This document shows positions 1 through 32,000 of a stretch of DNA of 32,000 nucleotides, one piece after another. The stretch comes from Zestosphaera tikiterensis (GTDB lineage: Archaea > Thermoproteota > Thermoprotei_A > Sulfolobales > NBVN01). Within the stretch, counting starts at the first letter, position 1; each line of letters starts with the position of its first letter. The stretch is taken from assembly GCA_003056265.1 (NCBI GenBank), contig NBVN01000002.1:30001-62000 (forward strand). The letters run 5' to 3'. The translations under genes were made by a program, and so were the position numbers. The notes under the pieces were generated by a model. It was given only the letters and a program-made list of their open reading frames with translations, was not told the origin of the DNA and did not search any database.

Positions 1-781
1 TGTTTGGAGGCAATGCTATTACAATCAACAGCAGTAATGGTACAGCAACAAGAGATAATGTTAACGCTTCACTCAATTCATCAATAACAGGTTTAATTAA
101 ACATTTCATTTGTATAAACTTTTCGAGAACTGTAACAAGCCTAATATTGACTGCTGCATTTCTCAATTTCTTTGGTGTTTCCTTAAACGAAACACTCATC
201 AAATTAGTAGATCTAACCCTACGATCGAAAAGATATATCGTTACAGAGCTAAGAAACAGTGCTATAAGTCCACAGAGACTTTTCATGAATATGTCAGCAC
301 TGTTTTCATAGATTAAAAGTAAGAAAGATTGAGACTGAACGAAGAATATCCATCTGTATAATCCTCCCAGTGCTTCTATGCTAATACCTCGGAAACTATT
401 TGGTTTAGTTAATTTAGTTAAATATACTAACACTACTGGAAAAATGTAAAGTAGTGACAGCATTGCTTGAGGTAATAGAGAGTGTTGTGTTGTATTGAGA
501 ATAAAGACGAAAATAAATAGAATAGTTAAATCGAAAAGAAAGATGAAAGCTATCAAGAAATTTGTGAGAAACGTTAATTTAGGCAGAAGTCCAAACAGGA
601 ATACTATAAGGGAAACGATATTAAGCATTATGGCAATCATTAATGAGAAGTTGTCAGACGCGAACAACTGATAAAGCTGCAGTATTGCTCCAAGGAGTAT
701 TGCTGAAACCACACCAATAATAATGGATGTTAGTTTTAATATGTTTTCTGGAGCCCGTCTAAACCTCTTTACGTTGCTCAT
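1..781 (-). CDS. Multi-pass membrane protein of unknown function. The C-terminal end runs off the window (at least 260 codons). It is absent from the supplied ORF track.
   Basis: Hand translation of the minus strand from ATG at 781-779 gives MSNVKRFRRAPENILKLTSIIIGVVSAILLGAILQLYQLFASDNFSLMIAIMLNIVSLIVFLFGLL... It stays open with no stop to position 1 and has several long hydrophobic segments. GGAGGT (plus 789-794) sits 7 nt upstream of the ATG, with an AT-rich TATA-like stretch further upstream. Confidence 0.55.
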   Translation of the reverse strand, partial: MSNVKRFRRAPENILKLTSIIIGVVSAILLGAILQLYQLFASDNFSLMIAIMLNIVSLIVFLFGLLPKLTFLTNFLIAFIFLFDLTILFIFVFILNTTQHSLLPQAMLSLLYIFPVVLVYLTKLTKPNSFRGISIEALGGLYRWIFFVQSQSFLLLIYENSADIFMKSLCGLIALFLSSVTIYLFDRRVRSTNLMSVSFKETPKKLRNAAVNIRLVTVLEKFIQMKCLIKPVIDELSEALTLSLVAVPLLLLIVIALPPN

Positions 782-1538
782 CGCAGAAACCTCCGCAACG
801 AGTTTATTTATTAAAGATCCTAAATAAGTAATAACATCAACTAGGTAATAAGCATTTTACTTAATCGAATATATGTTGAACATACTTTTGACTGAGCATG
901 CAATTGGCTTTTAAAGCTGTTGAAAATTAATGCCAAGCATATATAGTTCTATAGATGAATTCGTAGCAAGTACAGGTCACAAGGATTACCGAAGTCTACG
1001 GTTCCCATTAACTTCAGACCTGTAGAAGAAGCGAGCCAATCGACCTCCAGAACAGGTTAAGGTTTCATAAAGACTTCGTTAAACATAGCTTCACATCTGA
1101 AGAGGTAGTCACTATTCAATGAAAGGTTGCCTCTTGCGAAACGTAGCAATTTATAGGCTACCTCAGCTGAAGAGATTTCAGAGCAGATGTTTTCTAATCT
1201 CTTGAGGTAACAATAGAGTAAGTCTGCCGACGAGAAAAAATATAAAGCGTTTCGACGGCGACATAACATGACTGAAGTAGCTTTCAAGCAACTTGATGAG
1301 GGGACTTTCCAGCCTAGAGAGCTGCTGTGGATAACCTGCGTGCGGGCCAAATTCCAGCGAATCCGTCATAGAATTGAATTCCCTTAATTGAATTTTCTGG
1401 TAGGTTTTCTAAATCTTCTAATTAAGTTTTAGGTGTTTGAAAGGCCTGCTCAGATCCTTCTTACCTCTGCTTAGATATTGGTTTTTAACATTAATAGTGA
1501 CGATCTTATAGAGGCATCCAACAAATAGCTCTCAGGAC

Positions 1539-1955
1539 TCATATACAAAATTCTCTTTTCCTCAAAAGTGTATAGAGATCTATACTCTTGGAGCATCTAA
1601 CTACCTCGACCTTAGACCTCATAGCAAGACTTTTAAGTAGGCTGTCAACACCACCTTTATGATGTAATAAAAGCATTTTTATGGCATTAGCGGGTTGCAG
1701 AAAATTTTTCTCTATAAGTCTATCATATGACTCTTCAAGTTTTCGGATATCCCTAAGCTCAGGCGTGCCCGTATCCTCAATAACTATATTGAGTACGTAT
1801 TCGCCACATTTTAAAACTAGAGCTACATCACTTTTCTTTTCATTTTTCTTTAAGGTCTGGTTTAAAACTTCATCTAAATTCGTCTGTTTTAATAATTCAG
1901 CGTTAGGCGGTAGGGTTATAGTTGTGTTTTTAATCTTTATCTTCTTCACAGTCAC
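1539..1955 (-). CDS. 138-aa protein of unknown function, translationally coupled to the upstream ATPase
   Basis: The ORF has a GTG start at 1955 and overlaps the ATPase stop (1930) by 26 nt. GGAGGT lies 7 nt upstream of the GTG, inside the ATPase 3' end. I recognise no catalytic or family motif in MTVKKIKIKNTTITLPP...NIVIEDTGTPELRD...LLLHHKGGVDSLL... Confidence 0.6.
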   Translation of the reverse strand: MTVKKIKIKNTTITLPPNAELLKQTNLDEVLNQTLKKNEKKSDVALVLKCGEYVLNIVIEDTGTPELRDIRKLEESYDRLIEKNFLQPANAIKMLLLHHKGGVDSLLKSLAMRSKVEVVRCSKSIDLYTLLRKREFCI

Positions 1956-3504
1956 GTATCCTACCTCCAGCTCTAAGTTTCTGGACTCTGTAGTAGAGTT
2001 TCATATGTTCTTCATAAAGTTCCTCAATGATTTTCTTAAACACGTCATCCCGAATACCCGTCTCACTTACCTTGACTTCTTCTACAATTGAGTAACCTTC
2101 ATCTTTCCTGAAGTTGTAGATCTTTACATCCTCAGGCTTTAATGCGACTCTAAATTCTGGCGCATTTGAAGATCCAGCCATAACCAAATTGCTAAGTTTG
2201 TTGAGTATCACATCGCTATGAGTTGTAATTATGACTCTTACGCCCAATCTCTTAGCTAAAAGCGTCAAGACTTCAATTAGCTTCGCCTGTTTATCCGGAT
2301 GTAGATGCGCCTCAGGCTCTTCGATAATCAAAATATCATTCTTTTTAATCGAACCATATTTAAGGTATAAATCAAGAGGACTAAGCTCAGCAATCATTGA
2401 AGACACATTAGAAAGTGGAAACTCGAATTCTTTAGACCTGTATATAGGCTCGGGAAGAGATATATCACCTCTTCTAACAAGCTCTACACTTCCTTCCAGT
2501 ATTTCCTCTAATGACTCGATGATCTCCTTTAACTCATCACTTATATTAATTGCCCTTGGATCCAACGATATAAGCTCCGCTAGAAAATCCGCTAAAGTCC
2601 CAGGAACGCTAGGAATCTCAGCACCGCGAATAGGCATACTAGGTACTGATTTTATTATTGCGGATGCTACAGTTCTATAGCTATATAAAATCCCTGCTCG
2701 CGAGGCTGGAAGATAATGAATGTCAAATTTAGCGAAATCTATTTCTAAATCTTCTAATAAATCTTCTAATATTTCTAATAAATATGGTAAATATGGTAAA
2801 AACTCTTCTGAAGTAACTCTCCTTGAAGTGATGACTCTAAAAAGACGGTAGTAACGTTCCTTTACGCCCTTTTCAAGGCTCCCCAGTATGGCATCTGTTT
2901 TTGCGGTAAGCTTAATGTCGAGATTTGCGTTCCTATCCTGCTTTATCCTAGGTTTTGGCATCGAGACTTTTAAGTCACAGCTTAATTCAAAGAATTTACC
3001 CTTAAGTTTAATGTTTGCTCTCATTTCGCTCGATCCCCGCCTTACAAGATCGGTAATTCTAGATGAGAATACCCTCTCGATCTCCTCTATTACGAGTTTT
3101 TTAAAGTTTTTAGAATTCAATAGCTTATTTAACTCATTTATGTAAAGCTCCATACCTCTCTCCACAAATTCCCCTAGAAGTTTGTTCAATTCTTCATTTT
3201 TGCGGTGGCTTTTAGGTTCTTTAGCTAGGCTCTGAGCTTTTTCTCGATATTCATTCACTAGCTTTTCTAACAAGTTTCCTAAGTCTTTCATTTCTATGAA
3301 TCTAAGGAATCCTTCCCTTATAATTTTCTGTATACTTTCTATCATACTTTCTATCGAAGCATACAAAAACATAGCTGTATAGGACTTCCCAGTATTGTTG
3401 GGTCCTATGAATAAGGTGATCGGTGCTAGTTCTATTTCTCCTTTCCCAACATATCCAAAGTTCTCGACATTAAGCCTAATGATATCTATCACCGTGCCCA
3501 CCAA
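1930..3504 (-). CDS. ABC/SMC-type (AAA_15/AAA_21-like, OLD/GajA/AriA/PtuA-class) ATPase, 524 aa
   Basis: The N-terminal beta-strand plus Walker A reads LFIGPNNTGKSYTAMFLY. A long helical insertion of about 300 aa, rich in E, K and L, follows. Walker B/D-loop is NDILIIEEPEAHLHPDKQ and the H-loop is VIITTHSDVI. A TATA-like TTATAATA (plus 3541-3548) lies about 37 nt upstream of the TTG/GTG start. Confidence 0.8.
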   Translation of the reverse strand: MVGTVIDIIRLNVENFGYVGKGEIELAPITLFIGPNNTGKSYTAMFLYASIESMIESIQKIIREGFLRFIEMKDLGNLLEKLVNEYREKAQSLAKEPKSHRKNEELNKLLGEFVERGMELYINELNKLLNSKNFKKLVIEEIERVFSSRITDLVRRGSSEMRANIKLKGKFFELSCDLKVSMPKPRIKQDRNANLDIKLTAKTDAILGSLEKGVKERYYRLFRVITSRRVTSEEFLPYLPYLLEILEDLLEDLEIDFAKFDIHYLPASRAGILYSYRTVASAIIKSVPSMPIRGAEIPSVPGTLADFLAELISLDPRAINISDELKEIIESLEEILEGSVELVRRGDISLPEPIYRSKEFEFPLSNVSSMIAELSPLDLYLKYGSIKKNDILIIEEPEAHLHPDKQAKLIEVLTLLAKRLGVRVIITTHSDVILNKLSNLVMAGSSNAPEFRVALKPEDVKIYNFRKDEGYSIVEEVKVSETGIRDDVFKKIIEELYEEHMKLYYRVQKLRAGGRIRDCEEDKD

Positions 3505-4246
3505 ACACGTCTCTAAATCTATCCCTAAGAGACATATGAATATTATAACTAATAAAGTATTGAATGATTGCTCGCTTAGCGATAACTGGGATATTCACAA
3601 ACTTTGGATAAGCAATGTAATAGAATACGAGAATAGTTTCCCTCCAGAATCTAGTTCTGCTGATGTAAGTTACTGTCGCTAAATTGTTGAATGTTACCAT
3701 GTGTGAATCATTGGGTGAACTGTGATTTTGGTTTCAACCCCTTTAAAGCTGTCTAGCGTATCTGAATGCTACCATAGCTAGATGTTACAGTCAACTCTTA
3801 GAACTTTACATCAGTAATTTAGCTCACCATAGTTGAAGATCTTAATAAAGTTGCGATAAATTAGAAACGTGTCTACAAAATATTGTGGGCTCGTTACGCA
3901 GATCAGGGCCACGATAACCTGCTCTAGAAAATTTTCTCCAAGTATATACTCAAGTTGTTGTTGAGGTCCTTAAAGTGTGTAGTCAGTGAAATCTATTTGA
4001 ATACTTAAAGTGCGTTACTGGTGTTGTCGAAAAAGTGTTTGCGAGGGAGAGGTTATAGAGGTTTTAAGAGAGGTCGAGAGGCTTATAGGGAGGTTAAAGC
4101 TCAGATCGGGCATCGACACGCATATACGTGGTCTTGCTAAAGGGCTTGTTTGAGGTCTTTCCGATAAGATAGCGGGATAAAATATTAGGTGTTAATCTTA
4201 AATTCTATGGGAGACTTAGAAGCGCTAGTGTTGGATATGTTAGCAA

Positions 4247-5062
4247 GTGTTTCGAGGGAGTGATGTGTATATGATTAAGCTTAAGGATGTTGTGGTGGTT
4301 TTTAATGATGATAGAAAAGTTTTATCGATATCCTCTGCTGTTTTTAGCGGTAATTCGATAATCCTTGGGCCTAATGGTGCTGGTAAGACTACGTTAATAA
4401 AAACTATTGTAGGGCTTTACAAACCTCGTCAGGGTGTGATAGAGGTTGACGGTGTTGATGTAACTAAGGATGGTGTGCCTAAGTTAATGTCAACGAACAT
4501 TGAATCCGCGTATATATTGCCTAGCACATGCTTAAGCGATTTAATCAAGATATACTGCTATGCGTTCAACTGTAGTTATCGAGATGTACAGCAGCTTTTA
4601 TCGTATATTAAACCTAAAGCTAAAGAGCTTTGGAAGTTATCCGCGGGTGAGAGGAAGTGGGTTACTACGGTTTTAGCGTTATATGCTGACACGAAAGTTA
4701 CGTTGCTTGATGAACCGTTTGAGGATCTTGACCCGTGGCTTGTTAGAAAACTTATTGAGGAGATTCGTAAAGTTGCTGAGCGTAAGCAAGTTATACTTAC
4801 CTTACACAGCATCTATTTACTTAAGGAGTTTACCGACTGGGATTTATACTTCATGTTTGACGGTTCTTTATACGGTTCTGTAAAATCGCATGAAGTGTTT
4901 AATATGGAGGTCATACCCGGACGTGACCCAAACGCCGTTTTAATCTTTCAAATGCATGGAGAGGAATACTCCCTAATAGAGGGTGGTAAAGGGGAAGGCA
5001 TACCATTACGTGAAGTCAATGATTTAACACAGCTATACAGCAGAAGTAAGTTGGGGATGTAA
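4247..5062 (+). CDS. ABC transporter ATP-binding subunit. The likely true start is ATG 4271.
   Basis: Walker A is [14 protein letters not shown], the signature-like motif is LSAGERKW, Walker B is [12 protein letters not shown], and the H-loop is ILTLHS. GAGGGAGTGATG precedes ATG 4271 ([11 protein letters not shown]). The gene abuts the permease gene with a 1-nt gap. Confidence 0.8.
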
Positions 5063-5063
5063 C

Positions 5064-5840
5064 GTGAGAAGCGCGTTAACCCTATACTTCACCTCCCTCC
5101 TTAGGTCATACCTACTCTCACCCGCTATGTATATTGGATTAACAGTTTTCGCAGGTTTTTTCAGCCTTATAGGTGCTGTAGGCACTTACGGCGGTAAAAC
5201 CCCTCTACCCGTGTGGTTCTCTATAATGTATTTAATGTTCAACTTCGCCATCATGGGAGGGTTGTCGAGGTCGATCGTTGTGGGTTCTGGAGCTTTAAGC
5301 TATCTGATAAGACACGCGGGCATTAACCCAATTAAATTAACTTTAGTTTTAACTGTAGCCAATATGATTAGTCAAATCGTATTCTCACCTCTTTTCCTAG
5401 CTTTAACTGTTCTAATGTACTACATAGCTGACAAAATTACGTTAACAGTAAATGTTGGTTTGCTTATTTCTGCGATAGTATTGACATCATTATTTATGAC
5501 AACGCTTGGAATCGCTTTCGGCTTACTCATGGTTGGTAAAGCAACCACCGCGAAAATCGCCAATTTCATACCGTTGCTACCCATGATCCTTTACTTCACA
5601 TCTCTCCTAACCCCACCCGACATAAGCTCCTACAACCCTATTACAGCTATAATGATATTACTAACGTCCTCCCTAAAGTATGAGGGACCTACCTACTTTA
5701 TTCCAATACCCCCTACCTTAAGCTTACCTGTTCTAACGGCAGTGATATTAACGTCATCAGCGACTCTATTACTTCTTTCCACCCTGTTAATGAAGAGAAT
5801 ACGCGAAGTCAACATATATGACGCAGCCATAGGCTTCTAA
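5064..5840 (+). CDS. ABC-2-type transporter permease (polytopic membrane protein)
   Basis: The 258-aa protein is strongly hydrophobic with about 6 predicted TM stretches. It lies immediately downstream of the ABC ATPase and appears translationally coupled to it. Confidence 0.7.
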   Translation: MRSALTLYFTSLLRSYLLSPAMYIGLTVFAGFFSLIGAVGTYGGKTPLPVWFSIMYLMFNFAIMGGLSRSIVVGSGALSYLIRHAGINPIKLTLVLTVANMISQIVFSPLFLALTVLMYYIADKITLTVNVGLLISAIVLTSLFMTTLGIAFGLLMVGKATTAKIANFIPLLPMILYFTSLLTPPDISSYNPITAIMILLTSSLKYEGPTYFIPIPPTLSLPVLTAVILTSSATLLLLSTLLMKRIREVNIYDAAIGF

Positions 5841-6197
5841 CCGTAGTGCTTTATGGTGGGGATGAAAGCTTATATGCTTTTATGCTTTATAACAGCGAAA
5901 CCTTAAAGGGCGAGAGTTCTTAGTGTTGCTAAGGCGGGGAGGAGGTCAGTCGCTTGGTTCTTCACGTAGTAAGCCCTTATCTTTAGGAGTACCGGACACT
6001 CTTCCTGAAACTTCCTACTAGCTCATTCTAGCAGGCTATTCACACGTACCCTATACACCTCGTCAATGTAGTTGCTGGTATCGCTGACCCTCACTATAAA
6101 TCGCAACCGACGAAGCACTTCCCAGTAGATCCGCTGACTCAAACGTATATAAGATGTGTATAGAACCCTGCATTCCAGGTTTGTTCATTGCTGATGC

Positions 6198-6247
6198 TCA
6201 GCTGAGACAGCTTTAATCACTTTTCATTTCGTTTGCTTCATCATCAC
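6198..6247 (-). ncRNA. Weaker candidate C/D box sRNA
   Basis: The minus strand reads GTGATGATGA-agcaaacgaa-ATGA-aaa-GTGATTA-aagctgtctcag(12 nt)-CTGA. The C box is good, D' and C' are degenerate, and the C'-to-D spacing is exactly 12 nt. Total length is about 50 nt, in an ORF-free intergenic region. Confidence 0.3.
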
Positions 6248-6277
6248 GTTTATTATCTTTTAAAGCGTAATAAGTCT

Positions 6278-6338
6278 GAAGAGGATGATACGACGCTCTC
6301 CTGATTGAAGAGATGATGAATCTTCTCTTCACTGAAGC
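6278..6338 (+). ncRNA. C/D box sRNA candidate (2'-O-methylation guide)
   Basis: C box AGGATGA is at 6282-6288, followed by a 12-nt spacer tacgacgctctc and D' CTGA at 6301-6304. After an 8-nt linker comes C' ATGATGA at 6313-6319, a 12-nt spacer atcttctcttca and D box CTGA at 6332-6335. The 12-nt spacing on both halves is the canonical archaeal architecture. Confidence 0.55.
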
Positions 6339-7267
6339 TACTTAAAACTTAATATGTATGAAGCGATTATAGGCAGTAAGACCGTAACGTCGCCGTAGAC
6401 AGTTACGTGTTTGGCTTGCGGTTTTATCTTACCCCAGCTAACGGCCTCCCTAGTTCTAGCCCCGCTTAAGCTTCCATCCCACTCAACGGCTGTGGTTACG
6501 TATACGGCGTAGTCAAGGCCTTCCTTAAATTGATTCCACCATATAGTGTGGTGTTTGCTGATTCCACCTCCTAACACTAGGGCTAAGCTTTTCCTAGCGT
6601 TAAACACTAAATCCATGAGTTCCTTCACGTCCTTAAGTATGTTTAATTTAAAGGGGGTTTGTTGAGTGTATATGAATAGGTTAGTGCCGAAAGCCCCGTC
6701 GGTTATGCCTGGCACGTAGATCGGGACGTTTCTTCTGTAAGCAGCGCCTAAGATCGAATTTAAGTCTTCTTTCAGTAACTCCCCAGCCAAGTTAAGAAGC
6801 TCTCTCACCCCCCACTCCTCCTTAATCTTTAAAGCCTTAGGTATGAGTTCCTTAACGAACGCCTCAACCTTAAGGCCGTATGACTCGAAAGGTATGAATA
6901 CATTCCCTAGTCTGTGGATACCCCGCTTCTCAAGGTCTACATCATCAACGTCGAAACTCCCTTTAAGGTATGAACCCCCTAAAGACTTAGCTATGTCATG
7001 ATCTAAAGCCCCGCAAGTCGTTATAACTACGTTGAAAATGCCTTCATCGATTAACTGAGATATAATCCCTCTAACGCCTGTAGCTATTAAATTGCCTGTG
7101 AAGGAAATAAAACGTAGGTCCGCTTCCTTAACGCCCTCAACCAATATGTCCGCAGCTCTCGCTAAATCGCTTGCTGTAAAGCCATGTATATCCCTATACA
7201 GACTCATCAACTCCTTCACACTTACGTCGGCTTTAACTTTAACGTCGCGAACCTTCTCTTCACTCAA
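6338..7267 (-). CDS. dys: Deoxyhypusine synthase
   Basis: The 309-aa protein carries the family motifs ITTCGALDHD and LVLGGGISKHH. Its TTG start overlaps the hisS stop (TTGA). Confidence 0.88.
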   Translation of the reverse strand: MSEEKVRDVKVKADVSVKELMSLYRDIHGFTASDLARAADILVEGVKEADLRFISFTGNLIATGVRGIISQLIDEGIFNVVITTCGALDHDIAKSLGGSYLKGSFDVDDVDLEKRGIHRLGNVFIPFESYGLKVEAFVKELIPKALKIKEEWGVRELLNLAGELLKEDLNSILGAAYRRNVPIYVPGITDGAFGTNLFIYTQQTPFKLNILKDVKELMDLVFNARKSLALVLGGGISKHHTIWWNQFKEGLDYAVYVTTAVEWDGSLSGARTREAVSWGKIKPQAKHVTVYGDVTVLLPIIASYILSFK

Positions 7268-8568
7268 GGTAGTTCACCGCTCTTTATAGAGTCTATGTCT
7301 AAAGTCTTTTGAGTTCTTAACTTTAAATTCTTAATCGTTACGGATCTACTGCTGTATTCCTTCTCACCTAAAATAGCGACGTAGTCGTATCCTAAGCTGG
7401 AGAAATCGCTGATTAAATCGCTTACTTTCTTCTTCGTAGTTATCCTAACATCTACGGATAAACCTACCTCCCTTAACCTACTAGACGTTAAATCCACGTA
7501 CTTTAAATCGCTTATCAACGCTATCAACCCAACCCTCAACCGCTTCTTAGGCATTTCCCAACCTGAGTTTTCTAAAGCTAGGTAGAGTCTATCAATACCT
7601 AACGCGAAACCCGTGGCTGGTGTTTGAACGCCACCATATAAAGCTATTAAGCCGTCGTACCTGCCTCCACCGCCTATGCTGAAATTAAGTGCTGGAGTAA
7701 TTATCTCAAAGATTAACCCAGTATAATATGCCAGACCTCTTGCGAATCCTAAATCAACATACGGGTTTGGAACGTTCAAATCTTTAAGTATGCTAAGGAT
7801 CTTAGCTAACGACCTCACCTCTTCTTTAATATCTTCTTTAACGTTAACCTCACCCGCATACCTCTCTAGTTCTTGAGGGTCCTCACTACTGAAGCTCGCT
7901 AACTCCTCAATAACTTTAAGGTCTGCTTCAACGCTGGATGACTTAATAAGCTTTAAGGCGTCGTCAAGCATCTTCTTATCTAGGTAGTGTATTATCAGGT
8001 CTTGAGTCTCCTCAGGTATCCTCCAGCTATTGAATAGCTTTCTATATATGCCCATAGACCCTAACTTAACTCTATAGTCTTTAAGACCTACTGCTCTATA
8101 GTAGTCTCTAATAAGCAACAGTAATTCAACGTCGGCGTAGTATGACGGCTCACCTATGTATTCAACCCCAGCCTGTATAAACTCCCTATACCTACCTGAT
8201 TGAGGTTCTTCATATCTGAACGCCGACCCCACGTAGTATATCTTCACGGGTTTCGGCCTATTCCTAAAACTACGTAGGTATATCCTAGCAACCCCGGCGG
8301 TGAATTCCGGCCTTAAACATACTTGCCTTCCAGCCTTATCTTCAAAGACGTACATACTCTTCTTAATCTCAGGCCCTGACTTCACGGCGAATAAGCTGAA
8401 GAGCTCTATAGTCGGAGGTATCACCAGCTCATATCCGTAACTGGAGGCTAAATCGCTAAACGTGCTTTTCAGGTATTCTATCCCTTCGGAGTCGGGATAG
8501 ATTAAGTCTCTCATCCCACGCACAGGCTCTAAGGGTATCTTCATCCCATCACACCTTAAGATCCTCAA
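7264..8568 (-). CDS. hisS: Histidyl-tRNA synthetase (class II). The likely true start is ATG 8544.
   Basis: Motifs are PVRGMRDL, motif 2 FRYEEPQSGRYREFIQAGVE, and motif 3 GGGGRYDGL...GFALGIDR. ATG 8544 (MKIPLEPVRGMRD) follows AGGTG and lies just after the upstream gene's TGA. Confidence 0.92.
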   Translation of the reverse strand: MRILRCDGMKIPLEPVRGMRDLIYPDSEGIEYLKSTFSDLASSYGYELVIPPTIELFSLFAVKSGPEIKKSMYVFEDKAGRQVCLRPEFTAGVARIYLRSFRNRPKPVKIYYVGSAFRYEEPQSGRYREFIQAGVEYIGEPSYYADVELLLLIRDYYRAVGLKDYRVKLGSMGIYRKLFNSWRIPEETQDLIIHYLDKKMLDDALKLIKSSSVEADLKVIEELASFSSEDPQELERYAGEVNVKEDIKEEVRSLAKILSILKDLNVPNPYVDLGFARGLAYYTGLIFEIITPALNFSIGGGGRYDGLIALYGGVQTPATGFALGIDRLYLALENSGWEMPKKRLRVGLIALISDLKYVDLTSSRLREVGLSVDVRITTKKKVSDLISDFSSLGYDYVAILGEKEYSSRSVTIKNLKLRTQKTLDIDSIKSGELP

Positions 8569-9091
8569 GTTTCTGCGTTCTTAACGTGTAGTAAGTCACG
8601 TCTCCGTGGGCGTCAACTAAAGCTAGGACTGGCTCATAACCTTTCATCAAGGCTTTATCAACCCAAACCAATATGTCTCCAGACTTAAGGGGTGAGTTCT
8701 CCTCAGCTACGTAAACAGCGAACTTCCTGCTGCCGAACTCAACTAGCAGGACGTTTTCTGAGTAACCCACCCTAGCCACCCTACCTCTATTCCTTAAATC
8801 TACGAAAACAGAAAACTTAACCCAATCGTATTTAGACCTTGAATACCTAGCGAAAACGTCTTCAAGGCTTAACTCCCTACCCATCTCGTCTAAGACCTTC
8901 CCAGCCCCGGAGTAGATTATGTAGGCAACCTCAGCTATGTCGAGGATGTAGTTATTAGTTGAAGGAGGTTTTAAACCTATCCTAAGGTCTTTAAACAGGT
9001 AGGGATCCCCCTCAACCAAGATCCTACCGTCTTCAACGGCCACGATCTTCACAGTATATGTTCGATCCTCACCCATCCCCTCCACCAACAA
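8549..9091 (-). CDS. endA: tRNA-splicing endonuclease family protein, probably the non-catalytic (structural, beta) subunit
   Basis: The C-terminal half, FSVFVDLRNRGRVARVGY...FAVYV...VLALVDAHGDVTYYTL, matches the EndA fold pattern Y.DLR.RG. The GxKFGxDFRVY and His/Lys catalytic positions of catalytic subunits are not present. Confidence 0.5.
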   Translation of the reverse strand: MLVEGMGEDRTYTVKIVAVEDGRILVEGDPYLFKDLRIGLKPPSTNNYILDIAEVAYIIYSGAGKVLDEMGRELSLEDVFARYSRSKYDWVKFSVFVDLRNRGRVARVGYSENVLLVEFGSRKFAVYVAEENSPLKSGDILVWVDKALMKGYEPVLALVDAHGDVTYYTLRTQKLEDLKV

Positions 9092-9135
9092 GTTAATAAT
9101 ACGTTAAGACTAATCAAATATTTAGGTGTTTTAAC

Positions 9136-10182
9136 TTGAGCGGAAGTGAAGTTAAAGCTATTGAATGGCTTGACGGGCGGGTACGTTGGTTAAACACGTT
9201 GAAGATACCTTGGGAGGAGGAGTATATAGAGACTGAAGACTATGAGAGACTTGCTCAAGCTATTGAAGCGATGGAGATTAGAGGGGCGCCTGCGATAGGT
9301 GTGGCAGCAGCTTTCGGCGTGGCTTTAGCGGCCGTACATTCTAAGTCAAACGATGTAGAGACCCTCAAACTTGAATTGCTTAAAGCTATCGAAAGATTCT
9401 CTAAGACTAGACCTACCGCAGTCAACCTTTTCTGGGCGCTTGATAGGATGCGTGCGGTAGTCTTAAGGACTTACGGCGACGTCGATGGCTTAAGGGCTTC
9501 AGTAGTTAAGGAAGCGCTGACGATATATGAGGAAGACATCAAAACAAACTTAAGGATTGGTGAGGTGGGGAGTGAGTTAATCGAGGATGGAGACACTATA
9601 TTAACGCACTGTAACGCAGGTTCCTTAGCAACGGCGGGTTTCGGAACGGCTTTAGGTGTTGTTAGGGCTGCTTGGCGTTCGGGGAAGAAGGTTAAAGTGA
9701 TAGCTACGGAAACCAGGCCTCTTCTTCAAGGTGCTAGGCTCACTGTGTGGGAGTTGGTTAAGGAGGGGATTCCAGTAACGTTAATAAGCGATAACATGGT
9801 TGGCTACGTAATGAGTAAAGGACTCGTTAATAAGGTGTTCGTAGGAGCTGATAGGATATTAATGGATGGCCACGTAATAAATAAGATAGGGACGTACACC
9901 ATAGCGGTGTTGGCTAACAGGCATAAAGTACCTTTCTACGCCGTAGCACCTACCTCGACTATAGACCCACATAGGAGGGTTGAGGAAGTGGTGATAGAAG
10001 AGAGGAATCCAGACGAGGTTAGGAAGGTCTTAGGTAAGATCTTAATAACTGTTAAGGATGTGCCAGTTATGAATCCAGCCTTCGATATAACGCCTCCGGA
10101 GCTTGTTGAAGGTATAGTGACGGAGAAGGGCGTGGCTAGGAAGCCATATAGAGAAACTTTAAGGAAGTTGCTTGGTTTATGA
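9136..10182 (+). CDS. mtnA: Methylthioribose-1-phosphate isomerase / aIF-2B-I family protein
   Basis: The N-terminus reads IEWLDGRVRWLNTLKIP...YIETEDYERLAQAIEAMEIRGAPAIGVAAAFGVALA. The central region THCNAGSLATAGFGTALGV and C-terminal NPAFDITPPELV are typical of the M1Pi/eIF2B-related family. Confidence 0.8.
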   Translation: MSGSEVKAIEWLDGRVRWLNTLKIPWEEEYIETEDYERLAQAIEAMEIRGAPAIGVAAAFGVALAAVHSKSNDVETLKLELLKAIERFSKTRPTAVNLFWALDRMRAVVLRTYGDVDGLRASVVKEALTIYEEDIKTNLRIGEVGSELIEDGDTILTHCNAGSLATAGFGTALGVVRAAWRSGKKVKVIATETRPLLQGARLTVWELVKEGIPVTLISDNMVGYVMSKGLVNKVFVGADRILMDGHVINKIGTYTIAVLANRHKVPFYAVAPTSTIDPHRRVEEVVIEERNPDEVRKVLGKILITVKDVPVMNPAFDITPPELVEGIVTEKGVARKPYRETLRKLLGL

Positions 10183-10290
10183 TGTGTTCTTTATTGATGG
10201 GTTGGGAAGTTTCTTAATTTATAGACGTGTTTAAAACATCCATCAAAGGTTAGTGCTTAAAAGTTTTCCTATAATTAGAGTTTTAGGTGG

Positions 10291-11907
10291 GTGTGGATGA
10301 CTGAAGCATCCGTTGAGAAGTTTAAGTCGCTATCGCCTTCGGAGTTCTTCTACCGTAATAAAGAGATAGCGGGTTTCAGCAACCCTGCTAGAGCCTTATA
10401 CCAAACGGTTAGAGAGCTTGTTGAAAACGCTTTAGATGCTACGGATTCCCATCATATATTACCGGACATTAAAGTAATCATAAAGAATGAGGTTGAAACC
10501 CCTACCTCGGGGTTGGTCGGTTTATCAGAGGCTTTCGAAGGTGGTTTATACAGCGTTCAAGTAGAGGATAACGGCATTGGCTTACCGCCGTCCCACGTTC
10601 CGAGAGCTTTCGGGCAACTCCTATACAGCTCTAAATACGTCTTAAGGCAAACAAGGGGTATGTTTGGGTTAGGTGCTAAGATGGCTGTTCTTTACGGGCA
10701 GATAACAACCGGCAAACCTGCGGAGATAACTACGTCTCAAGTAACGTCTAAGAGGGTTTACTACTATAGGATAGGTATAGACGTGATTAACAACACCCCG
10801 ATAATTCACGAAGCCGCTACGTATATGAAGACTAACGACTGGCACGGTACGATAGTTAAGATATACTTGGTTGGGGATTGGCAGAGGTCCAAACAGAAGA
10901 TCTACGAGTATTTAAAGAGGACTGCGATCATAGCTCCCTACGCTAACATATATTTTGAAGATCCTGACGGAGAGATAATGTTATTTAAGAGATCGACTGA
11001 GGAGATGCCTCCCCCGCCTAGGGAGGTGCAGCCGCATCCCTACGGCGTCGATTTAGAGATGCTTAAGATGATGGCAGCGACGACTAAAGCGTCTACTTTA
11101 GTTGAGTTTCTTTATAAGGAGTTCCAAAGCGTAGGCATCACAACAGCTAATGAGATAGTTCAACGTAGTGGGTTAAGACCTGATTTAAAACCTAGTGACT
11201 TAACCTTAGAGGATCTTATGAAGGTGTTGAAAGCTATTAAAGAAACTAACGTAAAACCGCCTAGAGCTGACCATCTTTCAAACCTCGGGGAGAAACTTAT
11301 AGAGATAGGTTTGAAGGAATCTTTAAAGCCGGAATTCGTTAAAGCAGTTACTAGGAAGCCCAGCGTTTATGAAGGGCATGCGTTCATTGTGGAGGCCGGC
11401 ATAGCCTACGGGGGTAGGATCCCACCATCCGATAAGGATTTCATACCGTTGCTTAGATACGCTAATAAAATACCTCTGCTATATGATGAGGCGGCTGACG
11501 TAATGCGCGCTGTGGTGAGGAACATCGATTGGGAGAGGTACGACGTTGTTTTCCCCGCACCTTTAGTAGTGTTGATACACATATGCAGTACTAAAGTACC
11601 TTATAAAGGCGTTGGTAAGGAAGCGGTTGCCGACGTTCCAGAGGTTGAGAGGGAGATGGAGCTTGCGGTTAAGGAAGCGGCTAGAGAGCTTAAGTCCTAC
11701 TTAAATATGAAGGCTAGGGAGAGGGAGGAAGCTGAGAAAGCCGTAACTATAGCTAAGTACATCCCTAACGTGTCGAGATCCCTGTCAAGGATTGTAGGTA
11801 AGGTTAGTGAGGAAGTCCTAGCTAGGGAATTGCTGAACATGCTTAACAAGAGGTTAACCTCGTTTAAGATCAAGAACTTAAGCGATGTTTTCGTGGGGGT
11901 GGAGTAG
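10291..11907 (+). CDS. top6B: DNA topoisomerase VI subunit B (GHKL ATPase). ATG 10297 is a plausible start.
   Basis: The GHKL N-box is ELVENALDA, the G1 box is VEDNGIGL, and the motif GMFGLGAKMAV is present. Size is about 535 aa. Its stop abuts the GTG start of top6A. Confidence 0.92.
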   Translation: MWMTEASVEKFKSLSPSEFFYRNKEIAGFSNPARALYQTVRELVENALDATDSHHILPDIKVIIKNEVETPTSGLVGLSEAFEGGLYSVQVEDNGIGLPPSHVPRAFGQLLYSSKYVLRQTRGMFGLGAKMAVLYGQITTGKPAEITTSQVTSKRVYYYRIGIDVINNTPIIHEAATYMKTNDWHGTIVKIYLVGDWQRSKQKIYEYLKRTAIIAPYANIYFEDPDGEIMLFKRSTEEMPPPPREVQPHPYGVDLEMLKMMAATTKASTLVEFLYKEFQSVGITTANEIVQRSGLRPDLKPSDLTLEDLMKVLKAIKETNVKPPRADHLSNLGEKLIEIGLKESLKPEFVKAVTRKPSVYEGHAFIVEAGIAYGGRIPPSDKDFIPLLRYANKIPLLYDEAADVMRAVVRNIDWERYDVVFPAPLVVLIHICSTKVPYKGVGKEAVADVPEVEREMELAVKEAARELKSYLNMKAREREEAEKAVTIAKYIPNVSRSLSRIVGKVSEEVLARELLNMLNKRLTSFKIKNLSDVFVGVE

Positions 11908-14370
11908 GTGGTTTCAGCTATAGACGCTAAAGTTAGGTTGAAAGCTTTAGAGGTTCTAAGGGAGAAGTTCTCATCTTTAGTTAACGATATAATGGAGGGG
12001 AAACCGCCGACATTAGTTATTAAGAAAAGGACTTTATCGAATACTATATACGACAGCGCTTCAGGCCTTCTTAAATTAGGTGACGCTACGTTTAAGAGGA
12101 GCTTCTTCAACGTAGCTGAAGCTAAGAAATTCATGCAAACGGTTCTTATGGCTAGCATAATATATGAAGCGCTTAAAAACAATGAATACCCAACGATAAG
12201 AGACCTCTACTATAGAGGTAAGCATACGATAAAGTATCGTGACCCAATAACGCGTAAAGTCAGGGAGGAGAACACGTGGGAGGAGCAGAAAGAATCTGAT
12301 TCAGTGATTAGAGATTTAGAAGTGTTTATAGACATGCTACGTGAGGAGATGCTGATTTTAAGTAAGGAGAAGGGGAAGGTAGTAGGGGATATGAGGATTA
12401 GATCCGGTGACGACGTTATAGACTTAAGTAAGATGGGTCACGGAGCATACGCTATAGAACCCACGCCGGACTTCATAGAGTTCCTGGACGTCAACGCTGA
12501 ATACGTGTTGGTTATAGAGAAGGACGCAGTCTTCCAGCAACTGCATAGGTTGGGTTACTGGAAGAAGAATAAGGCGTTGTTAGTTACCAGCGCTGGCCAA
12601 CCGGATAGAGCCACTAGAAGGTTTGTTAGGAGGTTAAATGAAGAGTTAAAACTTCCTGTTTACATCCTTACAGACAGTATACCCGCGGACGAAGTCGTTG
12701 TGGTTAAAGACCCCATCACTGGCGAGGTAAGAGTGGATTCGATTGAGGAGCTTGTCGGTAAGTACTTCACAAACCTTGAGAGGGAGAGGGTGGATGTACC
12801 GTTGGAGGTTCTTTCACGGGACCCGAAAACGGGTAGGGTTAGATGGTCTCACATAGCGTATGTCTACAGACATAGGGTTAAGGAACCGATATTGAAGATA
12901 CGCACTAAAGGACGAGGGGTCGTAAGAGTAACTAAAGCTCACTCCCTATTCGTATTTAGAGACGGGAGAATACAAGTAATACCAGCTAAAGAGATACGTC
13001 CAGGAGACTATATAGTCGTAGCTAAAAGCCTACCGTACCTCACTAACTCAGTTGAATCCGTAATTACCGTAGCTCATATACTCCGAGAAACCACAGCTAA
13101 GCATTTCAGACAGTTAAACAACCGCAACGCAGTCTTCATAGTTAAAGACGGCATGAAGATTAAGTTGGAGGAGGCTTCCGAAGACGACATATTTAAAGCA
13201 GAGGCGGTTAAGCTCTCAAGGTCTAAATGGCTCATACCTAATAAAGTGAAGGTAGATGAAGACCTCGCGTGGTTTATGGGTGTATACACAGCTAGGGGAA
13301 GCGATTTAAACAACTGTTGTCTGCTTCTTAGCTTTAACTTAAGAGAGAAGGACTTAATAGATAAGGTAGTGAAGGTAGTGAAGGAGAAATTCAATGTAGT
13401 TCCTAAGGTTGACGTAAACACCGATAGAGAGCAGGTAAGGATTCGGATAAATTCAAAAATACTTCACGTAATCTTTAGTGAGATAGGGCTTTTAGGGAAG
13501 GCAACAACGAAGCGGGTGCCGAACGTTATATTGAACTCCCCATATAATGTAGCGTTAGCATACGTGAAAGGTCTTATAGACGGCGGTGGGCTTAGTGACG
13601 GATATGGAAGCATAACATACCCAGTTAAAAACCCGATATTAGCTCGTCAAATCTTCATATTGCTACAAGCTTTAGGATTGAACCCAACGCTAACTCAAGA
13701 TGGAGATAATATAGCGTTGAAGGTAGTTAAAGAAGATCGTCAAATACCGTTGGATGTTCATAGATATCCATCCACCAACGTAAAGACGGAGCTTGCGTAC
13801 ATTCCAGACGGGGGTTACTTAGTTAATTCGGAAACTCACCCCAACCACGTCTTCGGCGATGCTATAGTCGTGCCTGTGGAGTATGTAGAGGAGGAACCGT
13901 ATGAAGGCTATGTTTACGACTTCGCCGTCCCCGGCGATAATTCATTCATAGGCGGGTATGGTGTGGTGTATCATAACAGCGATCCTTACGGATGGTATAT
14001 ATACAGCGTGTTTAAAGTAGGTTCTATAACTTTATCTTATGAAAGCGAGCGCTTAGCTACCCCAAGCGCTAGGTTCTTAGGGGTTATGATGACCGACATA
14101 TTCGGTTCTCAAAAACTAAATAAGAAACCGTATCTTACAGAGGCTGAAAGAAGGAACTATATAATTAAAGCTAAGGAAAGAGATAAGAAGAGGGCTAAAG
14201 AGCTTGAAAACTATAAATGGTTCCAAACGCCAAGGTGGAAGATAGAGATTGACGTATTCCGTGAGAAGGAAGCCAAGCTTGAGATAGAGGCTTTAACAAG
14301 TAAGGGATTGGTTTTCTTAGCTGATAAATACCTACCGGAGAAAATAAGCGTGGGTGATTGGATTGCTTAG
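11908..14370 (+). CDS. top6A: DNA topoisomerase VI subunit A (Spo11 homologue) interrupted in frame by an intein. The exteins total 386 aa.
   Basis: The 5Y-CAP region reads TIRDLYYRG, the Toprim Glu is in VLVIEKDAVF, and the SAGQPDRATRRFVRRL motif is present. LPVYILTD is split from SDPYGWYIYSV by 434 aa bounded by Ser1 and His-Asn/Ser+1. Confidence 0.92.
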   Translation: MVSAIDAKVRLKALEVLREKFSSLVNDIMEGKPPTLVIKKRTLSNTIYDSASGLLKLGDATFKRSFFNVAEAKKFMQTVLMASIIYEALKNNEYPTIRDLYYRGKHTIKYRDPITRKVREENTWEEQKESDSVIRDLEVFIDMLREEMLILSKEKGKVVGDMRIRSGDDVIDLSKMGHGAYAIEPTPDFIEFLDVNAEYVLVIEKDAVFQQLHRLGYWKKNKALLVTSAGQPDRATRRFVRRLNEELKLPVYILTDSIPADEVVVVKDPITGEVRVDSIEELVGKYFTNLERERVDVPLEVLSRDPKTGRVRWSHIAYVYRHRVKEPILKIRTKGRGVVRVTKAHSLFVFRDGRIQVIPAKEIRPGDYIVVAKSLPYLTNSVESVITVAHILRETTAKHFRQLNNRNAVFIVKDGMKIKLEEASEDDIFKAEAVKLSRSKWLIPNKVKVDEDLAWFMGVYTARGSDLNNCCLLLSFNLREKDLIDKVVKVVKEKFNVVPKVDVNTDREQVRIRINSKILHVIFSEIGLLGKATTKRVPNVILNSPYNVALAYVKGLIDGGGLSDGYGSITYPVKNPILARQIFILLQALGLNPTLTQDGDNIALKVVKEDRQIPLDVHRYPSTNVKTELAYIPDGGYLVNSETHPNHVFGDAIVVPVEYVEEEPYEGYVYDFAVPGDNSFIGGYGVVYHNSDPYGWYIYSVFKVGSITLSYESERLATPSARFLGVMMTDIFGSQKLNKKPYLTEAERRNYIIKAKERDKKRAKELENYKWFQTPRWKIEIDVFREKEAKLEIEALTSKGLVFLADKYLPEKISVGDWIA
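12676..13977 (+). mobile_element. Intein (434 aa) with a LAGLIDADG-type homing endonuclease domain, inserted in the Top6A Toprim DxD motif
   Basis: Block A begins SIPADEVVVV (Ser1). Block B TxxH is TKAH (12931-12942). LAGLIDADG-like blocks are LAWFMGVYTARGS (about 13261-13305) and AYVKGLIDGGGLSDG (about 13552-13605). Blocks F/G read YVYDFAVPGDNSFIGGYGVVYHN and are followed by the +1 Ser. Removing the intein restores LTD-SDPYG. Confidence 0.85.
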
Positions 14371-15067
14371 TTTAAGTCATGAGTTGATTAACGTCTTAAA
14401 AACCATTAACCTTAGGATAGATCAGACAATGCTTAAATACGATAAAAGCGTTGAAGACTACGTTAGTTTCGCTAAGGAATCAGATAAGTACGGGTTTAGA
14501 GCTTTAGTAGTTCCGTCCTCGGTAGTAGAGTTTATAGCTCCTGAGGTGAAAACCCCCATAGCCAGCGTTGTTGGGTTTCCGCATGGGTATCATCCGCTGA
14601 GAGTTAAAATAGACGAACTTAAATACGTAGCTAACGCGGGAGCTAAAGAAGTTGATGTTGTGTTGAACATCGTTAACCTAAAGTCAAGGATGTTAAGCAA
14701 GGTTGAGGAGGAGGTAGAGGAGTTAGTTCATACGGCAAGAGATCTAAACCTAGGTATAAAAGTTATTGTTGAGACTAGCGCATTAACGGATGAGGAGTTG
14801 GTAGCCATATGCAAGATACTTCTGAAGCATAAGCCGGACTTCATAAAAACAAACACGGGGTTCGGTGCTAGGGGTGTAAGCGTTAGGGATGTCCTCATCA
14901 TAAAGAAGTTGGTTGGAAACGAACTTAAGATTAAAGCTGCTGGAGGAGTTAGAAACGCCGTTGAAGCTTTAACGTTAGTAAGTTATGGGGCGGACGTCAT
15001 AGGGACTAGCTCAGGCGTTGAGATAGTTAAAGACGCTAGTAGGATATTAACTATGCTTCAACAATGA
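14354..15067 (+). CDS. deoC: Deoxyribose-phosphate aldolase (start codon uncertain)
   Basis: Motifs are IDQTMLKYD, VVGFPHG, the Schiff-base lysine region PDFIKTNTGFG, and IKAAGGVR. The ORF overlaps the top6A 3' end by 17 nt. Confidence 0.82.
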   Translation: MIGLLSLSHELINVLKTINLRIDQTMLKYDKSVEDYVSFAKESDKYGFRALVVPSSVVEFIAPEVKTPIASVVGFPHGYHPLRVKIDELKYVANAGAKEVDVVLNIVNLKSRMLSKVEEEVEELVHTARDLNLGIKVIVETSALTDEELVAICKILLKHKPDFIKTNTGFGARGVSVRDVLIIKKLVGNELKIKAAGGVRNAVEALTLVSYGADVIGTSSGVEIVKDASRILTMLQQ

Positions 15068-15109
15068 GGTTTTGAATCCTTCAGTTGAGGAGTTCGTTTA
15101 AAGATTGAA

Positions 15110-15925
15110 TTAACCGCTGAACGCAGCTACGTATTTAGTAAGGTCTGTTAAAGTAGCTATACCTTTAAGCAAACCCTCATTTGAAGTTATTAACACGGCT
15201 CTTACATTCTTCTCTAACATGAGGGCTGCCGCCGTGCCTATGGCGTCATCGCTCTTAAGCATTGGGGTGATTGGACGCATTACATCACGCACCGCAATCC
15301 TCTTTAAAGCGTCTTTAGCTCCGGCTTCAGCTATTATATCAAGCAACTCAACCAAGGCGTTTAGCAACTCATCTAAGGTTAACATACCAACGATCTTACC
15401 TTCGAGGTTTACTACGGGGAGTGAGGAAAAGCCTTCGTCAATCATTAACTTTCTAGCCATGATTAAGGAGTCCGTATCTCTAACTATCGTAACGTCGGTG
15501 GTCATGATCTGAGATAGCGGTCTTGAGTTCGTTGTAAGTATTTTAGCTATATCCCACTTAGTTAACATGCCGGTTACTTCATCGCCTTCCATTATGGGTA
15601 AGCAGCTGAAGTTCTTCTCAACCATCACTCTAGCCGCTTTAGGTAGGGTTACGTTGGGTTGGGTTGTGTAAAGCGGGGACGTCATTACGGATGAAGCGTG
15701 AAGAGCTGATATAGGGTATCTTCTACTCTTTGTAGTAGCTACTCTAGTGATTATGTCCTTCTTAGTGAGTATTCCTTCAGGCGTTAAATTGCTGTAGACG
15801 ATGGCTCTATCCGTTTTAAACTTCTCCATAGATTTTACTACGTTAGCTAATGACTCATTCTTACTGACTTTAAGGAACTCTTTAGACGCTATCTCCTTAA
15901 CAGTAACTAAAGTTATATCCACCAT
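15110..15925 (-). CDS. CBS-domain-only protein (4 CBS repeats), fourth gene of a CBS operon
   Basis: Four repeats of about 60 aa each end in motifs such as GILTKKDII, GMLTKWDIAKIL, GMLTLDELLNAL and GIATLTDLTKYV. No other domain is visible. Confidence 0.8.
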   Translation of the reverse strand: MVDITLVTVKEIASKEFLKVSKNESLANVVKSMEKFKTDRAIVYSNLTPEGILTKKDIITRVATTKSRRYPISALHASSVMTSPLYTTQPNVTLPKAARVMVEKNFSCLPIMEGDEVTGMLTKWDIAKILTTNSRPLSQIMTTDVTIVRDTDSLIMARKLMIDEGFSSLPVVNLEGKIVGMLTLDELLNALVELLDIIAEAGAKDALKRIAVRDVMRPITPMLKSDDAIGTAAALMLEKNVRAVLITSNEGLLKGIATLTDLTKYVAAFSG

Positions 15926-15930
15926 GACGG

Positions 15931-16782
15931 CTACACCTGCCTTAAAGCGTTTATAACGTCTTTCTTGGTTAACAACCCTATCAACTCACCTTCGTTGTTA
16001 ACTACGGGTAACGTCCCTATGCGGTTCTTAACCATTATGTCGGCAGCTAGAGCTAAGTCCTCATCGGGGTGGACTGTTATAGGGTTTGGAGTCATTATGT
16101 CACCGGCTACGGGCACTGTATAAACGCGTATGATTCCTTCAAAACCTCGACCTGTTACTCCAGGTCTCTTAACGTACTTTACCTTCCTGTAGCTTTCAGC
16201 TACGTCTATGTTGAGGAATAGGACGTCAGACTTCGTTATTACGCCGACGGGCTTCCTCCCCTCAACAACTACTACCTTCCCTAAACCCGATTCGTTCATT
16301 AAGTCTATCACGTAATATAGCGAATGCGTTAAAGTGGCTGTAGGGACTTCCTTAATCATGAAGTCCCCCACTTTATACCTGCCAGAGTATTTCTCAGCGT
16401 AGGCCCTCACTAAATCCGCCTTAGTTATTATCCCAACAAGCTTCTGATCTTCGTCAAACACGAGTAGGGAACCTACGTTCTTCTTAATCATTGCTTGAGC
16501 GGCTACTTTAATGGATTTGTTGGACTGTATTCCTAACACAGGTATGGTCGCGATCTCAAACGCGAGTATATTATCCAGAGGCTTAACATACCTCTTCCTG
16601 TTGTAGAGGATCCTAATGAAGTCGCTTTTACTGATTATACCGTATACGTTCCCCTCCTCGTCTAGTAAGACTACCTTACCTATCTTATGTCTAATCATTA
16701 AGTTGCGGATGTGGGCTAAGCTATCGTTTTTAGACGCTGTTATTACAGGGCTACTCATGTAGGAGGACACTCTAGGGGGCAT
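15931..16782 (-). CDS. CBS-domain-only protein (4 CBS repeats), third gene of the operon
   Basis: Repeats end in GIISKSDFIRIL, GIITKADLVRAY, GVITKSDVLFL and GLLTKKDVINAL. A 5-nt gap separates it from the next gene. Confidence 0.8.
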   Translation of the reverse strand: MPPRVSSYMSSPVITASKNDSLAHIRNLMIRHKIGKVVLLDEEGNVYGIISKSDFIRILYNRKRYVKPLDNILAFEIATIPVLGIQSNKSIKVAAQAMIKKNVGSLLVFDEDQKLVGIITKADLVRAYAEKYSGRYKVGDFMIKEVPTATLTHSLYYVIDLMNESGLGKVVVVEGRKPVGVITKSDVLFLNIDVAESYRKVKYVKRPGVTGRGFEGIIRVYTVPVAGDIMTPNPITVHPDEDLALAADIMVKNRIGTLPVVNNEGELIGLLTKKDVINALRQV

Positions 16783-16783
16783 A

Positions 16784-17716
16784 CTACACCACCAAACCGT
16801 AAATAATGTCTCTCTCGGTTATAATACCTGCAAGCCTACCGTCTTCCGACACCAGCAGCAACGATGTTTGCGTCTCAAGGATTTTAGACGCAGCTTCACT
16901 TATATCTGCTTGAGGATCGATTAACATAACTTCAGGGGTCATTACGGAGGTAACCGGTATGGAGGCAAACTCATCTAACGTCTTTAAGCTTAAGACGTTG
17001 AAGATTTTATGAGTGCCTATTAAGTCAATGACGTCCTTCCACGTGAAGATCCCTACGACCTTCTCCCCCGAAACTACAGGTAACCTCCTAACGCCTAAGT
17101 TAATCATTAACTTCATAGCTGTGCTTAACTTACTGTTTTCATCTACGCTTAACACCTCCCTAGTCATTACATCAGCTACTTTAACGCCTACATGCTTGTA
17201 AGTTAAGAACTTAACTATTTCATACTCCGTTATTATGCCTACGTACTTGTTTTGACTCACTACCGGAACGGCACCTAAGCCTAAGTTAACCATCAACTCC
17301 AACAACTTACTTAACTTTAGAGACTCCTCCACAACTACGGGGTTTTCAGTCATTATCTTACCCGCCGGTACTTGAAGGATGTCGTAGATCGTAGGTAGCT
17401 TAAGGTTTAAGACGATGTTATGTTTTAACCCGCCGCCTAGGTAGTCTATTATATCCGTAGCTGTAATCACGCCGATGACTTCATTACGTCCGGTAAGAAC
17501 CGGTATTAACCTGGTGTTGAGTTTACTCATTAACTCACACACGTTTAGGATGGGTGTTGATGTGTTAACACCTGGAACGTCCCTACGTATTAAGGGACTT
17601 AACTCGGGGGTTTTATCATGTATTCTACTCTTAAAGTTTGGTTTACCGTCGCTTCTAAGCCATCTATTCCTCTCACGTAACCTTCTAGGTGTGTAGACTT
17701 TAACCAAGGTTCTCAC
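16784..17716 (-). CDS. CBS-domain-only protein (4 CBS repeats) with a basic N-terminal extension of about 40 aa, second gene of the operon
   Basis: Repeats end in GVITATDIIDYL, GIITEYEIVKFL, GIFTWKDVIDLI and GIITERDIIYGL. The N-terminus reads MRTLVKVYTPRRLRERNRWLRSDGKPNFKSR. Confidence 0.8.
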   Translation of the reverse strand: MRTLVKVYTPRRLRERNRWLRSDGKPNFKSRIHDKTPELSPLIRRDVPGVNTSTPILNVCELMSKLNTRLIPVLTGRNEVIGVITATDIIDYLGGGLKHNIVLNLKLPTIYDILQVPAGKIMTENPVVVEESLKLSKLLELMVNLGLGAVPVVSQNKYVGIITEYEIVKFLTYKHVGVKVADVMTREVLSVDENSKLSTAMKLMINLGVRRLPVVSGEKVVGIFTWKDVIDLIGTHKIFNVLSLKTLDEFASIPVTSVMTPEVMLIDPQADISEAASKILETQTSLLLVSEDGRLAGIITERDIIYGLVV

Positions 17717-18510
17717 CTAGGCCTTAAATAAACAAGGCATAAATCGCTTCTGTCTACGATGCCTACGAGTTTATATGAGTCGTCAACTATCGGCACCCTA
17801 CCGAAGTCCTTCTTAACCATTAACGAGACCGCATCCCTAACCTTATTATACGGTTTCAACACCTCAGCCGGTGAGGTCATAGCTTCTTTTATCTTAGGTC
17901 CGGGACGCGGGCCTGATTCAGATTCAAGCTCTATTCGGGTATAGCCTTTCTTCAGTAGGTCATGTTGTGTTATGATGCCTACAACCACTAAGTCTCTATT
18001 CCTAGCTACTGGGAAACCACTATACCTGAGCTCAACCATCTTCCTCCAAACCTTACTTACAGGGTCTTCAGGACTTACGTATTCTACGTTAGTAGACATA
18101 ACATCCGAAAGCTTTATCTCGTGAAGTGGAGTGTCCTTACGAATGACTTCCCTTAGGAAAGCATCGAGGGAAATCACCCCTAAGTACTTATTACCTACCT
18201 CACTAACTACTGGTGAATACCATTCGTCGAACTCTATCATTGTTTTGAAAACCTTCACGTCTTCCTCCTCAGGCTTAAACACTAAGTGAGGTTCCTCCAT
18301 AACGTTAGCCACTATAGCGTCGGATTTAGTGGATGTAAGCGTTAAAACATGCTCACGCCTCACAACACCTACTAAGTTCATGTCTTCATTAACTACGGGA
18401 AGCATACGCAGGCCTAAATCACGCATAAGCGCCCTAGCCTGCGTTAGTAAAGAATTAGGTGATATTTTAGGGTATCTAGAATTCATTAACGCTCTAATCC
18501 GCAAACTCAC
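17713..18510 (-). CDS. CBS-domain-only protein (4 CBS repeats), first gene of the operon
   Basis: Repeats end in GVVRREHVLTL, GVISLDAFLREV, GIITQHDLLKKG and GIVDRSDLCLVY. It overlaps the next gene by 4 nt. A TATA-like ATATATTT lies about 30 nt upstream. Confidence 0.8.
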   Translation of the reverse strand: MSLRIRALMNSRYPKISPNSLLTQARALMRDLGLRMLPVVNEDMNLVGVVRREHVLTLTSTKSDAIVANVMEEPHLVFKPEEEDVKVFKTMIEFDEWYSPVVSEVGNKYLGVISLDAFLREVIRKDTPLHEIKLSDVMSTNVEYVSPEDPVSKVWRKMVELRYSGFPVARNRDLVVVGIITQHDLLKKGYTRIELESESGPRPGPKIKEAMTSPAEVLKPYNKVRDAVSLMVKKDFGRVPIVDDSYKLVGIVDRSDLCLVYLRPR

Positions 18511-18849
18511 ACCAATTATTTATCGTTTTTAAGAAATATATGCTTTGATGAACTGAAACCACTTCGTAAACCTTTTAAAAGTAAAATCCACGTTACTTAA
18601 CAATCACATCCCTACCCACATCACAACAACTCAAATCACGCGTCATTCCCGCAGGTCTAGCCACTATTCTTAGAATATCATTAATCAATCTCGAGAAGTC
18701 TTAGGAACTCGACGTTTGTAGTCCCCTCTCATAAAGCAAAAATAAAACATCACCAAGAAAGTAAGGAGGGTTATAAACCCTCCCATCTCTGCCTTAGGAC
18801 AAGGGCTTTCGGTTGTAAGGGCTGAGAACGTAAGTCATTTTGAATTAGG

Positions 18850-18862
18850 AAAAACTAAAAAA
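18850..18862 (-). terminator. Oligo-T transcription terminator candidate downstream of the thermosome gene
   Basis: The minus strand reads TTTTTTAGTTTTT, 32-44 nt after the thermosome stop codon. Archaeal RNAP terminates at oligo-T tracts. Confidence 0.45.
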
Positions 18863-18893
18863 CGTTTAATTAAATGAACCTACCCTACGTTCG

Positions 18894-20561
18894 TTACTCT
18901 TCTTTCTTCTCCTCTTCTTCTTTCTTCTTCTCCTCTTTCTTTTCTTCCTTAGCTTTAGAGGCAGCTACTATATCGTCTATCCTGAGTATTAAAGTCGCTG
19001 CTTCAGTGCCTGCTTTCAAAGCGTTAACTTTAACGGCTAACGGCTCTATAACGCCTAAAGCTTCCATGTCATCTACCTTACCTTTGAATACGTTAATGCC
19101 GTATTTAACTCCTTCTGGTTTGCTGTGAGCGCTTCTTAAATCTGAAAGCATGTCTATCGGGTCTAAACCAGCGTTTTCAACTAGTGCTGAGATTATACCT
19201 TCTAAGGCTTTAGCGAATGCTAACACAGCTAACTGTTCTTTACCGCTTACTTTAGACGCGTAATCCCTCACGAACTTAGCTATCTCAGCTTCGAAAGCTC
19301 CGCCACCGTAAACTATTCTCGGGTTTCTCAACACATCAGCTACTACGCTTAAAGCATCTCTTAAGGACCTCTCAGCTTCGTCGACAACCCTCTCTAAACC
19401 ACCTCTTATGAGTATGCTGACGGCTTTAGGATCTTTAGTTCCTTCAACGAACACCATCTTATCCTCTCCGACTTTCCTCTCCTCCACTAGTTCTGCGTAT
19501 CCTAAGTCGTTCGGCGTTAAGTCCTCTATATTGCTAACTATTCTTCCTCCTGTTGCTCTTTCTAGTTTTTCCATGTCTGATCTTTTAACTCTTCTTACTG
19601 CTAGTATTCCTTTCTTTGCTAGGAAGTGTTGAGCTACGTCATCAATACCCTTCTGACAAATAACAACATTAGCACCAGTAGCAGCAATCTTCTCAACCAT
19701 ATCCTTAAGTATGTTTTCTTTCTGCTCTAGGAACTTCCTCATCATTTCAGGGTCGCTGATCCTTATCTCAGCGTCTATTTCAGTCTTCTCGATTTCTAAC
19801 GGTGCGTCTATTAAAGCTATCTTAGCTTTCTCAACCCTCTTAGGCATCCCAGGATGAACAACTTCCTTATCCAACACAATACCGTATATTAACTGAGTGT
19901 CGGCTAATGAGCCACCGTGCTTCTTAATTATCTGGATGTTGTCTAGGTCTACGTATATCCTGTTGTCTCTAAACTCAGCTACTTGCTTAACGGCTTTAAC
20001 GGCTATCTCACTGAATAAGTCTCTCACGCCATGTACGGCCTTACTGGTTAAAGCTGTTGAGGCGATCTTCTTGAGAGTTTCTAAATCGTTTATATCTACT
20101 TCCTTAGATATGCTTTCAGCGTATTTAATAGCTTCCTCTAAAGCTTTCTTATAGCCGTTAATTATAACGGTCGGATGTACCTCCTTAGCGAGTAGATCCT
20201 CAGCTGCTTTAAGTAACTCACCAGCGAATATAACTGAGGTTTTAGTTCCGTCACCTACTTCATCGTCTTGACCTTTAGCTATCTGCACTAACATCTTAGC
20301 GGCTGGATGCTGTACATCCATCTTATCTAAGATTGTCGCTCCATCGTTGGTTATCGTTACGTCGCCTAAGGTATCGACGAGCATCTTATCCATGCCGCGA
20401 GGGCCGTACGTCGTTCTAAGCATTTCAGATATCGTTATCGCAGCCATCATATTAGATCTTAGGGCTTCAGCTCCTGTGGTTCTTTGCGTACCTTCCTTCA
20501 AGATTAAAACCGGTATACCTGCCGTAGGGGCAGGACCTCTGGCAGCCATGATTACACCCAT
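18894..20561 (-). CDS. ths: Thermosome (group II chaperonin) subunit
   Basis: Family motifs are [29 protein letters not shown] and VYGGGAFE. The 555-aa protein has a C-terminal Glu/Lys tail [20 protein letters not shown]. Confidence 0.93.
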
Positions 20562-20581
20562 TAATCCAATATCAAACGGTT

Positions 20582-20590
20582 CTATATAAG
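20582..20590 (-). promoter_or_regulatory. TATA box candidate for the thermosome gene (near-leaderless)
   Basis: The minus strand reads CTTATATAG, centred about 25 nt upstream of the ATG at 20561. Confidence 0.45.
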
Positions 20591-20700
20591 CTTTTCGCTA
20601 ATCAACACCGCCCGTCACTTACTGAATAACCGAAGTTATATTCGTAACCGTAGTTAATAGCTTATATTCCACGTCTTTAAGAGTTAATTGGTTGAGAGCG

Positions 20701-20925
20701 ATGGGGAGGGTTAGGACTTCGATAGTGAAGCGTACTGCGAGGCGTTTGCTTGAGTTATACCCTAGTGAAGTAAGTAAAGATTTTGAAGAGAATAAAAAGT
20801 TAGTTAGTAAGTACGTATATGTAAGGTCTAAGAAGTTAAGGAATAAGATCGCCGGGTATTTAACCCACTTAGTTAAGATTAAGGAGAAGTTAGAGAAGGC
20901 CTCAGCGGCTAAGGCGGAAGCTTAA
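20701..20925 (+). CDS. rps17e: Ribosomal protein S17e (eS17)
   Basis: [34 protein letters not shown] matches the eS17 N-terminal pattern. I prefer ATG 20701 over the TTG 20692 in the ORF track. A TATA-like TTATATT is at 20662-20668. Confidence 0.85.
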
Positions 20926-20942
20926 AGAGGTGTTTTTAAAAC

Positions 20943-21221
20943 GTGATGATTACCGTAGAGCTTCTCGGTGTTTTAAGGGGTAGGTTAGGTAGGGATTCCA
21001 TAGTTAAAGACGTAAGCGGTGGTATGAAGCTTAAAGAACTGCTTAAAAACCTTAGGGAGGAAGTCCCGGAGTTGAAGGAGGCTATAGAGGAGGATGGGAG
21101 CGTTACATCCTCTTACGTTGTTTTCATAAACGGCGTGGATTACTACCTTCTCAACGGTGAGAACTACGTACTTAAAGATGGGGATAAGGTAACTTTGGTG
21201 CCTATAAGTCATGGAGGTTAA
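20943..21221 (+). CDS. MoaD/ThiS-family beta-grasp protein with a C-terminal Gly-Gly (SAMP/Urm1-like small modifier or sulfur carrier)
   Basis: The protein is about 91 aa and ends ...LKDGDKVTLVPISHGG. The internal pattern VFINGV...L.DGD.V is typical of ThiS/MoaD. ATG 20946 is an alternative start. Confidence 0.7.
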   Translation: MMITVELLGVLRGRLGRDSIVKDVSGGMKLKELLKNLREEVPELKEAIEEDGSVTSSYVVFINGVDYYLLNGENYVLKDGDKVTLVPISHGG

Positions 21222-21765
21222 CCTTAACTCAAGCGCTTCATTTCTGTTGAACGAGTTAAGCAAATTGAACGTACGTTTAAGATATTGCGTTACGTACTCA
21301 AACGAGGTCTTAAACCTCGTTGAAAGCTTTCACTCCGGGAGTGAGTTATGCGTTACTCAAGCAATCCCCGCGGCTTTAGTTATAGCTGAGCAGCAGCTAA
21401 AGATACCTGCGATCTACACGGCTGAAGCATTCATAACTAAAAACAACGTAAGTGAAAAACCGCATATTGAGTACTTACTCTACTTCGTAGGGACTAGACA
21501 AATTAAAGAAGCTTTAAACAAACTACGTAAGTTTACACGCGAGCCATACATACTGATTAGGTTCTGCTTAAATAGAGATCCGGAAGTTGAAGACCTTGAA
21601 AAAACGTTTAAATGCCTCGACAGGAAGATAGGTGAGTTAAACTTCGTTGATGAAGACGCTTTAGCCGAGGTGTATGGCATACGTAAAAGCCAGGCTTCAG
21701 AAATGTTGAAAGATGTGTTAACTCGAATAACGTATTTTAAAATCACCGCGTTCAAGAAAGCGTAA
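21211..21765 (+). CDS. cgi121: KEOPS complex subunit Cgi121
   Basis: EYLLYFVGTRQIKEALNKL, ILIRFCL and the C-terminal helix LAEVYGIRKS...VLTRITYFKI parallel the archaeal Cgi121 pattern (E.L..sG.RQI.eAi; v.L.c) as I recall it from Methanocaldococcus Cgi121. The ORF overlaps the upstream gene by 11 nt. Confidence 0.6.
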   Translation: MEVNLNSSASFLLNELSKLNVRLRYCVTYSNEVLNLVESFHSGSELCVTQAIPAALVIAEQQLKIPAIYTAEAFITKNNVSEKPHIEYLLYFVGTRQIKEALNKLRKFTREPYILIRFCLNRDPEVEDLEKTFKCLDRKIGELNFVDEDALAEVYGIRKSQASEMLKDVLTRITYFKITAFKKA

Positions 21766-21833
21766 AACTTTCACGTATGGGAAACTCTAAATTTATAACC
21801 CCTACCACTCATTATATGTGGGTGTGCCTAGCT

Positions 21834-21917
21834 ATGGAGGAAGAGTGGTGGGAAGAAGAGGAAGAGGAAGAAGAATGGTGGGAAGAGGAAGAAGAGTGGG
21901 AGGAGGAAGAAGAGTAA
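21834..21917 (+). CDS. 27-codon micro-ORF encoding MEEEWWEEEEEEEEWWEEEEEWEEEEE (hypothetical; could instead be a purine-rich ncRNA)
   Basis: ATG is at 21834 and TAA at 21915-21917. A TATA-like TTTATAA at 21792-21798 lies about 36 nt upstream. Two T5 runs (21929-21933 and 21946-21950) lie just downstream. The ORF is isolated in a 420-nt intergenic region. Confidence 0.3.
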   Translation: MEEEWWEEEEEEEEWWEEEEEWEEEEE

Positions 21918-22141
21918 GCTCATTGAAGTTTTTAAGTGAATGACGTTTTTCTCAATTAAGTTGTTAAAGACCTAAATTAAGAGGTTGTGTTTAAGTTTAT
22001 GCTTGCTTTGAATGAAGTAGTCAGTATTGGAGTTATAAGTCACTACTCCTAGCCGTCACCACTCATCATCCACTATAGTTTACGTGGTGGGTATTTATTA
22101 ACTATTTTAAGGTTAGTTAAAGCTTCAACGCCTTCACTTCA

Positions 22142-22149
22142 TTTATAAA
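22142..22149 (+). promoter_or_regulatory. TATA box candidate for the ABCE1 gene
   Basis: TTTATAAA lies 36-45 nt upstream of the GTG 22185 / ATG 22194 starts. Confidence 0.4.
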
Positions 22150-22184
22150 TGATTATTAAGTTCCTTAGGGAGTGTAGTTTTTAG

Positions 22185-24026
22185 GTGTTGGCGATGGTTA
22201 GAGTGGCTGTGATTGATTACGAGCTCTGTAAGCCGCATAGATGTAGGACTGAATGCGTTAGGTTTTGCCCTGTTAATAGATCTGGAGGTAAGGCTATAGA
22301 ACTTTCTGAAAGTGTTGGTGGGAAGGCTTTAATCTATGAAGTTGCGTGCGTGGGTTGCGGTATATGCGTTAAGAAATGCCCGTTTAACGCCATAACGGTT
22401 GTTAACTTGCCTGACGAGCTTGAGAAGAGGTTAGTCCATAGATACGGTCCGAACGCGTTTAAGCTATATGGACTTCCAACACCTCAGGAGGGTATGGTGA
22501 TAGGTGTTTTAGGTAAGAACGGCTCAGGCAAAACTACTGTGTTGAGGATATTATCCGGTGAGTTAATCCCTAACTTCGGCGATTTTAACGAAAGCCCTTC
22601 TTGGGAGAAGGTTTTAGAGCGGTTTAGAGGTACTGAATTACATCAGTACTTCAGGAGGGTAAGCAATAAAGAGTTGAAAGTCATTCATAAAATCCAGCAC
22701 GTCGATTTAATAAGAAGGTACGTTAAGGGTTACGTGAAGGAAGTCCTCGAAAAATATGATGAGAGGGGACTGCTTAACGACGTTAGGAAAATACTCTCTT
22801 TAGATAGTGCGTGGGATAATAAAATAGCTAACTTAAGCGGTGGTGAGCTACAGAAATTCGCTATAGCCGTCGCTATATTAAGGGAGGCTCGCGCGTATTT
22901 CTTCGACGAACCATCAAGCTATTTAGACGTTAAGGAAAGGTTAGCTATGGCTAGAGCTATTAGGGAGTTACTCCCTAAGAACTCGTACGTGGTTGTCGTC
23001 GAGCATGACTTAGCGGTTCTTGATTACGTCTCAGACAACGTAGTTATAATGTATGGTGAGCCGGGGGTTTACGGCTTCTGCTCTAAGCTCTATTCCGTAG
23101 GCTCCGGTATAAACCACTTCCTAGAGGGTTACCTACCCGCTGAAAACATGAGGATTAGGGATGAACCCATAATATTTCAGTCGAAGCCGCCGGCGGAAGT
23201 CTCAACAGTTAAGAAGGAGTTTCTCTACTGGCCTAAACTGATTAAGAGCTTAAACGGCTTTAAATTAACTGTTGAGGAAGGCTTTTCCTACATGGGCGAG
23301 GTCCTCGGCATATTAGGGCCTAACGCTATAGGTAAGACCACGTTCATAAGGCTTCTCGCCGGCGAGTTACAACCTGATGAAGGCTTCGTAACTACGGAGG
23401 GTCTTAAAATAAGCTATAAACCTCAATACATAAAAGCTGAAACTTACGAATGGCGTACTGTTGAGGAGGCTTTGAAGGAGCTTAGGAAGGAGGGCTTAGC
23501 CGCGACCGAATGGTTTGAAGTCGACGTGGTTAGGAAGTTAGGACTTCATAAGTTAGGCGATAAGGAGATAGCGTCTTTAAGCGGTGGTGAGTTACAGAAA
23601 TTCGCTATTTTCGTTTCGTTGGCTAAGGAGGCGGACATATACTTAATAGATGAGCCGTCCGCGTTTATAGACGTTGAGGAGAGGTTAACCGTAGCTAAAG
23701 CTATAAAGAAGGTTTGCGAGGTTAGGAGGACTACGGTTTTCCTAGTGGATCACGACGTCTCGTTAATTAGTTACGTCGCTGACAGGATGATAGTTTTTAA
23801 CGGTATCCCAGGTAAGGAAGGACATGCTAGAAGCCCTACAGACGTTAGAGTGGGTATGAATGAATTCCTGAAGAACCTTCAAACAACGTTTAGAAGGGAT
23901 TTGAAGACGGGAAGACCTAGGGTTAATAAACCTGGTTCATACCTGGATAGGTATCAGAAAAGCATAGGTGAGTATTACTTTATAGAAACAGGTGTTGGAG
24001 GTCAGCAAGTAAGTGAGGAGAAGTGA
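22185..24026 (+). CDS. abcE1: ABCE1 / RNase L inhibitor (ribosome recycling factor) with an N-terminal 2x[4Fe-4S] domain and twin ABC cassettes
   Basis: The N-terminus reads VAVIDYELCKPHRCRTECVRFCPV...CVGCGICVKKCPF. Walker A motifs are GKNGSGKTT and GPNAIGKTT, and there are two LSGGELQKFAI signature motifs. ATG 22194 is the likely start. Confidence 0.93.
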   Translation: MLAMVRVAVIDYELCKPHRCRTECVRFCPVNRSGGKAIELSESVGGKALIYEVACVGCGICVKKCPFNAITVVNLPDELEKRLVHRYGPNAFKLYGLPTPQEGMVIGVLGKNGSGKTTVLRILSGELIPNFGDFNESPSWEKVLERFRGTELHQYFRRVSNKELKVIHKIQHVDLIRRYVKGYVKEVLEKYDERGLLNDVRKILSLDSAWDNKIANLSGGELQKFAIAVAILREARAYFFDEPSSYLDVKERLAMARAIRELLPKNSYVVVVEHDLAVLDYVSDNVVIMYGEPGVYGFCSKLYSVGSGINHFLEGYLPAENMRIRDEPIIFQSKPPAEVSTVKKEFLYWPKLIKSLNGFKLTVEEGFSYMGEVLGILGPNAIGKTTFIRLLAGELQPDEGFVTTEGLKISYKPQYIKAETYEWRTVEEALKELRKEGLAATEWFEVDVVRKLGLHKLGDKEIASLSGGELQKFAIFVSLAKEADIYLIDEPSAFIDVEERLTVAKAIKKVCEVRRTTVFLVDHDVSLISYVADRMIVFNGIPGKEGHARSPTDVRVGMNEFLKNLQTTFRRDLKTGRPRVNKPGSYLDRYQKSIGEYYFIETGVGGQQVSEEK

Positions 24027-24055
24027 TTATGGGGTGTTGAAGCCTGGGCGTAGCA

Positions 24056-24601
24056 GTGGTGGTGTCTGGAACTCCCGGAACCGGTAAGTCGAGGATCGCC
24101 TTAGAGTTGGTTAAAAAGCTTAACGGCCTCTACTTAAATCTTTCAGAGGTTGCTTTACGTAATAACTTCATACTAGAGAAGGATTTAAAACGGGATTCCT
24201 ACGTTATAGATGAGGACAGGCTTAAAGCATATTTAATCGAGGTACTCAAGAGTTCGTCGGGTTATGTCGTTATAGATAGTCACTACGGGGAGATAGTGCC
24301 CGACGAATATGTGGAGAGGATTTTTGTGTTGAGGTTAAATCCACGTGAGCTTTACTTAAGGTTGAAGCAAAGAGGTTGGGATGAGTTAAAGGTTAAAGAG
24401 AATGTGGAGGCGGAGCTCTTAGGTGTTTGCACGTATAACGCGCTGGAGGAACACCCACAGTCTAAAGTTTGTGAGGTGGACGTTACTGGGAAGGGTGTGG
24501 ATGAGGTGGTTCATGAGTTAATCGATGTTTTAGAAGGAAGGAGGCCTTGCTACGTAGGTATCGATTGGTTAAGTGAGGATATCCTCGCTGAGATTCAGTG
24601 A
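24056..24601 (+). CDS. Fap7/AK6-type adenylate kinase-like NTPase (small-subunit ribosome biogenesis)
   Basis: The P-loop sits at the extreme N-terminus (VVSGTPGTGKSRIALEL). The protein is about 180 aa, with RLNPRELYLRLKQRGW in the lid region. It lies directly downstream of ABCE1. Confidence 0.7.
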   Translation: MVVSGTPGTGKSRIALELVKKLNGLYLNLSEVALRNNFILEKDLKRDSYVIDEDRLKAYLIEVLKSSSGYVVIDSHYGEIVPDEYVERIFVLRLNPRELYLRLKQRGWDELKVKENVEAELLGVCTYNALEEHPQSKVCEVDVTGKGVDEVVHELIDVLEGRRPCYVGIDWLSEDILAEIQ

Positions 24602-24638
24602 ATCTCACCGGATTTGAAGGCTGTGGTGGGTTAAGCGC

Positions 24639-26011
24639 TTATAATGAGGGCTTCACCTCAACTATTACTGGTTCCTGGCCTGGAGCGTCTACGATTGCTT
24701 CACCCACGCCTAGCTTAGGTATTACAGCCCTAAGGTCTTCACTCAACCCTAAAGACTTAACTATAAGTTCTATGTCTTCCCTTGACTTAAGGGTGTGTAC
24801 GACCTTAACGTTGGCGTTGTTAAGCATCCTGTAGTTAAGGATTAAAGGGGATTGCGTAACAAGCACTATAGCAATGCCTAACTTCCTAACTTCAGACATT
24901 AACCGACCTACTAAATCAGTGTTTGAGTTAACTACGTTATGAGCTTCCTCTACAAACACGTAGACCTGATCGTTAAGTAGGTGCTTCATCTTCGAAACCT
25001 CCACAGCTTTAAGTGTTAGTAGAACGCTAAGCTTCTTTACGTTGAAGTCCTTAAGCTGGGATAAATCAACGATAACGGGCTCTTCAGATTTGGAGATCGT
25101 TTCCACGAGTTTAGAATCCCTAGATATGTAGTTCCGACCCCTGCTTAAGTCTTGAAGCCTTCTTAAAAGAGCTAGCTTAGACTCTAACATCCACCTAGCC
25201 TCAACTTCAAAACCTTCTATAACGTCTTCAAGCACACTTAAGTTAGCTGGTATAACGCCGTCCAACGCTTTAAGCATTATGTAGGACTGCGCTGGCGTTA
25301 ACTGCAGAACCTCCTCGAAGATGTTTATTAAGTCGACAACATCATCAACTAAGAGGGGTATTGGGCTTTCCCTACACGGTTTAAAGACCTTACCTCTTCT
25401 AAGGAGGTTTTGATACTCTCCAAACCAGTCGAGGATTAACGTCCTTCCTTGCTTGGATGCTTGCGTAGCTATGTGTGCGGCTGTAGTTGTTTTTCCAGAG
25501 CCTGTAGAGCCTACTATAACGGCGTGCTTAGCTAGGTCATCCCCAGATATGTAGACTTTAAACTTAGGTGAGGTTTTCGCGTAACCTACGAAGACTTCCT
25601 TGCTTAAGCCGTTGCGTGAGTAAGGACTTAAGGTAAGCGGTAGCGACGTAAGCGTGGGTTTCCAAACTATCTTCTTAAAACGTTGTTTAAATCTAAAGGG
25701 TTTTTAGTCATGCAGTCTACCTCAATTAAGTCTACTTTAGTTCCGAACTCAGACTTAAGCAATGCCTTAAGTAAGGAGCTACACTTACTTAAAGCTTCAG
25801 ATTTTGAACTTATTTTAACGTAGGAGTAGTACTTATCGCTTATCTCTATCTTAACTTCAAGGTATGTTTCATCGCATACTTCCTTAAACCCCCTTAAAAC
25901 TTTAATTAAGTCTACGGTGGTTGATACCTTATCCTTACTAAGTATTTGAAAGCATGCGGTTTCCTCAGTTAATGCTTTATTTAAACCTACGGCCGTTTTT
26001 AAACACCCCAC
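24639..26011 (-). pseudogene. HerA/FtsK-superfamily (DUF87-like) ATPase split by a -1 frameshift: N-terminal ORF 26011-25667 plus an ATPase body open from 25703 to 24639
   Basis: Hand translation upstream of the tracked ORF (24639-25277) continues without a stop to 25703. It reads ...KVYISGDDLAKHAVIVGSTGSGKTTTAAHIATQASKQGRTLILDWFGEYQNLL (Walker A). There is no ATG, GTG or TTG in frame before Walker A. Walker B is VYVFVEEAHN and VLVTQSP is downstream. The 114-aa ORF ending at 25667 is in the frame 1 nt downstream. Confidence 0.7.
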
Positions 26012-26059
26012 AATATCGTTAGATTTATAAATTGTTACATATTAAGTTTGGGTGTTTAA

Positions 26060-26464
26060 GTGGAGTTAAGGGAAGGGCTCATACGCGACTCAGGTTTGGT
26101 GGAGAAAATCGAGAAGTCGAGGATTCCTAAAGTTCTCTTGATTAGTTTTAGAGGTAACGTAGTGAATGTTAAGATGGATTTACTGCGGGATTTGCTGGTT
26201 TTCAACGAAGGCGATAAGGTTGAGTTCGTCCTCAGTAGGGAAATGCCTCAATACGTTGAGGGTAGGGACTTCCTTGGGTGGGGTTACGTAGTGAGTAAGA
26301 AGCGCGAGTCCGTTAAGTCAAACGCCGGCGAGGTTGCGGAGGTCGATAAGCTTCTAGTGTCTCTTTGGGGTTACCTCTTCGTGATAGAATCTAAGGAAAA
26401 GATAAGCGATTTATTTGAGGTTATGGATAAAGTCTACGTTAAGATCTCTAAAGAAGGTAGTTAG
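26060..26464 (+). CDS. rpo8: RNA polymerase subunit Rpo8 (RpoG), crenarchaeal type
   Basis: FLGWGYVVSKK, LLVSLWGYLFVIES and DKVYVKISK parallel the Sulfolobus Rpo8 pattern as I recall it (FCGHGYIVTE, ISLFGLLVKI, DHVYFCVKK). The 134-aa protein has TTTATAAA at 26024-26031 upstream. Confidence 0.55.
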   Translation: MELREGLIRDSGLVEKIEKSRIPKVLLISFRGNVVNVKMDLLRDLLVFNEGDKVEFVLSREMPQYVEGRDFLGWGYVVSKKRESVKSNAGEVAEVDKLLVSLWGYLFVIESKEKISDLFEVMDKVYVKISKEGS

Positions 26465-26605
26465 TTAAGGTAGGTTTAGAGCGCTTCACAGCTTTTATGC
26501 TTTTTAACGACTAGTTAGTTAGTGGTGGTTTGACTGTCTGGGATTGATTTCAGTCCTTTTAAGAGGAAAAGCGGTGTTAACGAAGACTACGTTAAGTACT
26601 TAGAG

Positions 26606-27730
26606 ATGAAGATTCAAGAACTTGAGGCTGAGGTTAACTACTTAAGAAATGAGGTTAACTACTATAAGAAAGAGATTGAGAAGCTTATGTCAACGCCTTT
26701 AATCGAAGGCGTTCTTCTGGAGGTACTACCCGACGGTAGGGCAGTGGTTAAGAGCTCGACAGGCCCTAACTTAATCGTTGAGATTTCAGGTAGTGTAGAC
26801 GTTAGTAAGCTTAGGTCGGGATCTAGAGTGGCTTTAAATCAAAGGGGTTCAGCCGTAGTTAGCGTCTTACCAACTATAGAGGATCCATACGTTAAAGCTA
26901 TGGAGATAGATGAGAGGCCTAATGTGAGGTATAGCGACGTAGGGGGTTTAGACGAGCAGATTAGGGAGTTAAGGGAGGTTATAGAGCTCCCTCTGAAGAA
27001 CCCTGAGCTGTTTAAGGAGTTAGGTATTGAACCACCTAAAGGCGTTCTCCTATACGGCCCTCCAGGATGCGGTAAGACCTTACTAGCTAAGGCCGTTGCC
27101 GGCGAGTCAAACGCCACGTTCATAAGCTTGGTTTCCTCCGAACTCGCTCAGAAGTTCGTTGGTGAAGGTGCTAGAATAGTTCGTGAGCTATTCGACTACG
27201 CTAGGAAGAAAGCCCCTTCGATAGTTTTAATTGATGAGATAGACGCTATAGCTGCTAAGAGGCTTGACCTAGGTACGAGCGGGGAGAGGGAAATACATAG
27301 AACGTTAACGCAACTCCTCGCTGAGTTAGATGGTTTCGACCCGTTAGACAACGTTAAAGTTATAGCGACTACCAATAGGTTGGACGTCATAGACCCAGCG
27401 CTTCTAAGGCCTGGGAGGTTCGATAGGTTGATTTACGTACCACTACCTGATTTGAAGGGTAGGGTAAGCATATTTAAGATACATACGAGGAAGATGAAGT
27501 TGAAGGACGTGGATGTTGAGGAGCTTGCTAGGCTTACCGAAGGCGCTTCAGGAGCTGACATTAAAGCCATATGTACTGAAGCGGGTTTCTCAGCTTTACG
27601 TGCTGGACGACGCTACGTTTCTATGGAGGACTTCAGGTACGCGATAGAGAAGGTTTTGAAGGGTAGGTTCAGGCCTTACGCTGAAGGAAGTGATGTTGAG
27701 GGACGTCGCGGCGTTCACACGGTGGTTTAG
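26606..27730 (+). CDS. pan: Proteasome-activating nucleotidase (PAN, AAA+ ATPase)
   Basis: An N-terminal coiled coil ([25 protein letters not shown]) is followed by an OB region. Walker A is [15 protein letters not shown], Walker B is [10 protein letters not shown], and the second region of homology is [20 protein letters not shown]. An in-frame TGA at 26531 excludes a longer N-terminus. Confidence 0.9.
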
Positions 27731-27733
27731 AGG

Positions 27734-28237
27734 TTGAGCTACGTTAGGAAACCAACGAATGAGGAGTTAAGGTTCTTAAGATCGATAATGAACTATCAAT
27801 TCATGATTGATGAGGCGGATAAGGTAATAACGGATGACGTCCTACTACGCGTTTCTAAAAATACGGGGAGGATTAGAGCTGTGTTGGATGGCGCAACAGG
27901 TAAGACTATAGCTACTTTAGTTGCTTCCACCCATACCTTCAACCTATGGTTGGAGGGTGGCTTACGTCTTCATAGGGTAGTACCTAAACCTAAGTTAAGG
28001 GTGATTGTGTTTAACGAGATCTCAGACGGTGTTGTCGAGGCTAAGTCAACGGTTTTCGCTAAGCATGTCCTCTCAATAGATGAGGATCTTAGAAGCGGTG
28101 ATGAGGTTTTAGTGGTTGACGAGGATGATAACCTGCTTTGCGTAGGTAGGTTGGTTTTATCCCCTGATGAGGTTATGCAGTTATTAGTTGGTCCGGCAGT
28201 TAAGGTTAGGGAGTGTGTGAAGTATGAGAGCGGTTGA
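27734..28237 (+). CDS. Stand-alone PUA-domain protein resembling the archaeosine-TGT C-terminal region (C2+PUA, COG1370-like)
   Basis: The N-terminus reads RKPTNEELRFLRSIMNYQF. The C-terminal region STVFAKHVLSIDEDLRSGDEVLVVDEDDNLLCVGRLVLSPDEV...GPAVKVRE matches the PUA pattern. Confidence 0.65.
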   Translation: MSYVRKPTNEELRFLRSIMNYQFMIDEADKVITDDVLLRVSKNTGRIRAVLDGATGKTIATLVASTHTFNLWLEGGLRLHRVVPKPKLRVIVFNEISDGVVEAKSTVFAKHVLSIDEDLRSGDEVLVVDEDDNLLCVGRLVLSPDEVMQLLVGPAVKVRECVKYESG

Positions 28238-28958
28238 AATCTACGTATACGATGAGTTTAAGGATTTGCTAAACGGTAGGGGTAGGAAGTGGATTTTAAT
28301 AACGGGCTTCCCCGGCTTCGGATACGTGGGGACTATAGCCACTAAATACCTAACGACTAAACTCGGCGGGGTTAAGGTCGGCGACGTCATAACTAAGTAT
28401 ATGCCGGATTTCGCCGCTGTGGAGGACTACGGCTTAATGACCCCCTACGAGATCTTCCTAATCGAAGACCATAGCCTGATCGTGTTAGTTAATAACGCCC
28501 TACCATCCACGCCTGAGAGGGTTCCATACGCTTTAGCGTTGGCTGAGTGGTTCCTCAAGAACAACGGCTTTAAAGCTATAATGACTGGAGGTTTAAACGT
28601 AAAGCTTAAGGAAGGTGAGGAGGAGTTCCGCTGGATATGCAGTAACAACTGCGGATGGAGTTTTAAAGAACCGACTTTAAGTAAGGGTAACTATATAGTC
28701 GGCCCCCTAGCTACGTTCTACACGGTCTTCAACTTAAAGAGGATACCAACTCTGCTTATCCTACCTTACACAGAACCCAGTAAATATGATCCGTCCGCCG
28801 CGGCGGTATTCATACGTAAACTTAACGAGATATTAAACCTAAACGTGGACGTTAACGACTTACTGCAGTATTCAAAGCTTGTTGCTTATGCGGAGGCTTT
28901 AATCGAGGAGACCGTTAGGAAGTCTAAGGAGGATAGGAGTCCTAAACCATATATGTGA
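28224..28958 (+). CDS. PAC2-family (proteasome assembly chaperone, PbaB-like) protein
   Basis: ILITGFPGFGYVGTIATKYL matches the PAC2 N-terminal GFPG.G.VG motif. The protein is about 244 aa and ends in ...KPYM. It is in an operon with PAN and overlaps the upstream gene by 14 nt. Confidence 0.6.
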   Translation: MRAVEIYVYDEFKDLLNGRGRKWILITGFPGFGYVGTIATKYLTTKLGGVKVGDVITKYMPDFAAVEDYGLMTPYEIFLIEDHSLIVLVNNALPSTPERVPYALALAEWFLKNNGFKAIMTGGLNVKLKEGEEEFRWICSNNCGWSFKEPTLSKGNYIVGPLATFYTVFNLKRIPTLLILPYTEPSKYDPSAAAVFIRKLNEILNLNVDVNDLLQYSKLVAYAEALIEETVRKSKEDRSPKPYM

Positions 28959-28966
28959 TCGTTTTA

Positions 28967-30541
28967 TTAATTAACGCAAACCTCAGCAAACTTGACGTTA
29001 CCTACACCTACTTCCTCAACCACCTGCTTAAGTACTTCAGCTTTACTCCACGGGAAACTATCGCATGTTATGATCAAGACTTCAGAGTTTTTAGGTATTT
29101 CACGTATTAACTTCTTAACGCGTTCAAACATGTTATCGATTAAAGTCTTATCTACTTCATCAGGCATTTCAAACTGTGCGTATGGGTAGGCTTGATCGAT
29201 ATCTAACGGTATAATGTCGAAGAAGGGTATGTAGATTAAAACCTCATCCGATTCCTTAACTAAGCCTCTATCAAAGGCTTTCTTAAGGAGTGATGACTCC
29301 CTAAACGGTTTTTCCTTAGGATGCCCCGGCAGTAAGACGTATGTCCTACCCTCCTTAAGCTTCAAACGTTTTAAGACGTTCCTCCTATGTCTAATTAACT
29401 CCGTTCTGTAGTATGAAGTAACGTCGTAGAGGAATATGGCGTGAGCATCGCCCTTAAACCTACTGTCAAGTCTTTCAACCCACTCAACATACTTTATGAA
29501 TTCGTTGAACGCCTCCCTTAAGGCTGGGTGGGACCTAGCGCGTTCTTCAATAAGCTCCCAAAGCCTCCCCTCCTTAATCGCCGTTTTAGTTCTTTTCAAC
29601 TCTCTATTGATTACGTGTAGGTTATGTATAGCTATGAGTTTAGACCTCTCAAGCTTGTCTAACTTCATCAACTCCTCAGGCGTGTATCTACTGCATACCT
29701 CACATTCACATGGTAGGTAGCTTAAATCGTTTAGTTTGTAAGTTCCGTGTTCCGTCATATACCTATCGTCTCGAGCGTAAAGTATATATGAAGCTGAGTC
29801 GAAGCTATCCACACCTAAAGCAACCATTAAAGGTATTATTAATGGGTGGCCACCGCCGAATAGATGTATAGGCTTACTTAACGGTAGGTTCATCTTCGCG
29901 GTAACAACCATCTCAACGATTTTCTTGAAGTCGTATTTCTCAAGGACGGTTACTGGAGAGCCGATTGCGTACATTTCATAGCCTTCTATCTCCCTCCCCT
30001 CCCTAGCTGATTTAGCTACTAACTCTGGGTAGACACCCCCTTGAATCGGTAGAACCCACAGCGTGTCACTACCCTGTATGTAGGGGCTTACCTCCCTAGC
30101 CCTACGTAAAGTCTCCACAACGCTTTCTAAGGCTTCATCGTATGTTGAGTCGTCTCTAGTCGGTATGTCGGCAATTACCGCTATATCCGAGCCTATCTCC
30201 TTCTGATATAGGACTATCTCCACTGGATCTATCTGAATCCTCCCCCTACCGTATATGAGGAGTTGATAAGCGCCGGAATCCGTCATCACAACCCCTTTAA
30301 ACCCCGTAACTCCCTTAACGCCTAACTCCTTAGCTTTATCGCCTAAGTTCTGCTTTATTATGAACGCGTTAGTTATTACTTGCTTAAAACCTATCTCAAA
30401 TATCTTATCTGGCGGTACCTCCTTAACCTGCTTAAACGGGTTGATCACAGGGAAGAAAGCCGGCGTTTCAACAACGCCTGACTTAGTTCGAAGCTTCCCT
30501 ATACGTCCGGCGAGATCCTTATCCTTAATTTCAAAAAACAT
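28967..30541 (-). CDS. tgtA: Archaeosine tRNA-guanine transglycosylase (ArcTGT), 524 aa, apparently without a C-terminal PUA domain
   Basis: The N-terminus reads DLAGRIGKLRTKSGVVETPAFFPVINP. It has the MTDSGAYQL catalytic region, GGGHP, and the zinc site CECEVCSRY...H. Confidence 0.88.
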   Translation of the reverse strand: MFFEIKDKDLAGRIGKLRTKSGVVETPAFFPVINPFKQVKEVPPDKIFEIGFKQVITNAFIIKQNLGDKAKELGVKGVTGFKGVVMTDSGAYQLLIYGRGRIQIDPVEIVLYQKEIGSDIAVIADIPTRDDSTYDEALESVVETLRRAREVSPYIQGSDTLWVLPIQGGVYPELVAKSAREGREIEGYEMYAIGSPVTVLEKYDFKKIVEMVVTAKMNLPLSKPIHLFGGGHPLIIPLMVALGVDSFDSASYILYARDDRYMTEHGTYKLNDLSYLPCECEVCSRYTPEELMKLDKLERSKLIAIHNLHVINRELKRTKTAIKEGRLWELIEERARSHPALREAFNEFIKYVEWVERLDSRFKGDAHAIFLYDVTSYYRTELIRHRRNVLKRLKLKEGRTYVLLPGHPKEKPFRESSLLKKAFDRGLVKESDEVLIYIPFFDIIPLDIDQAYPYAQFEMPDEVDKTLIDNMFERVKKLIREIPKNSEVLIITCDSFPWSKAEVLKQVVEEVGVGNVKFAEVCVN

Positions 30542-30562
30542 GGTTTGAAATCCCTAAATCGA

Positions 30563-31033
30563 TTAAGTGGTTATAGGTGCTCCACGCTTCTTAAGGTCTA
30601 TATACTCCTGAAGTACGCTGTAAAGCTTGCTTGCTAACGCGCCAGCACCTTCAACGCCGTTTTCAGTTATTTTATACCTATCGTAAACTAAAACCGACTT
30701 AGCTTCCTTAATAACTTTAATGGAGTTAAGCGGTATGTTTAACTTACTTGCTACGAACTTAGCGAATTCCTCCGGGTCGAAAGTAGGTCTCTGCTCGAAG
30801 ATTATCTCGGATATCCTACCTCCGTTTATAAAGACCTTATAGAGGACCCTACCGTCTTGAGTTCTAGCGTTCTCTAGAACTAGGTGGAGCGATAACCTAT
30901 CGCTTAAGTCAATCCCTATAAGCGTCCCAACGTATGTGGTTCCATCAACAAGCTTAACGACGATTTCATTACCTACTAAGCCGTTTAACTCGGTAATCAA
31001 GTTCCTTAAAGCAAACTGCGGCGTTACCCCCAC
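30563..31033 (-). CDS. Sm-like archaeal protein with a C-terminal extension (SmAP3-like)
   Basis: The N-terminal Sm fold reads LNGLVGNEIVVKLVDGTTYVGTLIGIDLSDRLSLHLVLENA...VFINGGRISEIIF. An extra domain of about 75 aa follows. The size (156 aa) is as reported for crenarchaeal SmAP3. Confidence 0.6.
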   Translation of the reverse strand: MGVTPQFALRNLITELNGLVGNEIVVKLVDGTTYVGTLIGIDLSDRLSLHLVLENARTQDGRVLYKVFINGGRISEIIFEQRPTFDPEEFAKFVASKLNIPLNSIKVIKEAKSVLVYDRYKITENGVEGAGALASKLYSVLQEYIDLKKRGAPITT

Positions 31034-31143
31034 CTTTCACACCTAAACTTCATATAGCTTTAACATATTTTAAGTGTTTAAAAGAAGTCTTAAGCGATAA
31101 ATACCCATCACCTTATAATCCTTGAAGGGATTATGTAGATTAG

Positions 31144-31713
31144 GTGAGTGTAGTGTCTAGCGACGTAACGTATTGCGAGATGTGCGGTAGGCCGGTTAGA
31201 AGACGTGAAGCTAAGATAGTGTTCGTAGAGGGAGCTAGACTTACTTTATGCGGTAGTTGCTACTCTAAAGTATCTAGAGGTGCTTTAGCTTCTGAGATTA
31301 AGGAAGCCACCGCAAAACCTACGAAGCCTCAAACCGTAAGTAAGCCTGCGGAAACCTCGAAAACCCCTTCCCCACCTAAGAGGATATCCCTTGAGGAGTA
31401 TGAGGTCGTGCCAGACTACGCTGAAAGAATTCGAAAAGCTCGGGAGAAGCTTGGATGGACTCAGAAAGTCTTGGCGGAAGCTGTTAAAGAAAGTGAGAAC
31501 GTGATAAAGAGGGTGGAGGCGGGTAGGTTAACGCCCTCCGTAGACCTAGCTTTAAAGCTGGAGAAAGCCTTAGGGATTAAGTTGTTGGAGCCTATAGCCG
31601 ACGTTGAAGTTACCTCCCAAGACATTACTTCAAAACCTAAGAAAGACCTTACGTTAGGTGACGTTGTGGTTATTAGGAAGAAGGAGGACAGAGGGGGTGG
31701 CGGGGAGGGTTAG
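31144..31713 (+). CDS. mbf1: Archaeal multiprotein bridging factor 1 (aMBF1): zinc ribbon plus XRE-type HTH
   Basis: The N-terminus has CEMCGRPV...CGSCY. The C-terminal HTH reads IRKAREKLGWTQKVLAEAVKESENVIKRVEAGRLTPSVDLALKLEKALGIKL. Confidence 0.82.
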   Translation: MSVVSSDVTYCEMCGRPVRRREAKIVFVEGARLTLCGSCYSKVSRGALASEIKEATAKPTKPQTVSKPAETSKTPSPPKRISLEEYEVVPDYAERIRKAREKLGWTQKVLAEAVKESENVIKRVEAGRLTPSVDLALKLEKALGIKLLEPIADVEVTSQDITSKPKKDLTLGDVVVIRKKEDRGGGGEG

Positions 31714-32000
31714 GAACGGATACCGTAAGAACGTAGTGCTTATTTCTAGGTTGGAAGACTTAAGTGAGGCTAGGGCGTTAGTTGAGACTTTAAACTTTAG
31801 AGTTGTTGATGAAGTTGTTTTAAAGAATTCATTCAAACCAAACGTTAATTACTTCCTGGATCTGGAGAGGTTGAAGGCGCTTAAGGATAGGTTAGACGGC
31901 GATTCGTTAAATTTCGTGAACTCAATCTACATATATGAAGTCCTCCACCCCAGGCAAACGATAAACTTGATTAAGGAGTTTAAGAGGGAGGTTAAGGATA
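31697..32000 (+). CDS. hflX: GTPase HflX, N-terminal fragment. It runs off the window, is absent from the ORF track, and its start is uncertain (GTG 31697 or GTG 31736).
   Basis: Hand translation gives ...KNVVLISRLEDLSEARALVETLNFRVVDEVVLKNSFKPNVNYFLDLERLKALKDRL...IYIYEVLHPRQTINLIKEFKREVKD, open to the window end. The pattern parallels the Sulfolobus HflX N-domain as I recall it (...IFEQLKPRHFINIRRELKGKEVLD). Confidence 0.65.
   Translation, partial: MAGRVRNGYRKNVVLISRLEDLSEARALVETLNFRVVDEVVLKNSFKPNVNYFLDLERLKALKDRLDGDSLNFVNSIYIYEVLHPRQTINLIKEFKREVKD

Follow-up and report, generated by a model that had tools for sequence, protein, structure and literature searches.

Two overlapping genes from the archaeon Zestosphaera tikiterensis, one for an ABC-type ATPase and one for a 138-aa protein, belong to a type of antiviral system that has been shown to work in bacteria (PD-T4-4, WonAB), of which they form a remote archaeal branch not recognised before. 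We conclude that the locus is probably a two-gene antiviral or anti-mobile-element conflict module, in which an OLD-type ABC ATPase is combined with a small restriction-endonuclease-fold effector. The small protein appears to define a new and narrow Thermoprotei/hot-spring family, with a nearly invariant Thr instead of the catalytic Lys (D43...E60-D-T62) and, beside it, an invariant His98. The initial annotation had proposed an undescribed ATPase-effector combination. Because the class that contains PD-T4-4, WonAB and HEC-02 is already known, what remains of that novelty is a divergent variant. Apart from CRISPR, R-M and some toxin-antitoxin (TA) systems, the antiviral immunity of archaea is poorly charted.

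Two genes in one operon

The two ORFs, their 26-nt overlap and the GGAGGT that precedes the GTG of the small gene by 7 nt were read from the sequence at the annotated positions (Table 1). The ATPase gene encodes 520 aa from the GTG at 3492 or 524 aa from the first TTG at 3504 (1930..3504, minus strand). A homologue search returned more than 460 ATPase homologues and a 520-aa database copy, the length of which indicates that translation starts at the GTG at 3492 ('MIDIIRLNVENF'). For the 138-aa protein, a Z. tikiterensis entry with 100% identity is deposited, and its homologues are conserved down to about 25% identity. Given the deposited identical protein and the conserved homologues, both ORFs are evidently real genes and not chance ORFs. 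The 26-nt overlap and the GGAGGT mark the ATPase gene and the small gene as a real two-gene operon, which we predict to be translationally coupled.

An A/T-rich, TATA-like stretch, CTTTATTAGTTATAATATTC, sits 45-64 nt upstream of the ATPase GTG and is a tentative archaeal promoter. A scan for sigma-70 promoters and terminators gave results no better than those from shuffled sequences, and the sigma-70 model is not applicable to an archaeon. GC content is 0.34-0.39 across positions 1-4000 and 0.40-0.47 in the rest of the window (the whole 32,000-nucleotide stretch of DNA that was analysed), so the AT-richer left end that had been annotated is real. Around the module, a search for insertion scars, att sites and flanking repeats found only short repeats at chance level, and tRNA and Rfam searches of the window returned no matches. 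A third component was also considered. The candidates, a 74-aa ORF at 3476..3700 and small ORFs at 1057..1369, have no family matches and were rejected as non-genes, and the gene tables of related loci contain no recurring third gene beside the pair.

Table 1. Positions of the two genes and of their sequence features in the window
Feature	Coordinates	Strand	Basis
ABC-type (OLD/Septu-like, AAA_15/AAA_21) sensor ATPase	1930..3492	-	ORF, Pfam, PADLOC, AF2/Foldseek
Walker A / P-loop GPNNTGKS, residues 34-41	3382..3405	-	sequence
LPASRAG loop, residues 265-271, between Insert 1 and Insert 2	2692..2712	-	conservation in alignment A4
Walker B / D-loop ILIIEEPEAHLHP, residues 391-403	2296..2334	-	sequence
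H-loop ITTHS, residues 426-430	2215..2229	-	sequence
ATPase C-terminal extension, residues 431-524	1933..2214	-	AF2 secondary structure, PD-T4-4_A homology
Small partner, 138 aa, GTG start	1539..1955	-	ORF, AF2, Foldseek, hhalign
Asp43, N-terminal end of beta2, equivalent of the 'PD' aspartate	1827..1829	-	conservation, hhalign
Glu60-Asp61-Thr62, (D/E)-x-K catalytic strand in its E-x-T form	1770..1778	-	conservation, hhalign
His98-His99, C-terminal end of beta4 (LHH.G)	1659..1664	-	conservation
Overlap of ATPase 3' end and small gene 5' end, 26 nt	1930..1955	-	sequence
GGAGGT, Shine-Dalgarno-like, 7 nt before the small gene's GTG	1963..1968	-	sequence; function inferred
A/T-rich TATA-like stretch CTTTATTAGTTATAATATTC, tentative archaeal promoter	3537..3556	-	sequence inspection only

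Features of the ATPase

The Walker A, Walker B/D-loop and H-loop motifs were found where they had been annotated. In an 18-sequence ATPase alignment (A4), G34, N36, N37, G39 and K40 of Walker A, E395 to P403 of the Walker B/D-loop and T427, T428, H429 and S430 of the H-loop are invariant. Y264, P266, A267, R269 and G271, in and around the LPASRAG loop, are invariant in the same alignment, and by analogy with R182 of WonA (PMC12137116) this Arg-containing loop may be the Q-loop equivalent. Pfam (AAA_15, 8.6e-25; AAA_21, 5.8e-13), PADLOC and Foldseek agree on the annotated class, AAA_15/AAA_21 of OLD/Septu type. Foldseek on the AF2 model of the ATPase (pLDDT 80.7) identified PtuA as the closest solved structure (1.7e-12), and Rad50 and SMC heads were also matched.

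A single helical insertion of about 300 aa had been described. In the AF2 model there are two inserts: long helices (40-153), strands (160-201) and further helices (203-257) precede the LPASRAG loop, and the second insert precedes the signature region at about residue 368. The C-terminal extension is modelled as a helix (431-446), a beta-hairpin (460-477) and a helix (486-511), and the WonA/WonB models (PMC12137116) suggest it as the predicted docking surface for the small protein. The protein is thus an ABC ATPase in which the nucleotide-binding motifs are complete, with two inserts and a C-terminal extension homologous to that of PD-T4-4_A.

Fold and conserved residues of the small partner

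Searches of the 138-aa protein against Pfam, PADLOC and NCBIfam gave nothing significant, and PADLOC was empty even at E <= 1. RloB, DUF4276 and DUF3226 gave no Pfam match to it, and Toprim, DUF4435 and HNH domains are absent from both proteins in Pfam, PADLOC and NCBIfam. Sub-threshold matches to a Tc-R-P phosphatase (E 0.026) and a glycosyltransferase DXD family (0.13) were dismissed as noise. At one related locus (L008), a weak DUF4276 partner adjoins a different ATPase.

The small protein was modelled with high confidence by AF2 (pLDDT 92.6, pTM 0.86). Its elements are alpha 27-31, beta 44-50, beta 53-62, alpha 67-82 and beta 91-99, and their order is compatible with an alpha-beta-beta-beta-alpha-beta core, with the best structural match at only E 3.9e-3 and a TM of 0.41. 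The Foldseek matches, weak as they are (TM 0.41 or lower), are mostly to nucleases of the restriction-endonuclease fold. The top ones are Cdn1, NucS/EndoMS, Card1, Can2, Mus81, BstEII, BspD6I, AF1548, XisH, MspJI and BamHI; viral 'restriction endonuclease' and PD-(D/E)xK proteins and Rpb5-C were also matched.

Mean column identity in the small-protein family is only 37%, and D43, E60, T62, D69 and H98 are invariant or nearly so: Asp43 is conserved in 28 of the 29 members, Glu60 in all 29, Thr62 in 28 and His98 in all 29, with His99 in 86%. By strand topology, Asp43, Glu60, Asp69 and His98 would lie on the same sheet edge. The catalytic D ... (D/E)-x-K triad is incomplete, because Asp43 and Glu60 are present and the Lys position is taken by Thr62. 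The annotation had found no PD-(D/E)xK signature in this protein and had treated IVIEDTG as a weak feature. Both readings have to be revised, since the D and E of D...E-x-K have their counterparts in D43 and E60 (see the profile comparison below) and IVIEDTG would correspond to beta3, the catalytic strand of the restriction-endonuclease fold. The size of the protein, which the annotation had found much smaller than that of known effectors, is also normal for the class at about 16 kDa, and WonB has 16.1 kDa (PMC12137116). We regard the small partner as a putative divergent effector of the restriction-endonuclease fold, derived from PD-(D/E)xK enzymes.

Homology to the partners of related ATPases

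A search from the ATPase side gathered 86 related loci. About 70 of these have an abutting ORF of 130-210 aa, and the gap between ATPase and partner is -68 to +56 nt in most of the 86, so that overlap or abutment recurs. A large family of partners, proteins of 130-190 aa encoded downstream of related ATPases in bacteria and archaea, was represented by 48 members. Comparison of the profile of the small-protein family (A2) with this family by hhalign gave a probability of 95.2% and E 2.5e-8 over 106 columns. The alignment pairs D43 with the Asp of 'CD' (46 of 48 members) and E60 with the invariant Glu of E-l-K (48 of 48), and at the Lys position the small-protein family has Thr or a gap. The [HY]-G and R-C-G motifs are common to both families, and His98-His99 corresponds to the former (H in 17 and Y in 12 of the 48). 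This indicates that the 138-aa protein shares ancestry with the small proteins that accompany related ATPases, and that it keeps their Asp and Glu.

In PADLOC, the large partner family matches PD-T4-4_B (5.8e-5), PDC-M47B (1.6e-5) and also HEC-02B, and its hhalign comparison with E. coli PD-T4-4_B gave 76% and E 2.4e-5. When A2 itself was compared with E. coli PD-T4-4_B by hhalign, no significant match resulted (probability 0.9%, E 0.06). The link of the 138-aa protein to named effectors is thus a transitive one, via the large partner family. A confident match to the effector of a named system, which the annotation had considered, exists only through this intermediate family and not directly, PADLOC giving none. 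Partner type tracks ATPase phylogeny: in the ATPase tree, the ATPases with E-x-T partners are monophyletic. Partner variants without the Lys have independent origins in at least three clades of the ATPase, where they persist.

Distribution and genomic context of the pair

An exhaustive representative search of 1.84 billion proteins found 36 representative clusters for the small protein; an A2 profile search with a word prefilter gave only 11 proteins. The E-x-T/HH family, with about 33 clusters, has so far been seen only in Thermoprotei genomes and hot-spring metagenomes. The small gene adjoins its ATPase in seven of seven contexts, the window included, which bears out the coupling of the pair that had been annotated. 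The location of the module is different in every genome examined and is never syntenic. Its neighbours in relatives are HepT/MNT, SocA-Panacea, Mrr/NERD, PIN/MazE and type I R-M genes, and most of these modules lie in TA/RM-rich surroundings, as judged by eye. In one relative (locus L005) the partner is frameshifted. In Zestosphaera, housekeeping genes flank the module in the window and no defence genes are recognisable next to it: reverse gyrase, DUF1122 and a membrane protein are on one flank, and an ABC transporter, deoxyhypusine synthase and HisRS are on the other. The lack of synteny, the lower GC and the TA/RM neighbours in most relatives support the view that the pair behaves as an accessory, defence-like module.

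Proposed mechanism and alternatives

If the pair works like WonAB, PARIS and Septu, its ATPase would dimerise around ATP, and the C-terminal extension of the ATPase would hold the small effector inactive. The variable inserts would sense a viral cue and bring about the ATP-dependent activation or release of the effector, which would then cleave nucleic acid and abort the infection. Since translation is stopped by WonB while DNA is left undegraded (PMC12137116), the target may plausibly be RNA (tRNA or rRNA). With Thr62 in place of the catalytic Lys, the carboxylates could bind metal, and His or another residue could take the role of Lys. Since Asp43, Glu60, Asp69 and His98 are nearly invariant and are placed on the same sheet edge, we infer an active site that is remodelled but functional. 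Nuclease activity of the archaeal partner is nevertheless not assured, as the canonical Lys is absent and the K71A mutant of WonB is inactive (PMC12137116).

This leads to the question whether the small protein is an enzyme at all. It might instead be a catalytically dead adaptor or regulator of the restriction-endonuclease fold. The effector would then be the ATPase or a host factor encoded elsewhere, and the module would act by signalling or sequestration and not by cleavage. Restriction-endonuclease folds are often recruited as non-catalytic binding modules, and Rpb5-C is among the Foldseek matches. The Thr at the catalytic Lys position in 28 of 29 family members also fits such a role, as does the loss of both defence and toxicity in WonB K71A (PMC12137116). 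A dead site, however, would normally drift, and here five residues are kept nearly invariant in a family of low overall identity. The persistence of Lys-less variants in at least three ATPase clades likewise suggests that the site tolerates or compensates for the change, and BamHI (E-x-E) and BglII (E-x-Q) are PD-(D/E)xK enzymes that are active with a substituted Lys. We therefore consider a dead adaptor unlikely. Another view is that the pair is a toxin-antitoxin-like addiction module, in which the ATPase neutralises a small nuclease-fold toxin and the pair stabilises a genomic islet without sensing viruses. Its overlapping two-gene architecture, the frequent TA genes nearby in relatives, the Pfam label of AAA_21 ('putative AbiEii toxin, type IV TA') and a genuine PD-T4-4 as sole cargo of a Col plasmid would all agree with this, and the frameshifted partner in L005 is compatible with an inactivated toxic gene. 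Simple sequestration was excluded experimentally for WonAB, however, as the toxicity of WonB requires active WonA (PMC12137116), and TA and abortive-infection roles are not mutually exclusive; we rate an addiction role as very improbable.

A housekeeping system of DNA repair or recombination, with a SMC/Rad50-like ATPase and a Hjc/NucS-like nuclease, seems hardly credible. The ATPase fold does resemble Rad50 and SMC heads, NucS/EndoMS and Mus81 are among the matches of the small protein, and housekeeping genes flank the module in the window. But the family is very sparse, its location differs in every genome examined, and its GC is below that of the surroundings. Moreover, the likeness to repair nucleases is at the fold level only (TM 0.41 or lower), and the closest sequence relatives are components of defence systems, not repair proteins.

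The preferred reading, an ATPase-controlled conflict module, has a bolder form. The effectors of the E-x-T/HH family might work by a mechanism of their own, such as that of a ribonuclease which is His-assisted or otherwise Lys-independent, in an abortive infection system controlled by a hyperthermophilic ABC ATPase. We hold this form to be possible but rather doubtful. If it is true, the E-x-T/HH system would be the first archaeal example of the class, and at least three independent losses of Lys in the superfamily would mean a greater plasticity of its catalytic chemistry than the PD-(D/E)xK paradigm and WonB K71A suggest.

The advance made here is incremental and brings no new principle. It extends the PD-T4-4/WonAB class to hyperthermophilic Crenarchaeota and offers naturally thermostable proteins for structural work on how a C-terminal extension controls a nuclease. 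The natural active-site variant, with Lys changed to Thr and a conserved His, may serve to probe the chemistry and the substrate of these effectors. PADLOC misses the pair because the effector is too divergent, and profiles of A2 and of the large partner family could join the libraries of defence finders.

Comparison with known systems

The experimentally tested members of the class are bacterial, namely PD-T4-4, WonAB and, more loosely, HEC-02; they confer protection against phages that depends on both genes (PMC12137116; PMC9519451; 10.1101/2024.01.29.577857; 10.1101/2025.07.10.664194). Septu PtuAB and the retron I-A effector, PARIS AriAB, Gabija GajA and class 1/2 OLD share the ABC ATPase superfamily with our pair and follow the same logic, in which the ATPase senses and the nuclease acts. 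Their effectors are different: they are HNH (PtuB) or Toprim/DUF4435 proteins (AriB, GajA, OLD), and are fused or larger. The matches of the ATPase to the GajA, Old, AriA and PtuA profiles are weaker and lie mostly in the Walker B region, the similarity being confined to nucleotide-binding motifs. HEC-02 has been validated (bioRxiv 10.1101/2024.01.29.577857) and PDC-M47 is a PADLOC candidate. Both resemble our pair in combining an ABC ATPase with a PD-(D/E)xK/NERD-type partner, both genes being needed, and PDC-M47A and HEC-02A are among the top PADLOC matches of the ATPase. On the partner side, the PDC-M47B and HEC-02B models match members of the intermediate family, whereas the 138-aa protein matches neither, and HEC-02B differs from it in its larger size, its NERD domain and its (D/E/Q)xK motif.

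WonAB was found in the WASA-1 prophage of V. cholerae (Adams et al. 2025, PMC12137116), in a study that cites Krishnan et al. 2020 for the 'OLD-ABC ATPase + novel REase' operon; all described homologues of WonAB and of this related operon are from bacterial genomes. By description, WonAB is similar to our pair in being an accessory, mobile module with an OLD-type ABC ATPase followed by a variant PD-(D/E)xK protein of roughly 16 kDa, and in having the C-terminal extension of the ATPase as predicted docking site of the nuclease. The two differ in the active site, since WonB needs its Lys and the archaeal family has Thr at this position.

PD-T4-4 was described in E. coli (Vassallo et al. 2022, PMC9519451) and is listed as a PD-(D/E)xK nuclease-NTPase system (10.1101/2025.07.10.664194). 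One genuine copy makes up the entire cargo of a Col plasmid of 4.8 kb. The gene order of PD-T4-4 is that of our pair, A then B, adjacent and co-oriented, and the hosts are a bacterium and an archaeon, respectively. The best of 139 PADLOC matches to the ATPase is the PD-T4-4_A model PDLC04033 (2.9e-38), with PDLC04032 at 6.8e-36, and archaeal and bacterial relatives of the ATPase also match PD-T4-4_A best in PADLOC. Coverage by PDLC04033 is partial (ATPase residues 306-508 against model positions 247-459 of 460), whereas the genuine E. coli PD-T4-4_A matches the PADLOC model over its full length (3e-123). In BLASTP, residues 373-500 of the ATPase align with 326-456 of the genuine E. coli PD-T4-4_A (E 6e-18); only terminal regions align and the inserts are unrelated, but Walker B, H-loop and C-terminal extension are common to both proteins. 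PD-T4-4_B and the archaeal partner are remotely related members of one superfamily, whose core is [CS]D...[ED]-x-[KT]. The former has about 200 aa and D-L-K, the latter 138 aa and E-D-T plus HH, and the archaeal partner matches no PD-T4-4_B model in PADLOC. Taking together the PD-T4-4_A match of the ATPase, the homology of the small protein to the partner family and its restriction-endonuclease-fold Foldseek matches, the pair therefore belongs to the class of an OLD-type ABC ATPase with a small PD-(D/E)xK effector, to which PD-T4-4, WonAB and HEC-02 also belong.

Gene layout of the module

Direct reading of the sequence found the two minus-strand ORFs, their motifs, the overlap of 26 nt and a GGAGGT 7 nt 5' of the GTG of the small ORF, all as described in the initial annotation. 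P0008, the database copy of the ATPase, has 520 aa and begins with MIDIIRLNVENF, which indicates the GTG at 3492 as the start. Zestosphaera tikiterensis, a hyperthermophilic crenarchaeon, has a deposited hypothetical protein that matches the 138-aa protein at 100% identity. The module occupies a short segment of lower GC (0.34-0.39 in the first 4 kb of the window vs. 0.40-0.47 elsewhere) and is flanked by ordinary genes. To its left are reverse gyrase, DUF1122 and the gene of a 423-aa membrane protein; to its right are an ABC transporter, deoxyhypusine synthase and HisRS. Searches of the window for flanking repeats, tRNAs and Rfam elements were all negative.

The 423-aa multi-pass membrane protein, 3' of the module, had no match in Pfam. 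About 750 bp of AT-rich DNA without a convincing ORF lie between the module and the gene of this protein, which runs off the left edge of the window; DUF1122 and reverse gyrase come after it, outside the window. The stretch of about 740 bp from the ATPase start to the divergent ABC-transporter gene has no ORF of at least 75 aa. This gap, unusually long given the compact genome, contains an A/T-rich TATA-like stretch and matches no Rfam family.

Features of the module, its surroundings and loci of relatives (L numbers)
Locus	Feature	Position	Strand	Remarks
Window	ATPase ORF	1930..3504	minus	524 aa from first TTG
Window	Walker A GPNNTGKS	ATPase residues 34-41		read directly from sequence
Window	Walker B/D-loop ILIIEEPEAHLHP	ATPase residues 391-403		read directly from sequence
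Window	H-loop ITTHS	ATPase residues 426-430		read directly from sequence
Window	138-aa ORF	1539..1955	minus	GTG start
Window	membrane protein	1-780	minus	= L089:1845-3116
Window	gap	3505-4246
Window	TATA-like stretch	3537-3556		inside gap
L093	complete PD-T4-4 system	1352-3350		NZ_CP051743.1, E. coli plasmid pSCU-105-5, 4802 bp
L005	frameshifted partner gene	6330-6790		3' of ATPase P0019
L005	intact pair	8357-10061	minus	436-aa ATPase, 133-aa E-x-K-type partner
L003	other ATPase pair	1417-3142		392-aa ATPase, 200-aa protein
L008	AAA_21 ATPase (428 aa) adjoining E-x-K-type pair	7041-8981
L009	AAA_21 ATPase (428 aa) adjoining E-x-K-type pair	7126-8412

The ATPase

The ATPase matches AAA_15 (8.6e-25) and AAA_21 (5.8e-13) in Pfam. 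Among 5027 PADLOC models scanned, the best was PD-T4-4_A (2.9e-38), followed by NsnB, AriA, PDC-M47A, HEC-02A, GajA and Old, and the ranking was identical for the Ignisphaera orthologue and bacterial relatives. Alignment of the window ATPase to PD-T4-4_A from an E. coli plasmid (E 6e-18) covered Walker B, the H-loop and the entire C-terminal extension, and left the inserts unaligned. The reference PD-T4-4 pair came from a 4.8-kb E. coli Col plasmid (A, 3e-123; B, 1e-43). The system is essentially the sole cargo of pSCU-105-5, a small Col(MG828)-type plasmid, and a second E. coli strain (H2) has an identical 4802-bp plasmid.

A search by sequence alone found no close solved structure. The AF2 model (pLDDT 80.7, pTM 0.83) consists of N-terminal beta-strands with the P-loop, a long helical Insert 1, a beta/helical region, an invariant LPASRAG loop, Walker B, the H-loop and a C-terminal extension of helix, hairpin and helix. 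The nearest solved structure to the model was PtuA, from complexes of Septu and retron I-A (E 1.7e-12); heads of Rad50 and SMC came next.

The small protein and its link to known effectors

The 138-aa protein has no match in Pfam, PADLOC or NCBIfam. A word-indexed search found seven close relatives, including Igag_0778 of Ignisphaera aggregans. Among 1.84 billion representative proteins, searched exhaustively with a profile, 36 matched at E <= 1e-3, and about 33 of these are proteins or fragments in its size class. This indicates that the family is narrow. In an alignment of 29 sequences (mean column identity 37%), E60, H98 and C121 are invariant and P16, D43, T62, P65 and D69 are nearly so. 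AF2 with this alignment as input gave a confident model (pLDDT 92.6, pTM 0.86), in which the predicted order of elements (alpha 27-31, beta 44-50, beta 53-62, alpha 67-82, beta 91-99) fits a restriction-endonuclease core. Foldseek scores were weak (best E 3.9e-3, TM 0.41), and the list was mostly REase-fold nucleases, including Cdn1, NucS/EndoMS, Card1, Can2, Mus81, BstEII, BspD6I, AF1548, XisH, VC1899, MspJI and BamHI. Named viral structural matches were 'restriction endonuclease', 'PD-(D/E)XK', ERCC4 and Rpb5-C.

We collected 79 loci with ATPase relatives from reference genomes that span a very wide range of bacteria and archaea, 86 when pooled with earlier loci. In about 70 of the 86, an ORF of 130-210 aa abuts or overlaps the ATPase stop codon. 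These partners clustered into a large family (49 members), the archaeal family, two further families of 10 and three members, and singletons. In the 48 large-family members aligned, the motif is 'krCD ... E-l-K', with Asp in 46 and Glu in all 48; two residues past the Glu stands Lys (38), Thr (4) or another residue (6). Members match PDC-M47B (1.6e-5), PD-T4-4_B (5.8e-5), PDC-M29B and HEC-02B in PADLOC and, weakly, HSDR_N and VRR_NUC in Pfam. The family profile matched E. coli plasmid PD-T4-4_B over the catalytic core, 'kscD-lvIv ... LDLKSk ... Q' (76% probability, E 2.4e-5).

Profile-profile comparison aligned the archaeal and large families over 106 columns, essentially the whole protein (95.2% probability, E 2.5e-8). 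D43 pairs with the CD aspartate and E60 with the invariant Glu, and the Lys is matched by Thr62 or a gap; both families also have [HY]-G at the end of beta4 (archaeal LHH.G) and R-C-G past beta5. Thus, IVIEDTG, initially taken as only a weak feature in a protein without nuclease signature, corresponds to the catalytic strand of the class. The archaeal family compared directly with the single E. coli PD-T4-4_B sequence gave no significant match (E 0.06), and therefore class membership of the archaeal small protein rests on the transitive link through the large family. Four cysteines are also well conserved in the large family and could form a Zn site: two N-terminal ones, that of 'CD' and that of 'RCG'. 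Of these, the archaeal family retains only the 'RCG' one, C121.

Coupling and recurrent loss of the lysine

The small family lies directly 3' of an AAA_15/AAA_21 ATPase in every readable neighborhood (the window, I. aggregans L001, L003, L004, L006, L090/L091 and L092). In a neighbor-joining tree, ATPases with E-x-T partners form one clade nested among those with E-x-K-family partners, bacterial 'IELT' variants (L023, L046, L048, L054) form another and E-x-L/M variants (L066, L074, L085, L087) a third. This indicates that partner type tracks the ATPase and that the Lys was lost independently at least three times. One further partner has E-I-S (L040). Since the Lys is replaced in several separate ATPase clades, the archaeal one included, its loss is recurrent within the effector superfamily.

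The archaeal clade retains the metal-binding Asp and Glu, and Thr replaces the Lys. D43 lies where beta2 begins, E60 and T62 where beta3 ends, D69 where the next helix begins, and H98 and H99 where beta4 ends; the strand topology would place all of them on one edge of the sheet. That they are strictly conserved favors an active site that is remodelled but functional over a dead one.

Neighborhoods in relatives

No two module neighborhoods examined are alike. Neighbors are HepT/MNT, SocA-Panacea, Mrr/NERD and ATPase_2 genes (L001), a second ATPase pair, DprA/SLOG and UPF0175/DUF3368 (L003), HepT and PaREP1/HEPN (L004), MazE/PIN (L006), and a type I R-M system with MNT, PIN and GIY-YIG genes (L092).

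At L005, the partner gene 3' of P0019, a 42%-identical ATPase, is frameshifted exactly at the IIEDTG motif, and is thus a pseudogene or an assembly error; an intact pair lies 2 kb away on the opposite strand. In L003, 5 kb upstream of the E-x-T pair, a different AAA_15/AAA_21 ATPase overlaps a 200-aa protein without a match in Pfam or PADLOC, and the two may be another uncharacterised ATPase-partner module. L008 and L009, two large bacterial chromosomes, each have two ABC-ATPase modules side by side; the partner of the L008 AAA_21 ATPase matches DUF4276 weakly (E 2.7e-4).

Comparison with known systems

PD-T4-4 was discovered by functional selection (PMC9519451) and is classed as a PD-(D/E)xK nuclease-NTPase system (bioRxiv 10.1101/2025.07.10.664194). 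HEC-02 consists of an ABC ATPase and a NERD protein, both genes being required (bioRxiv 10.1101/2024.01.29.577857). Both genes are also needed in WonAB, whose activation halts translation and leaves the chromosome undegraded, so that an RNA target is suspected (PMC12137116, Adams et al.). By analogy with these systems, the effector would be kept on the C-terminal extension of an ATPase dimer whose variable inserts would sense infection; ATP binding or hydrolysis would activate or release the effector, which would cleave nucleic acid and abort infection.

The reading of the pair as a defense-like module is supported, but not as a new ATPase-effector combination: the WonAB, PD-T4-4 and HEC-02 class already combines its ATPase with an unusually small partner, an architecture that the archaeal pair shares. 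The pair is a divergent branch of this PD-T4-4/WonAB-type class, the small protein being linked transitively via the large family. The sources of the E-x-T branch in this analysis are limited to Thermoprotei genomes and hot-spring metagenomes. The branch is invisible to current defense-finder profiles and has a Lys-to-Thr variant of the active site: WonB K71A loses both defense and toxicity (PMC12137116), whereas the archaeal family has Thr at the position of this Lys.

Follow-up and report, generated by a model that had tools for sequence, protein, structure and literature searches.

In Zestosphaera tikiterensis, the reading frame for subunit A of topoisomerase VI (Top6A) carries a long insert within the DxD motif of its Toprim domain, which raises the questions of what the insert is, whether it leaves the host protein and whether it can still move. 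The explanation that best accounts for the evidence, and one that we consider very probable, is an in-frame class-1 intein lying between Asp256 and Ser257 of the DxD motif, which splices, is immobile and is inherited vertically. The DNA analysed (the window) comprises 32,000 nucleotides of assembly GCA_003056265.1, contig NBVN01000002.1, positions 30,001–62,000 of the forward strand, and coordinates are given within it.

The top6A locus and its exteins

The host genes and the parts of Top6A that flank the insert are arranged as follows.

10291–11907, forward strand: top6B, encoding topoisomerase VI subunit B (Pfam Topo-VIb_trans, 2e-61, and HATPase_c)
11908–14370, forward strand: top6A precursor open reading frame, 820 amino acids, GTG start, stop codon counted in
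11908–12675, forward strand: N-extein, amino acids 1–256, by alignment to 2zbk_A, 1d3y_A and 2q2e_A
12208–12213, forward strand: tyrosine motif RDLYYRG of the 5Y-CAP domain, in the N-extein, by the same alignment
12517–12519, forward strand: Toprim Glu204, in the N-extein, by the same alignment
12673–12675, forward strand: Asp256, first Asp of the DxD motif and last residue of the N-extein
13978–14370, forward strand: C-extein, amino acids 691–820 and the stop codon
13978–13980, forward strand: Ser691, the +1 Ser, which is the x of DxD
13981–13983, forward strand: Asp692, second Asp of DxD, followed by PYG

An earlier, sequence-only reading of this DNA had described an 820-residue Top6A frame with a 434-residue insert at 12676–13977, and these coordinates proved exact. 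The precursor scores 647 bits against the NCBIfam equivalog model NF003336 (cut-off 531), with the match falling in two stretches on either side of the insert. The partner subunit of Top6A is encoded next door, as top6B lies directly upstream, its last base at 11907 and the top6A start at 11908, and the same B–A gene order is found in relatives. Pfam scans of the 23 open reading frames of the window found no second intein, and the window contained no tRNA or Rfam matches.

Removal of the insert in silico gives a 386-residue Top6A that is matched by the Pfam families TP6A_N, Topo_VI_alpha and Toprim. This protein aligns with Sulfolobus shibatae Top6A (2zbk_A) with an E value of 3.5e-171 and without a gap at the junction, which reads ‘klpvyiltDsDpygwyiysvf’ in the spliced protein and ‘klpvyiltDaDpygwyifsvf’ in 2zbk_A. 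The spliced, intein-free site region consists of TTACAGAC joined to AGCGATCC, and the junction peptide after splicing would be ...LPVYILTD-SDPYGWYIYSVFK. The Toprim match, split into two pieces (178.8 bits) when the insert is present, becomes a single match of 198.8 bits spanning profile positions 1–170 after its deletion, and the Top6A/Spo11 signatures RDLYYRG, E204 and D256-S-D258 (spliced numbering) align to 2zbk, 1d3y and 2q2e. The gap-free alignment and the single Toprim match bear out the proposal that the flanks regenerate D-x-D-P-x-G with the +1 Ser as the x.

Compared with two relatives, at dS values of 0.04 and 1.0, the exteins have dN/dS ratios of 0.025 and 0.030, from which the host gene is, by this measure, functional; a functional top6A would in turn mean that the intein must splice. 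These ratios, of about 0.03, argue against a non-splicing insert, whether top6A is taken as a pseudogene or the insert as a permanent extra domain of the protein. What speaks for that view is the GenBank record, in which the Z. tikiterensis CDS is just a 545-residue ‘hypothetical protein’ that starts within the intein. An internal GTG at 12733 accounts for the truncation; the frame is open through 820 codons, and the splicing residues are all intact and invariant, such that we regard a non-splicing insert as extremely improbable. The public Z. tikiterensis annotation of top6A is wrong, and the corresponding fragments from related Zestosphaera and Desulfurococcaceae metagenome-assembled genomes (MAGs) are labelled at NCBI as hypothetical proteins or partial LAGLIDADG endonucleases. 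A 115-residue frame nested antisense within the intein (13074–13421, reverse strand) was considered as a gene and rejected; it has no supporting evidence and is regarded as a side effect of coding on the forward strand.

Splicing elements and fold of the insert

The insert contains the following splicing blocks.

12676–13977, forward strand: predicted class-1 intein, Ser1 to Asn434, 434 amino acids, precursor residues 257–690
12676–12705, forward strand: block A, SIPADEVVVV, with Ser1 as the N-terminal nucleophile
12931–12942, forward strand: block B, T86-K-A-H89
13900–13977, forward strand: blocks F and G, YEGYVYDFAVPGDNSFIGGYGVVYHN, with D415, H433 and N434

The Pfam family Intein_splicing matches the insert with an E value of 6e-17 (62–64.5 bits, cut-off 35.8), and the NCBIfam models intein_Nterm and intein_Cterm each score above threshold (21–23 bits against 15.6 for intein_Cterm, TIGR01443); judged from such matches, the intein insertion in top6A is far above chance. 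All sequence features of class 1 were found, namely Ser1, the T-x-x-H of block B, the block F Asp, the terminal HN and the +1 Ser; precise removal restores a contiguous, conserved Top6A, and alleles lacking the intein occur in relatives. Ser1, TKAH, the terminal HN and the +1 Ser had been named beforehand, and each is present, with TKAH at intein residues 86–89. Across 48 homologues that are 32–61% identical to the Z. tikiterensis intein, residues S1, T86, H89, D415, H433 and N434 are invariant, as are Y409, G411, V413 and Y414.

The AlphaFold (AF2) model of the intein has a pLDDT of 88.2 and a pTM of 0.87, with both Hint halves above 90. Foldseek matched it to PI-PkoII (2e-28, TMq 0.72), TliVMA (9e-25), PI-PfuI (2e-18) and PI-SceI (2e-11), and to the mini-inteins 4e2t, 5o9i and 7oec with an rmsd of 2.2–2.6 Å, as befits a Hint fold. 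The profile matches and the Hint/LAGLIDADG fold of the model agree on the identity first proposed from the letters: as far as sequence and predicted structure can establish, the insert is a canonical class-1 intein, with a Hint splicing domain and a nested LAGLIDADG domain.

PI-PkoII, the Pol-2 intein of Thermococcus kodakarensis (PDB 2cw7), is the best match in sequence (E 3e-21) as well as in fold, and likewise has a LAGLIDADG endonuclease domain set within a Hint domain; the same two-part bifunctional architecture is found in TliVMA (7qss), PI-PfuI (1dq3) and PI-SceI (1vde). Blocks B, F and G of PI-PkoII are similar to those of the Z. tikiterensis intein and share the ending ...F(I/L)xGxGxVY..N, but the two differ in host protein and insertion site and are only approximately 21% identical. 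The Z. tikiterensis intein is also approximately 100 residues shorter, with a disordered remnant at residues 354–391.

According to the known chemistry of the intein family, from which these steps are inferred, translation would yield the 820-residue precursor, in which Ser1, with the help of T86 and H89, would undergo an N–O acyl shift. The resulting ester would be attacked by the +1 Ser, cyclisation of Asn434, aided by H433 and D415, would free the 434-residue intein, and an O–N shift would restore a normal peptide bond, giving a 386-residue Top6A with an intact LTD-SDPYG. Because 434 residues separate the two aspartates beforehand, the precursor should form no working cleavage centre, and it is reasonable to suppose from the insertion position that it is inactive before splicing. 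Crenarchaeota generally have Topo VI as their main or sole type II topoisomerase, so Topo VI function would depend on splicing. The intein would persist because mutations that block splicing would leave the cell without Topo VI and because its removal needs a rare, codon-precise deletion.

Decay of the endonuclease domain

The nested domain has the following elements.

13264–13302, forward strand: first LAGLIDADG helix (block C), LAWFMGVYTARGS, intein residues 197–209
13294–13296, forward strand: Arg207, at the catalytic position of block C, which is Glu or Asp in relatives
13555–13596, forward strand: second LAGLIDADG helix (block E), LAYVKGLIDGGGLS, intein residues 294–307
13585–13587, forward strand: Gly304, at the catalytic position of block E, which is Asp in relatives
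13735–13848, forward strand: eroded remnant of the endonuclease-associated region, intein residues 354–391, the sole segment with pLDDT below 50

Both of the LAGLIDADG-like blocks that had been noticed from the sequence are present; each has proved to be degenerate, with its catalytic acid replaced. The family consensus is LAWLLGLYTAEGS for block C and YIKGLIDGDG for block E, and R207 and G304 align, respectively, to the catalytic Glu of PI-PkoII and to the catalytic Asp of its GDG. In the model, the helices extend over residues 195–207 and 290–304, ending at R207 and G304, such that neither carries the acidic metal-binding residue at its C-terminal end. The two-helix pseudo-dimer fold (alpha-beta-beta-alpha-beta-beta-alpha) is present, with TMt values of 0.62–0.67 to I-DmoI and I-Tsp061I. 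The Pfam family LAGLIDADG_3 matches the intein with an E value of 0.00067 and 20.3 bits, under its cut-off of 22.5, and past residue 366 approximately 44 alignment columns are absent that are kept in the 34 acid-bearing relatives, a gap that falls at the one loop modelled with low confidence.

Intein dN/dS is roughly ten times extein dN/dS. Against the two relatives, it is 0.57 and 0.28 for the endonuclease part and 0–0.17 for the Hint parts, the value for the closest relative being drawn from a small number of changes (the two inteins differ at 27 nucleotides). Endonuclease ratios below 1 indicate non-neutral evolution with some constraint left, which could reflect structural support for folding or splicing, or another function. 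The endonuclease itself looks dead from its sequence and, since both catalytic acids are gone, the intein is probably no longer mobile.

Could the LAGLIDADG domain nevertheless cut intein-free top6A and spread the intein through gene conversion? Its fold is kept at high model confidence, its dN/dS is below 1, and same-site relatives bear both acids, with indications of horizontal transfer among them. Arg and Gly at both metal-binding positions, the deletion of approximately 44 residues and the sub-threshold LAGLIDADG_3 score all count against a mobile element, as do the lack of at least one catalytic acid in every intein of the Zestosphaera clade and the co-inheritance indicated by synonymous divergence (below). 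With these taken together, continued mobility appears very unlikely.

Same-site inteins, inheritance and precedents

The sequence-only reading had left room for a new intein allele. The Z. tikiterensis copy is not unique: approximately 90 inteins occur at exactly D/S...HN/SDPYG (the stroke marking a splice junction) in public metagenome and MAG proteins, and what held of the suggestion is that the site is undescribed in searchable papers. Ser comes first in 90 of the 90, and the HN/S ending is found in all those from the motif scan. Both acids are present in 34 of these inteins, one in 10 and none in 24, the Z. tikiterensis copy included, and the other 22 are shorter than 350 residues; minimised copies span 181–340 residues. 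Some of the proteins bear the JGI pipeline label ‘DNA topoisomerase VI subunit A/intein/homing endonuclease’.

Intein-free alleles, which that reading had proposed looking for in relatives, were found: L001–L014 read D/xDPYG, with S, C or A as the x, and the empty sites DSDPYG, DCDPYG and DADPYG are interspersed among intein-bearing relatives. A contig search with the full precursor as query returned intein-free relatives only. Another Zestosphaera MAG with an empty site nests within the same extein clade, in a rapidly built neighbour-joining tree that carries no support values and in which loss and independent gain at empty sites are inseparable. All stages of the homing cycle are visible at this one site, as acid-bearing, degenerate full-length, minimised and empty forms, a natural series that would be useful for the study of intein decay.

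For the two relatives, intein dS matches extein dS (0.045 versus 0.043, and 1.23 versus 1.00), which points to co-inheritance with the host gene, and the intein GC content of 0.442 is host-like (window, 0.424). A recent horizontal arrival of the Z. tikiterensis intein was considered and rejected on this agreement of GC and dS with the host gene. Across the family, extein and intein identity are uncorrelated (rho 0.04), and one pair of copies (P0041 and P0021) is 68% identical in extein and 85% in intein; signs of horizontal transfer elsewhere in the family are seen among copies that keep both acids. For Z. tikiterensis, the intein is most likely immobile, vertically inherited and still splicing, given the loss of the acids and of approximately 44 residues, the similarity of intein and extein dS and the tenfold higher dN/dS. 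Mobility would have been lost through R207, G304 and the deletion, with vertical inheritance in the Zestosphaera lineage.

The persistence of the intein over a dS of at least 1 despite a dead endonuclease, the partial constraint on its endonuclease region (dN/dS 0.28–0.57) and its position right in the catalytic metal site would also fit a co-opted conditional switch, in which splicing and Topo VI activity answer to temperature, DNA substrate or Top6B. The comparable case is the mini-intein of Pyrococcus horikoshii RadA (4e2t), which is endonuclease-inactive, is retained in a hyperthermophile's enzyme of DNA metabolism and has a Hint domain that is a neighbour in sequence (E 6e-12) and fold. 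In RadA the endonuclease domain is wholly gone and conditional splicing has been shown, whereas the Z. tikiterensis intein keeps a degenerate domain. Conditional splicing of endonuclease-less inteins is documented for DNA-metabolism proteins in the passage of PMC8987985 that cites Lennon 2016 and Belfort 2017. Retention, however, is expected regardless, since no deletion other than a codon-precise one is viable; a close relative within the clade does without the intein (L001, L002), Ser1 and the +1 Ser leave no redox-sensitive cysteines, and nothing pointing specifically to regulation was found. A switch of this kind is therefore a long shot.

A further reading has the intein, its endonuclease lost long ago but partial purifying selection still acting on it, domesticated as a post-translational gate, with Topo VI in Zestosphaera becoming active only once a signal such as temperature, DNA or the binding of Top6B has set off splicing; together with a related idea, a shift of the insertion point within the DxD segment, we consider it unlikely. 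In the wider set of relatives, DxD could be a hot-spot at which one intein family moved by two codons (D/SDP to DxD/SYG) between sister lineages, and if so intein insertion points would be able to shift along a motif.

The inherited, splicing intein favoured here is an ordinary type of element, at a site that is many times in databases and without description in searchable papers. Top6B inteins are known from Halobacteria and other archaea (Soucy et al. 2014, PMC4071816; Novikova et al. 2016, PMC4760082). As presented in those papers, they concern the same enzyme and the same general class of element and fit the published clustering of inteins in replisome and topology proteins, but they reside in the ATPase subunit B rather than the cleavage subunit A, and Crenarchaeota are not among the lineages given (Euryarchaeota and ‘Other Archaea’). 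Top6A is absent from the exteins named in the main text of either paper, as distinct from the supplementary tables. Top6A inteins had already been seen earlier, since Villain et al. 2022 (PMC9348778) remark on several Top6A and Top6B sequences with inteins, which were removed by hand; the remark pools the two subunits and gives no site, taxa or description, so it cannot be matched to the Z. tikiterensis allele. In the searchable full-text literature, InBase being a separate resource, Top6B inteins and this one passing remark were found, and no description of the Top6A site. The mycobacteriophage TOPRIM (primase/topoisomerase) inteins of Kelley et al. 2016 (PMC5050341) are likewise inserted in a Toprim active site, but in a phage primase-like host rather than Top6A/Spo11 and from an unrelated intein lineage, the likeness being at the level of the active site.

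The Z. tikiterensis intein is one more instance of the established rule by which inteins occupy catalytic motifs of DNA-handling enzymes, and it leaves that picture unchanged. Surveys of Top6A/Spo11 proteins should strip such inserts ahead of alignment, and cysteine-free, thermostable Hint domains with Ser1 and a +1 Ser could serve protein engineering.

Intein in the Toprim active site of Top6A

The gene for subunit A of topoisomerase VI (Top6A) is interrupted by an in-frame insert, whose position and 434-residue length within the 820-aa reading frame had been given, exact to the base, by the sequence-only reading:

11908..14370, + strand: Top6A precursor ORF, 820 aa
12676..13977, + strand: intein, 434 aa, precursor residues 257–690, from SIPADEVVVV to GVVYHN

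In the full-length protein, Pfam recognizes TP6A_N, Topo_VI_alpha and the TOP6A-Spo11 Toprim domain, the last in two stretches separated by an Intein_splicing match (E = 6e-17), with LAGLIDADG_3 matched below threshold. The NCBIfam models intein_Nterm and intein_Cterm both exceed their cut-offs, as does the Top6A equivalog NF003336, again in two stretches. With the 434 residues taken out in silico, a 386-aa Top6A remains that aligns end to end with that of Sulfolobus shibatae (2zbk_A; E = 3.5e-171), and can also be aligned to the structures from M. jannaschii and M. mazei. The upstream flank LPVYILTD and the downstream flank SDPYGWYIYSV meet in an ungapped junction (klpvyiltDsDpygwyiysvf against klpvyiltDaDpygwyifsvf in 2zbk_A), and the Toprim match, in two pieces of 178.8 bits before splicing, becomes a single contiguous one over profile positions 1–170 (198.8 bits), bearing out the expectation that removal regenerates a contiguous D-x-D-P-x-G segment.

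When the protein is aligned to solved Top6A structures, the insert falls directly after the first Asp of the Toprim D-x-D motif and before the variable residue x, so that the catalytic Asp occupies position −1 and x is the +1 Ser. Intein-free relatives have S, C or A in this position (DSDPYG, DCDPYG, DADPYG), so a +1 nucleophile is naturally available there. In Top6A and Spo11 the Mg2+ needed to cleave DNA is bound by the acids of D-x-D and the Toprim Glu (E204 in the window protein); this assignment reportedly goes back to work on M. jannaschii Top6A by Nichols et al. in 1999 and to Spo11 mutagenesis by Diaz et al. in 2002. Because the insert parts the D-x-D residues, the unspliced precursor is predicted from the insertion geometry to be catalytically inactive.

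The insert is a standard, class-1 intein. It carries Ser1, T86-K-A-H89 (block B), D415 (block F), H433-N434 (block G) and the +1 Ser, completing the splicing set (Ser1, TxxH, HN, +1 Ser) that had been read from the sequence; Ser1, T86, H89, D415, H433 and N434 are among 23 positions invariant across 48 aligned homologues, whose identity to it is only 32–61%. An AlphaFold2 model built on this alignment (pLDDT 88.2, pTM 0.87) is poor only at intein residues 354–391. Its best Foldseek matches in the PDB are the bifunctional inteins PI-PkoII (2cw7; E = 2e-28, TMq 0.72), TliVMA, PhoVMA, PI-PfuI and PI-SceI, with PI-PkoII the closest solved protein by sequence too (E = 3e-21); the Hint part matches mini-inteins (rmsd 2.2–2.6 Å), and the endonuclease part I-DmoI and I-Tsp061I.

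Occupied and empty alleles

The junction HN/SDPYG (slashes mark insertion points) was found in 84 of 110 proteins from a word-indexed search. Search matches, cluster members and 50%-identity representatives together gave 90 inteins located exactly at D/S...HN/SDPYG, all with Ser1 and 181–514 aa long. Some bear the JGI pipeline label 'DNA topoisomerase VI subunit A/intein/homing endonuclease', and MAG fragments in the examined clusters are named 'LAGLIDADG family homing endonuclease, partial' or 'hypothetical protein' by NCBI.

Relatives do have intein-free alleles: a genome scan recovered 14 loci, from Zestosphaera sp., Desulfurococcales, Desulfurococcaceae, Acidilobaceae and Caldisphaera MAGs, and all 14 are empty, reading D/(S, C or A)DPYG. 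In a neighbour-joining extein tree, empty alleles are scattered among occupied ones, and two of them, L001 from a Zestosphaera MAG and its sister L002, are nested within the clade of the window allele. This sporadic pattern is as the homing cycle predicts.

The suggestion of a new intein allele would hold only with respect to print: sequence databases contain the site many times over, but no description of a D/SDPYG Top6A site was found in the searchable literature. Among archaeal topoisomerases that host inteins, the main text of two surveys names Top6B, TopA, GyrB and reverse gyrase and does not name Top6A (PMC4760082, PMC4071816), and Villain et al. 2022 removed inteins from Top6A and Top6B sequences, giving no details (PMC9348778). 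An intein in a Toprim active site, as here, has been reported for a phage Toprim protein (PMC5050341).

State of the endonuclease and mode of inheritance

Two residues of the endonuclease part depart from the family consensus: block C reads LAWFMGVYTA-R-GS in place of LAWLLGLYTA-E-GS, and block E reads YVKGLIDG-G-G in place of YIKGLIDG-D-G. Both positions terminate LAGLIDADG helices in the model (residues 195–207 and 290–304) and correspond in alignment to Glu and Asp in PI-PkoII. In LAGLIDADG enzymes such as I-CreI, PI-SceI and I-DmoI, the acids of blocks C and E are the metal-binding catalytic residues. Beyond residue 366 the window intein also lacks about 44 alignment columns present in acid-bearing copies, a gap that coincides with the low-confidence loop of the model. 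With both acids replaced and these columns missing, the endonuclease is very probably dead.

State of the 90 inteins at the standard site
Full length, both acids kept: 34/90
Full length, one acid kept: 10/90
Full length, no acid: 24/90, including the window intein and its nearest relatives
Under 350 aa: 22/90

Codons were compared with two metagenomic alleles, L021 (98% identical) and L022 (76% identical).

dN/dS of the window allele against L021 and L022
Extein: 0.025; 0.030
Whole intein: 0.31; 0.23
N-terminal Hint part: 0.17; 0.11
Endonuclease part: 0.57; 0.28
C-terminal Hint part: 0; 0.15

The dS of intein and extein is 0.045 versus 0.043 (L021) and 1.23 versus 1.00 (L022), and the GC of the intein is host-like (0.442, versus 0.424 for the window); equal dS and host-like GC argue for long vertical co-inheritance of intein and extein in the window lineage. 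Against P0002, a related Top6A, extein identity is 93% and intein identity only 61%. It is highly improbable that the intein is still mobile, given the missing catalytic acids, the deletion in the endonuclease part and an intein dS equal to that of the extein. The very low extein dN/dS shows that Top6A has remained functional throughout; of the indirect evidence available for splicing, this is the strongest. That the insert does not splice, or that the gene is a pseudogene, is scarcely conceivable with invariant splice residues and an extein under constraint.

The intein is thus most probably immobile, vertically inherited and splicing-competent. It is probably retained because the gene could not lose splicing without inactivating Topo VI, and nothing short of a codon-precise deletion removes the element. 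Co-option as a conditional splicing switch, of the kind documented for other inteins (PMC8987985), would accord with an endonuclease part that is not fully neutral; it is nonetheless unlikely, as close relatives live without the intein and nothing in this analysis specifically supports it.

Family-wide, extein and intein identities are uncorrelated (Spearman 0.04), and some acid-bearing inteins resemble each other far more than their hosts do. Between P0041 and P0021/P0272, copies with both acids kept, the inteins are 85% identical and the exteins 68–69%. This contrast fits horizontal homing in other parts of the family and suggests recent events between lineages.

Other Top6A intein sites and genomic surroundings

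Public data hold at least seven Top6A intein sites. At L/TDxDP, two residues upstream of the window site and with a +1 Thr, inteins of 490–575 aa (P0105–P0108, P0116, P0119, P0122, P0124, P0153) form a second, unrelated family, about 24% identical, several of which end in KN or SN, not HN. Most curious among the side observations, one intein family has an insertion point displaced by two codons within the D-x-D segment: at DxD/S-YG (LTDxD/S...HN/SYG), two codons downstream, the inteins clearly belong to the family of the window intein, judging by 33–42% identity to it, a SIPxxE start and a YHN end. At that site the Pro of DxDPYG gives way to the +1 Ser; a Ser occurs naturally at this position, since an intein-free DSDSYG allele exists (P0143). 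Three hosts (P0084, P0086, P0088) are 68–75% identical to the standard-site hosts P0080 and P0081, and the fourth, P0111, only about 46%. Further sites lie around the catalytic Toprim Glu (VL/C-VEKD and E/C), in the 5Y-CAP domain (QNE/SDP) and in the VGSITL segment (G/S), carried by P0121, P0134, P0170, P0252, P0123 and P0145. Many related Top6A proteins (for example P0010, P0012, P0015–P0017, P0089–P0103) have some 50–70 extra residues in the C-terminal Toprim/C-extein region; these are not an intein, are also present in intein-free Fervidicoccus-type Top6A (453–456 aa), and are absent from the window and S. shibatae proteins.

The window gene is represented in GenBank by PUA33697.1 (B7O98_01335, Zestosphaera tikiterensis), a 545-aa 'hypothetical protein' that clusters at 90% identity with the nearest match and is named 'DOD-type homing endonuclease domain-containing protein' in UniRef. 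It equals window protein residues 276–820 save for the initiator:

12733..14370, + strand: public CDS of PUA33697.1, starting from an internal GTG (12733) that lies twenty codons inside the intein

As the public CDS begins inside the intein, the first 275 codons are absent from it and the gene's identity as Top6A is missed.

Directly upstream of top6A lies top6B. Otherwise the window encodes ordinary housekeeping functions of archaea, including HisRS, deoxyhypusine synthase, tRNA-splicing endonuclease, an aIF-2B family protein, thermosome, ABCE1, PAN and archaeosine TGT; tRNA and Rfam searches of the window returned no matches. Two other regions were noted:

1..4000: low-GC stretch (0.34–0.38, against about 0.43 elsewhere)
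1930..3504, − strand: 524-aa AAA_15/AAA_21 ATPase
15110..18510, − strand: four successive multi-CBS-domain genes (271, 283, 310 and 265 aa)

The ATPase matches the PADLOC defence models PD-T4-4_A (2.5e-38), NsnB and AriA; no partner gene was identified for it, and the low-GC stretch may be a defence or mobile island. The CBS assignment is confirmed by Pfam for the 310- and 265-aa proteins and read from the sequence for those of 271 and 283 aa.
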